DNA of 63,831 nucleotides, the filler included, from Xylographa opegraphella (lineage: Eukaryota): assembly GCA_022813865.1 (NCBI GenBank). It is 5 parts of 5 records of this genome, joined end to end, with 100 filler letters (N's around TTAATTAATTAA, not from the genome) between each part and the next. Parts side by side here need not be neighbours in the genome. Positions count along the whole stretch, not along the records: positions 1 to 14,851 come from JALDZX010000156.1; 4 more parts are not named here. One strand, 5' to 3'. The first letter of the stretch is position 1; each line of letters begins with the position of its first letter. The notes beneath the pieces were generated by a model. That model did not search any database. It was not told the DNA's origin and was given only the letters and a program-made list of their open reading frames with translations. This document shows positions 1 to 63,831 of this stretch, in pieces. The translations under genes and the position numbers were made by a program.

Positions 1-88
1 TAAAAATAAAAATAAAAATAAAAATAAAAATAAAAATAAAAATAAAAATAAAAATAAATAAATAAAAATAAAAATAAAAATAAAAATA
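1..88. repeat. (TAAAAA)n simple repeat
   Basis: About 14 tandem hexamers read directly at the window start. Confidence 0.95.
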
Positions 89-553
89 AGCACTGCTGAA
101 AGTTGAGTAATTATATATATAATAAAGAATAATGATCTGTAAAGTCGAAAACTTTATTTATATATATATATATATGAAATTTCCTGGTTAAACAGAAGGC
201 CTTTATTAATCGTATATAAAAAAAACTTTCATAAATAATTAAAGCAATTACAACTAAAGTTTATACTTTATAATTACAGCAGAAATTTACGACTTATAAT
301 TACAGTAAATACTCGATATAAAAATAAAAAACCTTCGCCTCGAAAAGGCTATAAATTAATAACAAAATTCTTTAAACTAATATTAATTTCGCATTTTTTA
401 TTACCTTTTTTAAAGGATTATTTATTAAATTCTTGGCGTTATGAAGATTTTTAACGCTGTATCAATTATCATATTTTAATTCGTATTCTAATTAGCGTAT
501 CAAATATTTTATTAAATATTTGCGTTTTTTTATTTATTTTTCGACGTTTTAAA

Positions 554-784
554 TGTAACGGCATGTTACATGGCACCTTAACAATTGATAGACGGAACGG
601 GACTAAAGCGCGTCCGGGACTCAGCCTAGTTCGAAAGCGGTTGGGAGTCTTGGCGTTAGCACTGTTTATTTTAATTTCTACGTGTATTACTAAACTTGCT
701 TCCTTATATTATTCTAGGTTGAAATCGCTCACCTATAGCTGTGGTTCTAGGCCTGCTTTTCTGGTGAGATAGCGAGCTGTAACA
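554..784 (+). mobile_element. Solo LTR, family A (231 bp, gypsy-type TGT.ACGG termini)
   Basis: Starts TGTAACGGC and ends CTGTAACA. Perfect 5-bp TSD TTAAA (549-553, 785-789). Partial near-identical copies at 28917-28978, 43083-43143 and 56841-56910. Strand is nominal. Confidence 0.9.
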
Positions 785-1789
785 TTAAAAATTGATCGAT
801 TTTATATTTTAATAAATCTTTTATTAATAAGAATAATTATTGATTAATCTTCGTTTTATTATATAAAGTCTTTTAGAAGAATAACGCCGGTTTTAAATAA
901 ATGATTAAAATTATCGAATAAATTTTTATATTTTTTAAAAGTTTTAATTTATACGCTAAACGATCGATACGTTTAAATTTTCTAAATAATTTAATAAATA
1001 ATTAATAAAATCTTTTAATATTCGATATTTAATACGTTATATTCCTTATATACGCAATTTAAATGAACGAAATTAAATTTTGATAAATAACGTTTAATTA
1101 TTTTATTATAAACAAAGATAGAAATCGCTAATTTATGAAATATACTAACTTTATTTATTAAACAATATCGAAATAAATTAAATAAAAAAGTTATAAGTAA
1201 TTTCGCCGTTGATCGTTGAGAGTTAAACTTGTCATAAATCAATAACTGTTTTATTGTTAAATATGATGTAATTTTATATAAAGAACGCGAGGTAAAGATT
1301 TTCGAAATAGAAAAAAGCTTGATTAGAAATATATACGTTGTTTTTTTTATTTGAATAAAAAAAGGTAAAATTAGCGATAAAATTACGTATAAAAATAAAA
1401 ATATTAAATGAATATACGATAAATGTGCGAAAACTTGCCATCGTTCTAAAAAATATTTAAATAATTGTAATTAATTTTAATACTAATAAATTCGAAAGAA
1501 TTAAATAATATTAAATAATATTATTAATATATCGACGTTTTAATTGAATTATTTTAACCGCGTGATAGTAACGAACCGTACGAAATATACGAAATAATTC
1601 AAATTTAATATTAATCCTAGAAAATATTTCGAAGTTAACGTATTTTAAAAAGTCGTCAATTTTATTATATATTTACTATTCTACGCAGAGTTTATATTAT
1701 TTTAATTATACTTTTCGAGGAAAACTTATTTTATACTAATAATTCTGTTAATTAAAATTAATATAATACTTTTTACGACCTCGAATTTC

Positions 1790-2034
1790 TGTGAAATACA
1801 AGACTTTGAGCTCGAGGTGCAAAGCGTATTTGATTTATCAAGCTAAAATTAAAGAGAGAAATTCATTATCGCAGATTCTGACTATATACATATTGATCTT
1901 TTTAAATGAAAAGCCACCCCCAGGATGCGCGCAGCCGAAAGTTACGCCCAGAATAAAGGCAGGTAAATAAATAAGCAGATCGACAGGCAAACAAATCGAC
2001 AAGTCGAACGCCACATTAAACCTTGTACTTTACA
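1790..2034. mobile_element. Candidate LTR (245 bp)
   Basis: GC-retaining island with TG...CA ends and 13-bp imperfect terminal inverted repeat (TGTGAAATACAAG / CTTGTACTTTACA). No TSD seen. Confidence 0.5.
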
Positions 2035-3884
2035 GTATTTTTTTATGCTTTCTGGCCTTAAAAAGACGTAAGGTGAATATCAACGAAATATAAAATAATC
2101 GGAATGTAAATATAATATAAAAATTTCGCGAGTATAAATAAAACATGAAACAGCGGGGGTAATACGAACGTAACGTGAATATATTAATAATATATATATA
2201 TAAACGAAATGTAAAAAAACTAATATAATATAAATGCAACGTATATTTACTCGCAGAATATAAATACAAACGAAATATAAATTCATTGAAGCGAAATACG
2301 GTCGAATAATTATGTTTTAAATAACAAATCTGGCGCGAAAGGGTATTTTTTATAAAAAAAAATTATTAACGTCGATACGTTTTGCTTAATGATTTTTATT
2401 AATTTAATAATTATATTTTCATAGTTTTATTATTTGCAAATATATCTCAATTTACGTTTGATATTTTTTGATTATATTATTTTCTTCATTATAAATTTTT
2501 GATGTAATTCGTTTTTATTTATTGATTTTAATAAAAAATAAAATAATCAAAGCACGCGTATTTACCTCCCGCAGTTTAAAAAGTTTTATATAAAAAACGT
2601 TATAAATTTTATATATATTAAAAGGATTTAATTTCTAAATTTATTTTCCGATGCGTTTAGTAATTCGAAATAATTTAAAATATCGATTGTTAATTTTTTT
2701 TAATAAACGTGGTAATTCGAATATTTATATTTCGTAGAAGAATTCAATCGCTTTCTTTAAATTTTATCGAAAAATAATATTTATTGTAGTATTCTGCCCA
2801 AGTTTTTTGTACTGCCTTTATTATATAATTTAATTTTTAATATATTTTTTAATATTTTTCGTATAAACTGTAATATTTATCGATGCGTCGTTAATTTTAA
2901 CGTTCATTATTATTTATAGTCGTTAATAAAATTTTTTCCTCGAAAAAGAGCGATACTGCTGTGAATATATCAATATTATTATTATACGTATAATCCACTA
3001 ATAATAAATAATCGTTTTAATCGTTTTAATTTTAATCAATAAAGACTCGTAAATATTGCTTTATAATTTAATTATGTTTTTGAAATTGTTTATTTAATTA
3101 AAGTAATATATAATTGATAATGTAAATTTGACTTTTAAAGTTCTGGCTAAAGTTTGTTAAAATCGTAATAAAAATAACGTTTTTTCATCGTTTACGATTG
3201 ATTTTAATATTAAACAATATTTAAAAAAAATCCTAATTATTAAATATTTAAATTGGGCCGCGTTTAAATTAATATAATACGAAACGAAATAAACGATTTT
3301 CGTTGATTTATTAATAACGATTGTAATCGAATTATATTTCGATTTAGAGTTTTTATCGACTAAAAATGTAAAGCGTAAAAGTTTTATATAAAAATCGATA
3401 AAAATACTGTTTCAAGAATGATTAAAAATAGATAAAAATTAAAGTTTTTTATTTAATATTATTTAAAATACCTTTGTTTTTTAATATATATCGTATATTT
3501 TTATAAAATTTCGAATCAAATTTTTCAGTTCCAGTTAGTAATAATATCTGCTAATAAAATATAACATTTTGATTGTTTTAAAATATTTCGCTATTTAAAT
3601 ATTGTAGTATTCTTTTAAAACGTGATTTTATAGCGTAAATAAAATATAAACTTTATTTCCTTCGAAGAATAAAAGGCCGTCGCCAACAACAGAATTTAAA
3701 TATATTATCAATATTACGATAACGAAACGAAACGTATTGTTTTTCGATGATAATTATACAATTTAAAACAAAAAAATAATTTATATATTATCGAATATCG
3801 TATTTGAATATTTCCTAGCGTTTTATATTATCGTTAATCTCTATATGAGCTGTAATACTATTTAAACAACCGGAATTTATTCAA

Positions 3885-4003
3885 AATATTCTGGAATATT
3901 CTGGGATATTCCGGAATATTCCGGAATATTACGAATAAATGTGACAAAACCGTTGCAAAACCGTTGTAAAACGGTAACAAAACGGTAATAAAACGGCAAC
4001 AAA
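3885..4003. repeat. Short tandem arrays: palindromic 10-mer AATATTCCGG and 11-mer AAAACCGTTGC/AAAACGGTAAC variants
   Basis: Read directly: about 4 copies of the 10-mer, then about 5 degenerate 11-mers. Confidence 0.75.
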
Positions 4004-4152
4004 TTTATTATAATATCAATAAAATATTAGGATTTTATTATTATAATATCAATAAAATATTAGGATTTTATTATTATTTTTTATTCGATTTATTTCGATT
4101 TTTTCAAGTTTTAAAGTTTTTAAAAATAGTATAATACAGAATTACGTAATAT

Positions 4153-4304
4153 TAAAAATATAAAAATATAAAAATATAAAAATATAAAAATATAAAAATA
4201 TAAAAATATAAAAATATAAAAATATAAAAATATAAAAATATAAAAATATAAAAATATAAAAATATAAAAATATAAAAATATAAAAATATAAAAATATAAA
4301 AATA
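4153..4304. repeat. (AAAAATAT)n octamer repeat
   Basis: About 19 perfect tandem copies. Confidence 0.95.
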
Positions 4305-6099
4305 GTTTTTAAAAAAAATTAATAAACCTTTTAATGTTAATGTTTTTATTATTTTTGAAATACCGTCAAAAAATCACAAGTCCATCTTTTACTGAATTTT
4401 ATTAATTTATATATTATTTTTCATTAATTTATTAATATGTTATTCGTTGTAGCTTAATCGTAAAGCGTTTCATTTATATGCATAAATTAAATATCGATTG
4501 AAAATTTCGCGGGTGGGTGATCTAAAAGAAATGTATATATATATTAATGAATTTAAAATTAATGGCAAAACGAGTATACAGAATGCGTTTAAAAGGCGTA
4601 CAGGGGTCATACAGGGGGTGTTCAGCGGGGGTGCAACGATATCAATTTTATTTTGGTTGTAGGTTGCAGGCCTTTGCAACCAACGATATCGATTGTACAA
4701 TTAATTTTTCGAGGGCGAAGCCCCTAGAAACCGGGGCTGAAACCCCTGAATTCGGGCCTGCAACCAGTGTACACCTGTTGCACACTCGTTATACAACGAT
4801 TCAAAAAGTACGAGGTTCGACCACACAATTGAAGTTGAAAAATTTTTAAAAAAAATTTATAAAAATTTTCGCGTAAGCTAATTCAATATAAATTTCTTTT
4901 TTAATTCAAAATTATATATATAATTTACGCGCCGTAAAAATACGTTAATTAAATGTAATTTTTTAAATACTTATAAAATTACGAAATCGAAATCGACGAG
5001 ATATTTTATTTAGCGCGCTTAACGTCGCAATAAATTTATTATAATATTAAATATACGCAAATTATTATAATGATTATATATTATAATTTATTCGTTTGCG
5101 CCTTTTAAATAATATTTTTAAACTTGAAAAATTATAATAATAACTAAAAATTCGCTATTTTTATGTTATAATTTAATTTAAAAGCGATTAATCTTTTTAG
5201 ATAAAACGCAATAGAGTACCGATAAATTCTTTTTGTTTTTAATCTTTTTTTATAATCGCAAAATCGCTTGCGTCGTAATATATAAAACGCCGCTTTTTTA
5301 AAAAGAAATATTTTAGTAATAACGTAGTTAAAAATATTATTTTTAATTCTTTAAATGCGAGTAGCGCTGTAATAATTATAGCAAAAGAAATAAATATTTT
5401 CTTTTCAATCAAATTGATTATTAATATCGCAATCTTGCTGTAATGAAAAAAATTAAACGTCGGTAAAAATTCATAAAATTTAGGAAAGTTTGAACTTTTT
5501 AAAATATGCCGGCACCGGCCAGTTCGATATTATAATAAATTAAAAGGAATTTATATGTATTTCGAACGTAAAATTATAAATTCTAAAGAATTAGTAAATT
5601 CGACGTTAAATAAATATTTTTAAAAATTTTATATAAAGGTTATTTTTTGCGTAATAAAAATAATACTTCTTTTACGTTCTTCACGTAATCTTTAAAATTG
5701 TTGAAAACTATTAAAATACTGTTTAAATACGCAATTGCCGTTCTATTAATTACTAAACGTAAAATAGTATTAATATATAATTAAAGTATTTTTAAAGCAT
5801 CGTAAAAATCAAAAAATATAATATAATATTCAAATTTTTAATATCGCGTTCGAAACGTCGCTATTTATTCATAATTATATTAAATTCGAATTAAATTAAA
5901 TATTACAATTTAATATAAACGTATAAAACGCTAAGTTTTTAACAGTCTTTTTATTAATTCGGAAATTAATAGAAAAACAAATATTTTTTATCATAATTAT
6001 ATTTTAGCCGCGATAGTATGAGATGAGCGCCTGACTATAATATTTATAATTATGTAATAATATAAAAAAGCTGAATTATAACTATAAAATAAAGATTAA

Positions 6100-8887
6100 G
6101 TTATACAATAGCTCGCTAAAATATGCAAACAAAGGAAAAAAACCTACAAATCAAATTAAAATTCAGAACTCAAAACTCGTAATAAATCTTTTTAATTAAA
6201 AAATTTCAGCGTTTACGCTAAACAAAATTTATATATAAATATAAACACGTTTAAACTATCTTTTTTAAACGACCTTTTTTGCGCTAAAATTAATACGTTC
6301 ATATCCTTTTCTTTTATTGATTTTAAAAGTCTTCGATTAAATATATCGAATATGTATTTTTATGGCTTTATTATAATCGTTAATAAACTTTCGTACTTCG
6401 CTTAAAAAATTATTTATTTATTATATTCTGCCTCGTATTTTTTTTACCTAATTAAATATTTTACGATAAGTTTTCCACGAAATATTCTTTCCCGCTTATT
6501 TAATAGTCGATTTAATTTAAAAAATCTATTTTCGTAATTATTAATATATACCACCGCAGATTAATCGGGAATAAATTTATAATAAAAATCGAATTTTAAA
6601 TTTAGTACAAAATCGAGCTGTACGATCGTAAAAATTAAGTAAATTCTTTAGTTTATAGAAATTCGAGTCAATATATTAATTGTTTCATTTTTTAAAATTT
6701 TGAAAGATTCTGCGTATTTAAAAAAGGGTTTTTATTAAAAACAATAATAAATTTTATAACTATATATCGTAAAGTTATCTCGATCGTTTAATTAATTTTT
6801 TTTAATTCATCCTCGATTTAAAAATAATATACGATAAAATATAGCAATTTTATATTTAAAATTTAAAAAGTTTTTTCTAAATTTTAACAAAAATCTTCTA
6901 ATTTTATTTAAAAATATAACTTTTAAAATAAATTATTCGACGATTGAAAAATATACTAAAAATTTGCTAGCCTAATTCTTTGCCGTATGATTTTTTATAC
7001 TATTATACTAATTTTTATTGAATTTGTAAATTACAGTAAATTAATAGTCGTGTTTCTGTTATAACTTCGACAGAACGAAAATAAAGTTTATTATTACGCA
7101 GTAGTAAAAAATTTCGAGTATTAAAATCAATTAAAATCTTCCCCAAAGTTTACGTCGTTTAATTTAGCTTTTAAAATATAATTAACAATATTTAATATAT
7201 ATTTTAAAATAATTTTCGAGCTAATAAATATAAATAAAATCGTAATTCTTTCGTAAATACGATATTATTTAAAATAATTATAGAAATCGTACGTTATATA
7301 TAATACGTTTTTTATAAAATTTCACGATATATAATCTTTTTCGACTATTATTCAGATTTATTAAATAAAAATATTCGGTATTTTTTTTCCTACGGAAGAA
7401 GTATCGCGTACATATTTAAACTATCGTTTTTACGAATATTTTTAAAAAATTTACGCCAACGAGTATCGTTTCTATATTTAGTAATGAATTTAACTTCGAA
7501 ATTAAATAATATTTTTATTGTAATCGTTTGATAATCATATAAATAATTAAATTCATTATTAAATTTATTATAATCGTTGCGCGTATCGTCGTTATTTAAT
7601 TTAAAAATAATATTTAATACGATATAGAGTCGGCCGGGCCTATATTTAACGATAAATTTAAATCTTTAAAAATATTTTAAAACTTTAACGAGTCGCAGAT
7701 TTAACTTTTCGATATTTATAATTAATAGATTAGTTTAAATCGTAATAGCAATAATCGCAAAGGAATCGATATATACTATCGCGGTTGATTTTTCTACGAC
7801 TTTCAATATATATTAAATCTTTTTAATAAATTAAATTAAATATATTATTTTTCTTTTAATAAATTAATGTTTTTTACGTTAGTTAAGGCTTTATTTAATA
7901 TAATAAATTAAGTGTTAAAATATTTTGATATAAAAAATCAATTTATGACCTTAGCGTTTATTATTCTACGAAATAATTTAATATTAAATAAAATAATAAA
8001 CGTATCTCAATGTCCATCAATATTTTTAACATAATAAACATAAATTTCTATTCCGCGCTCTTATAACGTATTAAAATCATAGAAGAATTATAAAAATAAA
8101 TTAAAAGAAGTTAAAATAAACGAATTGCTAAAAAAAATTTAAAATTTCAAACTTTTTTAATTTAATTAATATCGAATTATGTATTAATGAAAATAACTTC
8201 CTTTTTTTAACGTCGCATGCCAATGGCGTTAAATTTTATAAGATTTTAATTAAATATTTTTTATATTTCTTTAAAAATAACACTAAATAAATATATTTCG
8301 CGACGTAATTACGAAAATATTTAATTATTTCTACATACGTTTCGAGCTTGCGCAATGTAATAAAAGAATTTAAAAAAATAATTATTTTAAATTTATTTTC
8401 TGTAATTACGAGGTCGAAAACATTAATCTTTTAATTTAATAAATTTACGCTTAAAAAATTAAAAAAGATTTATTTAGAGCTAGATGTATATTATACCCGA
8501 GCAGATATAAGAGAATTACGTATAAATAATTTTTTTAATATATCTTAATTTTTTTTAATACGAATAGTAGAAATTAAAATTCTTCATTACGATATACTTT
8601 CCCTTTTTATTATAATTTAGGATTTAATTTAAATAGGGTCAAAAGCCTTTTTATAAATATTATTAATAAATGGAACGAATTATATACCTTGTATAAATAT
8701 ATTATATATTTTTAGCGCTAATTTAAATAGTAATGTTAATATTATAATAATTATTTTTTATCGCGTTTACGTTTTGTATATTAATATTAATTTTTTATTT
8801 ATATAAATATATATTTTTGACAAAGAGTTCGAGTTTTTAATAAAATAAATTATATATTTCTTTGTATTATATAATTTTATAACGTCG
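6100..8887 (-). mobile_element. RIP-degraded Ty3/gypsy chromovirus relic (host of the 8888-14126 insertion; probably resumes after 14127)
   Basis: Minus-strand translation gives YAESFKILK and *RIYLIFTIVQLD near 6610-6720 (integrase GPF region) and YLIR*KKY near 6430-6460 (chromodomain YLVRWKGY with G>A changes). Left boundary approximate. Confidence 0.7.
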
Positions 8888-9237
8888 TGTTACGATTCTG
8901 ATATTCATTAATATAGCTCGATCAAGAATTTAAATTGAATTCGTCAATAAATAAATAAAAAGGCATGGTAATAAATTTATAGTTCTTAAAAATAGTATTT
9001 TTCGTACAGAATTATATTAAAATTTTATATTTATGAGTTAAATTATAATATAATTTTAATACGTTTTTTATAATAAAGGGAATTTTTTACTTTATATAAA
9101 TCCTGTTTGAAATATTCTTATACCTCGAGTACCCCTGATTTTAAATATCAAGGGTATTAAAAATATCGAGTCGAAATATATTTCGAAAATTAATTATTTT
9201 AAGCCTAGCTTACTATATAAAATTTTTAGTTTTAATA
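8888..9237 (-). repeat. 3' LTR of gypsy element
   Basis: Colinear with 13782-14126 and 40908-41260 (e.g. GAGTACCCCTGA shared with 13782-14126; TATCGAGTCGAAATATATTTCGAAAATT). Inner end approximate. Confidence 0.85.
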
Positions 9238-11914
9238 TTAATTTTCTTTTTTAACTTTTAATCCCTAAAATCTTCTATTTTTTATTATAAACAAATTAAA
9301 AATCTTAAGTCATATTCGTCGCCAACAATAAGCGCAAAGAGTTAATAATAGAAAAATACTCGTAATATAATTCTATAATCGTTGCGTAAAAAAATATTTG
9401 TTATATTAAATTTCGCCGAACTTTAATTTATATACTTAATATGTTAAAGTTTATTTTTTCTTTTTTTCTTTTTCTAAGGCCGACTGGCAACAAATTAAAG
9501 AAAAAAAGAATAAATAAAATTTGAACGTATAAAATTTCGAAAAAAGCTGCCCGTTTTCGTAAAATAATTTAAAAAGCTAAAAAAAAAATTTAATTAAATT
9601 TAATTGAAACTAGTTTAGTAAAGGCGTAAGATTATTTTTTTAATAAAAAATATTTAACATCGAGGCCTTGAAAAAGAATAAACGCAGGGAGATTATAAAT
9701 TTTATTAGCGATTTTTTGAGATTTTGTTTTCCAATTTTTTTAAGTTTTTTTTAACGTTTTGGGCCTATTTAATAAAACTTTCGAAAGATTTTTAGCAGTT
9801 TTTAAAATTAATAAGTAATTTTTACGTATTATTTGATTTGAGGTGCCCTTTTTATTTAATTAAATAATTCAACTTTGTTTCTTTAAAATTCTTTTTACTT
9901 CGAATTTCTTTTTTTTATTATAATAAAAGGTTGTTTATAATGAAATACTAAAGTTCGCTGATTTTAACAACAAGATATAAAATCTTAAATACATTTTTGC
10001 TTTTTAAATAAATTAAAAAATTTAATATAACTTACTTTATCAAAAATAATTCGATTTTGATATAATAAAAAAAATTTAATTCCTTTTTCATTCATTAAGA
10101 AATTCTTTATAAAAAATATTTTCTATTATCTTTTTTGAGCTAAAGTTTATTTTGAGCTAAAGTTTATTTTATTATCCTTTTATTTTATAATAATAATTTT
10201 ATTATTATTCTATCGTATTTTTTTCTCAAGCTATCTATACGTATTTTTAAATTTTTCTTTTAATAATATTATTTTTTCGATATTAAATTCTAACCTCGGT
10301 TTTTTAAATATATTTAAATATCGTTTTAAAGTCGCAAAAAATAGCGTAAGACCAATCGTTGCGAATTGTTTATCATTTAAAATTAACTATTTTAATAACA
10401 GTAACAATATTTAATTGTTTTATTTTAAATTATTATAATATTTTAAATATATTTTCAAAATTTGATTTATTTATTAGGCTTATTCGTTAGTTTATAAATA
10501 ATAAATTGTTATCATTTTAAATTTGATTTTCAATTTAAATATTAAAGTCTTTGAGAAATTAGATATAAATAGCTTATTTTTATTTAATAATTATTTCCGT
10601 CGGGAATTCATAATTTCGTATTAATCAATTTAATATTAAAAATGTTAATTGTTTTGCTGTATACATTTCTTTAAAAAGTATTATAAAAAAATAGTTAATA
10701 AATGTATTTATTGTTATTATAATTAAATTGTATCATTATTTTGTAATAAAATCCTCGAATTTTAATAACTTAATAATAAAATCTATCATAATTTATTTTT
10801 ATAGCGTTTTTGGTGCTTTTGCAAATTAAATATTTCTATAAACTATATATTTAATTGACTTTGTTTTTTGGTATACTGCACATTTTTTAACATATATTTT
10901 TATATATTTTTTATACATTTTAATATATTTTTATATATTTTTATATATTTTTATATATTTTTATATATTTTTATATATTTTTGTATATTTTTGTATATTT
11001 CTATATGTTTTTATATATTTTTATTTATTTAAAAAGTCATAATTTCTTTTTATAAATTTAATTATTCGCTGATTTAATTATTCGCTGATTTAATTGTTCG
11101 CTGATTTAATTATTCGCTGATTTATTATAATAATGTTTCATTAGTTTCTTTGCTAATAAATTTATTAAATTTATTTTATAGTTTTTATTTTAAAAGCTAT
11201 AATTTGTCGTACTAAAATTAATATGCTTTAATTATTTAATTTTGGCAAAATTTTATTTATTGGTTCTTTATTTATAAAACGAATTCTTTTGCTAAATATA
11301 GGTTTTTTTTTTCTTAAAATATAAATAATCTTAAATTTATATTATTTTAAAAGTTTAACCTATCGTATTTGCCTTTTGTTAAATACTTTTATCGTAGTAA
11401 ATATAGCAAGTTTTTATAATTCATATATATCGTAAACTTTGAACAGCTTTTGATATATATCTTTTAATTTTATATAAATGTTATTATTACAAATAATTTT
11501 TTATTATAAATATCGTAGTTTGATTCTAATCGCGATATCTATTCTAAATAATATATAACGAAATACTATTTTTCGTTTTTTATTTATAAGAAATATATTT
11601 TAACAATTAAATTCGATACGTCGATTTTTATTCGAGCAGATTCTTTTATTTAAAATATTATTAAAATTAATAATTTTATATAATTTTTTTAAAACATTAA
11701 AGGCTCGTTATTAATTCGATTGCTATTTGAAATTGATATTTTTTCATATTAAATTAGTTAAATGTATGGCCTTTTTAAGTAATCTTTAATAAAAATTTTA
11801 TAAAAATTTGCGAATTTAGAAAATTAAATTTTCTTTTTACTATTGTTGATTAAAGCCATTTAAATATAGCATTTTTTAAATTTATTCTAATTTCGTTTTT
11901 GCTAATTATAAATT

Positions 11915-12106
11915 CTAAAAAATTATTTCGTTCTTACTAAATTTATATTTCTTTGGTTTAAAAAACAATTTTACTTTTTTTAAATATATAAAAACTTTTT
12001 GTATATGTTTTATATATTCTTTTGCTAATTTCAAATAGATAATTATATCGTTTAAATAAAGTACTATAATTAAATTTAAGTACGTTTTTAATACGTTGTT
12101 AATCAA
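11915..12106 (-). pseudogene. Gypsy reverse transcriptase relic
   Basis: INNVLKTYLNLIIVLYLNDIIIY...KLFFKPKKYKF matches the gypsy RT core (YLDDILIY...KPEKCEF) with G>A/C>T changes. Stops on both sides. Confidence 0.9.
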
Positions 12107-12792
12107 TATTTAATACGTTGTTAATCAATATTGAATAAGTAATTAATATATCAAATAATTTAAAAATTATAATTCAATATTTATTATATTCGTATTTATT
12201 TTAAAATATACTTTTTTATTTTAATCAGATTATATCCGTTTTTGAGATTAAATTTAATAAAAAAATAATTTTATTAAATTTGTTTCGTATTTCGCTTGTT
12301 TTTAATAATTAATATCGATTTTTAATAGTAATATTATTTAGTTTTTTATATTAATATAAAATCTCAAACTTCTATTTTTTAAATATAAATATTATAGAAT
12401 ATTTTATCAAGGATTTTAATTTTTATATAAATTTTTTTTAAACTTTCATCAATATATTTACGAAACTCTGGAAGTTCTTTTTTAATATATTATATATATA
12501 AATTTAAATATTACCTTTTTCCCTAGTTCGAGATTAATTCCATAATCCCAAGATTGGTATTTAAATAAGGCATTAAATTTATTCTCTTTTTAAAAAAGTT
12601 ATATTTATATTTTATATCTCTTAGGGATATTAAAAAATACCTTATTTTTTAAATTTAAATCTAAATTGTTTTATTAATCTTTATTAATACGTATCGAGTC
12701 GAATTCTCCAGTAAAATTATTTTTCTTCGTAAATAAAATTTTTATAATTTTAATCGATTTTCGATTTTTTTTATTTATTATCGTTCTTTATC

Positions 12793-12975
12793 TGTGACGA
12801 TTATGACATCAGTCACAAGTGATAGGGGTCGGGCTGGATCAGGACTAGCACCTTGAGTATATAGTCTTGCCCATGGAGCAGCCTCATCGCCTCTCCATCT
12901 TAATCTGGGTTGAAATCGTCCACCTAAAGCTTACGTTCTAGGCGTGCTTGTGTGGTGAGTTGATGAGCCGTAACA
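12793..12975 (+). mobile_element. Short LTR, family B (183 bp), inside gypsy pol
   Basis: TGTGACG...GCCGTAACA. Differs from 45330-45512 at only about 6 positions. Flanks (TTATC/TAAAT) do not form a TSD here. Confidence 0.88.
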
Positions 12976-13781
12976 TAAATAATAAATAATTTCAATTTTA
13001 TTGCCTCGTAAATACTATTTTCTAAAACCCTGCTTTAATTTTTAAAATACGATTACTTTTATTAATATTAATTTATAAAGATTTGGCGTTTTATATTATT
13101 TTTTTATTTTAAAGTCGTTTTCTAGTAATTAATTCTTGCTGTATTTCCGATTTCGTATTTACGTTTTATAATTTTTCTATAATTTATTACGATTTTTATA
13201 TACACCTCGATTGTTTAATTTATAATTTCGATTGCGATATCAATTTTTATTGATTTTTTTCACTAAATTTTTCAATATTCTGCGATATATTATAATTAAA
13301 GTATCGTTATTTTACTTTATTTCAATTACGAACTATTGAAATCGAGTCAAGTATTTTGCGCAAAATTCTTTTTATTTAAAATAATATATAATTCGTATAA
13401 TTATATTTTTTTCGTTTAATAATTTTAAAATCCTTTTAATTTCGATTTTAAACGTTGCAATTTTTTTAGTCATTCAAATTTTTCATTGTTAAAATCCTCA
13501 CAATATTTTTTAAAATAAAAAACGATTTATTTTTAAACTTGTTCTCTTATAAATTTAATGGCGAAAAAGATCTTTTTAGCTTTAAAATACTATTTTTTGA
13601 AATTTAAAAAATATATTTATTTGTATAAGCCAGCTTATTAGGTTATTTTTTTTTATTTTTTTTATTGGGTTTTTTTAGCTTAACGTGATTATTTTTTTAT
13701 AGTATTTTTAATTATTTTTTACAATATTTAACGATGGGTTTAATGGTGTTTTTAATATATTTATTTTAAAAATATTTAAAA

Positions 13782-14126
13782 TATTACGATTTTAATATTT
13801 TTTAATATAACTCGATTAAGAATTTAAATTAAATTCTTTAATAAATAAATAAAAAAATATAACAATGAATTTATAATTTTTAAAGATAATATTTTTCGTA
13901 CCAAATTATATTAAAATTTTATGTTTATAAATTAAATTATAATATAAATTAAATACGCTTCTCATAATAAATTTTTTTTATATAAAAGTTCTGTTTAAGA
14001 TATTTTTTGTACCTTGAGTACCCCTGACTTTAAGCATCGAGGGCATTAAAGGTATCGAGCCGAAATATATTTCGAAAATTAGTCCTTTCAGGCCTAATTT
14101 ACCCTCCAAAAATGAGAATTTTAACA
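13782..14126 (-). repeat. 5' LTR of gypsy element
   Basis: Direct repeat of 8888-9237. Inner TG mutated to TA; outer end TTAACA intact. Confidence 0.85.
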
Positions 14127-14788
14127 CGCCGGGGCTACGTTTAAACTTTTATATCGCTAGTATGTTTACATTTTTAATTAATAATGGTATTTAAATTGCG
14201 TTTAATCGTTTTTGCGTATTATGTTATTATATTCGTAAATTTAAATATATATTTATTAAAAGTTCGTAAAATTAAATTTTATTCAATTATTTAAATTATT
14301 ATTTGTTTTTATTATTAACACTGAGAATACGGGTCGCTTAAATCCTTTTTTTTCGTTGATTAAAACGAATTATTTTTTATTTTAAATAATTTTATCGGAA
14401 TCTTAAAATCGAGCCTTTTGCGTTTATTTAATATCATTCATTACTATTAATTCGTAAACTTCGTACTTTCGATTATTTCGTTAAATATAAAATTTTAGTT
14501 ATTGAATATCGCTAAACTTGCTCGCGTAATACGTTTATATAATATTTTATAAAATCTTTCTGATTTATTTTTAAAAATAATATTGATTTATTTTTTTTAT
14601 TTTTCCATATCGAGTACGCGTTTTTAAATCAGGCTATTTTAAGAACTTTCAGGCCCGGGTAAAACCTTTCGTTTTTTAATAATTTTTTAAGGGTTTTTTA
14701 TTTTATTAATATTTAATATAATTTGAAATTTATATATTAATACGAAGAATATCTGGCGTAAAATCTACGCGAACGCGGAGAATTTTGT

Positions 14789-14851
14789 TTATTTTTATTT
14801 TTATTTTTATTTTTATTTTTATTTTTATTTTTATTTTTATTTTTATTTTTA
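14789..14851. repeat. (TTTTTA)n simple repeat at contig end
   Basis: Tandem hexamers running into the gap. Confidence 0.9.
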
Positions 14852-14951
14852 NNNNNNNNNNNNNNNNNNNNNNNNNNNNNNNNNNNNNNNNNNNNTTAAT
14901 TAATTAANNNNNNNNNNNNNNNNNNNNNNNNNNNNNNNNNNNNNNNNNNNN
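14852..14951. other. Artificial contig linker (N-TTAATTAATTAA-N)
   Basis: 100-bp spacer carrying a six-frame stop motif; identical to three other spacers. Confidence 0.97.
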
Positions 14952-15013
<62 letters not shown>

Positions 15014-15021
15014 GTATGTAC

Positions 15022-17212
15022 CTGGGCAGCATGTCGGCGACGGTACAGCCGTCGAGGTCGACGTAGCCGGCGCGCACGGAGTTGGCATGCATGAGTTCTT
15101 TGCGGTAGCCTGGGACGGCAGTTGTCAGCAGTGGTACCTCTGGTCTGCGAGACGAGCCGGGTTTTCCATAATACGGACCGATGTTGAGATGCGAAGCACA
15201 TTTCTTGCACGACTCTCTTTTCGCCGATCCCGAGTCTCCCGAGGCCGTGCTGCGGAGGTTTTGGATGTCCATCTGGTCCTTGCAGCGCTCGCACTTGATC
15301 GTGAGGGAGAGGGAGGTGAGTTCGAGGAGTTCGATGCCGTGGAGCTCGAGGTAGGGGAATGATAGTAGAATGCCTCGCTCTGGTGCCGTGCTCGTAGCCT
15401 CGGGAATCTTGTCGAGCTCGACCCCTAAGTCCTCGTCCGCCGAATCGTCCTCTGAATCGTAGGCGTCTGAGGAGTCGCTGTCTTCCTCCTGGTCATCATG
15501 GCCTGGCACACCCCATTCGGGAGGTCGCGGTATGACATGGACGTGGCTACGGTCGTCCAGTGTGTTGCTTGGTGCTGAACTGCCGCTGTCAGTGACATTT
15601 GATGCACTAGCATCCTCTAAACGTAAAGATGCAATATTGGCTGTAATCGGTGCTTCTGGAGGATCTTCTTTCATGGGCGCAGTAGCAAGGACATGCATAT
15701 TCTGCGACAAGTAATTCACGTGAGCCATCAAAGTCGACTCTGAACTCTCACGAGCCCTCTGCTCAAACGCCTTCTCCGTATGCAGAGCCGCCTCGCGTGC
15801 CACTCCCAGGACCTCAATCCTGCACGGTTGCAGCGGATACATCAGCGGAACAAACAGCCTGATAGAATTGACAACCTGTAAGGAAACCGGTAGGTTTCCT
15901 CGTCTGCGAGGTTCAATGGGCAGAGTGTAAGCAATGCCATCGGAAGACTTGTAGTAAAGGGGCAGCCGACCCAGCCGCGCTTCAAGCTGTCGAGTCTCGA
16001 CTTCGCGCCTGGCCGCAGCATCGCGTCGTTGCTCCGGAGTGAAGGTCTGCTCCGGCATGGGCAATGGCTTTGGGACAATAGCTGGAACCTGATCGCGCGC
16101 ATGTTCCACCTGTATCCTTTGAGATGGGTTTGTCGAAGCCCTCGCATTAGACACCAGTTTCATGGTATCCGCTTTCGGCGCTGTGAGCAGGGACTCGAGG
16201 CTCTTGTCCAAGCCATTCATCAGTCCGAGTAAAGTGGTCTGCGGCGACTTTGCCACTAACGCACCGAAGCCTTTCTCGACGTTGATCTGATACCCTCGTC
16301 CCATCTCCTTGTTCTTCACATCAAGGAACGGCTGCCCCTTGCCAGGATATCCAGCCGGTACATGCAACACGCACTCCAGTCCCGCCATTTCGAACGGGAA
16401 GTCCGGGTCTGAGGGCGCCATGGAGAAGGCCAGGGCCGTCCCATCCGCTTCAGCCATTTCTGTGGGCGAGAAACGCCTCCGCAGCTGCTGGATCTGGAAC
16501 TCCCGCGGGTCCTCCACCTGGACCCGGGATACCGGTTTCTGCACCACTCGGGACCTATCCACCTGCTGGGGCCCATTCCGGCGGGTGCCCAGCTGGGCGG
16601 TCGCTTTGACATCTTGAGTACCCGCTACCGTGCTCGAAGCGCTCTGAGAAGCTGGAGCTGTTGCCTTCGCCGGTTGACTTGGCTGTGATGTACTGGCCGT
16701 AGCGCTCTTGCTCTCTGCGTTCTTGGCCAACGATGCAGAATCGTGGACATAGGGGCACGCATCCCCAGCTCGACAACCTGTTCAACGAATTAGAACCATC
16801 GCACACCCCGACAGCGCGCTAGAAAACACAAGATCATTGCTCGCATCAACGTCGTCCCGCAATGCGCGCTAGGAAACACAAAGCCTCTGCAGGAAGGCAA
16901 CAACAAAACTGCCCAAGCAACGCGCGCGACAACCCTAAGCACCATTTGACCCAAACCCCAATCACATGCCTCACAATCGCCAGCATAAATCACAGTCACA
17001 ACCCCCTTATCGCGCGGCTCGCCCCGACTCCTTTCCTCGAACCCACCAATGGACAACCCCGGCCCCACCCGAACGCAGCACCAAATCAAAAAACAAATCA
17101 ACAATTCTTCGGAGGCGACAACGGAGAGAAAAAGCGACCAACCATTCCTGGATGCATAAAACCGACAAACCGCCTTCCCCTTCCGTGGCCGCTGGCCCTG
17201 TGGCTCGCTCAT
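15022..17212 (-). CDS. CCCH zinc-finger protein of the fungal CCCH/CHY-domain family, 3' truncated by contig end
   Basis: ATG 17212. Exon 1 (17212-17143) spliced to exon 2 (from 16777) rebuilds C-x8-C-x5-C-x3-H (CRFYASRNGCRAGDACPYVH). Also PSDPDFPF motif and CERC...CKKC. In-frame 69-nt intron near 15110-15178; donor GTACAT at 15021. The CHY domain itself is not visible. Confidence 0.8.
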
Positions 17213-18215
17213 TGCCTGCCCACCAGCCAGAACCCCTAAGCGGCACCATTTCGTGAGCGTGTGACCGCAGACCAAAACCGCCAGCGCATCAAGAACAAAG
17301 CGCATCAGGTGCGCCAGCCCACCATACACACAGCCTCATACCTGCAGCCGCGAGATCGTCCGCCATTCCTCTCCTGCGAAAAAAACAAAAACCCGCCGCC
17401 GGGTTTCGGTAGATAGGGTAAGTAAGCACCGGGTGTTGGGCTGACTTTGTTGTTGTTAGTTCTGGGGCGGGTTCGGGCGGCGGAGTTAGCCCGGGTGGGG
17501 GTTGATTGTTTTTTGGTGGTGGGGAGGTGGTCAGATGGGATGCGGGAGTGATGAGTTGGCAGTCAGCTGGTTTCTGCTCCTCTCCTCCGGATCTTCGCTT
17601 CGCGGATTGAAGCGCGGCGGGGTGATGATTGTAGATATTCGCCGTCTGGGCTGGGGGGGGGGGGGGGGTGAGAGTGACTCACGCGAGTGATGAGTCTTTG
17701 ATATTTTTCCGTCGTTGCTTGCATCATACGTACGTGCTGACGGGACCGGGAATCGCTCTTGCCAACGCTGGTCGTGGGGCATTGGCCTGTCATCCTGTCG
17801 ACGGTTCTAGCAAGAAACGCTGCCACAACCCAATCAACCCACACAGCTCCTTCGTGTACTGTGTGTAACAGAGCCATTACTGACACGAGCAAAGCAGTAA
17901 TTAATTACAGTTCCATGCTCCCACACCCCCCGTACCGCGATACCACTCTCGCCCCCACCCTCCGCCCTGAGACCCCCACGCCCTCGTCCGATCTCACGCT
18001 CCCCACAGCACACCACCCCTATCCGAAATCCCAACCACTACTCCGTACATATGTACGCAATCCAACCCCCCCCAATCTCCCCCTGTCCCACCAAACACCC
18101 CGGCGACCGCCCCCCCATCACACACACACGCGCCCATGCGCCCCCTGACTCAGGCGTGCATACCGACCCCTACGCCACGCGCATGCCATCACAGCCCAGA
18201 ACGTGGGAAGCCCAT

Positions 18216-18216
<1 letters not shown>

Positions 18217-18256
<40 letters not shown>
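18217..18256. repeat. (CA)n microsatellite
   Basis: About 20 CA units; source of the spurious HT-repeat ORFs. Confidence 0.95.
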
Positions 18257-18259
<3 letters not shown>

Positions 18260-20242
18260 ACACACAAGAGCACCGCACGCCGTGGAAGCGGGTGCGAACG
18301 ACCAGCCAACCCGGACGCCACGCCGCCCACCCCCCTCTCTCCCGCACTACTGCCATTGCTCGCAGCAGATAACCGGTTTGGGGGCGGTGGGGGGGAGGGA
18401 GGGTTTGCTGCCTTCCGCATCTGGGGGGGGAGGTGGGTGGCGGATGAGCGGTGAAGGGGAAGGAGAGGGTGTGATTGGAAAAGGAAAAGGAACAGGCTCG
18501 AGGGTTTCTGCGTTTGAGTGTAGGATGGATAGATGAATAGTAGGTAGCATAGACTACCTACCATACCTTACCTTCTCAGTCCTCCTACAACCCAATCCTC
18601 AAGCCCCTCTTCAGCAACAAAGATGCTCAGCACGAGGGCAAACAACCAGGAAATACGCACACAAAGCAACTCGATCATCATCATCCCCATCCTTCCCCAC
18701 CCCCAGGCCCGGCACCGCGCGCAGGATGCCCCCCGTCCTCACCGCCGCAATCCATCCCTTCCTTCTCCAAGGCCCGCACCCGCGCCGCGCCGCACCCGCA
18801 CGAGCAAACGGGCGAAGCAGAGCACCAGCGATCGATCGGGGCTTTCCACTTCCCTCCCCTTGCAGCGCAGCGCACGTAGCGGATATGTGTGGTTTTGTCA
18901 CGCCGAGTGAAATTCGCTCACATCGTCAGCAGTAGTATTCACCAACGCAACGACGAGATGAGAGGAGACGAAACGAGCCGTTCAGCGACCCGGCTGTAAA
19001 TTCAATCGCTGGCTCGAATCTACTGCCTCGTAAAAGCCCCGAAGGCCCGAAGGGCCGAAGGGAGGTGTGGGAAGAGGAAAGATGAAACGCGCTCGCTGCC
19101 GCTGTCGATACTACCTACGTAGGATGGGCTCCTCGTCCACGTGTATTACCCCCCCACCACCTACTCTAGAAAGCACCATCGGAACCTTTCGACTGCGACA
19201 TGTTTACCCCCCCGTGTCACCGTGGTGGGGGAGGACCGGGGGTTGCAAGAGTCCGCACGCCGATGGAATACGCCGAAGGGATACGTCCGTAGCTGGCTCG
19301 GCGGTCTGGGGGAGACGTGCATGGAGAGTACCTTAAGGCAGGCAGGCAGGTAGACAGGCCGACAGGAGGAAGGGAGGGGGGGAGGGGGGATGTAACGGTC
19401 CGGCCACGCGGGTGCGCCGAAAGAGGCAATCCACCGGTCGCAGGGCAGACGACGAGCGTTGTGTGTGTGTGTGTGCACGGGTGGAGTCACTTGCAAAAAA
19501 CTCATGCATTGCACATGGGCACACGGGAATTGCATCAGCACAACGATGGGATTTGTGGGATGTCAATTCATTTTGAAGCCCCGGCGAAGAGCACAAAACG
19601 GTGCTTCTGGCGCGGGGTGCCCTAAAAAAAAAATGCACTATTGTTTTCTCTCTCCCAAAAGCACGGGCAAAGCGGGAGCCAAAATGTAAATCATGGCTCC
19701 ACCGTTTGCCGTGAGACTTTTCTTCCAGAAGCCTCGGCCGAAGCTTCGTCCCCCTTACTCGTTGAGCCTGCCATATGTGCGCGGTGCGCAACATTCATCC
19801 CCCCCCCCCCCCACCCCCCCCACACTCCCTCGCCAGTGGCGCGGAAGACCGGCCATTGTCCGAATTTCGCGCTCCTGGTCCACGACGGGTCCGGGGATGC
19901 CGAAGAAGCGGACAGCCCAACACGTCCTCCTCTGTCGCCGTGTGAGTCCCATATATGCAAAGTATTAAAGTATGCAACGCGTGGTAAGATGCCGAATGCC
20001 GGGAGCACAGGGGCAGTGGTATCACGCAAAGTAATGTTCAGCTCCAGATATGTGTGATTAATGCCGCCGGATTACCAGTTGCGCCTGTCGTGGTCACCGC
20101 CAATAGTGAAGAGAATGCCCGGAAGCCCTGTTCGATGTGTAAATGCAGTCAAGTACCGCTAAGAGCAAATAGTCGTGAAAGTCTGATCGAATTGATGAAA
20201 GTCGTTATGGTTCTAAAGTGCGTGAGCACCGATCCTGTACTG

Positions 20243-21960
20243 TTACCATCCCTTTTGATGATATTCGCCGAGGCCGTGGTCGAAGTAATTATTCCACGAA
20301 TTGTTCTTCGATGTGTTCCCGGATCCGCTGTTGTCGGGAAACTTTTTGAGGTTTGCCATGTCATGTGCGGTGTGTCTCCGCTTCAGCACAGCGTTTGCCG
20401 TAGTGTTCTTCTGTTGCCGTTCCCATAGGAGGTGCTTGCGCAGTGACTCCGTCAATTCTGTGGCCAACATGTTCCGTCGCGTTGTGCGAGGGGAAAGCGC
20501 CGGTGGGTGGATATTTGAAGTGGTCATGATTATCGGTCGCGCTCCTGGCACCTTGTGTTCTTGTGATGGAAGCATTGAATCTTCATCCGGTGACGCGGCT
20601 ACCGAAGGCCCATTGGGCGATGAAGTCCGGGATCTTCTATGCAACACAGGTTGCGACTTTGACGATTTGAGTGCCTGCTCCGCGAGTGCTGCAGCTCGGT
20701 CCGGTTGATGTATCAGAGTAGTCAGTAGAGATCGACGGGATGGTAGGTGGGGTCGTGAGTCCACACGCTGGAACATGTGCTTCTCGTTGACGCTCGATGT
20801 CCCGCTGTCTGTCGCAGAGTCTTCCCAATCCGACGAATCTTCTTCATCCTCAATGGCACTTTCCGAGACATTCTCTTCGTCGTCTGATTCAAACACATCC
20901 TCGTCTTCGTGCGAGCGGTTGCTGATGGTTCGTGATTCCACCTCGTCCTTGAAAGACGTTTGCTTCTTGTCCGAGGGTGTGTTTTTGAGGCCAGCGGTGA
21001 GGCTGCTTTGCTTGGAGGGCTGGGTAGACATCTTCTCTTCGAAGGAACTCTCGTCTTCCCCCGAGGAGCCTCCGAGCATGAACAGACCGGCTTTCCTTTT
21101 CGAATCATCGGTCTTCGGATGCAGGCTGGACTTCGCAGGAACGGGAGTTGGCGCAAGGTGGGTGTGCGATCGGAACGAGGACGAGATTTGACTGGGAGAG
21201 AAGCCGCGGACGACGCTGTGGGATGTGACGAGCTCTGCACTGGTGTCGGAGCCACCAGCTCGAGCCCCATCACTAGCACAACTTAAAATACTCAAGATCC
21301 CTGTCGATGTCGTCGAGGAGTCGGACGATTGACGACACGATTTGCGTGCGGGAGATGCGGATCGAGGGGTGGTGTCTGCGGTAGGAAGCGAGAGGGGAAC
21401 GTTCTCGGTGATGGAGGGTGATAGCGGTACGATGTCTTTCTTCTCTTTGATGGATTGGACCATCTTCTCCAGACCCAACGAGGTGAGGTGCTTTTCTCGT
21501 CCACGGCTGCTGGTGAAGCTGCCCATGGAAGATGCAGGTGATGTGCGGACTATATCGACCGGCAAGACGTTCGACGAATGCGCAGAGTCGGGCTGGTGTG
21601 CGTAATCCGAGGCGAGTGAATCCACACTGGCGGACAGCTCTGGCAGATCCTTAGAGGCCAGGCGTGCGCTTCGCAATTCAATCATCGGTGTCGTGGTGAG
21701 TTGGGGTTGAGATTCGCAGCAGAAAGTCTCTCTGTTCCAGATCCTCCAGCTGAGGTTCTCTAGCCGTCGGCCCTCTTCCATCGACTCCGCACACCTAGAA
21801 AAGACTGGACGATGCGGTGTTAGTGGTGAACAGGAACATCATATGCGTTGAATGCCTCACCTTGCCACATGCCAAAGAGGTTCTCAGCATTTCGGGTATC
21901 GATCTTGTGCATCTTATTGGCGTCGACCATCAAGACGGGAGCCGCTAATCGTGTCGGCAT
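20243..21960 (-). CDS. DUF1752 + DUF3295 domain protein (putative nutrient-signalling regulator)
   Basis: Exon 1 21960-21861 (MPTRLAAPVLMVD...LFGMWQ), GT-AG intron 21860-21805, exon 2 VFSRCAESMEEGRRLENLSWRIWNRE (DUF1752). C-terminal LSPRTTRRNMLATELTESLRKHLLWER and EYHQKGW. Confidence 0.88.
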
Positions 21961-24900
21961 GGTTGCGAGAGAAGTCCTCAGACGCTGGGGACGGATTACT
22001 ACGACGCCAGGACCAGAGATGGAAGACGAAGACGAGAGGTGGTGGGAGCGGTTGGTGTTGAGTTGGTAATGTCCAGTGCGGATCGGGTGCGTCAGGGCCT
22101 GGACCTTTTTTCCCCGAGGTACACGGATAAAGAGACGGACGGAGCCAGGAGTCCACAAATAGGCGTAATTAAGCGTGGAGCTGACGATGGCGAAGGGCGA
22201 TGAATGCGATGTATGCCGGTTGCGAACGAGTGATGGCCGTCTGGGCAGAGTCGGAACAACGAAAGAAGTGGTTTTTCCTTTGTTCTCCCCTTGGTAAGAG
22301 AATTTGGACGGATAGGGGCGTTGAGGGGGGAAGGGGTGGTTGTTGGTGGTGGTGAATTGGGGGAAGTGATGCAAGGTGGAGGACAGCGACTGGTTTTGAA
22401 TGAATGGGGGGAGGGTGTGTGGGAAGATGTGTGATGGATGGGATGCGGTGTGCAGCGCTCCGTTACGCTGTCGGTCGGGTCAGGTAAGGTAAAGCGGTAG
22501 ATAGCTTCGCTAGTGCCAGCCGTACCCCGTACTGGTCACTTTCTTTTTTCGTTTTTCGTTTTTCGTTTTTTGGTTTTTCGTTTCCTGTCAGCGTGCAGCC
22601 CCAGTGTCGCTCTGGCCTTCCTTTTACGCCTGGGGGTGTAGTCGTGAAGACCGGTACAGGGGAGCGCCGCAGCGAGATGGCAGGAGGGCCGGGTTTTGAA
22701 GGGGGGGAGGGGGGCAAGGGGGGTGGTGGATGAGTTGATAGAGGGACGAGTCGCGAGGTGACGGGAGAGCTGGTGGAGGGGGGCGGTAGGTGGAGAAGGC
22801 TTTGGGGGGGGTGCTTAGGTGCCCCGATGCGCGAAAAGGTTAATTGGAGCCCCAGTACAGAGCACAGATTCTTTCCACGCAAGTTCCGTCACGTCCGTCG
22901 TCGTCGGTGAGTGCGGCGTTTGGCTGGGATCACGGCGTGTAATAAGTAATACCGAGTGAAAGTGATACTCGCGCTGGTCATCGATTATCTGGATCAATGC
23001 GCGGCCGCTTTCGGATTCTCTCGAGCGGTGGGTCGCACGGGCAGCAGCTGGCTTTGACTTTGAGCTGGGTCCGTGAAGAAAAGGTGACGGGCACGCGGGC
23101 AAGGGGAAATAATATCGTTGCGGCTTCTCGTGTCAAACCCAAAATTCATCCATCATGCGGAGGGGGCGGTTGTCTTTATCACCAAATCTGCCGGTCTTGC
23201 CATTAAAACACCCACGTTGGAAAATTCATATTATTACTCGCATTATTATACACACCCTGTTTCTCCTCCCCCCATTCCTTCTAGCCCTTGGCTCCCACCA
23301 GCACTAAGCGGACGTTGTCCCACCCATCCGAGCAACGACCAGAGAGACGGTGAACCAGCCACCGTACCGGGGAAGTGGAAGCTGTTTGAGCTTCCTTGCT
23401 CGCCTCCTCCTCATCCGGCGCTCGAACCGGGGGCCTGTCTCTCCCCATTCGTCTCCCCGCCCTACCTTCCACCCCGTCGACCCTGTCCGCGCAAAGGTTC
23501 TGAGTCGGATGGAATTATGATCAGTGATTACGTCGAAGCACTGGGCGATGGCCAGCACGCCTGGCTATGGATCACACTGCAACCCCGGATCGACGTGAAA
23601 CAGAGCACTTCTACCTGGACTGCGGAGAACCCTTCCTTTTGCCTGGCGTGGGGAACATGTCACAATCCCATCGGCGCGCCCTTGCTACTCGTTACTAACA
23701 TCTTCCTAATATCCGGCAGACGGAATCGTTGTTGGAGATGGAAGGGAGGTCCAGGGCATCCGACAAGCTTGTTCGTTAGTCCATTAGTCCGCCCCAAAGA
23801 GACGGTAAATTACGAAGTACTTGTGCTCTGGTGACACACGGCCTCGGTACTTTGACGGTGGACATCCTGGCTCCTGGCCTCCAGCATCCGATTCAGTACG
23901 GAGGTACAGTACTCTCCTTCTAGAAGATCCTAGTCGAGCGGAGGAAGTGAGCTAGGAATGAGTAGATGGGATTCCGATCAATTCCCCACCGGCAACCCCA
24001 TCGGCCTCCCTGATCCGTCGAACAGAAAGGAATCGTTCCCGGAGTCTAAGAGTTAGTGCATCTCGTCTACACAAGATGCTATCCGTCTGCAACACGGACA
24101 GATGAAGCCGTCTCAGCTCAGCCAACGCAGCGCGCAGACCACACGACCAGATCAGACGGAGGGCAAAAGCACAGCTCACTGCCGCTAGCAGTTGAGGCGC
24201 ACTGGGCTTGAGCAGTAGGAGCGTAGACGAGGTACATTGTAAAGGATCCTGTTTGGGTGCAAGGTCTCAATGTCGGTCGACACATGACCGTGGCCACCAG
24301 CAGTTTAACCGGTTTCTCGCTGGCTGTTAGGGCCGTCGCGCATAAGGCAGCGAACGTCAGCAGCGACACAGCGAACAACGCACCGTCTCGCCGACAGCGC
24401 GTGACAGGCGTTGACAGAAGAGTAGTCTTGTGGTAGTTTCTCTACTACTTGTTGTCGAAAGACGGACGATCGTCCAACCGCGACGGCGGGTTGGACGAGG
24501 CTCTCGGGACCGAAGCTCTCGGGACCGAAGCTCGAGCCTCTGTCATCGAGACTGGGTCGACTGGTTCCCCCCAGCTTTTAGCATCCAAGCCCGAAAGTCA
24601 CACACGCCCTCCAATCGCCGTCGAGCCTGCTGACATGCGACAGATGCCACCGGCATTGCCATCAGCCACGATGCACGCCCGCCACGCCGACCTTTGTTGG
24701 TTGAATTCCTGCCCATCGGGACCCGATGACTGCCACGTTGCTACACTGCGTCCGAACATCGAAGGACGTGTTCGGCCCAGGTCGAGCACTCGCCGTCGAG
24801 GCCGGTTGGGGATCAAAAAGAAACGACTGCGATCTTACTGGTGCTCGTGTCATACAAAATCACACACCGGTGGTCTAGGCGCTCGGAGAGCTGAGCGCGA

Positions 24901-27900
24901 TCGAACATTCCTCACCGCTATCGATAGTGTCGGGGAACACCGTCCGCCGGCCGCAGACGCGATCACGGCCACTCCAGGCCAGTCATTCCTTTGTGTGTCC
25001 TCTGAAAGGAAGCACTGAGGGGAAACTCGCGTTCTTACATAGTACATAGGATGGGCATGAGTCAGATACACGGCTGCGACCGTCTGAAAGCGAAGCGTGA
25101 GGTAATAATGGTCTGGGACGAATGGGGGATTCGCGTGCAGCATGACGCCTGTCCTCAGCGATTGGCAACACCATCCATCTTGGTGGTGGTGAGGCCTGAC
25201 AGGCTGACAGGCGACCATTCTCAGCCTTTCCGCCTGCGTTCGCCTAAGTATGCAGTATTGACATGGCTGCGCACTCCTTTGGAGCCTTCCCAACCATTAT
25301 TAATAACCACAGCTTGCTACCGAGTCCAGACGGTATTCCCGATCGTGGCGTCGCGGGCTGCATACATATGGCAATCGTGATGCAGCGCTCCCTGTTGGTC
25401 GGCTATATCGAGCGCTCACATGATGCCCTCCAGATGCGATGATTGAACAACTGATCGGCCACGTCTGACCGCTTGTGCGCGATCAGCGGTGGTCATCATG
25501 TTACATCTTCATGCGCAGAATATTGGGCCGTGTTCCTTTCTGTGTGACGTGCCGTGTAGGATTTCGAATTGCAATTTGTGTTGTATTGTTGGGCTGCACC
25601 CCTCAACAAGTCGTGTCGTCAGCGGCCAGTCTGACGTTCACGTTCCTTTTTCGCAGGATGTGAAAAGGGTGTGGGAAACCCCCACGCCACCCGAGAGGTG
25701 GGTGACCACTGACCAATGCGACTGCCTCGGAACTTCCACTGTTGTTCCAATTCACTGAAACTGGATCCATGCTTGCCACGATGCTCGTTCGCTGCAAACG
25801 TAATCTTATCATCCGTGCTGGAACTGAAGTTGCTTCTTCGTGATTGGAGCCGCGCAGGGCTTCGTCGGGGGGGTTTTCCTAATCAGTGCTTCATCCAGCC
25901 GTGCTACGCATGGCCACTTGTGACTTGATAGGAATGTCGGTGTCGAGGCTCTCACGCCGCACGTCGTACTACGATAATGGGTCATTGGAAGGATTGATTC
26001 AACAGACAATCTTCACGCGGTCAGCATCGGGACGTGTAGGCCATGTAACGCCTGCGCTTCGGGCCGTCCACGACCAATCATGTAACGCAAGATATCTATT
26101 GCAGGTAAGCCGCGCAGGTCTATGGAGGTACGAAGCTCGAATAGTCGTCCTCACACCGGGTATCCAGACTCGGAAAGATGAGATGTGTGCCCAAGCGAAG
26201 TTCATCTGGATGCGATCCGTAACACGGGTACTGGTAATACGGGAAATTGAACACAGCATACATCTGAAATGCAAGATCGGCCGATCGCTCGACATTGGCT
26301 TGATACCCAGGGGAAAGGTAAGCCGGTTGATGCATACTACGGAGTACCTTAGGACTCTGTGATCGCCGGCGAGGGTTCCAAGGACTTACCTCCGCATGCG
26401 ACGCTGCGCAACAAACAATTCTCCCTCCTCGGAGTAAAAAGGTCTCTCAATAGGTTCCATGACGTGAGTGGCCGCTCCAGCGGGCGACAGGAACAGGAAA
26501 CGGTGTCACTCGCACACCTTCACGGCCAAACGATGGCACCCTTTCGACCTGTCCGACAGGCCACACCCCTCGCAAACAACACCCCCATGAAACTCGACAT
26601 GGCATGTAAACCAGCCAGCAACGCCGCCGCAGCTTGAAGGCATCCTTCTACCGGGGTTGACTCAAGGGGCCGGCCGAGTGTCATCCCCAGTCGATGGATC
26701 GCTCCCACGTGGCCAGGATGGCCCCCCCTTCCCCTTCTGCGAGGCCCCGTTCGTGGGGTCGGTAGCCGGCCGACAGATCGACCTTGTGACTCGGCCCCCC
26801 CAGGGGGTCAGGAATGAAAGGTACATACCCTCTCGAATCGTGCGCCGGTTCCTGTCGGGGAAAGGCTCCATGACCTCGCGTACTTGCTTTTTCTTGCCGG
26901 GTCTCAGGTCGGAAGTAGTGGGGAGAGCAGAACATCGACAGCAGGCTTTGCGGCGACGGGCGGAAGTGAAGAAGGAACGTAGTTTGCAGAGCCGGGAGTA
27001 TACTGGTCAGGAGCCTCCAGCCACCACGTTGGACGGGCCCCGGGAGAGAAGTCCCGCGGGGGGAGCCGTTGGATCCTGCCCGTTTTCGTCGCGAACCCGA
27101 CCCGGCGCCTCCATCGGTGGTGGTGGTGCCCATCCGTTCTGCGAGACGTGTGCTGAAGACGGATGCAATACTTCATCATCGACCTTCAACGTTACCTAGA
27201 CTTCAGCGCTCACATGTTCGCAACGACCCCCACGCCTCCTCCTCATCCTCAACCTGCTCCCTCCTCCCGAAACACGAAACCCTTCCATCCTCCCAAAAAT
27301 CTCAACTCCTCAAATCCATCCCATTCCCCCAATTGCTAGTAGTAGTAAATCCGCCCTTATCACACTCCCTTCCCGCATCCCACCTTCCTCATCCGGCCCC
27401 CCTGCTTACGCCAACGCTTTATCACCCCTACGTACCTAATAGTACCCAGGTACCTTACCTTACCTTTCCCAGGCAAACGCCACGCCCCGCGACGCTCGCT
27501 TCGCCGGAACGCCCTCTTAGCGTCCGCGCGCTCCTGGGCTGCTGGCTCCCGCGGGGCCCCCTGCGTCGGTAAGGGAAGGGAAGCGAGATTTTAGCTCCCG
27601 TGCGGAATATGCGGTGATTGTGATTGTGATTGTGACTAGGTACTCCGTAAGGGGGGGAGGTGATGTTGAGTAGAAGGGGAAGGGGTAATCGATCGATCGA
27701 TGCGCGGGTGAGCTGGCTGCGCAGATCGTGGGGAGGGGAGGAGGGAGGAGGGAGGATCGTGGTGGTGGAGAGATTGGGTGGGGGTTGAGATGGGGGGATT
27801 GGGGGGCTTTTTGGAGATGTTTGGATGGGGATGGTTGAATAAATGGGAAGGGTGTTTTTGTTCTTCTCGTTTTGAAAAAGATGTCGCGGGAGTGGAGAAG

Positions 27901-28916
27901 TGCTTGGTACCTTTTTGCCTTTGACTTACCTTACCCACTACTACTAGAATGTGCATGAGGGGGAGGAAAACGCTTGGTCACTGATCCGTAAGCTTTTTCT
28001 CTCCTCGCTCGCGGCTTACATAGGTGGAGGCCAAGCGCACTTGCTGTCCAGCCTGTCGAGCGCCCGGGGGGGGCGGGGGGGAGCACGTGGTTTGTGGAGC
28101 GGGGGCTTGGCGCTTACTTTGTTACCACGGGTTGGGGTCTACTCGGGATCGGGGGTTGAGGAAAGCTTAGTGGAAGGGAAGTATTGTGTAGGTACCTAGG
28201 GAGTGTTTGAGGGGATTGGCTGGGGGAGGGACTGGATCGCTGATTGTGGGTTTGTGGAGACAGCGTGGGTAAGGTACGGCAAGGTAGGTATGTTCGTTCA
28301 GGTAGTCTACATACCCAGTACGATAGACTAAGGTAACCGCGTCCGGTACCTACGCAGGTACGGGTCGAAGCTCAAGGTACTTTATGTATATATTCATACC
28401 ATGTACTGCGTAAGATAATCAGTCGGCAAACAAAACCACATTCCATCCGATTTAACGATTCCTGTCTTTTCGTCCGAGCTTAATTTTCTACCTCTTCCCC
28501 TGCCCTACCTTAGCTTTGTGCTTTATACTTCGCCGAAGTTTGCAAAACTGCCGTGAAACCTCCTGGCCGGCTTTCTAGCAAAGTACCGACCGCGGCCTTG
28601 GCGGCAGGGCACGGTTGGGGGCGGTCTGGCTGGGCCCTTTTTGAGCTTGGCGGGCGCGGCCCCGGGGCCGCGGAACCGGGGGATGGGGGGAAGCTCCGTG
28701 TACCTTACTGTGGTAGGATAGTGGGGTTTGGGATGGAGTTGGGGGCGGAGGTGAGTTCAGGGTGGAGGTGGAGGGGGAAAGGGAAGGGGATGGGGGGTGA
28801 GTGCTTTGTGTTTTGCTGGGTTGTTATTTTTGTATCTGTCTTCTATGGACAAGTAGATGGTTGTTTGGGGAGGGGGAGAACTAGGCCACTGTCGTGATTG
28901 TACGGTGTGGGCCTGG

Positions 28917-28978
28917 TGTTACGGCTCGCTATCTCACCAGAAAAGCAGGCCTAGAACCACAGCTATAGGTGAGCGATT
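28917..28978 (-). mobile_element. Family A LTR, 3' part, cut by contig end
   Basis: Reverse complement of 723-784 with one difference. Confidence 0.9.
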
Positions 28979-29078
28979 NNNNNNNNNNNNNNNNNNNNNN
29001 NNNNNNNNNNNNNNNNNNNNNNTTAATTAATTAANNNNNNNNNNNNNNNNNNNNNNNNNNNNNNNNNNNNNNNNNNNN
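28979..29078. other. Artificial contig linker
   Basis: N-TTAATTAATTAA-N. Confidence 0.97.
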
Positions 29079-30744
29079 GCGTGAGGAAGGAAGCTCCAAA
29101 TCAAAAAGCGCCCAAAAGACCCGCCCCGAATCCACCACATTAACTTTCTGTACAAATATATTAATATAAAAAATTTAATACTTTATATAAATTTTATTTA
29201 ATTAAATTATTTCAGCTCAACTCAACTCAATTTAAAAAAAATACAATTTAATTTTAAAAGAATTAACCCAGAGTAAATTAAATTGTTTATTGAATAATTT
29301 AGCCCAATTCAATTTATGTCGCAATATATTTATAATTATAAATTTGACTTCATAATATTATTATATAATTACGAATTTTGTAATTAAGCGCTTATTTTAC
29401 AAGTGATAATATTATTGACATTATTTAATTATTTAAAATATTAAAAATAGCTCGTTTATTTTATTAATTAAAAAATTTAGCTTTTTAGCGAATTATTATT
29501 TTACAAATCAAATTTAATATTATTTCGCAAAAAACTTTCATTTATTTTCTTATTTTATAAATATAAAAATAGTTTTTAATTAATATGTTTATTATTCCTA
29601 AATCGTGCAATATTTAAAAGTTTTTATATCACTATAAATAACGTGATTTTTTATTTTCCGAAAATTATTTTATTTTATTTTATTAAAGCCATTTTTAATA
29701 ATAATTTTTATATTTATCGTAATTTCTTCGATCGAAAATGCCATAATAATCCGAGTTTACCTTCGTTTCGAAACTTTTATTAAAATCGATGATTAACTCG
29801 TTCGATACGTTTTTTTATTCTTTAAAAATTTCGTGAAATAAATTATAATGGACAACGTTAATTTTACTAATTTTTAAGTTTATCGATTACCTCAAGCAAT
29901 ACGGGCAAAATCTTTAAAAAATTTAATTCAAAATTAAAATTAAACAGTTAATAAAATAACTTTTAAATTTAACGTAAATTTTTTTATTAAGTTATTTTAT
30001 ATTTAATATTAACACTTTTGCAGAAAATAAATATTAGAAGAGTTGTTACATCAGTAAAAAAAACGAACATTCGATCAAAAAATATACTTTTTACGCAAAA
30101 AGCAAATTTGTAAAAATAGCATATACTTTTTAATTTTTATATATTTTTTGTATATTTTTTCCGTATTTCATACGTTCAGTACGATTAGCAAGTTTCTGAT
30201 TAAATTAAAAAATTTAAAAAAACGTTTCAAAATGATTAATTCGCTTAAATAGATATTTTAGAATTATTAAAAATAAATAAAAAATTCATTAAGCAAAAAA
30301 CATTTTTCGAAAAAAATCTTTTGAATCCCTTTAAGCAGATCTTTTATTAAATTTATATAAATGATATCACTACGTAACTAGGTTAATTTTACGTAAAAAG
30401 TTTAAATTTTTTCAATTCTTTAAATTACGTTGAATATTTATAAAGTTACAGCGTTAGCGAATATTTACGAATAATATTCGTTAGTTTAAAATTTTAAAAT
30501 TTATTTTATTTTCAATTATTTTTAGTTATTGTTAACTAAATTTTAAAAACGTATTAAAACCGTATTAAAACCGTATTAAAAACGTATTTTAAACCTATTT
30601 TCCATATAAAAAAACTTTATCAAAAGAGTTAAAAGCAATTTTTTTATTAAACGTGCTAAACGTACTGAATATATTAAATACACAAAGAGCATACTTTTTA
30701 ATCGATTTATAAAATCTGGAATTTTAAGCAAGGATTCTTTTCGC

Positions 30745-30975
30745 TGCTAATAATTTAATTAATATTTTAAATTAAATTCCTTAATAAATAAATAAAAAAG
30801 TATAATAATATATTTATCATTTTAAAAAAATAATAGTTTTCGTATAAAATTATATTAAAAGTTTTTATTTTATAAACTAAATTAAAATATAAATTAAATA
30901 TATTTTTTATAATACAAGAAATTTTTCGCTTTGTATAAAAGTTTTATTTCTATATATTTTTGGTATTTTTCACAA
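30745..30975 (-). repeat. RIP-degraded fragment of the 8888-type gypsy LTR
   Basis: Colinear with 13820-14010 (AAATTAAATTC.TTAATAAATAAATAAAAAA, TTTTCGTA..AAATTATATTAAAA). Boundaries approximate. Confidence 0.7.
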
Positions 30976-31129
30976 AAGTACTCGATAATAACTTTTGATA
31001 TTTCTTGTAATAATATTTAATAATAGCCTTTAAATACTGTCTTTAAAGGTATTTAATAATACGAAAATTAATAAATCTGGTTGCGCGACTTACCCGGTGA
31101 GAATAAAAATCTTAATGTTTTTTACCTTA

Positions 31130-32564
31130 AAACGCGATATTATTTAAAATTTTAGAATAAAATTTAATTTCAATAATTTAATAATTCTTTTCTTAATATT
31201 ATAAATTTCTCGTGCGTGTGAATTTATTATTTTATTTTTTCTATATTTTTCCAGAAGCGAATAAAAAATAGCTAAAACTTTTTAATAATATTAAAAATAA
31301 TTATTAATATAAAATTTATTATTATAATTTTCTTTTCAAATTTTTTTAATCGTGATCGAGTTTAGTTTCTTATAGTTTATAAAATTATTTATTATTTATT
31401 AATTTATCAATAAAAAATATTTACATATTTATGTTTTAACGAGTTTTATTTATTTTTAATCGTTTAAAGTTTTTATACGCGTTTTTAATTAATATCGTCG
31501 ATATAAATAATTATTTAATAATACGTTTTTACGTTATTTTTGATTTATTTCACCCGTTAATTATTATTAAATATAACGACAAAACTTAAATTGTTTTTTT
31601 TAAAAAATCAAAGATCAAAAAAATTGAATTATTAATTAAAATACTATTTAAATTTATAAAAACGATTACAGCGTAAACGTTAAATATTTATTTAATCATA
31701 TAAAATACTTACTTGAATATAAAATCACTTTAGCGAGAATAAATCATTAAAATTAATTTATTTTATTAATAAAGAGAAAGAGCGATTAAAATTATAAAAT
31801 TTAATAAAATTTTCAACGACAAATATTTTATAAAATTATAATATATAATATGATTTATCGAGTTTTAATTTATTTATAAATTAATTAAAATAGATTTTTT
31901 TTAAATAATATAAAATTTAATTTGCGATAGAAAATATTATTAAAATAAAATATTTATAATCGTATTGAGCTATTAATAAAAATATATATATATATATTAA
32001 CTTCGCCTAATTAAATGTCGCAAATATTATAAACTTTCGAGTTATAAATAATTTATTGATTTTTTAAAAACGCGTAATAATAACCGCGTATATATATATA
32101 TTTATTTTTATTAAAAGAATGGCGTAATAAAGAATTATAAAATTTCTTTCTTTCTTTAAAACGCGTCATAAAGATCGTTTAATATATATATAAATATATT
32201 ATTTTTTATTATAAAAAACGCGTAATAAATAATCTTGTTATTTATTAATACCGAGTTTGGTAATAAATTATCGAGTATTAAATTATTTTATATAATTAAT
32301 TATTTTAATCGTTGCGCGAACCCGGGTTTATAATCAATTAAAATAAAACAATGAAATTAATATTATAAAATTAATGTTTTATTAAATTATTTATTAAAAT
32401 ACATAAAAAAGAACTTTTTTGTATATCATTACGTTTATTTAACAATTATATTAATTTAACGATTACGTTAATTTAACGATTACGTTAATTTAACAGCAGA
32501 TTAACGTTTATATTGCTTTCAAGTAACATAAAGAGTATTTTATTAAACGACGTTATTTTCAATA
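31130..32564 (-). mobile_element. RIP-degraded Ty1/copia 5' end (LTR, PBS, gag region)
   Basis: Minus strand starts TATTGAAAATAACG; PBS relic GATTATAAACCCGGG at 32335-32321. Inverted homology to 36684-38185. Outer boundary approximate. Confidence 0.75.
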
Positions 32565-32993
32565 TAATATAATTTTAAAATTTTTAATAACGCGTTGACA
32601 TTGAGAAATAACTTTAAAACAGGGTTATGAAGCAGGAAAAGAATGTTTTGCCCTAAAAAATATTATTGACATTTTTACTTGTTTTTTACGCATGGCTTTC
32701 GGGGCGAAAGCCTTTTTTTATAACGGGCATTTGTCGCAGGCGTAGGCTTGCCTTTCTTGCAAAAAAAGGCCTAGTTCGGGTTTAATTCGTGCCTGCCTGC
32801 CTAATTCGGGCCTGCGCTCCTGCCCTGATTCTGACAGGGCCTGTGGGCCTCCATATTTATAGCAGAGCTTTACAGCTCTTAAACACCATTCTTCTTACAT
32901 ACTATAATACACTACGTCTTCACGAGTACAGTTGTAGCATAATGCTGTCCATTGCCACAGCATTATTGATAGTACTGCATCTCCACTTTGAGG

Positions 32994-35900
32994 CTAATCA
33001 TCATCATCATCGGTTTCGTCCAGACTTAACCACGAGGATCTGCATTCGACGGCCTCTTTTCTGACGTGCCGTTTTGAGTCATCCAGAACTATCAAAATGC
33101 CTTTAGTAACAGCAACTCGAAATGGAAGCAAGGTCCTCTTTTCTAACTTGCCAGGGAGGCTTCTCAAGCATCGCGTGGCACTGTAGCGTGCTTTCTAAGT
33201 TTCGAATGAGCAATTTCCACTGGCTTCAGCGAATCTGCACACTTACCGGTGTATTCGATTTTGGATCTGCAGCACACTTTAGGAGCTGACTCACCAGATT
33301 AAAGATGTGTCCCTGTACAGCTATTGGATTTTCGTGGCAGATCATAGTAATTGTTTCGATACTGGCAGCTTTAACATCTGAGTCGTCGAGATATAGGCTT
33401 TGTAATAGTAGTGGAAGCAGAGTTTCGAGTTCGGGCAACAATACTTCAGGCGCGATGAACCGGAGTATCCCGGATAATGCTATCAATAAGTTTGACTTGA
33501 CCGTTGTGTCGGACTTCTTGAATGCTTTTGCGATCTCCGGCATACAAATATTGAATACTTTCTGGTTGGCCAAGATTCGGATCACGGCCCCATTTTCTTT
33601 AGAGACGATCTCATCTGGCGCTAGAAGCAGCACAAAGCCACGAGCTGCAGTGTTTCCGTGAATTTTGCTGTTCAACAGAGCTAGTAAACGATGTAGTAGC
33701 TCGTCTGTATCTGCCAGTTTGAGTATGAGCCCTTTTGCGATCCAAAAGACAGCGCGAATAGAATTTGTCGAAAGGTTGTTCGTTTGTAATAGGCCTATTA
33801 TTGATGACCATAGGATATCTGTTACATAGTGTAGACAATTATTTGGTGTGAACTTGTTGACAAGCAGTGCAGTCTGTTGCAAAAGTGAATCACGAATGAC
33901 GTGAGAGGTTTCAAATACCGACATTCGCACCAGATCGTTAAGAAGATCTGCCGAAGCAGGATAATGATAGGGTAGTGAAACCTATTGGGATTAGCGGCCT
34001 TGTCATACGATGATTGGTTGCATAACCAACGTCTTTAGCAACGCCCGCCAGAAGATAGGTTGAAAGAACCATAGTTCGTTTTTGAGTCTCTGACACATTC
34101 TGCCTGAAAGGTACCGGAACAAACATCACTCCATCAGAGAATAAAGTGTATACTTGTTGAGCTACGGATCGTTGCTTACGTGTATCCAACGTACGAACAG
34201 TCAAGCAACACAAACGGCCCAGTAGCTCCATCGTTCGGGTTTCGGTCAGAGTCATGGACAGTCCTACCCTTGTGCTAGCGATTGCTGCTCTGCTAAGGAT
34301 TCCAGCAATCTTGTCGAAATAAATACCCAGGTTAGGATCCGAGGTTAAACTTCGTTGATAAAAAACATAGTGCAGGGTTGAGAGTATTGCATGAGGATAG
34401 GATAGGGGTACGGAATTCAGCAAAATAATGTCTAGTCGGCTGAGCAGTCGTCGAATAAGCGTGTCAGAAGTGGACCGCTCGACACTGATGCGGGCTAGGG
34501 CTTCCAATGTAAATTTATAATCGTTATTATCTTTTGGCACAATCTCAGGGAGTGTGGCCATGAACGCAGGGAATGTAATGTCCAGTATTATGGCTGGCTT
34601 CATCATCGAGATGTCAACCAGGCCTTGCAACGCGGCATTTCTCAGGCCATCCGTCCCCAAGGTATTCTCAGATAGCACGATTTCGTCGAAGTATTGGACG
34701 GCCATTCCAACCTCATTCTCCTTCAAATAAGCTTGCAGGCAACAGAGAAGTAGAAGAGATTTCAACGCCACGACTCGGAACGAAACCTCCTCTTTTGCAG
34801 TGCTCATTAGTGCTTGGCTGAAAATCTCAAAAAGACTGTCCTTGAATGACTGTAAGGGATTCTCCGGGTTAGGGCGTTTCGCATTGGAAGCAACACCGTA
34901 ATAGATTTGCGTAGGCTTTAGGATTTCCAAGAGAGCCTCAAGCAGCGCCCTTTGTTTAGAAGTGCTGTTCGCATCCCAGTAAAGAGCTAACAGGTGTGGC
35001 ACGACTGACCTCACCACTAAGACTAGTGCCAAGGATGATGCAGTCCCGATTGAGTGGAGTATTTGACCTGCGGCCTTCGATTGCTTATGCAGTGGAGCCT
35101 CTAGATACTCACTACATTCTTTCATGATCGGTCTCATATAGGTTGCTAGAGGAGACTGCGGATCGGTAGAGGTTGGGCCATTACTAAGCCGCTCCGCGAT
35201 TGCTCTGATGGCTACAAGCGCTTCTTCCGCAACATCCTCTTCCTGAACATTGAGGATCTCGTATTTAAGCGAATCCCAGAAGATAGTTGAGTAAATGGTC
35301 ATGGTGGTGATGTCGTACGATGACACACATGCTGTGATCGTTTGCAAGACATCTTTCTTAACACCTGGAGACGAAGAGTCGAGTTTGTCAATTAGCTGTG
35401 GGAAGGCATAAGGTGCAAAGTACTGTGTTGCTGCGATACAACCGCGCAATCGAGACTTGAGGTCCTGTGCAGTGATTCCGTAAGGATCATCGGGTGGTGG
35501 TCGAAAGGTAATCGGAAAGTAACAGAAGACGGCATCGAAGAGATTCTGTGCGTGGTCGACGATATCCCATTCAACCATGATAACCTTTAGGATTGAAAAT
35601 ACGATCATCAAGTTCCTTGGATCTTTCTCTCCACTGACAAGGTCCACAATACCTACCAAGGATTCGCTATGCAGACTTTTGATTGCAGAACGATGCTTCG
35701 ACATCAATCCATTAAGAAATTCTAGGATCTGGAGCCTTTGGGGCTGTAGGCGGATCTGTAGGTCCTGGAAACGCTCTAGCATTCTATTGAGCATATTAGT
35801 ATTAAGATATGTACTACGCCGCAAGACGTATTGAGAGAAGTATCGTCTTCGCGATTCCTGCCATGCAATTTGAGAACCTAAGGACCTGAAAAAGTACAAC

Positions 35901-36334
35901 AAGGCTTGTCCTTAATTCACTTACTCACGCTCTTAGTACCATAATCGCCATATCTTTGGTGAATCGCTCAAGCTCTTGAAGCTTCGCGAGCCCATCGAGA
36001 GCACCGCCATCTTCGATTCTTTCACAGAGGAACTGACACAAGACATGTATTTGTTGCCGACTAAGGAATGTTGGGTCGAGGGCTTTAATGACTTGCGAAA
36101 GAAACGTGACTGCTCTCGAACGTAGTATGGCATCCTCATCAACAATATACTCCCCTAAGGACTGCACAATCGCAAGTAAAGTTAATTGCTGAGATTCCAG
36201 TTCTGCGGTGGACGTAAGCTTTCGAAGCACAAAAGAGAGGCAAGCTCTATACTTGACGCTGCTCCTCGGGCAATTACTGAAGCCTCTCCTTTGTCCCTGT
36301 CCACCGTAAGTAAATAGTTTCGCACATCAGACAT
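32994..36334 (-). CDS. MMS19: MMS19/MET18 cytosolic Fe-S cluster assembly targeting factor (multi-exon)
   Basis: GEKDPRNLM and FCYFPITFRPPPDDPYGIT motifs; C-terminal LDDSKRHVRKEAVECR; HEAT-like composition. ATG 36334 (MSDVRNYLL), TAG 32996-32994. GT-AG introns separate the ORF-track segments. Confidence 0.95.
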
Positions 36335-36683
36335 ATCTGCAGACGGGTTGCGAGGTTATAATATTATTCTGCAAAAAAACAGGGGGCATTTGGCCAAAAT
36401 CTGAAGTGTTGAGAATAAATTCCTGGAATTTCGTAAAGGCTTGGCGAGGTATTACTGTTTATTCGAGTTTTTGAAATGGAGTTAAAAATGATGGAAATGT
36501 TGTAATATAATGAATTCATTATAAAGAAATATTGTAAATCAATGATATATTAAAATTTATAAATTTCAATAACATATTTTAATTAAATTATATTATTATT
36601 ACGAATTTTAAACTCGTGATTTAAAATAATAATGTAAAATTTTACTCTTAAAATTTCGTAATTTTTATTTATGTTATTTATAT

Positions 36684-39578
36684 TGTTGAAAATAACGTTA
36701 TTTGATGAATATTTTTTATATTGTTTGAAAATAATATAAACGTTAATTTGCTTTTAAATTAACGTAATTATATATAAAGAATTTTTTTCACGTATTTTGA
36801 TAAATAATTCAATAAAATATCAATTTTATTGTATTAATTTTTTTTATATTAATTTTATTATATTAATTTTATTATATTAATTTTATTATAATAATTCTAT
36901 TATATTGATTTTATTATATCAGTTTTATTTACTTATTTTAGTTAATTATAAACCCGGGTTCGCGTAACGATTAAAATGATTAATTATAAAAAATAATTTA
37001 ATACTCGATAATTTACTACGAAACTCGATATTAATAAATACTACGATTATTTATTACGCGTTTTTTATAATGAAAGTAAATATATCTTTATTGAGCGATT
37101 TTCATTACGCGTTTTAAAAAAATTAAAAAATTAAAAAATTATTTATTACGCAATTTTTTTAATTAAAATATATATATATATATATTCGCGGTTATAATTA
37201 CGCGTTTTTAAAGAATAAATAATTTTTTATAACTCGAAAATTTATAATACTTGCGGTAATTCATTACGCGAAATTAATATATATAGATTTTATCAATAGG
37301 TTAATACGATAAGAAATATTTTATTTTAATAATATTTTTTATTGTGAATTAAATTCATATTGTTTAAGAAAATTACTTCGACGGGTTCGTATATAAAGTA
37401 TAACTCGACAAGTGATATTATATATTATAATTTGTTTATAAAAAGTTTCTCGTTATAAATTCCATCGATTTGTATAATTTTAAACGCTTTTTTTATTGAT
37501 AAAAATAATTTGTTTTTAATAATTTATTTTCGCAAAAAATTATTTTATATTCGAGTAAATATTTTATATAATCGAGTATCTATTTTGTATAATCGAATAC
37601 ATATTTTATATAATCGAGTATATATTTAACGTTTACGTCGCAATTGCTTTTATAAATTTTAATATTATTTTAATTAATAAGTAAATTTTAATATTATTCT
37701 AATTAATAATATAATTTTTTCAATTTTTTCAATTTTTTAAAATTTTTTAAATTTTGCAGTTATATTTAATAGCAATAAACGGGTCAAATGGATTAAAAAT
37801 AATATTAAAATACATTAATAAATAATTATTTATATTAATAATATCGATTCAAAATGCGTATAAAAACTTTTGATAATTAAAAATACATAAAACTTATTAA
37901 AACGTAAATATACGTATTTTAATTATTGAATCAATCGACAAGCAATGAATAATTTTATTAATTATCAAAAAAACTAAAAATAAATCGTAACAGTAAATTT
38001 TATATCAATGATTATTTTGAATGTTATTAATAAAATTTAATCACTTTTTTATTTTTCTTTTTTTTAAAAAGTATAAAATAGTTAAAAATAGTTTCAACGT
38101 ACAAAAATTTACGACGTTAAAAAGGAATCGTTAAATTATTGAAAAGAATACCCGTTTTAAAAATTTAAATAATATTATATTCTAAATTAAGCAAAACGAT
38201 CGCGGAAAAGAAAAAAATATATTTATTATTATTAAAGAATTTCGTTTAATTTAAACGATCGAAGCTTTATTATAATAAATTTAATGAATATTTTTTTATT
38301 AAAAAATATCGTTTAATAAACTATAAATATTTTTTTTCGCTAAAAAACAAATTAATACGAAACGTTTAAATAGCTTTATCAAATATAAATTATTTGACGA
38401 TAAAATCGTCAATAAAAATAAAGAAAGTTTAAAACACAATTGAAAAAAGTCATTGGGAATATAATAATGAAGATTAATTAAACGACCGCAAATTAACCAA
38501 TTTCAAATTTAAATTTAAAAACGAAACGATTGAAATTATTATTATTTTGAAAAATTTATTTATTAATTTTTTAAATTCGACTAAATAGTTAACTTCGACG
38601 CTTCTTTATATAATTAATTAATCTAAAAAAAATTTTAAATAAGTTTTTAATAAAAAATTAAAAACGTCGAATAAAAGTTTAAAAACATTGTTCATTAATT
38701 ACGCTGACACGATTATTATATAAATTAAATTTTTTAATTTTAATTTTTTTTATAAATTTGATTTTAATATTTTTTTTAACAAACGGTTATACAAAAAGAT
38801 TTACAAAGTAACTTTAATCTAAAAACTTATATAAATGAATCAAAACGGCAAATAATTAATTATTATTCGTAAAATAATAGCGTATATATCGTTAAAAAAT
38901 AATAAAAGAATTCGAAAATTTTATTTTAACGATATTTATTCGCAGTAAAGTCGAGTGTATATTATTTATTTAAAATATAAAAACGAATAAATCTCCCGGG
39001 TTTATTAACGTTTTTATATGTAACTAAAAATAATTTAAATCGTTAGTTAATAATATTAATTTTATATTTAATAATAAAGATTTACGTCGTTTAAAAACAA
39101 TAAATATATCTTCGAATATTATCGTTTCGCGTATTTAAAATACGTTAAAATAATAAATTTATGTAAAATAGTTAAAATTTAAAAATGAATTATCCATTTA
39201 TAAAATTTTAACGAAATTTAAGAAACTTACGTTTTTTTAAATTTCAAAGTTAAAAAACTACGTCGTAAATAAACGTAAATTTATAATATTTGCTTTATTT
39301 TTAATTAATATTTATATAAAATTTTATTAATATTTCGCGAAGACTATTTTTACTTTTTTTGTTATGAATAATTATTTCAGAAAGATTTAAAATATTTTGT
39401 TAAAATAAAAAATAAACGCGATTGCTAAGTTAAATAAATAAAAACGAATTATAAAATTTTAATTTAAAATAAAATTAAAAATATTTCGTAATAATACTTT
39501 TTTCAATTGAAATTTATTTTATAGCATTAAAAATAAATATTAAAATCAATTTATAATATATAATACCTTTTAAATTAA
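36684..39578 (+). mobile_element. RIP-degraded Ty1/copia element (5' LTR, PBS, internal region)
   Basis: Starts TGTTGAAAATAACG. PBS relic AATTATAAACCCGGG (36944-36958) is consistent with GGTTATGAGCCC after G>A changes. 3' extent uncertain. Confidence 0.7.
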
Positions 39579-39762
39579 TGTTACGGCTCATCAACTCACC
39601 ACACAAGCACGCCTAGAACGTAAGCTTTAGGTGGACGATTTCAACCCAGATTANNNNNNNNNNNNNNNNNNNNNNNCTCCATGGGCGAGACTATATACTA
39701 AAGGTGCTAGTCCTGATCCAGCCCGACCCCTATTACCTGTGACTGATGTCATAGCCGTCACA
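39579..39762 (-). mobile_element. Solo LTR, family B
   Basis: Reverse complement of 45330-45512 with a small N gap. Perfect TSD ATTAA. Confidence 0.9.
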
Positions 39763-39863
39763 ATTAATATGAAATAACGTTATTAAACGATTAATATAAA
39801 ATTTAAAAAATTCAATTCGCGTTAAATTTAAAAATATAAAGATTTTCGTCAAATTTTAAATAA

Positions 39864-39972
39864 TAATTAATTTAATTTAATATTTGATTAAAAATCGAAT
39901 CGATAATAAATTTCTAATTAATTTAATTTAATATTTGATTAAAAATCGAATCGATAATAAATTTCTAATTAA
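39864..39972. repeat. 50-bp perfect tandem duplication
   Basis: TAATTAATTTAATTTAATATTTGATTAAAAATCGAATCGATAATAAATTTC repeated twice. Confidence 0.85.
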
Positions 39973-40907
39973 CGATAAATTAATATTATTTCATATATCG
40001 AGTATATAAAAATTTAAAAATATAAATACTATTTTTATATTAATTCGAAATTATTGTTTTAAAAAAGATTAAATAAATTTATGTTACGCGATCGTATATA
40101 AAAATTTATAAAATATATTAATAAAATTAAGAAATAATAGCGTTTATAAATATCGAATTTTTAACGCGTTATTAAAAATTACGCGGTAAAATTTAAAGAA
40201 AATATATTCAAAAATCTATTGATTTTAAACCTTTAAAATAAACTACCAACTTTTTATTTATCAAAAATTTCATAAAGATTCTTTAAATATTATTTATAAA
40301 TAATATAAATATTATATAGATTAAAAAAAACTCGTCGAAAACTTTTAAATTTCTTTTTAAAATTCGTAAAGAATTTAAATAAATCATTACGCTTTAAAGT
40401 TTGTCGAATAAATTTTTTTATTTAAAAATTCTTTGCTAATTATTAAATCTTTTTTATATATCACGAATCAAATTTTTTATATATTCTTTATAAATAATAT
40501 AAATATTAAACTCGATCAAAAAAACACGGTAAAAGATTTTCTTTTTTTTAAAATTCGTAAAGAATTTAAATAAAAAATTACACTTTAATGTCTGTCGAAT
40601 AATTCTCTTTATTATTTAAAAATTCTTTATTAATAATTGAATCTTTTTTATATGTAACGAATCCCATGGGAAATAATTTAAATAATAAAAATATTTAAAA
40701 CGTATGGTGATTCGTCGAAATTCCCTTTTTTAACTATTCGAAAAAAATTCAGTCAAAATAATTTCGACAATATTGAATTATTATAAATCTTTTTCGCTTT
40801 AATTGTAATAAAGTTTATTATTAAAAAATTATTTCTTAATTTTAAAAAGAAATTCGACGAAGTAAACTTTATTAATTAAAATTTAAAAACAATAACAATA
40901 TTTGGAG

Positions 40908-42922
40908 TATTGCGATTTTAAATTTTATTGATATAACTTGATCAAAAATTTGGATTAAATTCATTAATAAATAAATAGAAAGGCATAGTAACAAACTTAT
41001 TATTTCTAAAGAGATAATAATTTTCGTACAGAGTTGTATTAAAGGTTTTTATTTTATAGAATAAATTATAACCTAAGTTAAATACGCCTTCTATAAAAAA
41101 GGGATTTTTTTTATTTTATATAAAAGTTCTGTTTAAGGTGCTCTTTATGCCTCGAGTATCTTTAACTTTAAATATTGAAGGTACTAAAAATATCGAATCA
41201 AGGTATATTCCATAAGCTAAAATTTTTAATTTTATTTTATTTTTTAAAACAAAATTAATACTAATTCCTTTTTTTAATTTTTAATCCCTAGAATTTTTTA
41301 TTTTTTTTATTTTTTTATTAAAAGTAAATTAAAAATATTAAATCATATTCGTCGCAAAGAAAGAGCGTAAAAAGTTCGCAACAAAAAATATTCGTAATGT
41401 ATTTTTATAATTATTGCGTAAAGAAAAGTTTATTGTATTAATTCTCGTTAAATTTTGATTTATATATTTATTATTTTAAGGTTAATTCTTTTTATTTTTT
41501 ATATCTTTTTAAGGCCGACTGGCGAAGAATAAAAAAAAGAATCGACAAATGAAACTTCGACGTATAAAATTTAAAAAGAAAATACTCGTTTCCGCGAAGT
41601 AGTTTAAAAGGCTAAGAAATAAATAATTAAATTTAGCTAAAATTAGCTTAGTAGAAATTTGAAATCATTTATTTGCGGGAGAAAGAAAAAAAACTTTTTC
41701 AATAAAAAATATTTAATATCGAGGCCCTGAAAAAGGATGAGCGCAGAAAGATTAAAATTTTTATTAGCGATTCCTTCGAGGTTCTGTTTTTTTATTTTTT
41801 CGAATTTCTTTTTTAATATTTTAAGTTTATTTAATAGAACTTTCGAAGAAACTTTTGATAGTTTTTAAAATTAATGAATAATCTCTACATATTATTTAAT
41901 TTAAAATACCTTTTTATTTAATTAAGTAATTTTGAGTTTAGTTATTTAAAAAAGAAATTATTTTAAATTTCTATTTCTTTTTTTGGTTATAACGAAAAGT
42001 TATTTGTAATAAAGTACTAAGATTCGCTGATTTTAATAAAAAGATATAAAACATTAAATATACTTTTGCGTTTTTAGGCAGATTAAAAAATTAATTAATT
42101 TATTTTTAAATTTATTTTATTAGAAACAATTCGACTTTAATATAATTAAATATCTTGCTTCGTTTTTTGTTCATTGTTGGATTTTTTATTTAAAAATATA
42201 CTTTATTCCCTTTGTTTGGCTAAGGTTCATTTTTCGATAATTCGATTTTAAAATTGAAAAATTGAAAAATTGAAAAATTGAAAAATTGAAAAATTGAAAA
42301 ATTGAAAAATTGAAAAATTGAAAAATTGAAAAATTGAAAAATTGAAAAATTGAAAAATTGAAAAATTGAAAAATTGAAAAATTGAAAAATTGAAAAATTG
42401 AAAAATTGAAAAATTGAAAAATTGAAAAATTGAAAAATTGAAAAATTGAAAANNNNNNNNNNNNNNNNATTGAAAAATTGAAAAATTGAAAAATTGAAAA
42501 ATTGAAAAATTGAAAAATTGAAAAATTGAAAATAATTTTTTAAGAGTATTATACGTTTCCTTTTAAAAATTTTATTGATATTATTGCTCTGTCGGCATTA
42601 AATTCTGGTTTTAATTCTTTAAATATATTTGAATATTATTTTAAATTCGCAAAAAAATCTATAAAATTAATTATTGTAAATTATTTATCGTTCAATGCCA
42701 GTTGTTTTAATAATAATAATAATATTTAATTATTATATCTAAAGTTTATATAGTACTTTAAATATGTTTTTAAATTTTTGTTTATTCGTGTAATTTGTTT
42801 ATTAATTTATGGATAATAAGCTACTAATATTTTTAATTGGATTTTGAATTGAAGTATTAAAGTTTTTTAGAAATTCAATATAAATAATTTATATTTATTT
42901 AATATTGTTTTTATTAGAAATT
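40908..42922 (-). mobile_element. Second copy (3' LTR + integrase end) of the 8888-14126 gypsy family
   Basis: Colinear with 8888-10600; shared AAGGCCGACTGGC, CATATTCGTCGC and TTCGCTGATTTTAA. Confidence 0.85.
42251..42533. repeat. (AAAAATTG)n octamer expansion inside gypsy integrase relic
   Basis: More than 30 perfect units with a small N gap; absent from the homologous copy near 10150. Confidence 0.93.
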
Positions 42923-42982
42923 TGTTGAAAATCAGGGCGTTAGCAGTCTGTGTTGTTGGTCCTTTACTATAGCCGATTAGGC
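42923..42982. mobile_element. Family E LTR end (copia-type TGTTGAAA terminus), cut by contig end
   Basis: Exact reverse complement of 51530-51589. Confidence 0.82.
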
Positions 42983-43082
42983 NNNNNNNNNNNNNNNNNN
43001 NNNNNNNNNNNNNNNNNNNNNNNNNNTTAATTAATTAANNNNNNNNNNNNNNNNNNNNNNNNNNNNNNNNNNNNNNNNNNNN
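42983..43082. other. Artificial contig linker
   Basis: N-TTAATTAATTAA-N. Confidence 0.97.
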
Positions 43083-43143
43083 ATCGCTCACCTATAGCTG
43101 TGGTTCTAGGCCTGCTTTTCTGGTGAGATAGCGAGCCGTAACA
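43083..43143 (+). mobile_element. Family A LTR, 3' part, at contig start
   Basis: Matches 724-784 with one difference; ends GCCGTAACA. Confidence 0.9.
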
Positions 43144-43283
43144 GTTGCGATCCGCGTATCAAGCGCTTAATGAATATTATAATTAAAGTATTTTAATATT
43201 AAAATTTGATAAAAAAAATAAAATCCCAAGGGTCGTTAATAATTATTATTATATATTACAATATATATATATCTCGAATTTTT

Positions 43284-43602
43284 TGTAACGGTGGGGTTCT
43301 CTTAGACAAGGGGCAGAATAGTGACAGCGATTAAAAATGTTTAAAAAAGTAAAAGTGAAAGAGGTTATTTATTTAAAATTAGCTATTTCCTTCGATATAT
43401 AAATTAAATATAATCAAAATTTTCAGAACTTCTGCTATAATTATATAATAACCCCGTTATTATAATAATAATAATAATAGTCGTTTTAGTATCTTACGTT
43501 TATACTACGATTATTATTACTAACTATTCGATTTAGGCTATTTAATTGTCCGGGCTGCCCTCCAGGGTCTTACCCTATCATGGTACTTGACGGTCCGTGA
43601 CA
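43284..43602. mobile_element. Solo LTR, family C (319 bp)
   Basis: TGTAACGG...CCGTGACA termini with TSD TTTTT. GC-rich ends and AT-rich centre. Confidence 0.8.
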
Positions 43603-44651
43603 TTTTTGTACGTTTCACGTTATTTATAAAAAAGATTTTAATAAATTAATTATATTTTGCAGATTATACGTTAAATATACTTTTAGTAAACGATATAGAA
43701 CGTTATAATTTATTAATTAAATTTATATTTCATTTTTATAATAAAATTTACGTTTTGATTATGTAATTTACTTATTATAAATTATAAACTATTTGTATAT
43801 TTCTTTATATACGTAATACGTTTAACGGAGGTTTTTAATCAATTTATTTACTTATTATTTATATATAAACCGTGACGAAGCGCGTAATTAACGAGACTTT
43901 ATCGAAATATATTAATAAAATTTATGAAATATATTAATAAAATTTATATAATATTTAATAAAAATTTTATAATTTAATTTTTATTACCCTCGTTATCATA
44001 TTTCGTCGTTTAATAAACCCAGAGTTTTATTAATATAAAAGTTTTTTATTCTTTATTTTAATTACGTATTATATTTACGTAATTATAATACAAACGTTAT
44101 ATTTTAAATTTAATTATGAATTAACTGAAATAAAAATCGAATAATTTTAATAAACAAAATTTTTATTCGTAAACCCGCACGTTTTGCAATAACGTTTTTC
44201 GTTAAATTAATATAATTTAATTATTACGCTATCGCTTTCAATGAGCTCGCATTGAGTGTTATTACTGCGTTGCAGTAATAATAAAACGATGAATTATATT
44301 TTTACGCGATATTCGACGTTAATAATTATTTTTATAATAACGTGGCGATAAAATTTAATTAATTCAACAGAACGCGTTATTATAAAATACGCGAGTTCAT
44401 AAATAAAGAGTTTATTTATTGAAATTATTACTGTTTCATTTTCAGACACACTCGATTGTTATTTAATTTAATTTGCATTTAAATTTAAATTTTAACGCCT
44501 GCGTTATAGCTACGTTAATATAATACGTATTTGAAATAAAAAATAATTTTTTTAATATTTATAAAGTTTTAATTTACTGTGCGACGAAATATAATAATAA
44601 AAATAATAAAAATTAAATTATAAATATTTTGCTAATTATTATATAAATCTC

Positions 44652-44834
44652 TGTTAAAAGGTACGATGGGTACTGAAGCGCAGTGGTCATTCTAGCAGAA
44701 TATATGGGTAAACAAGTGTGTTGTATTAGCTATGAACAACTACGAGACTATATGCTCGCGCACTAGCGTCACCGGGCCTATGGCGGCCCGAGCTCTCGCT
44801 ATCCTGCAGGCAGGCCGGGACTCTATTTCTAACA
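44652..44834. mobile_element. Solo LTR, family D (183 bp)
   Basis: TGTTA...TAACA termini, perfect TSD ATCTC, normal GC inside an AT-rich tract. Confidence 0.88.
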
Positions 44835-45329
44835 ATCTCGTTAATATATTGTGGTAAAATCTCGTTAACTATGCGCTTTGCTGGCGTTTTATATATAAAT
44901 AATAAATGAATATATTTATTAAAAACTTTGGTTAAAACGTACTACGCGGGCGAAAAATTTTACGAAAAATTTACAAATTATAATAAATAAATTATATAAT
45001 AAAAATATAAATTTTATTATAAAAATATAAATTTAATTAATAAATTATAACGTAATACGTTATTTAATAAAAATGTATTTAACGCGTAATTTATAAAATA
45101 TTATCGATTTATCGAATTTTTTTTATAAATAACGAGAAATATATAGAAAACGTTAAAGAATATATACGCGAGTCATAATACATAATAATAATTATTAACG
45201 ATTTTTAAAATTTAATTTTTTTAATAAATTTTAACTTTAAAATATTTTAAATATAATATTTATTACGCGTTTGGTACGCAAATCGAAAATTTTAAATATT
45301 ATATTTAAAATTTTAAATTCGAGTATTTA

Positions 45330-45512
45330 TGTGACGGCTATGACATCAGTCACAAGTAATAGGGGTCGGGCTGGATCAGGACTAGCACCTTTAGTATATA
45401 GTCTTGCCCATGGAGCAGCCTCACCGCTTCTCCATCTTAATCTGGGTTGAAATCGTCCACCTAAAGCTTACGTTCTAGGCGTGCTTGTGTGGTGAGTTGA
45501 TGAGCCGTAACA
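45330..45512 (+). mobile_element. Solo LTR, family B (183 bp)
   Basis: TGTGACGGCT...AGCCGTAACA, perfect TSD ATTTA. Confidence 0.92.
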
Positions 45513-47198
45513 ATTTACGCGAAAGCGATAATTATATCTTAATAAAAAATTGATTTTATATTTAAATAAGGTTTATTTTTAACTATAAAAAAATTACGTT
45601 TTTATTAAAATTTTTTTTATATAATTTGAAAAAACGAACGCGTATATTAATATATTAAATAAAAAATTATTTTATTCGTATTAAAAATTCAAAATACGTA
45701 TATATATCGAAGTAATAACACTTAGCTATAAATTTATTAAAACGTATTTAAAATATAAATTGCAAAATTATCCAAATACGAAGAATTTATTACTTTAAAT
45801 ATAAAAATCGAAAATATATTTATTTTAAATATAATTAATCGATAAACAACTGGCTTTATAAATCTGCGACAGAATTAAAACAAAAATAAAATTCCGGCCA
45901 AAATATATAATGTCGAGCAAAAAAAAACAATAAATTCTGGAGAAAATAATGAATAAAATCACTATATTATTAAACGCGAAAAATATATATATAACGCCAT
46001 CGAAAAAGATTATAAAAACCGTTTATTAAAGCGAATAAAATAAAAAATAAATTAAATATTAAGAAAAATATCGACGCAGCGCTGTTTTCTTAACGAAAAA
46101 ACGATAAAATTAAAAAACAAATTTTTTATAAAATAGCAAATACGTTAGCGATATATATTAAAATAGAAAAAATAAATTCAAAAATAAAATTATTATTAAA
46201 AAAATTTCCATTATAAATTATAATATAAAATTAAAAATTACAATTAATTACAAATAGTTTAATACGTATTATCGTAATACCAAGTTTAAACGACGTTAAA
46301 AAAACGTATAAAAACGATTTAAATATTATTGAAATTTTAAATTATCAAAAATTAATTAAAATTACTATAAAACTTCGAGCGACGGTTAAAATATTAATAT
46401 ATTCAAAATTATTAGAATAATTTTTAATAACGAGAATACTTTTTTACGAAAGCGATTAAATTAATAAATAAATCAATACATAAAACAGCGCAACCGCGAC
46501 GATAAATATATATTTATAAATTAAAAAAAATTTCCTTAAAAAGTTTTATTTATAAAATTAATAAATAAATTTCTTGATAAATCGATTAAAATCGATATTA
46601 CAAAGTGTATAAATATTATTGTTATTATTACGTTATCGCGAAAACGATTATTAACGTTAAATATCGCGTAAAAATATAATTCATCGTTTTATTATTACTG
46701 CAACGCAGTAATAACATTCAATACGAATTTATTTAAAAAAAATCAAATAATAATAAAATTAAAAACTTTGTTTTCTTTTTTAATAGTTAATTGTTAAAGT
46801 TAAAATAAAATGAATTCAATATTATTAATCGCAATTTATTCTATGAAATCTTTAAAGAATATAAAAATGCATCGAACGAATTAATTATATAAAATCTCGT
46901 TAAAAATTTATATAAATCAAAAAATTAAATTCAAATTATAAAATTCAAAACTCGTGATAAAAATCGAGTTCATATTTTATTAAAAAAATAAAAAAACTCA
47001 TTAAAAATTTTTTTAAAGCGATTTTTTATATATATATATTGAATTATTCAAATCGATTTTTTTTACAACGAATAAATTTTTTCTCGAGTTTATCCCTTTG
47101 TGAATTTTTTAATTTTCAAGTAATTATATTCGTTTCGAGGATTTTTTTACGAGAGCGTTTTTTTTCAATCTCGAATTTATAAATTTTTATTTCAATAA

Positions 47199-47401
47199 TA
47201 AAATATTCATTATTATTACAAAACTTTAAAATTAAGTTCTTATTGAATAAAATTTTTTAAATTTCCATAATTGTTTCAATTATTTTAATTCATTAAAAAA
47301 TATTCATTATTATTACAAAACTTTAAAATTAAGTTCTTATTGAATAAAATTTTTAAAATTTCCATAATTGTTTCAATTATTTTAATTCATTAAAAAATAT
47401 T
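47199..47401. repeat. 98-bp near-perfect tandem duplication
   Basis: AAATATTCATTATTATTACAAAACTTT... repeats at a 98-nt offset. Confidence 0.88.
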
Positions 47402-47746
47402 AATTTGTTATATATCGCAATATTTAAAATAAAAGAAGTATAAAACGAAAACGAATTAAAATAATTATAAATAATAAATATTACAAACTGATATGCATTA
47501 TATTAAATTGATTCACCAAATTATATGAATAAACTGTACGAGGTTAACTATAAACTTATTTTACTAAGGCGCGTCGTCATCATACGGCAGGTTCCAGAAA
47601 TGTCCTCACACGCCTTGTCCCCTTTACACAACCACGTTTATTACTGACAACGTACTATTTCCTCGGCCATTTAAAGACAAGTGTTTGCTCAGGATCTGCC
47701 CACAACAATTTGTTATAAGCTCGTATTGCATCCTTTCTGCACACCA

Positions 47747-48039
47747 ATGGTAAGGTGTTCAAAGCTGCGTGTTTCTGATATTCTACTAATTTACTGTAGA
47801 CGCAAACACCACAACAACGGAAAGCGAACGAGCGGTATGCTAAGCTGGAATCGGCGAAGCGGGGAAAACCAGAAAGTGCAATCAAGCAGAAGCAGAAGTT
47901 CAAGCAGCCTATATCGCCTTTGTGGATCGGTATGTCTACTTCTTCACCTGCGCCCACAAAGTCTTATAGTGAAGTAGGTCTACTAGTGTTTGTCCTGTGT
48001 GGTGGCCTGATTTTTGAGTTGATACGAGTTTTCTTTTGA
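47747..48039 (+). CDS. YSY6: RAMP4/Ysy6-family ER translocon-associated tail-anchored protein (64 aa)
   Basis: Exons 47747-47749, 47800-47929 and 47978-48039 with GT-AG introns give MTQTPQQRKANERYAKLESAKRGK...PISPLWIGLLVFVLCGGLIFELIRVFF*. Confidence 0.92.
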
Positions 48040-48566
48040 GCATGTCCTATTGATTGGTGGTATTCAGGAGCAGGTGTGCTAGAATTACGCATTGTAGTAG
48101 TAAGGACCTTCTGGTATTGATGGCTACATCTGGAACACTCTCGCCAGCAATATGGTTGATGCCTTCACAGTATCACTGTAGTCGATGTGCGGCGTGACTC
48201 CATTTTAATACCCCTCGGCAACAAAGGCCTCTGGCTCAAGCTCGTAAAGTTGCTTTGCTATCAGACCTCAACTTACATAAGCATGCAAGGTAGCATCTTT
48301 TATATTCCCAGGCGCGTCGGGTACAATTCTGAACCAGTATGACTTCCTCTGTCCAATCATTCTGTTTAGCAAACGACCTTGTCAGCGAAGCGTTCTACCT
48401 CAAGGGATTATTAGTACCTGCGCTTCCTTCTCCAACTTCCTAGAATGGACGTATATCCATAAAGTGCCACTTCCGACTCCTCTCCAAGATACAGAATCGA
48501 CTTCAATTGTTAAACGCCATAATTGATCGATCACTGGCCATGATTGACGTCTTCAGTTAGTTTCAA

Positions 48567-50454
48567 CTATTGTACCACTAATTCGTCTTGCTGAATCATT
48601 TCTGGCGACATCTCTTCCGGTAACACCCAGCTTGGGCCATACTTTAAGGTACTTCGTTCATTGCCCTGCGAGCCTCTTGGAGCAATTTTACCTGTCATTT
48701 CGGCGTATACCCGCAACCCTGCCTACATTGCGAGCTCTTTTGCCTGTGCCCTCAAAACCCTGGCTGCTTTATTAAACTCGGCCAGCTCCAGTCCTAGTCG
48801 TACACGCTCGGCCTTGGCCGTTTCGAGAGTTCCATCCTCTAGTACTCGCTCGCCGCGAAGATGAATCGGTTTTGCCGGTGTCACAAGTTCAGGCAAGGGG
48901 TCCATACCGATTGCTTGGCAGCGTTCTGCTGCACGCTCCCGTACAAGTGACTCTTTCTTGATATCAGCGGTCTCGATCGCTCGACGAAGTTTTCGCCGAA
49001 GCTTATGGTTGTAGTTTAAAGCTTCGTGATCTTGACCTTCACTTAAGTCCAGCTTGATGAAGTCTCCTGGATCCCCGTCATTTCGCACGCCTGTAGGCAT
49101 GATGTGAGCACTTTCCATCCCAGCGGCACCAGAGAGATCGACTCGTCTTTTGTTCCTGTTGATAGGATCGCTTTGCCCTCTAGACTTCACATCACTTAAT
49201 GAGCCAACGAGCTCAAGCGAATCAAAATCAACTTCAAGCCCTCTCATTCCAAGCGCTTTTGGCTTAATCTCAGCCACGCCTTCGGTGTTAGAGATTGTAA
49301 ATCCAACGCAGCAGAAATCTCGATAGCCACTTTCCTTTCCACGGCCGCAATCGCAACAGCGATTTTCTTACCTTCCTCGTCCTCGGCACTCTTTATTTTT
49401 GTCTTGTGTCTCTTCTCTTCCTCTGCAGTAAGATTAGTTGGGGGCCAATACCCACAGCAATTGAACTGACCTTTGATGGACTTCCAAGTGTACTTGAGGT
49501 CGCGATAGACTTTCCTTTACTCATCCCTTGCTGCACGTCTCTCAACTTTCCCAGATTGCTGTTTCGCCCTGAGTGCTTTTCTTGACGCTGCTTTCCGCTT
49601 CCTCGCTCTAAGCACCCTTCGCTCTATTTCCACATCAGGAAGATCCCATAAATCAAGCCAATTCTCCTCGCTGCCTAGTATCTGTATGCCTTTGGGGATT
49701 ATAGGCTTCGGAGGCGGTGGCTGTGGTTCGAATTTGGCGAATTTTCTCTGCTGAGATTTGCTCATCTTCGCATCCGGAATTACATACTGACTAATATTTA
49801 TTTTCGTCCATCGTGATGGGTTTATATCAGACCCAAGACTTGATTTCGTGTCCATAGAATCGAACTGCTCCGCCTTCCCTTTCTGAGCTGTAGTAATGTC
49901 CAATGGCGTCTTCGATCCTGCCTTAGGTGATTCTCTACCTTCTCACCTGCGAGTAGTCTCCAATGATGATATTGAGCCATCCGCTTGTATTGCGACCGGA
50001 CCTATGTTAAACATAGCACCTGTAGGATCGTGTATCGCTGCAAGCCGCTGCGCTTGCTCGCGGGCCTCATTATGTATTACCCGCGCTCACTTTCGATAGC
50101 TCGTAGCCGGTTCCGCTATGCATTCTTGGTATATTTGTCGGGGTTGCTTGTCTATATAGATTGATTAGCTTTATATTTTTCTTGTCCGCCACAATACTGA
50201 CCATGCGCCGGAGGAGTGTAGCATTGAGCTTTCGCTGCTTCTTCTCGTCGGCCTTTCGGTTCCGTTTCTCACCTCGAGAAGCCACACGGTACTCCCGTAG
50301 GCGTTGCTTTCTCTCCCAGTCGGGATCTAATGCGAGTGTCAGTTAATGCAGCATGTCACTTACACCCCTTTGGAGCAGCATTTCACTTACCTTTTGACCT
50401 TTTGGCAAGAGCTGGTATGGGAACAGCAGACTGCCACTCCATTGTGCCTTGCAT
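48567..50454 (-). pseudogene. Disabled gene for a K/R/E-rich uncharacterised fungal protein
   Basis: ATG 50454 and three clean GT-AG introns. The coding frame is broken by stops (50116-50118, 50077-50079, 49943-49945, 49517-49519, 48723-48725) and apparent 1-nt deletions (near 50070 and 49305). Protein-like sequence continues past each lesion. Confidence 0.75.
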
Positions 50455-51290
50455 AGCAGTAAAAATCGGAAGCCGGGGGAAAAATTCTCTATCCAGAGAT
50501 CGCGAAAAAGTTTACGGAAAATGTTGGCGCCCTCAAGAGTGACCAACAAGATGATCCAGCGTGAGACGACCTCTCGCTAAATATGCAACGAGCTAAACTT
50601 GAAAAAGAAATAAGTACTGATCGGAGCGGAAATACAGCATCACTAGCGCTCGAACTTCGATTTGGGACCCCCTCATCCTAATAGCAGTTACGCCGCAATA
50701 GTGCTTCGAAAAAAGAAATCAATAAATTTTTAATCTGTAAAGAACGAGCAATATTTGCTTTGAACACATTTATTTATTCAATACGTTTAATCATTTAATC
50801 ATAAAATATAAAATATTTAACAATTTTTAAAAAATAATTATTTTATTTTATTTTATATTTTAATAAAAAGTAAAAAAATTATATATTTTGTATTTAAAGT
50901 TTGAAGAATTGAATATATTAGTAATTTTTTAACGGCTCGAAATAATTATTTCGATTAAAGTTTTTTATCGACGCTCGTAATTAATTTTTAACGCGAGTCG
51001 AGTTTTTGTAATAATTATTAAAATTATAAATTGCGCGAAATGACGCGTATAACGTTTAAAATTTGAAATTTAAAATTATAAACGAATTGCATTGAAAAGA
51101 AAATTCGTAAATTTAATATTTGAATTTGTAATAATAAATTTAACGAAAAATTTTCGTTAATCTTTTAAAGTTTTTAATTAATATTATTTAATTGTAATTA
51201 TTATTTTCACTCGATATTGTTAAATTCTTGCGGGTATAATACGCGAATTTAGTATGAATTTTATTATGAATTTTACGTTATATACATATT

Positions 51291-51400
51291 TGTTGAAAAT
51301 AACGTTATTTGATAAAATACTTTTTTATATTATTTAAAAGCAATATAAACGTTAATATACTTTTAAATTAACGTAATGATGTATAAAGAAATTTATTCCT
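51291..51400 (+). mobile_element. Third copy of the copia LTR 5' end, interrupted by a family E LTR
   Basis: TGTTGAAAATAACGTTATTTGAT... colinear with 36684-36790. Confidence 0.8.
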
Positions 51401-51589
51401 TATTGAAACTAATCACTAGGCACAGGTAATGGCAGCAGGTAACAGTGCATTGCTTAATCACTAAGAAGGTGAAGAGTTCTTCTGGAGACGGGGCTCCANN
51501 NNNNNNNNNNNNNNNNNNNACTAAGCTAGGCCTAATCGGCTATAGTAAAGGACCAACAACACAGACTGCTAACGCCCTGATTTTCAACA
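51401..51589. mobile_element. Short LTR, family E (about 189 bp, with N gap)
   Basis: TATTGAAA (from TGTTGAAA)...TTTCAACA termini; right end identical to 42923-42982. No TSD; the gap may join different copies. Confidence 0.7.
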
Positions 51590-52453
51590 TAAAATATAAA
51601 AAACTCTTTATTTTTATAATCGTTTAACGTAATTTAAAAAAAACGTAATTTTTATTTTAATACCGAATTTTAAAATTTTTTAATATTAAATTTTAATTTC
51701 CTCAAACGCGTAACAGGCGTAAGTTGTACGAAATAATCGATTATAAAAATTTATATTAATTTAAAAAGTACGAAATCGTTTACTTTAAAAATTTACTTAA
51801 CGTAATCGAAGTAAAATGCGTTTTTTATATTGATATTAAATTTTAAAGTTTTATTTTATACCGGTGTAATTTTTTTTTAAAAAAGTTAAAATTAATTAAT
51901 TAATTAATAATGTATTAATTACGACTCGAATATAATTTTACGACGTATATTTTATTATAATCATAAAAAATTTAAACGATTATTAAAAATAATAAAAATA
52001 TAATAAACGCAGAATTAATAAATTATTAAAAACGATCGTTATAAATCAAATTAAAAATTAAAAAAAGAGATAATTATAATATTTACGATATTTATTAATT
52101 ATACGTAAATCGAACTTGTCAATAACGTAAAAAGTATATATTTTTATACTTTCGTTGAATAACTTTTTTGTTTATATACGGTATATAAACATTAATAGAT
52201 TAGTCTCGTATCAGCCTCGCTAAGGGTTTACATCGGAGTTAGAATAATCAATCAATCAATCAAATGCTAAACGCTTTAATTAGAGCGTGCGCCCGGCTTT
52301 AAACCTACGAAAATATTCGATAGGTTGCAATCTATCGAAAAAACAGTAAGTTGAATTTACTGAAACCTACTGAAAGATTGCTGAACAGGCCCTAAGCTAC
52401 TCTTGTACATGCGATTGACTATTGTTAGAGATCTATCAACTTCCAGTATCAGG

Positions 52454-53466
52454 ATGACAATAGCAGCCTCAGCCATCCCGCGCTTCCTGCTTCCACAGCT
52501 GACATGGAGGAAAGTTATACCATGTACCCTTGGCGAGACTGTCGGTCCACTACAAGCACGCAAGCACCGAGACTACAATAGGCTTCAGCGGCGGGACAAG
52601 TTACAGTTATCAAAGCCTACAGAGTACATGCGACAGCAGTACTGGAGCATAGTAAGCCGTCTAGGAGTGTGGTATTTTCCCGGCAATGTCGGCCCAGGTG
52701 TCTCGAAACTCTCTCGGGCCTTATCTCGGTCAACACAGCGAAGTCTTGTGAGACCAACCTCGTTCCTCAGACTTGTTAGCCATCGTTCTTTCCATACAAG
52801 TCCGGCTCTGTATCGTGATCACCACTTCGATACTTTGAAGTTTGTGCAGCGTCTGAAGGATGAAGGGTTCTCGGAGGAGCAGGCTACTGCTATGATGAGG
52901 GTTTTATCTGATGTAATTGAAGAGTCGATACAGAACCTGACTCGTACGATGGTCTTACGGGAAGGTAGTAGAGCGGTCCCTGTCAACTCGCGTAATACTT
53001 GACTGACGAGCATTCAGATGCCGAACGCTCGATCTATACCCAAAAAGTGGACTTCACCAAGCTCCGCTCTGAACTTCTTGCTACCGATTCCGCAGAAATC
53101 AACCTTACCCGCGCTTCCCACGAGCGCCTCACTAACGATCTCGCAAAATTAAATTCTCGACTTCGAGATGAGATTAGCCGCACACAAGCCAGTGTGAGGT
53201 TAGACCTGAACTTAGAGAAAGGACGGATTCGCGAAGAAGCGAATGTACAGGAGTTGAAAATCAAGGAGACAGAGACGAGAATCGAACAGGAGGTGGCGGG
53301 GCTACGGGAGAGAGTGGAAGGAGTGAAGTTCAGTACTTTACAGTGGCTAATGTAAGTACATCGGCTGTTTGTAATAGTCAAGAGGGTGTGCTGATGTGCT
53401 CATCTTAGGGGTGTGTGTACCGGCACGGCTGCTTTGATACTGGGGGCGTGGCGCCTGTTGATGTAA
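52454..53466 (+). CDS. FMP32: Mitochondrial DUF1640/CCDC90-MCUR1 family protein
   Basis: HHFDTLKFVQRLKDEGFSEEQA, VRLDLNLEKGRIRE and C-terminal TM LQWLMGVCTGTAALILGAWRLLM. Exons 52454-52964, 53018-53351, 53409-53466. An alternative upstream ATG lies at 52409. Confidence 0.9.
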
Positions 53467-53706
53467 GAAACTAAGAGATCTAGGGAGGTAAACGAAATAC
53501 GTTCAACAACCAATCCTTACAGTCTATAACTTTTCGTTTGCTATTCGGAATATACCATGTGCCAGCTACTGCAGGCGTGCAGTGCAAGTCGGCATATATT
53601 TCCCCATCTTAATGTCGTAAAGCGCTTCAAGGTGAAACCTGCAAAACACACTCCCCCAAATACCCTTCCAACAAATGTCCAGTAAACTGTCGTCGCTTCC
53701 TCATGC

Positions 53707-54754
53707 CTACAGGTCAAACAAATCCTTCAGTAACCGCATGGTATCCTCCGGACCTCCAACTGCATGCCCAACCGTTCTCGCATCTTCGTAAATCTCGTAA
53801 TCATTTCCTCCCTCAAAGGTCTTGTCCCCGAAAAAGTGGATGGTGGTAAATTCGACACCTGAACTCGCCTTCTCCTCTTCCAGATGCTTCAAGCAGTACG
53901 TCTTGTCCCAACCTGTGGGAAAGACATCAAAGGAGATCTTACCACCGATGGAGTATGTAAGTCCGTTATCAGGGAATTTCTCTCTCAACGCTAAGACGAA
54001 GTCCTGACGGATGTTATGCTGTTTGTCGTAAGTTTCGTATGCGTTGCGTTCAGCGATTGAGGCATTGCGGCCAATTGGGGATACGTTGATCATACCGTTC
54101 CTGTAATAATAATTAGCACGTTTAGTAACAGTTGGCAAAGCTACGGGAGAGACCGCGGTTCGATCAACGACTGATCCTAGTCTCCATGTCCATTGCGTGA
54201 ACAAATCAGAAGACAATAACGTACCGGAATTCCACAAAGGTACCCCTCTTTATCGGTAACTTCAGCCCGGCCACATACACCAGACAAAAATTGACCAGCT
54301 CCTGGTACTTCTCCTCACCCAGCCACTCAATGAAGCTGTTTCCCATAAGCGGCTTTCCCATACGGTATGCGGTGAGCCCGTTCTCCGCGAAGCAGAAATC
54401 AAATAGAGCAGTAACAGGTACCGCAGGTGTTCCAAGCTGTTCCTGCTGCTTAATGAGATCGGAGCCACCAACGAACCCTATGGCGCACTTATGCCGTAGT
54501 GCGGAGAGCAGACTAAGCGTTTCGGGAGACGCAGCCTGTCATGATATTCTTAGTCCAATGCATTGGTCAACAACCTGAAGGCAGTTTGATGTCGAAGGCA
54601 TAGCAAGTAAAGAGATACTTTAAATGGGAAGATAGCAAGGGAGAGCGCGTACTTGGCGGGCTAGGGTGAGGGTGCCGTCCACGTCGAAGAGGCAGATTGT
54701 GTTCTTCAAAGGGCGAGCTTCGAGAGGCGTAATCACGCTGGCTACTTCGGTCAT
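53707..54754 (-). CDS. SEC53: Phosphomannomutase (HAD family)
   Basis: [53 protein letters not shown]; two GT-AG introns. Confidence 0.97.
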
Positions 54755-54893
54755 GATTGAGGAATTCGCAATAGGAGAAGGTCCAACAAGTAATGATGTA
54801 TCGAGTAGAAACTTGGAAGAAATCCTCCGGATTATATCCCTTATCGTGGTCGTTCTGCAACAAACTTAGGGCCTCGGCACATACAGGGGCAGT

Positions 54894-56740
54894 ACGTTAG
54901 AGGTTCCGTCGGGTCCGTGCACGGCTCGGGGGTATGCACACCCCCCCCCCTTCTTTTACCACTTCATGTTTGCAAGCATTGCGCAACAACCACCTATTCA
55001 ATTAAGTTCATNNNTGGAAATATATTTATAGAGATCAATGCGAAAATAATGCGCGCTTTAGATTAGGAATCAAATCGCCTTGAAGACGTCAATTGCCTCC
55101 CGTATCGTGATGACATGATTTCGGACCCCTCCATTTCCTGACCTCGATTTCCTGCATTTCCTTCCTCTTTGCGTTGCTTTGACCTTGCACAGCTCTTCTG
55201 AAGGTGTTTACTGACCTTTTGAATATCCAATTCGAGTTGCCTGTCCACTGCACGTGCTTCCAAAGCTTCCTTCCGAAGGCGTATTTGTTCATCCCGCTCC
55301 ACCCTTCTTTGAAGCGCAGCATTTTCCCGCGCTGCTTTCCGCTGGGCAATCAACAACTGCTTCTTTTCTTTCGCTTGCTTCTTGCGTTGCTTTTCATCCA
55401 TCTTTTGAAGCTCCTCGGCGTGTTTGGCGTCTTGTATTTGCTGGCGACGTGCTCTGGCTTCCACAATTTTCGTAGGACTGAAAAAATGAGCTTTAACTTC
55501 ATGATCTGATCCAGTCAGATCAAATAAAGGCTTTCCTCTTATTCTTTTACCCTTCTCGATGAAAACTGTGTGTTGTAGATCCGCCACCTTCGCTTCTAAG
55601 ATCGTATTGCGTGCCTGTAGATGATCGACCGTGTTAATAAGTTTCCTCGCTTCCTGAGTTACTGCCTTGCCAATTGCGCTCTGTACAAGACCCCTAACCT
55701 TCCTCCAATCAGGATTAGATATTGCTGAAGACCCCGTAGTGCTTGATGAGGGTCTTTCATTCGGTCTAACCTGATCAAGCACTCGATCAGGGTTGAAAGG
55801 TTGTAATCCTGTTTTTTCCCACCCACTTAATACGTTCTTTTCCACAAATGCACGCTGATAGGCCGGCCAGAAGAGTTCGAAAAAGGCTCTTTTGGTAATT
55901 GTCGATAAGCCCGCAGTCCTGGCGATCCAATTGGTCAATTCCTGGCTGTAGTAGTTGGCCAATGGACTGAATAGGCTCACGTCCAGGGGTTGAAGTCGGT
56001 GAGTTGAATGCGGCGGATAGACCGCAACGAGGACCTTATTTGCATCACACCACTCTAGGAACTTCCAATTAACGTGACTATTATGTCCGTCCACGAAAAG
56101 AAGCCGCCAATCGCGTGCAAGACGGGCTTTTGGCTTCGAATACCTATCGAACACCCCAGTAAGCCATTCGTAGCCTAAATTCTCGTTGGTCCAACCAGTT
56201 TCTGACGAAGCGAAAAAGCAACATTGCTCTTTAGGATCAAATCTATCAAGCCACGTATCCTGAATGTTACCGGATTGAGCTTGATAAATAATAGCCGGTG
56301 GTAAAGCAGTCCCATCCATACAGCACGTAGCCATTAGGGTTATCCATTCCCTATTACCAGATTGGCCAGCACCTTTCAAACGACCTTTCCGAAGCTCGCT
56401 TACTTTACAAATCCTTCGAGTCTTTGGTAAAACCCCAATTAGGAAGCCCTTTTCGTCCATGTTATAGACGTTTTCAGGCAGGAACTCGTATTTGACCATT
56501 TTTTCCTTAATCTAGATGTAATTAGCCTGATTCCTTAGCTTAATAGGGTTACTTACGAGCCTGAAATATTCTGTATAATCATATAAGTTATCTGCTCGCT
56601 TGCGGTTTAGGTCAAACCCTGATAGGAAGCAAGATGACAGTTCCCCGTGGGTCGATTTGATAAAGCGATTGACCCAACCATTTCCAGGACTTTTGCCACT
56701 GATATCAAAAGCAAATCTACGCACCATGCGTGGTGTAGGG
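54894..56740 (-). mobile_element. Fot1/pogo (Tc1/mariner) DNA transposon, 5' end lost at contig end
   Basis: TA target followed by the (A)CGT terminus at 54893-54897; transposase CDS inside. Confidence 0.88.
55063..56740 (-). CDS. Fot1/pogo DDD transposase (CENP-B HTH + DDE_1), 5' partial
   Basis: PGNGWVNRF, NMDEKGF, LLFVDGHNSH, HRLQPLDV. Intron 56556-56512 (GTAAGT...CTAAT...TAG) joins YFRL to IKEKMVKYEF. No stops. Confidence 0.93.
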
Positions 56741-56840
56741 NNNNNNNNNNNNNNNNNNNNNNNNNNNNNNNNNNNNNNNNNNNNTTAATTAATTAANNNN
56801 NNNNNNNNNNNNNNNNNNNNNNNNNNNNNNNNNNNNNNNN
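56741..56840. other. Artificial contig linker
   Basis: N-TTAATTAATTAA-N. Confidence 0.97.
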
Positions 56841-56910
56841 TGAGTCCCGGACGCGCTTTAGTCCCGTTCCGTCTATCACTTGTTAAGGTGCCATGTAACA
56901 CGCCATTACA
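56841..56910 (-). mobile_element. Family A LTR, 5' part, at contig start
   Basis: Reverse complement of 554-623 with 3 differences. Confidence 0.9.
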
Positions 56911-58006
56911 TTTTAAACAATTTTAAATATATTAATATAAGCATATAGTAAACGTATAATATTTATATTATATAAATTAATTATAATTCTATGTTTTAAC
57001 AGCTACAATCTGGCGTTTTAATAATTTTAACTTTTAATTTTAATAAATTTTGGCCGCTTTTCGGGATTAAATATAATTAAAACGATTAATAATCGATTTT
57101 TAAAACGTCAAATTTTAAATAATTATTTACACTTAATTGGTAATAAACGTACGAAAAATATTTATTTAACCTTTAAATATTTTAACGTAAAAATTTTTTA
57201 AAATTTTTTCTTTTAACGATTTATACGAAATTTTAAATATAAATCTCGAAATTAGAACGATTTAAACGAATTTTAAAAAGATTTAAATAATTAATTCAAG
57301 TTTAATTAAAATTTAAAAATAAATATATAAGACGTAATATCGCTTGTAACCGACAAGGCAGTATACATAAATATATATTTTTATTAATTCAACGCGAATA
57401 CGCGCTCGAAGCGTATTATTTATTTTAATCAATAATAATAAAACGTAAAAACGAATTTAAGAATGTAAAAAATATAATCGTTAAAGGTATAAATTTTAAA
57501 GCGTTAAAACGTAAATAAGTTAATATTAAAAATAAATATTTTACTGCGATTTCGCGCGAATTTATTTTTAAAAATTGTTTTTTTAATACGAATTTTAACA
57601 ACGCAATATTTGACTATAATAAAAAATATATATAAACTACAAGTAATAGATCCTCAACGGGCGTTTCTACGAAATAATATAAAGATAATAAATAATTAAA
57701 AAATAATTAAACTTAAAAATGATATGAATTTAAAATAAATAGTATAAAATTAACGTATAAAACTCGAAGTATCAACGCCGCGGCTTTAATATTATTAATT
57801 ACAAATCGTATAATACGCGTAATTACGACTGCTGAGCGAGGGAAATAATAAAAAGTAATTTTAAAATATTATAAATTATGCGAAAATCGAACGCATAAAA
57901 AGCGTAATAAAAATTGATTTTTTCCTTAAAGAGTTACTTAATTTATATATATATAAATAAGTTTTTCTTGTATAAATTTTATAAAAAATTATATCGATAT
58001 AAAATT

Positions 58007-58120
<114 letters not shown>

Positions 58121-59034
58121 TTTATACGTATATATAGCGTAATTTTTTAATTTATAATATTTTTTTTATCATAACGACGATTTTTTTATTTTTTTCTTTC
58201 ACACTTTTAACGTAAATTTATATTAATTTTTTTAATTCTTAAATTTTTCATTATATTAATATTTTTTCAGTTTAAATATAATAAATTTTTATAAATATAA
58301 ATTTACGAGAAAAATAAATATATTCGTTTTTAATACGTTAATTTGAATCGTTTAATACATTTTTGTAACAATTTTTAAATATTTATTTTAAATAACTGCC
58401 AGCTCTTGATTTATTTATTTTTTAAATTTTTTAAATTATATTAAATAATAAAATCGTAGAATTACGTTAAACGTATAATTATTAAATATATTTACCTCGT
58501 TTTCGGTAATTTTACGTTTTGTATAAATATCGATAACTTGCTTAAAATCAATAATGAAATCGTTATTTTTTTCGATCTCGCGCAAATAAAGATTTTACTT
58601 TAATTAATCGTTTATTTGAAATTTTATTTATTGTATTAAAATCGTATAAAACGTTAATTCATATTTCGTTTAATAATTGCTTGGCAATTACTTAACAATT
58701 TATTAATGATTTCTTGGCGAATATAATTTTCACTTTAATATAACGATTTTCGAGTTTTAATAATAAATTTTTTTTATTTTTTCAACATAATTCAATTGCA
58801 TTTAGCGAATTCTTTAAATTTCGCAAAATTTATAAATTTTTACATTAATCAGCAAACTTGATTATGATTATTTAACTGATTCGGTCATAACCGTCAATGT
58901 ATCGAACGATCACGCTATTTCGTAATGGAACAAAATTCACCCCAATAGTAAATCACGTTTTCTATTCGTCTTAGGCTTCCGGGTTTATTGTTTGAAGTTA
59001 TCACAAATCGGGAAGCATACATAAAAAGGTGGAC

Positions 59035-59635
59035 ATGTCCTTGACCGCGTCGAAAGCTGACAAGGCTTTCCAAATCAGGTCTTTAGTATGTATCATAATC
59101 TTTTGAGAAAACAACTTTGTTAATGAGCGCTGAACAATGCTGAGCTATGTCCCTCTCGAAGTTTCGATCTTTACTCCGGCAATCGAGCCAATTCGCTGCA
59201 TACAATTTCCGGGAGTATGCAAAACGGAGGACAAAGGATTCATTTCATGAAAATAAGTGCGAGGCAGACGAGCGAAAAGTGCAAGACTTCATGCAACAGG
59301 GTTTGAAGGAGCTGCAGATGATGAAGGTAAGCGGATGGCCGTCACTGCCTTTTCAAGGTCGACTCCTTCCCATTCGACAAACTTTACGGCTCACCGACAG
59401 CGAATACTCAGAAGTTGACGTATATGGTATAGAGACAAACCGTTGTAAGCCAGTTCTTCCACCTGGATCGATTGGTTGTGGAAGGTGGAAATGCAGTAGG
59501 TCCACTCTCCTTGAAGCACTGCACTGGGTCGTTGTTGACAATAGCTCTCTGCAGGGAAAGCAAACAGATGACCAGGGAGGTATAATACGGCAGACCGAGG
59601 AAAACGCAAATCGCAACTTTGAAGGCCGAGAATGA
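59035..59635 (+). CDS. ISD11: LYR-motif Fe-S biogenesis factor Isd11/LYRM4
   Basis: Four exons give [45 protein letters not shown]...[33 protein letters not shown]...*. Confidence 0.95.
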
Positions 59636-61336
59636 TTACCGACGCCGGCATTCAGTCAGAAAGTTACACAATACTACGCACTTGATGATCGGTCTTCTGC
59701 AGAGAAATCATCCCTTTGATAGAAATGTATATGAAAAAGGGACTGTTGGTGTGTTGGGGCATGCACAGAGTCATTACAACGTCTCTCTGCCAGATGACGA
59801 TGTGGTACTCAGGAGCTGGAAGTTTGCACCAACTGTGCTGAGTAAAATAAAGGGATGATACCGAAGGGTATGGGAACGAACATTCGATTTATATTGAGAA
59901 TTGATCTTGCTGTTCTCACGAACAATGTTATCAACCTTAATCGCTGTACTATTATTAATTGATATATTTATCACAATGCAGAAGGACACAAAATGTAAAA
60001 AATTTAAAAAATGTTGAAAATATAATAAATGTCAAAATGTAAAAAGTAAAAAAAAAGTAAAAATTTATAATTATATGAAATTTATATCTAAATAAACGAA
60101 AATCATTTGTTAATATCGAGTTTTAAATCGAATTGAATAAATTCATTATTAATATTAAAAGATCGACTGGTTAAAAATATTATTTATATATTTTAATTTA
60201 TAATATAAAAATTGTATTTTAAAAAATTATAAATCAATTTATAAATTAAATAAATATTAAAATAAATATTATTTATCAAAATATATTTTAAATTATTTAT
60301 AAATTATATAAAAGTTGTTTTGAATTTACAATAAAATGCTAAAAATACGTAAATAAATTATACATTTTATTGAAAATTAATAAAGTATTAATTTTATTAT
60401 TTCATTTTATTATTATTATAATAATTTTATCGTGTTTTTGTAATATTGATTTTAATCGATTTATCGAAAAAATTTACTTTTTGAATTTATAAACGTATAT
60501 TTGTCGTTGTCATTACGTTATTTTATATATTTATATTAATTCATTTATTTATTCAATCGTTTTCGTAAAAGGGTATTTTCGTTATTATTACGATAAAATA
60601 ATATAATTAAATTTAATAATATAAAATACTTTAATTTTAATATAAAAAATATTGATAAGATTATTTTAATTAAAAGGTATATATTTTATAAAAACGTATA
60701 TATTTTTATTAATAAATTTAAAGATATAATAAAAATTAAAAGAAACAAAGTCGTATTTGAAACCTTTTTTCATATATTTTCAGAAAATAATATAAAAATA
60801 ATATATTATAAAAATTGTTTTAATAAAAAAACTTTTAAAAATAGCCAATTTGAAATTTATTTAATAAGATTTAATGAAATAATGTGAAAAACGAATATCA
60901 ATCGCGTTCGTGGTTTTACAATTTAAAATTTTCAAGTATAAAAAAATTAAAAATAAATTTTTTTTACATTTTTATATTGAAATAATAGTTAAATATACAA
61001 ATATCGTATAATTAATGTTCAAATATAATAAATTAATCGCGGTATAAAATAATTTTAAATTCAATTTTAAAATATAAATATTAAAATTAAAAATAATACG
61101 ATAATACGATAATTTTCAATTTTTTAAACGAGAAAAAATATTTTTTAAAATAGAACAATTGAAAGAAATTGGAAAATTAATATAAAATTAATATTTATTT
61201 TAATTTTAACTTTAACTTTAACTTTTTTTATTTTAATTAATTTTAAAATAATATTAGCAATAACAAACGCGCTGAGAAAAATTGAAGACATTAAAAAAAT
61301 AGTTAAACAAACTATTCGATTAAATATTAAAGAAAA

Positions 61337-61337
<1 letters not shown>

Positions 61338-61400
<63 letters not shown>

Positions 61401-61440
61401 NNNNNNNNNNNNNNNNNNNNNNNNNNNNNNNNNNNNNNNN

Positions 61441-61537
<97 letters not shown>
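61338..61537. repeat. (TAA)n microsatellite with N gap
   Basis: Read directly; source of the poly-Y ORF. Confidence 0.95.
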
Positions 61538-63831
61538 TATTATTATTAGTTATAAAAAAATTGAAATCAATAATCTTTTTTTTACTTGATGATTTTTTAA
61601 TAAATACATTAAAGTTCAACTAAACGATATACAATTAAAAATTAAAAAAATTATTAAAAATAATAATTATAATTATCGAAATTATAATTAAGGTCGAAAC
61701 GTCTATTGAACGTTATTAATTAATGAAAATTATACTTTTAAGTATGATATAAATATAATTAAAAACTTAATTAATAATAACGATAATTATAACGCTAGTT
61801 ATAAGAAAGATATAATGATTTATTATAATAATTATTTAAAAACAAAGATTTACCAACAAATTTTGCGGTCGACAATTTTATTATTTATTTAATATAATTT
61901 TTAAGTATAAAAAATATAAAGCGATTTTTTAAATAATAATTTTTATTTATATATCAAAGAAAAAAAATATTATTCGTTTATTATAATACGAGGCGTATAT
62001 TTAATTATAAAATTTACAAAATTGGTGAAATTTATTAAAGTTTAAACAATATCGATAATATTTCTTTAATTAATTGATTAATGATTTTTATTCTAATATA
62101 AACCCTGAAAAGGGCTTATACGAGATTAATTTATCAATATTTATATATATAAACGAAAAAGTCATTTAAAGAAAATATATATTTTTATATTTTTTAAATT
62201 ATTTATACGTTCGATTTATATATAGTTAATGAATATTGTAAATATTGTAACTATTCTTTTTTTAATTATTTAATTATTTTATAACGGCCGTTTTTAATAA
62301 TTCGTTAATTTTACGTTTATTATATTTTTATTAAAAAGGGCCTGGGCTTTAATAGTTAATTTTTATTATTTTTAATTATCGTTCGAATTTATTAATAATC
62401 ATAATAAAATATACGTCGTAAAATTATTTTCAAGTCGTAATTAATATATTATTAATTATTTATTTAAATTTCACCCTTTTTCAAATATAAAATAAAAATT
62501 TAAAAATTGATACTACAATAAAAAACGCGTTTTAATTACGTTAAACAGTTTTTAAATTCCACCATTTCGTACATTTAAAATTAATTATTTTATAAAATTT
62601 ATATTTATTACGCGTTTAAAAAAATTAAAACTCGATATTAAAATTCTTTAAAATTTAATATTAAAATAAAAATTACGTTAAACGACGGTTAAAATAAGTA
62701 ATTTTTTACGGTTTAAATATATAATCCTTTACGATTATTTATTCCGCGGAATATTAACCAATTATTTTGTATAAAATTAAAATTACGTAGCAAAACGTTT
62801 ATAAAGTTCTAAATTTAAATACTCGAAAGCGATAAGAAACTTTTGTTAATTATTATAAAAATAATCAACGAAACGATAATCAATCGTATATTAAATTACG
62901 AATTGCTAAAATCGCTTTAAAAATATAAACATAAATCTTTTTAAAAAAGAATGTAAAATATTATAACATTACAATTATTATAAATATAAAAATATAAAAA
63001 AACTCTCTATTTTATTATAATCACGAAAGCGGTCACGAGGCAAAAAAATACGAAAAATATAAAAACGTGAATACTACGCAATATACGCGAAAAAGAATTA
63101 TAAATTATAAATAAACGCGTGCTCGATATAGAAAAAAAAATTAATATTATTTTTAAATTTTTTTTTAATAAAATATTATATAAACGTACAACGCGAGTCG
63201 ATTTAATAATAAATAATAATTAAAGTTTTATATTTAATAAAAATAATCGAAAGTATAAATTTTATGAATAAATAATAATAAATAATATTAAATAAGCGCA
63301 AAAATCTCGACTTAAAAATTACGGCGAGATTATTTAAATAAAGCGTAGTTCGCTTTAATTAACGTAAAAAAAATCGAGAGATTCGTATTTTTGATATCGA
63401 TAATAAAAATAAATTATAATGTAAATAGTTAAAAAGATTTTAACTTTATAAACTTTTAATAAATTTATTTTTAAATTTATAAATAGTATAATATAATACT
63501 AATTGAACGTAATTTAATTATTATTAATAACCGTTTTATTAATTGAAAATATAAATATATTAACGATATAAAAATTAAAACGTAGCCCCGGCGTTATAAA
63601 ATTATATAACCCGAATAAATATAGTTTTTATTTTCTTAATAATTCGAATTTTTTATTGAATATATATATTTATACAAATAAAATAATTTATATCAATATA
63701 TAAAACTTAAACGCGATAAAAATAATAATTATAATATTAAAATTATTTATTAAATTAGCGTTAAATTAAAAATACGATATATTTATATAATATATATAAT
63801 TTATCTCTTTTATTAATAATATTTACAAAGG

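What the first reader, a model, noticed from the sequence alone, without database searches (positions are those of the whole stretch)
554..784. Population of short, RIP-escaping solo LTRs with perfect TSDs and no visible parent element
Seen: five short TG...CA units carry exact 5-bp TSDs (554-784 TTAAA, 39579-39762 ATTAA, 43284-43602 TTTTT, 44652-44834 ATCTC, 45330-45512 ATTTA). Further whole or partial copies lie at 12793, 28917, 42923, 43083, 51401 and 56841. They keep CpA/TpG and near-normal GC inside hosts whose long repeats are mutated to very high AT. No internal domain is attached to any of them. Known: RIP acts poorly on short repeats. Inference: either LTR-LTR recombination excises new insertions before RIP reaches them, or these roughly 180-230 bp units are mobilised as integrase-dependent mini-elements below the RIP size threshold.
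Basis: partly seen in the sequence, partly recalled or inferred. Interest (0 to 1): 0.72.

Follow-up and report, generated by a model that had tools for sequence, protein, structure and literature searches.

The report
Solo LTRs with assembly-hidden parents
The short GC-rich units are ordinary leftover end-repeats (solo LTRs) of five fungal retrotransposon families whose parent elements exist but are collapsed or cut off in this assembly; they likely stay unmutated because they are short and young, a pattern already described in Podospora.

Summary
The five units and their exact 5-bp duplications are real, but they belong to four different LTR families (A-D; the copy at 51401 adds a fifth, E), and 'no visible parent' is an assembly effect. 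The window is several contigs joined by linkers, and four of the 'partial copies' are contig ends. Each family has LTRs attached to internal sequence elsewhere in G000. Contigs of run X1 hold unmutated parents at roughly 14 times (A) and 7 times (B) single-copy depth. Solo:full ratios of about 5-7:1 resemble Podospora crapaud (about 8:1), where unmutated solos and excision before RIP are already published. One of the five units (43284-43602, 319 bp) is itself heavily mutated. One by-product: family A's parent is a 1.68-kb element with a gag-like frame and no pol, a likely self-priming site and a polypurine tract, the layout of plant TR-GAG elements. The scan noted a gag-only element before in another fungus (e1-9988486).

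The parts
554..784 (+). Family B solo LTR (231 bp, Ty3/Gypsy), exact 5-bp TSD TTAAA, unmutated
   Evidence: empty sites in C74, C10; parent C42:2268-8562; depth about 7x in run X1
12793..12975 (+). Family A LTR (183 bp), full length, no TSD; flanks map about 1.2 kb apart in one old Gypsy host (likely inter-LTR deletion or assembly misjoin)
28917..28978 (-). 3' 62 bp of a family B LTR at a contig end
29079..29139 (-).
39579..39762 (-). Family A solo LTR, exact TSD ATTAA, unmutated
   Evidence: (six empty sites)
42923..42982 (+). 5' 60 bp of a family E LTR at a contig end
43083..43143 (+). 3' 61 bp of a family B LTR at a contig start
43284..43602 (-). Family C solo LTR (319 bp, Ty3/Gypsy), TSD TTTTT, heavily mutated (53 C>T/G>A, 1 reverse)
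   Evidence: mutated full-length parents C199:4745-11300 and C21 with RT between the LTRs
44652..44834 (-). Family D solo LTR (183 bp), exact TSD ATCTC, unmutated
   Evidence: empty site in C93; attached LTRs 180/183 and 181/183 identical; four identical 5' ends with internal sequence
45330..45512 (+). Family A solo LTR (183 bp), exact TSD ATTTA, unmutated; parent is a 1.68-kb element with a gag-like frame and no pol
51401..51589 (-). Family E LTR (189 bp, Copia, TG...TA ends), full length, no TSD
   Evidence: identical at 166 of 166 comparable positions to the 3' LTR behind a stop-free Copia RT
11924..12118 (-). Broken RVT_1 remnant of the old Gypsy host next to the 12793 LTR

Best explanation
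The units are solo LTRs of several Ty3/Gypsy- and Copia-type retrotransposon families whose parents are present in the genome, and they likely arose by recombination between the two LTRs of an inserted element, which would leave one LTR between the original 5-bp duplication. Shown: TSDs and empty paralogous sites; near-identical LTRs attached to internal sequence with priming-site and polypurine-tract motifs; parents that run into contig ends or appear only as high-depth contigs; heavy C>T/G>A load in LTRs of mutated parents against almost none in most solos. Inferred: recombination as the route; RIP as the mutator; escape because a lone 180-230 bp unit is a poor RIP substrate and because many insertions are younger than the last RIP round. 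Family A's parent is a 1.68-kb element with a gag-like frame and no pol, which would need reverse transcriptase and integrase in trans, most likely from family B (inferred).
For: Parents. A: C88:7809-9485, LTR-leader-gag-like frame-PPT-LTR; matching 3' pieces at C158, C166, C174 and 5' ends at C122, C213. B: C42:2268-8562 with TSD ATAAT/ATAAT and RT inside. C: C199:4745-11300 and C21. D: four identical 785-bp internal starts ending at contig ends, plus a PPT-bearing 3' LTR. E: four 3' ends 99.9-100% identical over 1,290 bp with stop-free RVT_2 and PPT. Run X1: unmutated A internal contigs at depth 2,287-2,579 against 150-186 for single-copy contigs; unmutated B contigs at 1,112-1,230 against 143-169, across gag to pol. 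Exact terminal-pattern counts: A 109, B 72, E 31, giving about 5-7 solos per full copy (my arithmetic). Mutation load: B TSD solos 13 C>T in 16 copies against 25-34 per attached LTR of mutated parents; A 35 in 37 solos. Block census of 571 kb: 23 of 24 A copies carry 4 or fewer C>T, and 11 of 14 unattached B copies 3 or fewer. The same pattern and explanation are published for crapaud.
Against: Recombination itself was not observed; no isolate pair shows a full element and a solo at one site (only one run holds this DNA). Contig depth is a rough copy estimate from one run that is probably the assembly's own sample, and the tool warns it is not a copy number. Open reading frames of the high-depth B parent were not seen. 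Size and age cannot be separated: about 14 A and 7 B full copies are also unmutated. Some short unattached copies are mutated (1 of 24 A; B with 7, 22 and 26 changes; 2 of 7 F). 76 of 171 full-length copies lack an exact TSD and only 21 of them are attached LTRs, so other processes (inter-element recombination, misjoins) contribute. No pol was found for D. The C88 element has no matching TSD.
Confidence: 0.9

Rival explanations
1. Age alone: the solos are unmutated only because they, like their unmutated parents, were inserted after the last effective RIP round; length plays little part.
For: Unmutated full-length A and B parents at about 14x and 7x depth; E copies essentially identical to each other (0 C>T in 9 TSD solos); most TSDs with mutable C/G are exact.
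Against: The C88 element belongs to the young A subfamily (LTRs 93-96% identical to the window copy) yet its 3' internal part has 36 C>T at 196 sites against C158, so mutation ran while A was active and solos stayed almost clean. Diverged subfamilies (A 79-88%, B 76%) keep GC 0.47-0.52. The mutated share rises with length (183 bp 1/24; 231 bp 2-3/14; 256 bp 2/7; 317-319 bp 1 of 2 TSD solos), though numbers are small.
Confidence: 0.3
2. One reading: single 180-230 bp LTR units are themselves copied and integrated by a helper integrase as mini-elements below the RIP threshold.
For: Solos outnumber full copies; each unit has both integrase-facing ends and a 5-bp TSD; sequence alone cannot exclude it for any single copy.
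Against: All five families have attached LTRs; for A, D and E they are 97-100% identical to the solos. Priming site and PPT lie outside the LTR, so a lone LTR lacks the signals for its own reverse transcription (established LTR biology). The ratio matches crapaud's 1,155 solo/fragment to 150 full copies (arithmetic on passages).
Confidence: 0.03
3. Gene conversion from unmutated copies restores solos after mutation (the second option in the crapaud paper).
For: Proposed in PMC10787394 section 11; the C solo at 43284 has better-preserved ends than middle.
Against: Attached LTRs of mutated parents are not restored. Most solos have 0-2 C>T with no patchwork of mutated tracts.
Confidence: 0.07

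Closest known systems
crapaud and grenouille solo LTRs of the Podospora anserina complex (Westerberg et al. 2024, PMC10787394; abstract, passages and sections 11-12 read)
   Same: Solo/fragment LTRs mostly unmutated with a minor mutated class; LTRs of full copies either clean or heavily mutated; about 8 solo/fragment per full copy; small size and excision before RIP offered as the cause.
   Different: LTRs here are shorter (183-231 bp against 339-443 bp), several unrelated families show it together, parents are hidden by a fragmented assembly, and the mutation context is CpT/CpC/CpA rather than mainly CpA.
TR-GAG elements of plants (Chaparro et al. 2015, PMC4350172; abstract and passages read)
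   Same: Family A's parent is under 4 kb, has two LTRs, priming site and PPT, one gag-like frame with a zinc knuckle and no pol, and leaves solo LTRs.
   Different: Fungal host under RIP-like mutation; likely self-priming rather than tRNA-primed; the paper's main text does not mention fungi (0 hits); transcription untested here.
Self-priming Ty3/Gypsy elements Tf1 and Tj1 of fission yeasts (PMC4600332, passages read)
   Same: In A and B the sequence just behind the 5' LTR is complementary (10 and 11 nt) to a site inside the same family's LTR; 3 of 2,000 shuffles reach that length for each.
   Different: The transcript start was not mapped, so pairing with the RNA 5' end is inferred; A lacks pol.
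TRIMs (terminal-repeat retrotransposons in miniature; definition from a search listing abstract)
   Same: Short LTRs and non-autonomy (family A).
   Different: No closely spaced LTR pair around a short non-coding domain was found; the shortest paired element is 1.68 kb and coding.

Membership tests
Solo LTR of an LTR retrotransposon | TG...CA ends flanked by a target-site duplication, inserted at an otherwise empty site | tested here: met
   5 of 5 exact TSDs; empty paralogous sites with gap -5 for 4 of 5
Solo LTR of an LTR retrotransposon | Same LTR found attached to internal sequence with priming site and PPT | tested here: met
   A, B, C, D, E all have attached copies; identity 97-100% for A, D, E
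Solo LTR of an LTR retrotransposon | Formed by LTR-LTR recombination (full and solo alleles at one site) | not testable with these tools
   Only one run holds this DNA
RIP-escaping short repeat (crapaud pattern) | Solos carry far fewer C>T than LTRs of mutated full copies | tested here: met
   B: 13 in 16 TSD solos against 25-34 per attached LTR; census. Not met for the 43284 unit (53 changes)
RIP-escaping short repeat (crapaud pattern) | Mutator is RIP (RID-dependent, repeat-targeted, CpA preference) | tested here: inconclusive
   Repeat-restricted C>T/G>A excess is shown, but CpT and CpC are hit as often as CpA; three cytosine-methylase loci exist and were not typed
TR-GAG (family A parent) | Under 4 kb, two LTRs, priming site and PPT | tested here: met
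   1,677 bp at C88:7809-9485; leader complementarity
TR-GAG (family A parent) | Single frame coding for Gag, no pol | tested here: inconclusive
   No room for pol in 1,312 bp and the same 3' junction at C158 and C166; Gag identity rests on a CX2CX4HX4C motif and Pfam hits below cut-off (DUF4939 E 0.0011, zf-CCHC E about 0.01); a pol-bearing variant is not excluded (6 of 50 loose ends shown)
TR-GAG (family A parent) | Whole element inserted with its own TSD, in several copies | tested here: inconclusive
   The one assembled whole copy has no matching TSD; about 14x depth suggests many copies
TR-GAG (family A parent) | Transcribed and mobile in trans | not tested
   No RNA run on record among the three listed
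TRIM | Two short LTRs around a short non-coding internal domain | tested here: not met
   Close same-strand pairs checked (C122, C6, C28) were separate solos with their own TSDs or unrelated ends; the shortest paired element is coding
Parentless LTR-sized mini-element | No internal-bearing parent with the same LTR | tested here: not met

The most novel reading that the evidence does not exclude
Family A is an active fungal gag-only, self-priming retro-parasite. It carries its own Gag, unlike the Gag of its likely helper (family B), shares B's U5 end, tract type and priming mode, and outnumbers that helper about two to one. By shrinking to 1.7 kb and collapsing quickly to 183-bp solos it spends little time as a RIP target, and it has become the most common LTR among those counted in this genome.
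Probability: 0.4. Interest if true: 0.45.

Novelty: new member of a known kind. Interest (0 to 1): 0.2.

Why it matters
As proposed, the finding is a known pattern plus an assembly artefact: 'parentless' repeats in fragmented assemblies often mean collapsed parents. The useful residue is family A. A gag-only element in a fungus with RIP-like mutation, with a candidate helper in the same genome, would let one test how non-autonomous elements with their own Gag borrow enzymes, and how element length sets exposure to RIP (183-bp solo, 1.7-kb parent, 6.3-kb helper side by side).

Tried and rejected
Close LTR pairs as TRIMs: C122, C6, C28, C37 and C241 pairs were separate insertions or opposite-strand neighbours. 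An intact Gypsy RT in the assembly: of the 21 RVT_1 matches listed, the only stop-free one is telomerase; the unmutated B parent showed up only in run contigs. An '88% subfamily' of E: an artefact of N positions in the query; comparable positions are identical. E 5' LTR with a priming site: 0 exact matches, which proves nothing in this assembly. A Gag as a derivative of B Gag: no tblastn hit at 1e-3, and two stop-free A pieces found only A loci; B's knuckle-like motif differs; sensitivity is low because assembled B copies are mutated. Single-mismatch TSDs as proof of RIP after insertion: too few, and 4.8% of random flank pairs have one mismatch. Summed depth over LTRs as a copy count: unusable. 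Papers on fungal gag-only LTR elements: none found by two searches (0 papers; 1 unrelated), and the 18 TR-GAG listings were plant papers by title; this library lacks most subscription journals and I read no supplements. PMC3441728, PMC12543289 and PMC5445492 (passages only) gave no gag-only case and no length threshold; the RIP length threshold is recalled, not read. One search left out hits covering under 80% of the query or with transversions at 20% or more of positions, and its blocks were chosen as AT-rich or RT-bearing contigs, not at random.

Full report
Setting. The window is fungal DNA with single genes (MMS19, phosphomannomutase, a LYR protein) in blocks of 10-25% GC. It is not one molecule: several contigs are joined by N-flanked linkers, and the genome tool places only bases 1-14851 on contig C64 of G000, an assembly of 24.7 Mb in 241 contigs.

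Observation. All five units have TG...CA ends and the stated exact 5-bp duplications. Random flank pairs match in 173 of 29,070 cases, while 95 of 171 full-length copies sampled across the genome have an exact duplication. For 554, 39579, 44652 and 45330, other copies of the host repeat carry the empty site with one copy of the 5-mer. These four have GC 0.44-0.50 in flanks of 0.11-0.21. The fifth, 43284-43602, has GC 0.31 and differs from the highest-GC solo of its family by 53 C>T/G>A changes and one reverse change, so it did not escape. The units fall into families A (183 bp), B (231), C (319) and D (183), and the listed copy at 51401 adds E (189); A and B share about 87 bp at 77%. The 'partial copies' at 28917, 42923, 43083 and 56841 stop at contig ends. 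12793 and 51401 are whole but lack a duplication.

Parents in the assembly. A: C88:7809-9485 is a 1,677-bp element with two A LTRs, a leader, a stop-ridden gag-like frame with a zinc-knuckle motif, and a polypurine tract; it has no matching TSD. The same 3' junction recurs at C158 and C166, a truncated piece at C174, and 5' ends with the same leader at C122 and C213. B: C42:2268-8562 has TSD ATAAT/ATAAT, a broken RT, and LTRs of GC 0.35 and 0.29. C: LTR pairs about 6.3 kb apart with RT between them at C199 and C21, with a polypurine tract and, at C199, a duplication with one G/A mismatch. D: four 5' LTRs followed by the same 785 bp, each running into a contig end, and a 3' LTR behind a polypurine tract at C208; no pol was seen. 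E: four contig ends, 99.9-100% identical over 1,290 bp, carry a stop-free Copia RT, a tract and the 3' LTR. Window solos match attached LTRs at 179/183 (A), 180-181/183 (D) and 166/166 comparable positions (E).

Parents missing from the assembly. One run (X1, stored as contigs, probably the assembly's own sample) holds this DNA. Laid on the C88 element, it shows contigs that differ mainly by T>C and A>G (82 of 119 listed places), that is, an unmutated version. Their depth is 2,287-2,579 from leader to the end of the gag-like frame, against 150-186 for single-copy contigs. Laid on the C42 element, it shows an unmutated version at 1,112-1,230 through gag and pol, against 143-169. I read these as about 14 A and 7 B copies collapsed out of the assembly. 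The tool warns that depth is not a copy number, the open frames of those contigs were not shown, and only 6 of 50 loose ends were listed for A, so a pol-bearing A variant is not excluded.

Ratios. Exact terminal patterns occur 109 (A), 72 (B) and 31 (E) times, with 0 control matches. After subtracting attached LTRs this gives about 5-7 solos per full copy (my arithmetic, lower bounds on both sides). Crapaud has 150 full copies in a set of 1,305 repeats, about 8:1 (passages).

Mutation load. TSD solos carry 35 C>T in 37 A copies, 13 in 16 B, 3 in 9 D and 0 in 9 E; attached LTRs of mutated B parents carry 25-34 each, while LTRs of unmutated parents carry 0-1. Those sets come from best hits to clean queries, so I repeated the count on 571 kb of large blocks with mutation-tolerant probes. 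There, 23 of 24 A copies have 4 or fewer changes, 11 of 14 unattached B copies 3 or fewer (the others 7, 22, 26), and 5 of 7 copies of a sixth family, F (256 bp), 1 or fewer. The mutated share rises with length, but numbers are small and mutated solos may come from mutated parents. The context is CpT and CpC at least as often as CpA, with CpG largely spared, unlike the CpA preference described for RIP (PMC12543289 passages). Three cytosine-methylase loci exist and were not typed.

Mechanism. Shown: insertion with TSD into old mutated repeats, parents sharing the LTRs, and a mutation load that follows the state of the attached element. Inferred: excision by LTR-LTR recombination, and escape through small size together with youth. 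Mutation ran during A's activity, because the C88 copy has 36 C>T at 196 sites against C158, yet most full copies are still clean, so size and age cannot be separated here. Westerberg et al. 2024 report the same pattern and propose excision before RIP (section 11 read).

Family A's parent. The leader behind the 5' LTR is complementary over 10 nt to A's own LTR, downstream of a TATATA box; B shows the same over 11 nt. Each is reached by 3 of 2,000 shuffles, and cross-family pairing is 7 nt or none. This resembles self-priming in Tf1 and Tj1 (passages); the transcript start is unmapped. Gag identity rests on the motif and on Pfam hits below cut-off. No similarity to B's Gag was found. The layout fits the TR-GAG definition (under 4 kb, one gag frame; abstract). 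B is the likely helper through the shared U5 end, tract type and priming mode (inference); F, with a stop-free Gypsy integrase at three contig ends, is another candidate. Two paper searches found no fungal gag-only case, but the library is partial, and the scan noted one earlier in another fungus (unchecked).

Verdict. Observation partly confirmed; routine solo LTRs with parents hidden by assembly; the phenomenon is published. The gag-only parent of family A is a new member of a known kind. Interest 0.2.

Noticed in passing
window 51401-51589; G000 family E: Family E LTRs end in TA instead of CA in all 31 exact terminal matches, including those behind a stop-free Copia RT, and many still have exact 5-bp TSDs; older relatives end in CA. 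A RIP-type change at the integrase-facing end seems to have been propagated by an active copy.
   Followed up: partly
L213:1-785 (G000 C13; also C48, C68, C147): Family D's internal start holds a frame of at least 190 aa with a weak C2H2 zinc-finger match (E 7e-5, below cut-off) rather than a recognisable Gag, and its one assembled 3' end shows no RT or RNase H; the class of this parent is open.
   Followed up: partly
window 29079-29139; L205:1-2000: A sixth LTR family (F, about 256 bp) appears to have 4-bp duplications in most copies seen, and a stop-free Gypsy integrase at three near-identical contig ends.
   Followed up: partly
window 12793-12975 and 51401-51589; genome sample: About a third of full-length LTR copies have neither a TSD nor internal sequence. 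At 12793 both flanks belong to one old Gypsy host about 1.2 kb apart, suggesting deletions between LTRs or assembly misjoins.
   Followed up: partly
window 43144-45329: The host of the C and D solos is one long fold-back: with both units left out, about 1.63 kb matches its own reverse complement at 70%.
   Followed up: partly
AT-rich blocks of the window and attached LTRs: The repeat mutator prefers CpT and CpC at least as much as CpA and spares CpG, so standard CpA-based RIP indices read low here.
   Followed up: partly
window 32600-36500, 47550-50600, 52300-56600, 58850-59950: Single host genes or small gene groups (MMS19, phosphomannomutase, LYR protein, CCDC90-like) sit as GC islands inside mutated repeat blocks.
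   Followed up: no
window 55063-56511: A 482-aa stop-free frame with a DDE_1 domain (pogo/Tc1-type transposase) near a contig end, apparently unmutated.
   Followed up: no
L207:1540-2694 (G000 C177): A stop-free 385-aa Copia RT-like frame in gene-rich DNA with no LTR of families A-E beside it.
   Followed up: no
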